Positions 1 through 64,000 of a stretch of DNA of 64,000 bases are shown here, one piece after another (position 1 is the stretch's first letter; each line of letters opens with the position of its first letter). This stretch comes from Lama glama. Taxonomy: Eukaryota. The stretch covers positions 46,562,001 through 46,626,000 of the forward strand of contig CM052851.1 in NCBI GenBank assembly GCA_028534125.1. Reading direction: 5' to 3'. The notes beneath the pieces were generated by a model. That model saw only the letters and a list, made by a program, of their open reading frames with translations, was not told the DNA's origin and made no database searches. The position numbers and the translations under genes are program-made.

Positions 1-512
1 TGATTTGTAATTGTTGTTTTATGCATTTGTCTTTTAAATCACATGGGAAAAAAAGGAGTTACAAACCCAAAATAACAATACTGCTGCCTTTTATATTTAC
101 CTATGTGTTTACCTTACTAAGGTTCTTTATTTCTTTGTGTGGCTTTGAGTTACTGTCTAGTGCCCTTTAATTTCAGCCTGAAGGATTACTTTTGGCATTT
201 CCTGTAAAGCAGGTCTACTAGCTTGCAAACTCCTTCAGTTTTTGTTTATCTGGGAATGTCTTAGTTTCTCGTCCACTTTTGAAGGATGTTTTTGCCACAT
301 ATAGAATGCTTGTTTGACATGTGTTTTTTGTTTGTTTTTTTCCTTTCAGCACTTTAAATATTATAACATTCTACTGCCTTCTGGCCTCAGTGGTTTCTGA
401 TGAGAAATCATCAATTAATAATGTTGAAGATCTTTTGTATATGACGAATCACTTCAGTCTTTGTCTTTGTCTTTTGATAGTTTGATTATAATGTTTCTCA
501 GTGAAGATCTTT

Positions 513-635
513 GTTATTGTTGTTGGGGGGGTAATTAGGCCTATTTACTTATTTTTAGAGATGATACTGGGGATTGAACCCAGGACCTTGGCATGCTAAG
601 CATGCAGCTCTACCACTTGAGCTATACCCTCCCCA
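513..635 (-). mobile_element. tRNA-Ala-derived camelid SINE (Vic-1-like)
   Basis: Reverse complement GGGGAGGGTATAGCTCAAGTGGTAGAG...GGTTCAATCCCCAG plus A-rich tail; TSD cagtgaagatcttt (499-512) / cagtgaggatcttt (636-649). Confidence 0.88.
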
Positions 636-1247
636 CAGTGAGGATCTTTTTGAGTTTTTCCTACCTGGAATTTATTGAGCTTTTTGGTTGTGAAGATTCA
701 TATCTTTTATCAAGATGGGCACATTTTGGGTCATTATTTCTTCAGATATTCTTTTTGTCCCTCTCTTGCCTCTTCTTTTGGGATTTGCACTATGCATATG
801 TTGGTCCATTTGATGGTGTCCCATAAGTTTCACAGGCTCTGCTCATTTTTCTTTTTCTTTTTTTCCTTTCTGCTCCTCAAACTGGATAATCTCGATTAAT
901 CTGTCTTCAGGTTTGCTGATTCTTCTTTTCTGCCTGTTCAAATCTGCTGTTGACCCCTCTAGGGAATTTTTCATATCAATTTTATACTTTTCAACTCCAT
1001 AATTTCTATTTGGTCCCTTTTATGATTCCCGTCTCTTTATTCATATTTTCTACTTGGTGAAATGTTATTCTGGTTTCCTTCAGTTCTTTGAGCATATTTA
1101 AAACAGTTGATTAAAGCCTTTGTCTATTAAGTCCAATAGTCTGGGCTTCCTCAGGGAAAATTTTCATTAATTTTTTTCTTCCTGTGAATGGACCACACTT
1201 TCTTGTTTCTTTGCAAGTCTCATAATTATTTTGTTGAAAACTAGACT

Positions 1248-1508
1248 ACTTTTAATTGAAGTACAGTTAATTTACAATGTAGTGTTAGTTTCAGGTGAAC
1301 AGCAAAGTGATTCAGTTATATATAAACATATAACTTTATATATATGTATAAAGAATATATATATATATTCTTTTTCATATTCTTTTCCACTAAAGATTAT
1401 TACAAGATATTGAATATAGTTTCCTGTGCTATGCAGTTGGTCCCTGTTGTTTCTCTGTTTTATATATGGCAGTGTGTATCTGTTAATCTCAAACTCCTAA
1501 TTCATCCC
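1248..1508 (-). mobile_element. 5'-truncated young L1 3' end (cetartiodactyl type)
   Basis: ttttaattgaagtacagtt...caagatattgaatatagtt...; flanked by ctagac-type direct repeats; similar to 32465-32700. Confidence 0.75.
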
Positions 1509-3239
1509 TAGACATTTTAATTATTATAAAGTGACAACTCTGGAAGTCAGATTCTACCCCTCCCCAGGGTTTGTCGCTACTGCTTGCCGTGAACTGAAGT
1601 TTTGTTTAGTGACTTGTCTAAACGATTTTTGGGAAGACTGCGTTCTTTGTTGTGTGTGGTCACTGAAGTCTCTAACACACCTGGAACCAACAATCAAAAC
1701 AAACAAAAAAACCTTCAATCTTTGCAGCTGGGCTGTATGTGTGTGTTGGGGCATGACTTCAGTGCTCAGTCAGGTCATTTAAAACCCTGCCTTAGCCTCC
1801 ACGTCCTGTCTGCATGGGGCTGGAGATCAGTCAGAAGTGAGAGCTTGAAGTCTTCTCAAGCTTCTTCTGAACAGTCACCCAACCCTGGGCATGTACATGA
1901 TCTCCAGATTCCCCAGTACATGCAGGAGTTTTTTAAAGCCCCTTTTCCCTGAAGCATCTCATTCCTCTGCCTTTGCTTCGGGCTTTTTGGAGTGTCTGTT
2001 GTTTGTTCCAATTGATTATTATTTTTCCACAGGTGGCAACATGGCTTTGGATGTCTTTGACCAATGCCCTCCATAGCTTCGTCTCCACCCTAGGGAAGTC
2101 TCTAGTTAGGGAATAAAGATAAGCCCTTTGCATTATCTCTGCAGGGAGATCCCAGACAGGCTAAAACAATCACAATTCTTTAATAACAAGGTCTGTTCTG
2201 CCCCCTCTGACCCAATAATCACACCAGGGATACCGGCTGCCATCCTCAAGGTGGGAGGTGGGGGAGGATGGGTAGGTTAAAGCAGCACAAAGCTCTCCTG
2301 CTGGGTTTCAGTCACTTTTCTCTTCATTATATTTTCAGATGGTTACTGTAAACCTTTGCATATTTTCTTGAGTTCTAGTATAGCTGCTTCTGACAGTTTT
2401 GCTGTGTTTTTCGTATTTCTGTAAGGAAATGGGTTCTTGGAGTTCTCTACTCTGCCATATTTGCTGACATCACTTGCTGATGACAGTTGGCGTAGTTATT
2501 TCCTGAAAGCTTTTGGTCGCAACTTGCTGTGTATCCTAGGGTAAGTCCTGTTGCCACTTCTGAACCTGTCTCCCTGTCTGTACAGTGGGTGGCCAGAATT
2601 GAGCCAGATGGTGGTGTGGTGGGGGTGGGAGCAGCACTATGAGTCTGTGTGAGGCATGATGGAAGTACAGAGAAGGTAGTAAGGTGTGGGGACCAGGGAG
2701 CACATGGCTAGGTGGAGCCTTGGTGGTTGCGTGGGGGCAGGGAAGAGGATGGTGGGGTGGAGCATTCCTGGCATAGGACTCAGCACAGGCCAAGGTGGGA
2801 GGCCTTATCCTGTGAGGCCAGGCAGGAAGAGACTAGGCTGGAGTAGCAGTGAGACCTGGCTCAGGGAGAGGATCTGGTGTGACGCCAGGGCGGGTCTTGG
2901 GGGCATGAGACCTGCCTCTCAGAACTGCTGTGCAGCCACCTGCAGGGAAGGGGCCTATTCCCAGGCTTCAGCTCAGGGGTGGCCTGGATGCAGGGGATTG
3001 AGCAGTGGGTCTGGGTCAGGTAGGTTCAGGCTCTCAGTGCTTTACTGAGTCTCTCTTGAGGGGCCTCTCTCCATCCACAAGAACTGTTTTACATCTCTTC
3101 CTTCTTACCTCTGCTCTTCTGTGCTTTGCTATTCCCTTTCCTGGAACACCCTTTCCCGTCATGTCTGCCTGAAAAATCACAACACCTGGGTGTCATCCTT
3201 CACATGACTTGCTCGGTTACTAACAGCCAACACTCATAC

Positions 3240-3440
3240 CACATTTGCTCTAACAGGCACCTGTCTGAATGAGTTACGCACATTAACCTCACAAGCACCT
3301 CATGAAGTACCGTCATTCTGCCATCTGACAAAGAAACAGAGGCACATGGAGGTTAAGGAACTTGCCCAGGGTCACACAGCATGTGAATGGCCTTGCCAGT
3401 ATTGAACCAGTGTTGGCTCCCGAGTCCAACCTCTTAGCAG
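3240..3440 (-). mobile_element. MIR SINE
   Basis: gaaacagaggcac...ggttaaggaacttgcccagggtcacacagc. Confidence 0.6.
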
Positions 3441-4639
3441 CCATGCTAGCCTCTCTCTCTAAGGTGACTCTGTCCCTTGTCTGGTGATGCCATCCTTGTC
3501 TGCATCTGAGTCTATCCACCCCCCAGGCTGGAAGCTCTGAGGACAGTGTCCCCTAAGCTTGAGTCTGAGCCTGTGAATATCGGTTAAATGGACAGATGGA
3601 AGGATGACTGGGGTCCCTGGAATCCCTGGAAGCTCACCACCAACACTTCCCTCTGTCTAAGGGTCTCATTCCTGGCTTCCATGGACTCGCATGGGTAGGT
3701 GGGCAGGGGGATGTGTGCTTGTTCTGGGCTTGACTGGGGGAAGGACCCCTTCTGAGGGCATAGTCCCTGAGAGGGCACAGGAAGTGGGTGAGAATCATTG
3801 TCAGCTGTGTGCTGGGTGGCAGAGCGCTGGGTCCTCGAGGCTGGGATGGGATGGGATAGAAGGAGGCCTGGTCCAGTGGGGCAGCTCAGAGCTCTGTGTG
3901 AGGCATCACCATCTCCTTCCTTGCCACTCCCCCTGCTCCCTCCTGTGGTTTGCTTGTATGTTCTGGAAGCAGTTGGGCCCCCAGGACTCCAGACACTGCT
4001 CACAGCCAAAAATGAGGCCTTAAAGAGAGAACAGAAGACAAAAGGGGAGGAAGACACAGATAAGTAGAGATTGGGAAGAAGGTGGGAGTAGGAGGTCACA
4101 GGGCCTGGGCGTTCCACACCTTCTGGATGGGACGGTGGCCACTGTGGCTCTTGGCCCAGCATGGACCCAAGCCTGTGCCCAGGCCTGTGTGGCTGCCAGG
4201 ACACAGGAGCCCACTGCAGGGTGAGCTCTGAGCCATTAGGGGTGGCTCCCTGTGCTGGGGAACCAGGGATGCCCTTCCCCAGGCCTCAGTGCCTCCTTTT
4301 TGGGGTGGAGATCACCAGTTGGCTGGCCTCAGACCAGAGACAGACTCGTAGGGTGCTCTCTCCCCAGAGGCCCCCCACCTCAAGATTTTTATCTGCCCTC
4401 ACTCCCCAGAGGCAGCCAGTGGGCTAGAAAGATCTTTGGCGCACCTTCTCTTTAGTCTTAAAAATTCACGAAGTTTATTGCATTTTACTCCATAACATCC
4501 CATGTTTCTTTCAATAGAAAACATACTGATTTTCTCTAAAACTGCAGTCAAGGTGAAGTTCCAGGTGCCTGGTTTATGCTGAGGCCTGCAGCTCGTTCCC
4601 AGGTGCCGCCTCTGCAGTCCCGGTGAAGCCGGTCTGGAA

Positions 4640-5345
4640 TCCCCAACGATGCTGGGGTGTCCGGGGCCAGGATGGTAGAGGGATGGGTTGGCGCCCCCTC
4701 CCCGATCCCGCCCGCGGGCGTCACCTAAGCCGCCGTTGCCATGGGCCCGCGGCAGATGGCCGGGTTTAGGGTTCCCTGGCGGGCGGCGCGCACGGGATTA
4801 GGTGAATTAGGGAGGCCGAGCCGTGCCGTTGCCGTAGCCGCCGCCAGGCCCTCCGCGTCATGGAGCCCTCTGCCCACGCCGCCGAATCCGACAACCCCGC
4901 CGACCCCGCCGACCCCGCCGACCCCGCCGAGGCGCGCGCCAAGCAGCCCGGCAAGTGGGCGCTGCTGCGCAGCCTGAACCAGGCACTGAAGACCTACGCG
5001 GTCCTGCCGGTGAGGCCCTGGCTGGGAGGGGGAGCGGGAGGAGGGCCCCGCCCAGGGCCTCCGTCGCCCGGCCTGTTGGGAGCCTTGGGAGCCACAGGGT
5101 TACAAAGCCCCAAGGTGCACGCAGACCCGGGCCCCTCGGGGTTACTCTGGTCCCAAACTCCCAGCATAAACTTGGCCCCCTCACCCCACCTGCCCCTGGG
5201 TGGGGCGGAAAGTTTTGCATCTGGAAAATAGGAGGTGGGCGGGCCAGCGTCTGGGAAAGCAGTGAGTGAGGGGCTCTGTAGAAGTTTGTGCACTGGCTGA
5301 CCTGATAGCAGAAGGACAGGGGCGCGCGGGCCCCTCTACCAGGGA
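4640..5345. promoter_or_regulatory. CpG island / putative internal promoter
   Basis: Dense CpG and GC boxes relative to flanks; CAGATG E-box 4753-4758; GGGATTAG (CTAATCCC) about 4794-4801; GAATTAG about 4804-4810. Confidence 0.75.
4860..5009 (+). CDS. MYO7A: Candidate alternative first coding exon of MYO7A (50-aa N-terminal extension)
   Basis: ATG in context gtcATGg; 150 nt open; ends CCG|gtgagg at phase 0, matching the phase-0 start of exon 3; lies in a CpG island. Confidence 0.7.
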
Positions 5346-8282
5346 AGGTTAGCAACTGGACACTTCCTTGCTCACAGGTGCCCCTGGCAAATCAGTTGGA
5401 CCATCTTTCCCACCTGTGAAAATGGGGCTAATATAACCAGTGTCCCAGAGTGATTATCAGGATAAGTGAGGGGGGAAAACGTCCTGAAACAGACTCCTTT
5501 TCAATCCATAAACAGGGGCTGAGCCCCAGGCCCTGCCCCAGAGGAGGAAAGAGGCATAAAAGGCTAAGGCCCTGTGGGGAGTTAATTCTGCTCTGATACT
5601 GGGCTCATGCCTGGGAGGGAAGGCGGATGGACACCAAGGATGTCTTCCGTTTGTACTCCTCTCTCATCTTCACAAGCACTGAGTCCCTTGCATTTTAAGG
5701 CTGGTGAACCCCAAGGTCCAGAGAGACTGAAAAACTTACCCAAAATCACACAGCATTAGTTGTAGAACTGGGCTGGAACTTGCCCCAGGTTACACAGCCA
5801 TCTTGAGGCAGGTGTCCCATCACAAATGGGAATTTTGATTCCAGATGAGGTCCCTAGTAGGGTGCCCCTCACAGTAGGATGTTAGGAATGGGGCCAGATG
5901 CAGTCATGGGCTGCCTGGCATCTGGCCATGGGGATGGGAAGAGCTGGTAGGGTCAGACCTGGGCCCAGTGTCCCTTTCCTCTCTTCCCTCTTCCTGCCCC
6001 TCGAAAAAGTGTCATGTTCTTTTACATCTTCCTTGCTCCTCTCCTTCCCTCACCCAGCCAGGGACTCTTAACCCTCCCTGTTTTTGGTCCAGGCTCTGCC
6101 TTGCAGATGCTCACAGTCTCATCAGTTACCAATTTGATGGGGGACTGTGGCCAAGTTCCTTTCTCTCTTTGGACCTCAGTTTACTCATCTGTAAAATGAG
6201 GAGTCTTACAACCCAGCTGCATTCTGATGCCCCAAGGACTTTCCTGGGGACCATGGGAACTGTCCCCCTCAGAAGTTCTCAGGCTCTAGACTCCTCCCTG
6301 AAGCTATCACTTTAGCCTCTTTTCTCAGGTTCTGGCTGAGAGCAAAGAAAATTAAGTCACTGCCCTCCTGGTGAGAGTCATCAGCTCCCAGTGTTCTAGT
6401 CACTTCTGTTTGCTGTGCTGCCCTCAGTTGAAGCTTTCAGCTTGCCTTTTGGGCCTGTGAACCGTCCACGGCCAGGGACCCTGTCAGTGCTTCCTGTTCT
6501 GCTCACAGAGCTCGGTTCAGGGCTGGGCCCAGGGGATGTCAGGAGAGAGCACTGGATTTGGAGTTTGAGCTTCGTTCCTGGCTCTACCACAAAACGCCTG
6601 TGTGGCCTTGGGCATGTTTCTTGTGGGAGATGAAGTAGAGATAGAATCCCCTGCCTAAGCAACATGGTCATGAGGTTCAAGGAGATAGTTAATTACAGGG
6701 AAGCACCTACCTGGCCTGCTGCGAGGGTCTCGAGTCAGCAGAGAGCAGCGTCCTGGTACCACTGCGTGCCAGGGCTGGCCCCCAGCAATCAGGCAGTCTC
6801 TCTCACATGCACTCTGTCACATGCTCCCTCTTACACACTCACACACATGCTCACCTACACACTCTCTCACATATATGCTCACACTCTCTTACTGAGAGAA
6901 AAACTGTTTCTCTGTGCTTGTTCTGGGGAATCACAGATGGAAGACTCAGACCAAAACCCACCCACAAAGGGCTGCAGGCACATGAGGGATGGACGCAGAG
7001 GGTGGTGACCCAGCATGGTGCTGGCTGTAAGGGGCAAGTCTGGGTCCCCGAGCCCTGAGAAGTGCCTGCCTTCTCTACACAGCAGCTGGAGTGAAGTTCT
7101 GAAAATGTAAATCCATCATGCCATTCTTCTGTTTAAAACCTTCCCCTGGCTTCTAGTCATACTTCAAAGCAAGTCCTTCTGCCCCTGGCTTGCAGGGCGC
7201 TATGTGACCTGGTGCTGCCCACATCCTCCAAGGCCCTCCCTCATCTCACTCCAATCTGGGCCTGCCCTTAGTAGACACTCTGCTTTCCCATCTCCTCACT
7301 GCTCTAGTCCCAGAGTCTAGAATGAACCCGGCCCATGGTGGGCTCCCCACAAACATGTACTGAAGGAATGAATGAACTCTTCATGAGTTGGGGAGGAGGA
7401 GGAGGAAGGTGGGACAGTGGGGAGGGTCCAGAGAAGAGCTGCTGTTTGCTCTGGGTCTGGACAGATGGGGTGGTGGTCCACTCAGTGGAAAGGTGGGGTG
7501 GGATGGGGGGCAGGTGGAGCTGAACAGCCAGAGCAGGAGTAGGTCAGGTGGTCCATGGGCTGGACTTCGAGAGGGTGAGGAGTGTGGCAGGAAGCACAGC
7601 TTGGACCTGGGACTAAAGCAGTCCTGAGGATTAAATGGAAGCAGCCGTGTAGCCTGGGCACACAGTAGGTGCTCAGCAAACATGTGAGTTCTCCTCCCCT
7701 CCCAAGGTGCTCCAGTTTTTCTTACTTCTGGGAGAAACCTTGAGTTTGAAGCTAGACTGTTTCTGACATTGGCTAACCTCCCATGACATGGAGGCCCACG
7801 ATGGCCACTGTGGCTGAAAATGGGTGGTTCCGAGGGGAACAGGAGGCCGAAACAGTGATGAGTCAGCCTCGGGACTCGCTTCTTTAGGACAGGCGGGAAG
7901 TGGTTTGGGTGCCCCAGTGTTTCTGCCTAAACCTCAGTGGGTTTGAGTGTGTGGCATAGAGCCTTAGGGAGAGCTGGGCTTGGACAGGCCTGCATTTGAA
8001 GCTGCCCAATTGCGTGGTCTCGGCTCTTGATCTCTGGGCCTCCGCTTACTTATTTGTGAACTGGGGACAGTAGTGGCTGCCATAGAGGAGGGACTGATGA
8101 CACTGCATAAGTGCCCAGCCCAGGGCCTGGCACCATGGCTTCCACAAGTGAGCTCCCTTTTCTTCCGTCTTCTGTGGTTGGCGTAAGAGCCTCTGTGGTG
8201 GTGGGACAGGCACCGGACTGCCTGGAAGGGATGCCCGATCCTTGTCCCTGCTCACTGGTCTGGGACTCTCTCTCACCCACAG

Positions 8283-63856
<55,574 letters not shown>

Positions 63857-64000
63857 TGAAGGAACAGGCTTCCTTGGGGAAACAGGGGGCAGCCATGATG
63901 CCTCTTGCCCATCACCCCCACCTTTGCCCCTATCCTCCTGCCTCTCAGTGGAGTTAGGGCTTGGTCAAGAGGCCATAGACTTCTTGGGTCAGGAGCCCTT

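Follow-up and report, generated by a model that had tools for sequence, protein, structure and literature searches.

The closest described counterpart of the locus reported here is MYO7A-N of the mouse, an isoform of unconventional myosin-VIIa whose transcript was found in the cochlea by long-read sequencing and 5' RACE (PMC13396587). Its first exon (145 bp) combines a 31-nt UTR with 38 codons and is spliced to the exon common to all isoforms, which adds 5 residues to the N-terminal extension (PMC13396587). In the mouse, this isoform is expressed mainly in outer hair cells, where it occurs alongside the canonical one and increases towards the high-frequency base of the cochlea; the protein is located at the upper tip-link density (PMC13396587). 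The mouse extension acts allosterically to cut the kcat of the actin-activated ATPase from 0.38 to 0.05 per s (~ 7-fold), with an unchanged KATPase (apparent actin affinity) and a slightly lower gliding speed, and the lower ATPase has been proposed to favour sustained tip-link tension (PMC13396587). Structural differences between the mouse C and N isoforms include loop 2, and the MYO7A-N extension has been stated to be conserved across vertebrates (PMC13396587). At the regulatory level, the canonical Myo7a promoter has weak activity in outer hair cells, and an intronic enhancer, EnhancerA, preferentially supports Myo7a-N with SIX2 (PMC13079962). In addition, of two zebrafish regulatory blocks driving hair-cell reporters, one is the counterpart of the Myo7a-N first exon and the other falls immediately 5' of it, at the presumed N promoter (PMC13079962). 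The MYO7A-N exon is therefore already known in the mouse (preprint in 2025, Nat Commun in 2026), so that the exon described below is real but not new.

Two further isoforms, MYO7A-C (MVILQQ/K start) and MYO7A-S, are encoded by the same gene and share with MYO7A-N every exon from position 8283 of our sequence onward; what sets the isoforms apart is limited to the promoter, the first exon and how long the N-terminal extension is. MYO7A-C carries an 11-residue extension and has, in the mouse, a kcat ~ 7-fold higher than that of the N isoform, whereas MYO7A-S has no extension and starts at the Met of MDL... inside the common exon. Other myosins (class I myosins, MYO15A isoforms) carry N-terminal extensions that resemble the one of MYO7A-N in that alternative 5' exons alter motor output or localisation, but these have no sequence relationship with it, the likeness being one of mode of working and not of family. 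This comparison with extensions that tune other myosins, already made in an earlier note on this DNA, is the same one drawn by the authors of MYO7A-N (PMC13396587).

Examining a stretch of 64,000 nucleotides (64 kb, hereafter the window), we found that positions 4860–5009 very probably represent the coding portion of an alternative first exon orthologous to that of MYO7A-N, judging from sequence homology. The features of this region are as follows:

4600–5200, strand not assigned: CpG island with the putative internal promoter and the N first exon (GC 0.72, CpG observed/expected 0.72–0.91)
4794–4811, plus strand: putative core-promoter motif GGGATTAGGTGAATTAGG, an 18-nt exact match to mouse, 48 nt upstream of ATG 4860
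4829–4859, plus strand: putative 5' UTR of the N first exon, placed from the 31-nt UTR of mouse Myo7a-N
4860–5009, plus strand: coding part of the very probable MYO7A-N first exon, 50 codons, with residues 1–30 acidic, Pro-rich and variable, and residues 31–50 conserved
4879–4930, plus strand: in-frame 9-nt tandem repeat of ~ 5.8 copies encoding (A-D-P)n (period 9, 86% matches; also period 27)
5010–5015, plus strand: phase-0 splice donor GTGAGG, read as CCG/GTGAGG
5010–8282, plus strand: predicted intron of 3273 nt that follows the N first exon and precedes the common exon, deduced from donor and acceptor
8283–8396, plus strand: common MYO7A exon of 114 nt (38 codons, GDYVWMDL...), with acceptor, donor and a match to 9dfs_D
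12549–12701, plus strand: next MYO7A exon of 51 codons (...DHLIY), located by tblastn with the gray whale gene model P0020, with acceptor CACAG/ and donor /GTGAGT

Read again in the sequence, the ATG at 4860 opens 50 sense codons on the plus strand, through to 5009. The Kozak context of this ATG, CGCGTCATGG, presents a G at both −3 and +4; a TGA lies in frame with it at 4803, and no further ATG was found upstream of it in 4762–4859. The common exon, which is exon 2 in the N isoform and exon 3 in the canonical isoform, is flanked by an acceptor (...CACCCACAG/GGG at 8282/8283) and by a donor GTGAGT at 8397. These readings bear out what the earlier note had put forward for the locus, namely exactly 50 codons from ATG 4860 to a phase-0 donor, a following MYO7A exon that also starts in phase 0 (GDYVW...), and a CpG island around the first of them. 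The translation of 8283–8396 matched residues 4–41 of 9dfv_D and, by tblastn, was 100% identical to residues 66–103 of gray whale P0020. The canonical MVILQQ/K exon is absent from the 64-kb window (pattern search and six-frame regex) and must lie upstream of window base 1. A database fragment (P0044) starts with MVILQQ-GDYVW and matches the exons of the window from GDYVW onward. The MYO7A locus also holds five runs of N in the window, totalling 787 bases (20745–20876, 25232–25443, 25730–25876, 33077–33224 and 43364–43511).

The identity of the exon is carried by its relationship to the mouse isoform. Compared with all PDB chain sequences, the 50-aa peptide had a single real relative, 9dfs_D (unconventional myosin-VIIa, 1077 aa; E 4.6e-10), its residues 15–50 aligning to residues 8–43 of that chain. 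A Pfam search of the same peptide returned nothing meaningful. The translation of 8283–8396 matched residues 44–81 of 9dfs_D (E 1.1e-18). Residues 43 and 44 of this chain are therefore contiguous across both exon matches, and the junction AVLP/GDYVW is identical to that of the solved MYO7A-N construct, as would be produced here by a phase-0 donor and a phase-0 acceptor on the same strand, with the first exon upstream of the common one. In the mouse form (Li et al., PMC13396587; PDB 9dfs), too, an alternative first exon is joined in phase 0 to the common exon; the mouse exon has a start site of its own, as the exon here would have. Of the 20 C-terminal residues of the exon, 16 are identical between the two, and so is the promoter 18-mer. 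They differ in length (38 codons in mouse versus 50 here, the surplus falling within the acidic, Pro-rich repeat) and in the spacing from motif to ATG (40 nt versus 48 nt). The 9dfs_D match and its shared junction, taken with what has been published on the Myo7a-N first exon (PMC13396587), support two suggestions of the earlier note: that this start would replace the canonical short one, and that the exon may be the orthologue of alternative N-terminal Myo7a isoforms reported in mouse hair cells.

Using the 123-aa read-through ORF (4860–5228) as query, we retrieved 26 clusters not labelled human (best E 9e-58), nearly all of them ORFs that continue past the donor, as contigs of DNA would be expected to give, and these 26 constitute the alignment. 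Sequence labelled Homo sapiens was left out of the comparison because of that label (P0027; a 74-aa NCBI entry, 'myosin VIIA, partial [Homo sapiens]', which bears a Myosin_VII_N domain and matched the same query). With the 50-aa peptide as query, exhaustive HMMER searching yielded 8 further clusters of the same layout, including short forms of 35–40 codons like the 38 of mouse, bringing the total to 34 ORF clusters, mostly unlabelled and apparently mammalian. Among the 26 aligned clusters, mean pairwise identity was 0.74 over the first 8 residues, 0.45 in the acidic Pro-rich repeat part, 0.77 over EARAKQP and 0.91 over the last 20 codons (GKWAL...AVLP, residues 31–50); it was 0.81 for the three codons spanning the donor (V-R/S-P, compatible with GTGAG), then 0.23, 0.14 and 0.07 in successive stretches of the intron. 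In 34 of 34 clusters, the start (ME-x-P) was kept, as was the frame as far as the donor, a count to be read with the bias towards intact frames that comes from retrieving related copies as ORFs. No frame-shifted copies were retrieved among the related clusters, though such copies should also have surfaced, since most of the search words fall within the conserved 3' half. Coding constraint was thus visible at the protein level, with start, frame and donor kept and conservation ending at the donor, as well as in 11 codons compared by eye with the mouse knock-in template (codons 31–41), where the 6 differing sites comprise 4 synonymous and 2 conservative changes (V/L, N/S). Frame conservation in relatives, which the earlier note had raised, is hence seen in these clusters, conservation falling right after the donor. 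The special standing that it gave to a length of 50 residues did not survive: coding length ranges from 35 to 53 codons in the 34 clusters and from 39 to 53 in the 26 aligned ones, 50 being the commonest value among related ORFs and the mouse, at 38, being a short one.

Outside the ORF clusters, the gray whale model P0020 contains a KWAL[VIL]R[SN][LV]N-type extension joined to GDYVW, and so do annotated models of rattlesnake, bar-tailed godwit and three teleosts that a search with P0020 as query brought up, and the snake, bird and teleost models agree with the published conservation of the extension across vertebrates (PMC13396587). All hits of mammalian N-type sequence in this search were genome gene models, and no spliced mammalian N-type fragment from an RNA assembly was found among them. 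The non-mammalian models (snake, bird, teleost) are without the acidic, Pro-rich half. Their extension (P0040–P0043, P0045) opens with a basic/aromatic segment, e.g. M-Y/F-K-R-R-D-Y-V-E-L-Y-E-K-D-Q in teleosts, and the teleost model P0045 uses an earlier donor. The gray whale model P0020 takes an upstream ATG as its start, leaves out ME-x-P and continues past the donor that follows ...HLIY; both of its ends look like artefacts of automatic annotation, and the junction from the N exon to GDYVW is still used in it.

Taken alone, the ORF at 4860 is unremarkable by chance, and its significance comes from homology. An ATG-started ORF of at least 50 codons was present in 75% of shuffles of 4762–5400, so that in such GC-rich sequence an ORF of that size is by itself no proof, and 7% of the shuffles combined such an ORF with an in-phase GTRAG donor; several frames on both strands also hold ORFs of 50–165 aa overlapping the 4860–5009 region. 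These figures are what would be expected if a fortuitous ORF in a GC-rich CpG island happened to end at a GT, but this explanation is refuted by the 9dfs_D match with its identical junction, by related ORFs whose E values go down to 9e-58 in a database of 5.8 billion proteins, and by a core conserved out to teleost gene models, and we regard it as practically negligible. A more substantial question is whether the block owes its conservation to its DNA, with a promoter or enhancer function for MYO7A, and is not translated as a first exon in this species. Part of the exon conservation could indeed be regulatory, and the zebrafish blocks that drive hair-cell reporters coincide with the Myo7a-N first exon and the adjoining upstream stretch (PMC13079962). 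Upstream of the exon, GGGATTAGGTGAATTAGG, an 18-mer of the mouse HA-Myo7a-N repair template, occurs once in the window and in 0 of 100 shuffles, and its mouse copy ends 40 nt before the ATG, covering roughly −27 to −10 relative to the 5' RACE start as counted from the 31-nt UTR. Its translation, GLGELG, recurs upstream in at least 9 other clusters (P0011, P0016, P0021, P0024–26, P0032, P0035 and P0038), in a frame relative to the ATG that varies, being in frame in some species and out of frame here and in mouse (mouse by eye). As GLGELG is kept while its frame shifts, the pattern indicates that the motif at 4794–4811 would be constrained as DNA rather than as protein, as expected of a core promoter. 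For the exon itself, however, a purely regulatory role is very improbable: the start codon and frame are kept in all 34 clusters despite many indels, the conservation boundary is the donor and no other, the mouse differences over codons 31–41 are mostly synonymous, and the mouse exon is translated (HA knock-in), its loss leading to degeneration of outer hair cells (PMC13396587).

The last alternative accepts the exon as that of MYO7A-N and adds to it a lineage-specific tuning of the motor through the length of the acidic repeat. The in-frame 9-nt tandem repeat inside the exon would lend itself to such a role, and its length does vary: P0001, the closest relative (94% identical), has exactly 9 codons fewer in the repeat, that is 41 codons against 50, within the range covered by all clusters. 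Moreover, parts of the exon are present in runs labelled as bat metagenome. It is conceivable, at the far end of what we would entertain, that the repeat is a fast-evolving length dial by which motor kinetics or tip-link tension is matched to the frequencies that a lineage hears. Such a dial would be of special interest were the genome that of an echolocating bat, since MYO7A-N predominates in the high-frequency outer hair cells of the mouse. Yet the commonest length among related ORFs is the one found here, the acidic half is poorly conserved (identity 0.45) and absent from the non-mammalian models, its mouse counterpart is disordered in the structure (PMC13396587), and neutral slippage accounts for all these observations, so that we consider tuning by repeat length very unlikely. 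The variation from 35 to 53 codons across clusters suggests slippage of the repeat. The preferred reading remains that of an orthologous MYO7A-N first exon whose acidic half has a variable length.

Several observations complete the description of the promoter region. The CpG island and the exact mouse 18-mer at 4794–4811 fit a separate N promoter, with the canonical promoter outside the window, as is the first exon of MYO7A-C. In some species, an upstream ATG lies in frame and yields a longer ORF; here the upstream stretch is out of frame, with the TGA at 4803. The mouse EnhancerA would be expected in the intron that follows exon 12549–12701, and no match to its two flanking guide sequences was found in the window at ≤ 3 mismatches, a result that is uninformative at such evolutionary distance. 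In the run index, 0.78–0.83 of 18 sampled exon words were present in 4 runs of unlabelled kind, and only 0.11–0.17 in 4 metagenomic or metatranscriptomic RNA-Seq runs (bat, lung and liver samples).

The earlier note had also seen an amphipathic-looking helix in the second half of the peptide, which our analysis does not uphold. The hydrophobic moment of the 18-mer K32–L49 was not above that of shuffles (p 0.23), although the 11-mer LLRSLNQALKT reached 0.75, and in the mouse cryo-EM structure the N-terminal extension as far as Val36 (V48 in the present peptide) is not resolved (PMC13396587). A single-sequence AlphaFold2 model of whale P0020 (mean pLDDT 47, extension < 50) was too poor for the helix question.

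Under the proposed working of the N isoform, the internal CpG-island promoter, with its motif at 4794–4811, would start transcription some tens of nucleotides ahead of ATG 4860, and splicing would then link the donor of the resulting first exon (5010) with the acceptor of the common exon (8283). The motor domain would then carry a 55-residue extension (50 + GDYVW) in place of the canonical 11 (MVILQQ + GDYVW). The position of the start site, the expression in outer hair cells, the localisation, the kinetics and the control by EnhancerA and SIX2 are those that we infer for this species from the mouse (PMC13396587, PMC13079962), and would hold here by analogy.

These results concern an Usher 1B and deafness gene, whose N isoform predominates in the high-frequency outer hair cells of the mouse, with relevance to isoform-aware gene therapy and to models of tip-link tension. 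A real and recently described exon was recognised from raw sequence alone, and the value of the finding lies in annotation: exon, donor and promoter motif can be annotated with confidence. Beyond known biology, it contributes two points only, both of them small additions to knowledge. The first is that the acidic half is built on an in-frame 9-nt tandem repeat whose length, varying probably by slippage, differs even from that of the closest relative. The second is the KWAL...LLP core, common to snake, bird, teleost and mammal gene models, which is thus kept from teleosts to mammals in public gene models.
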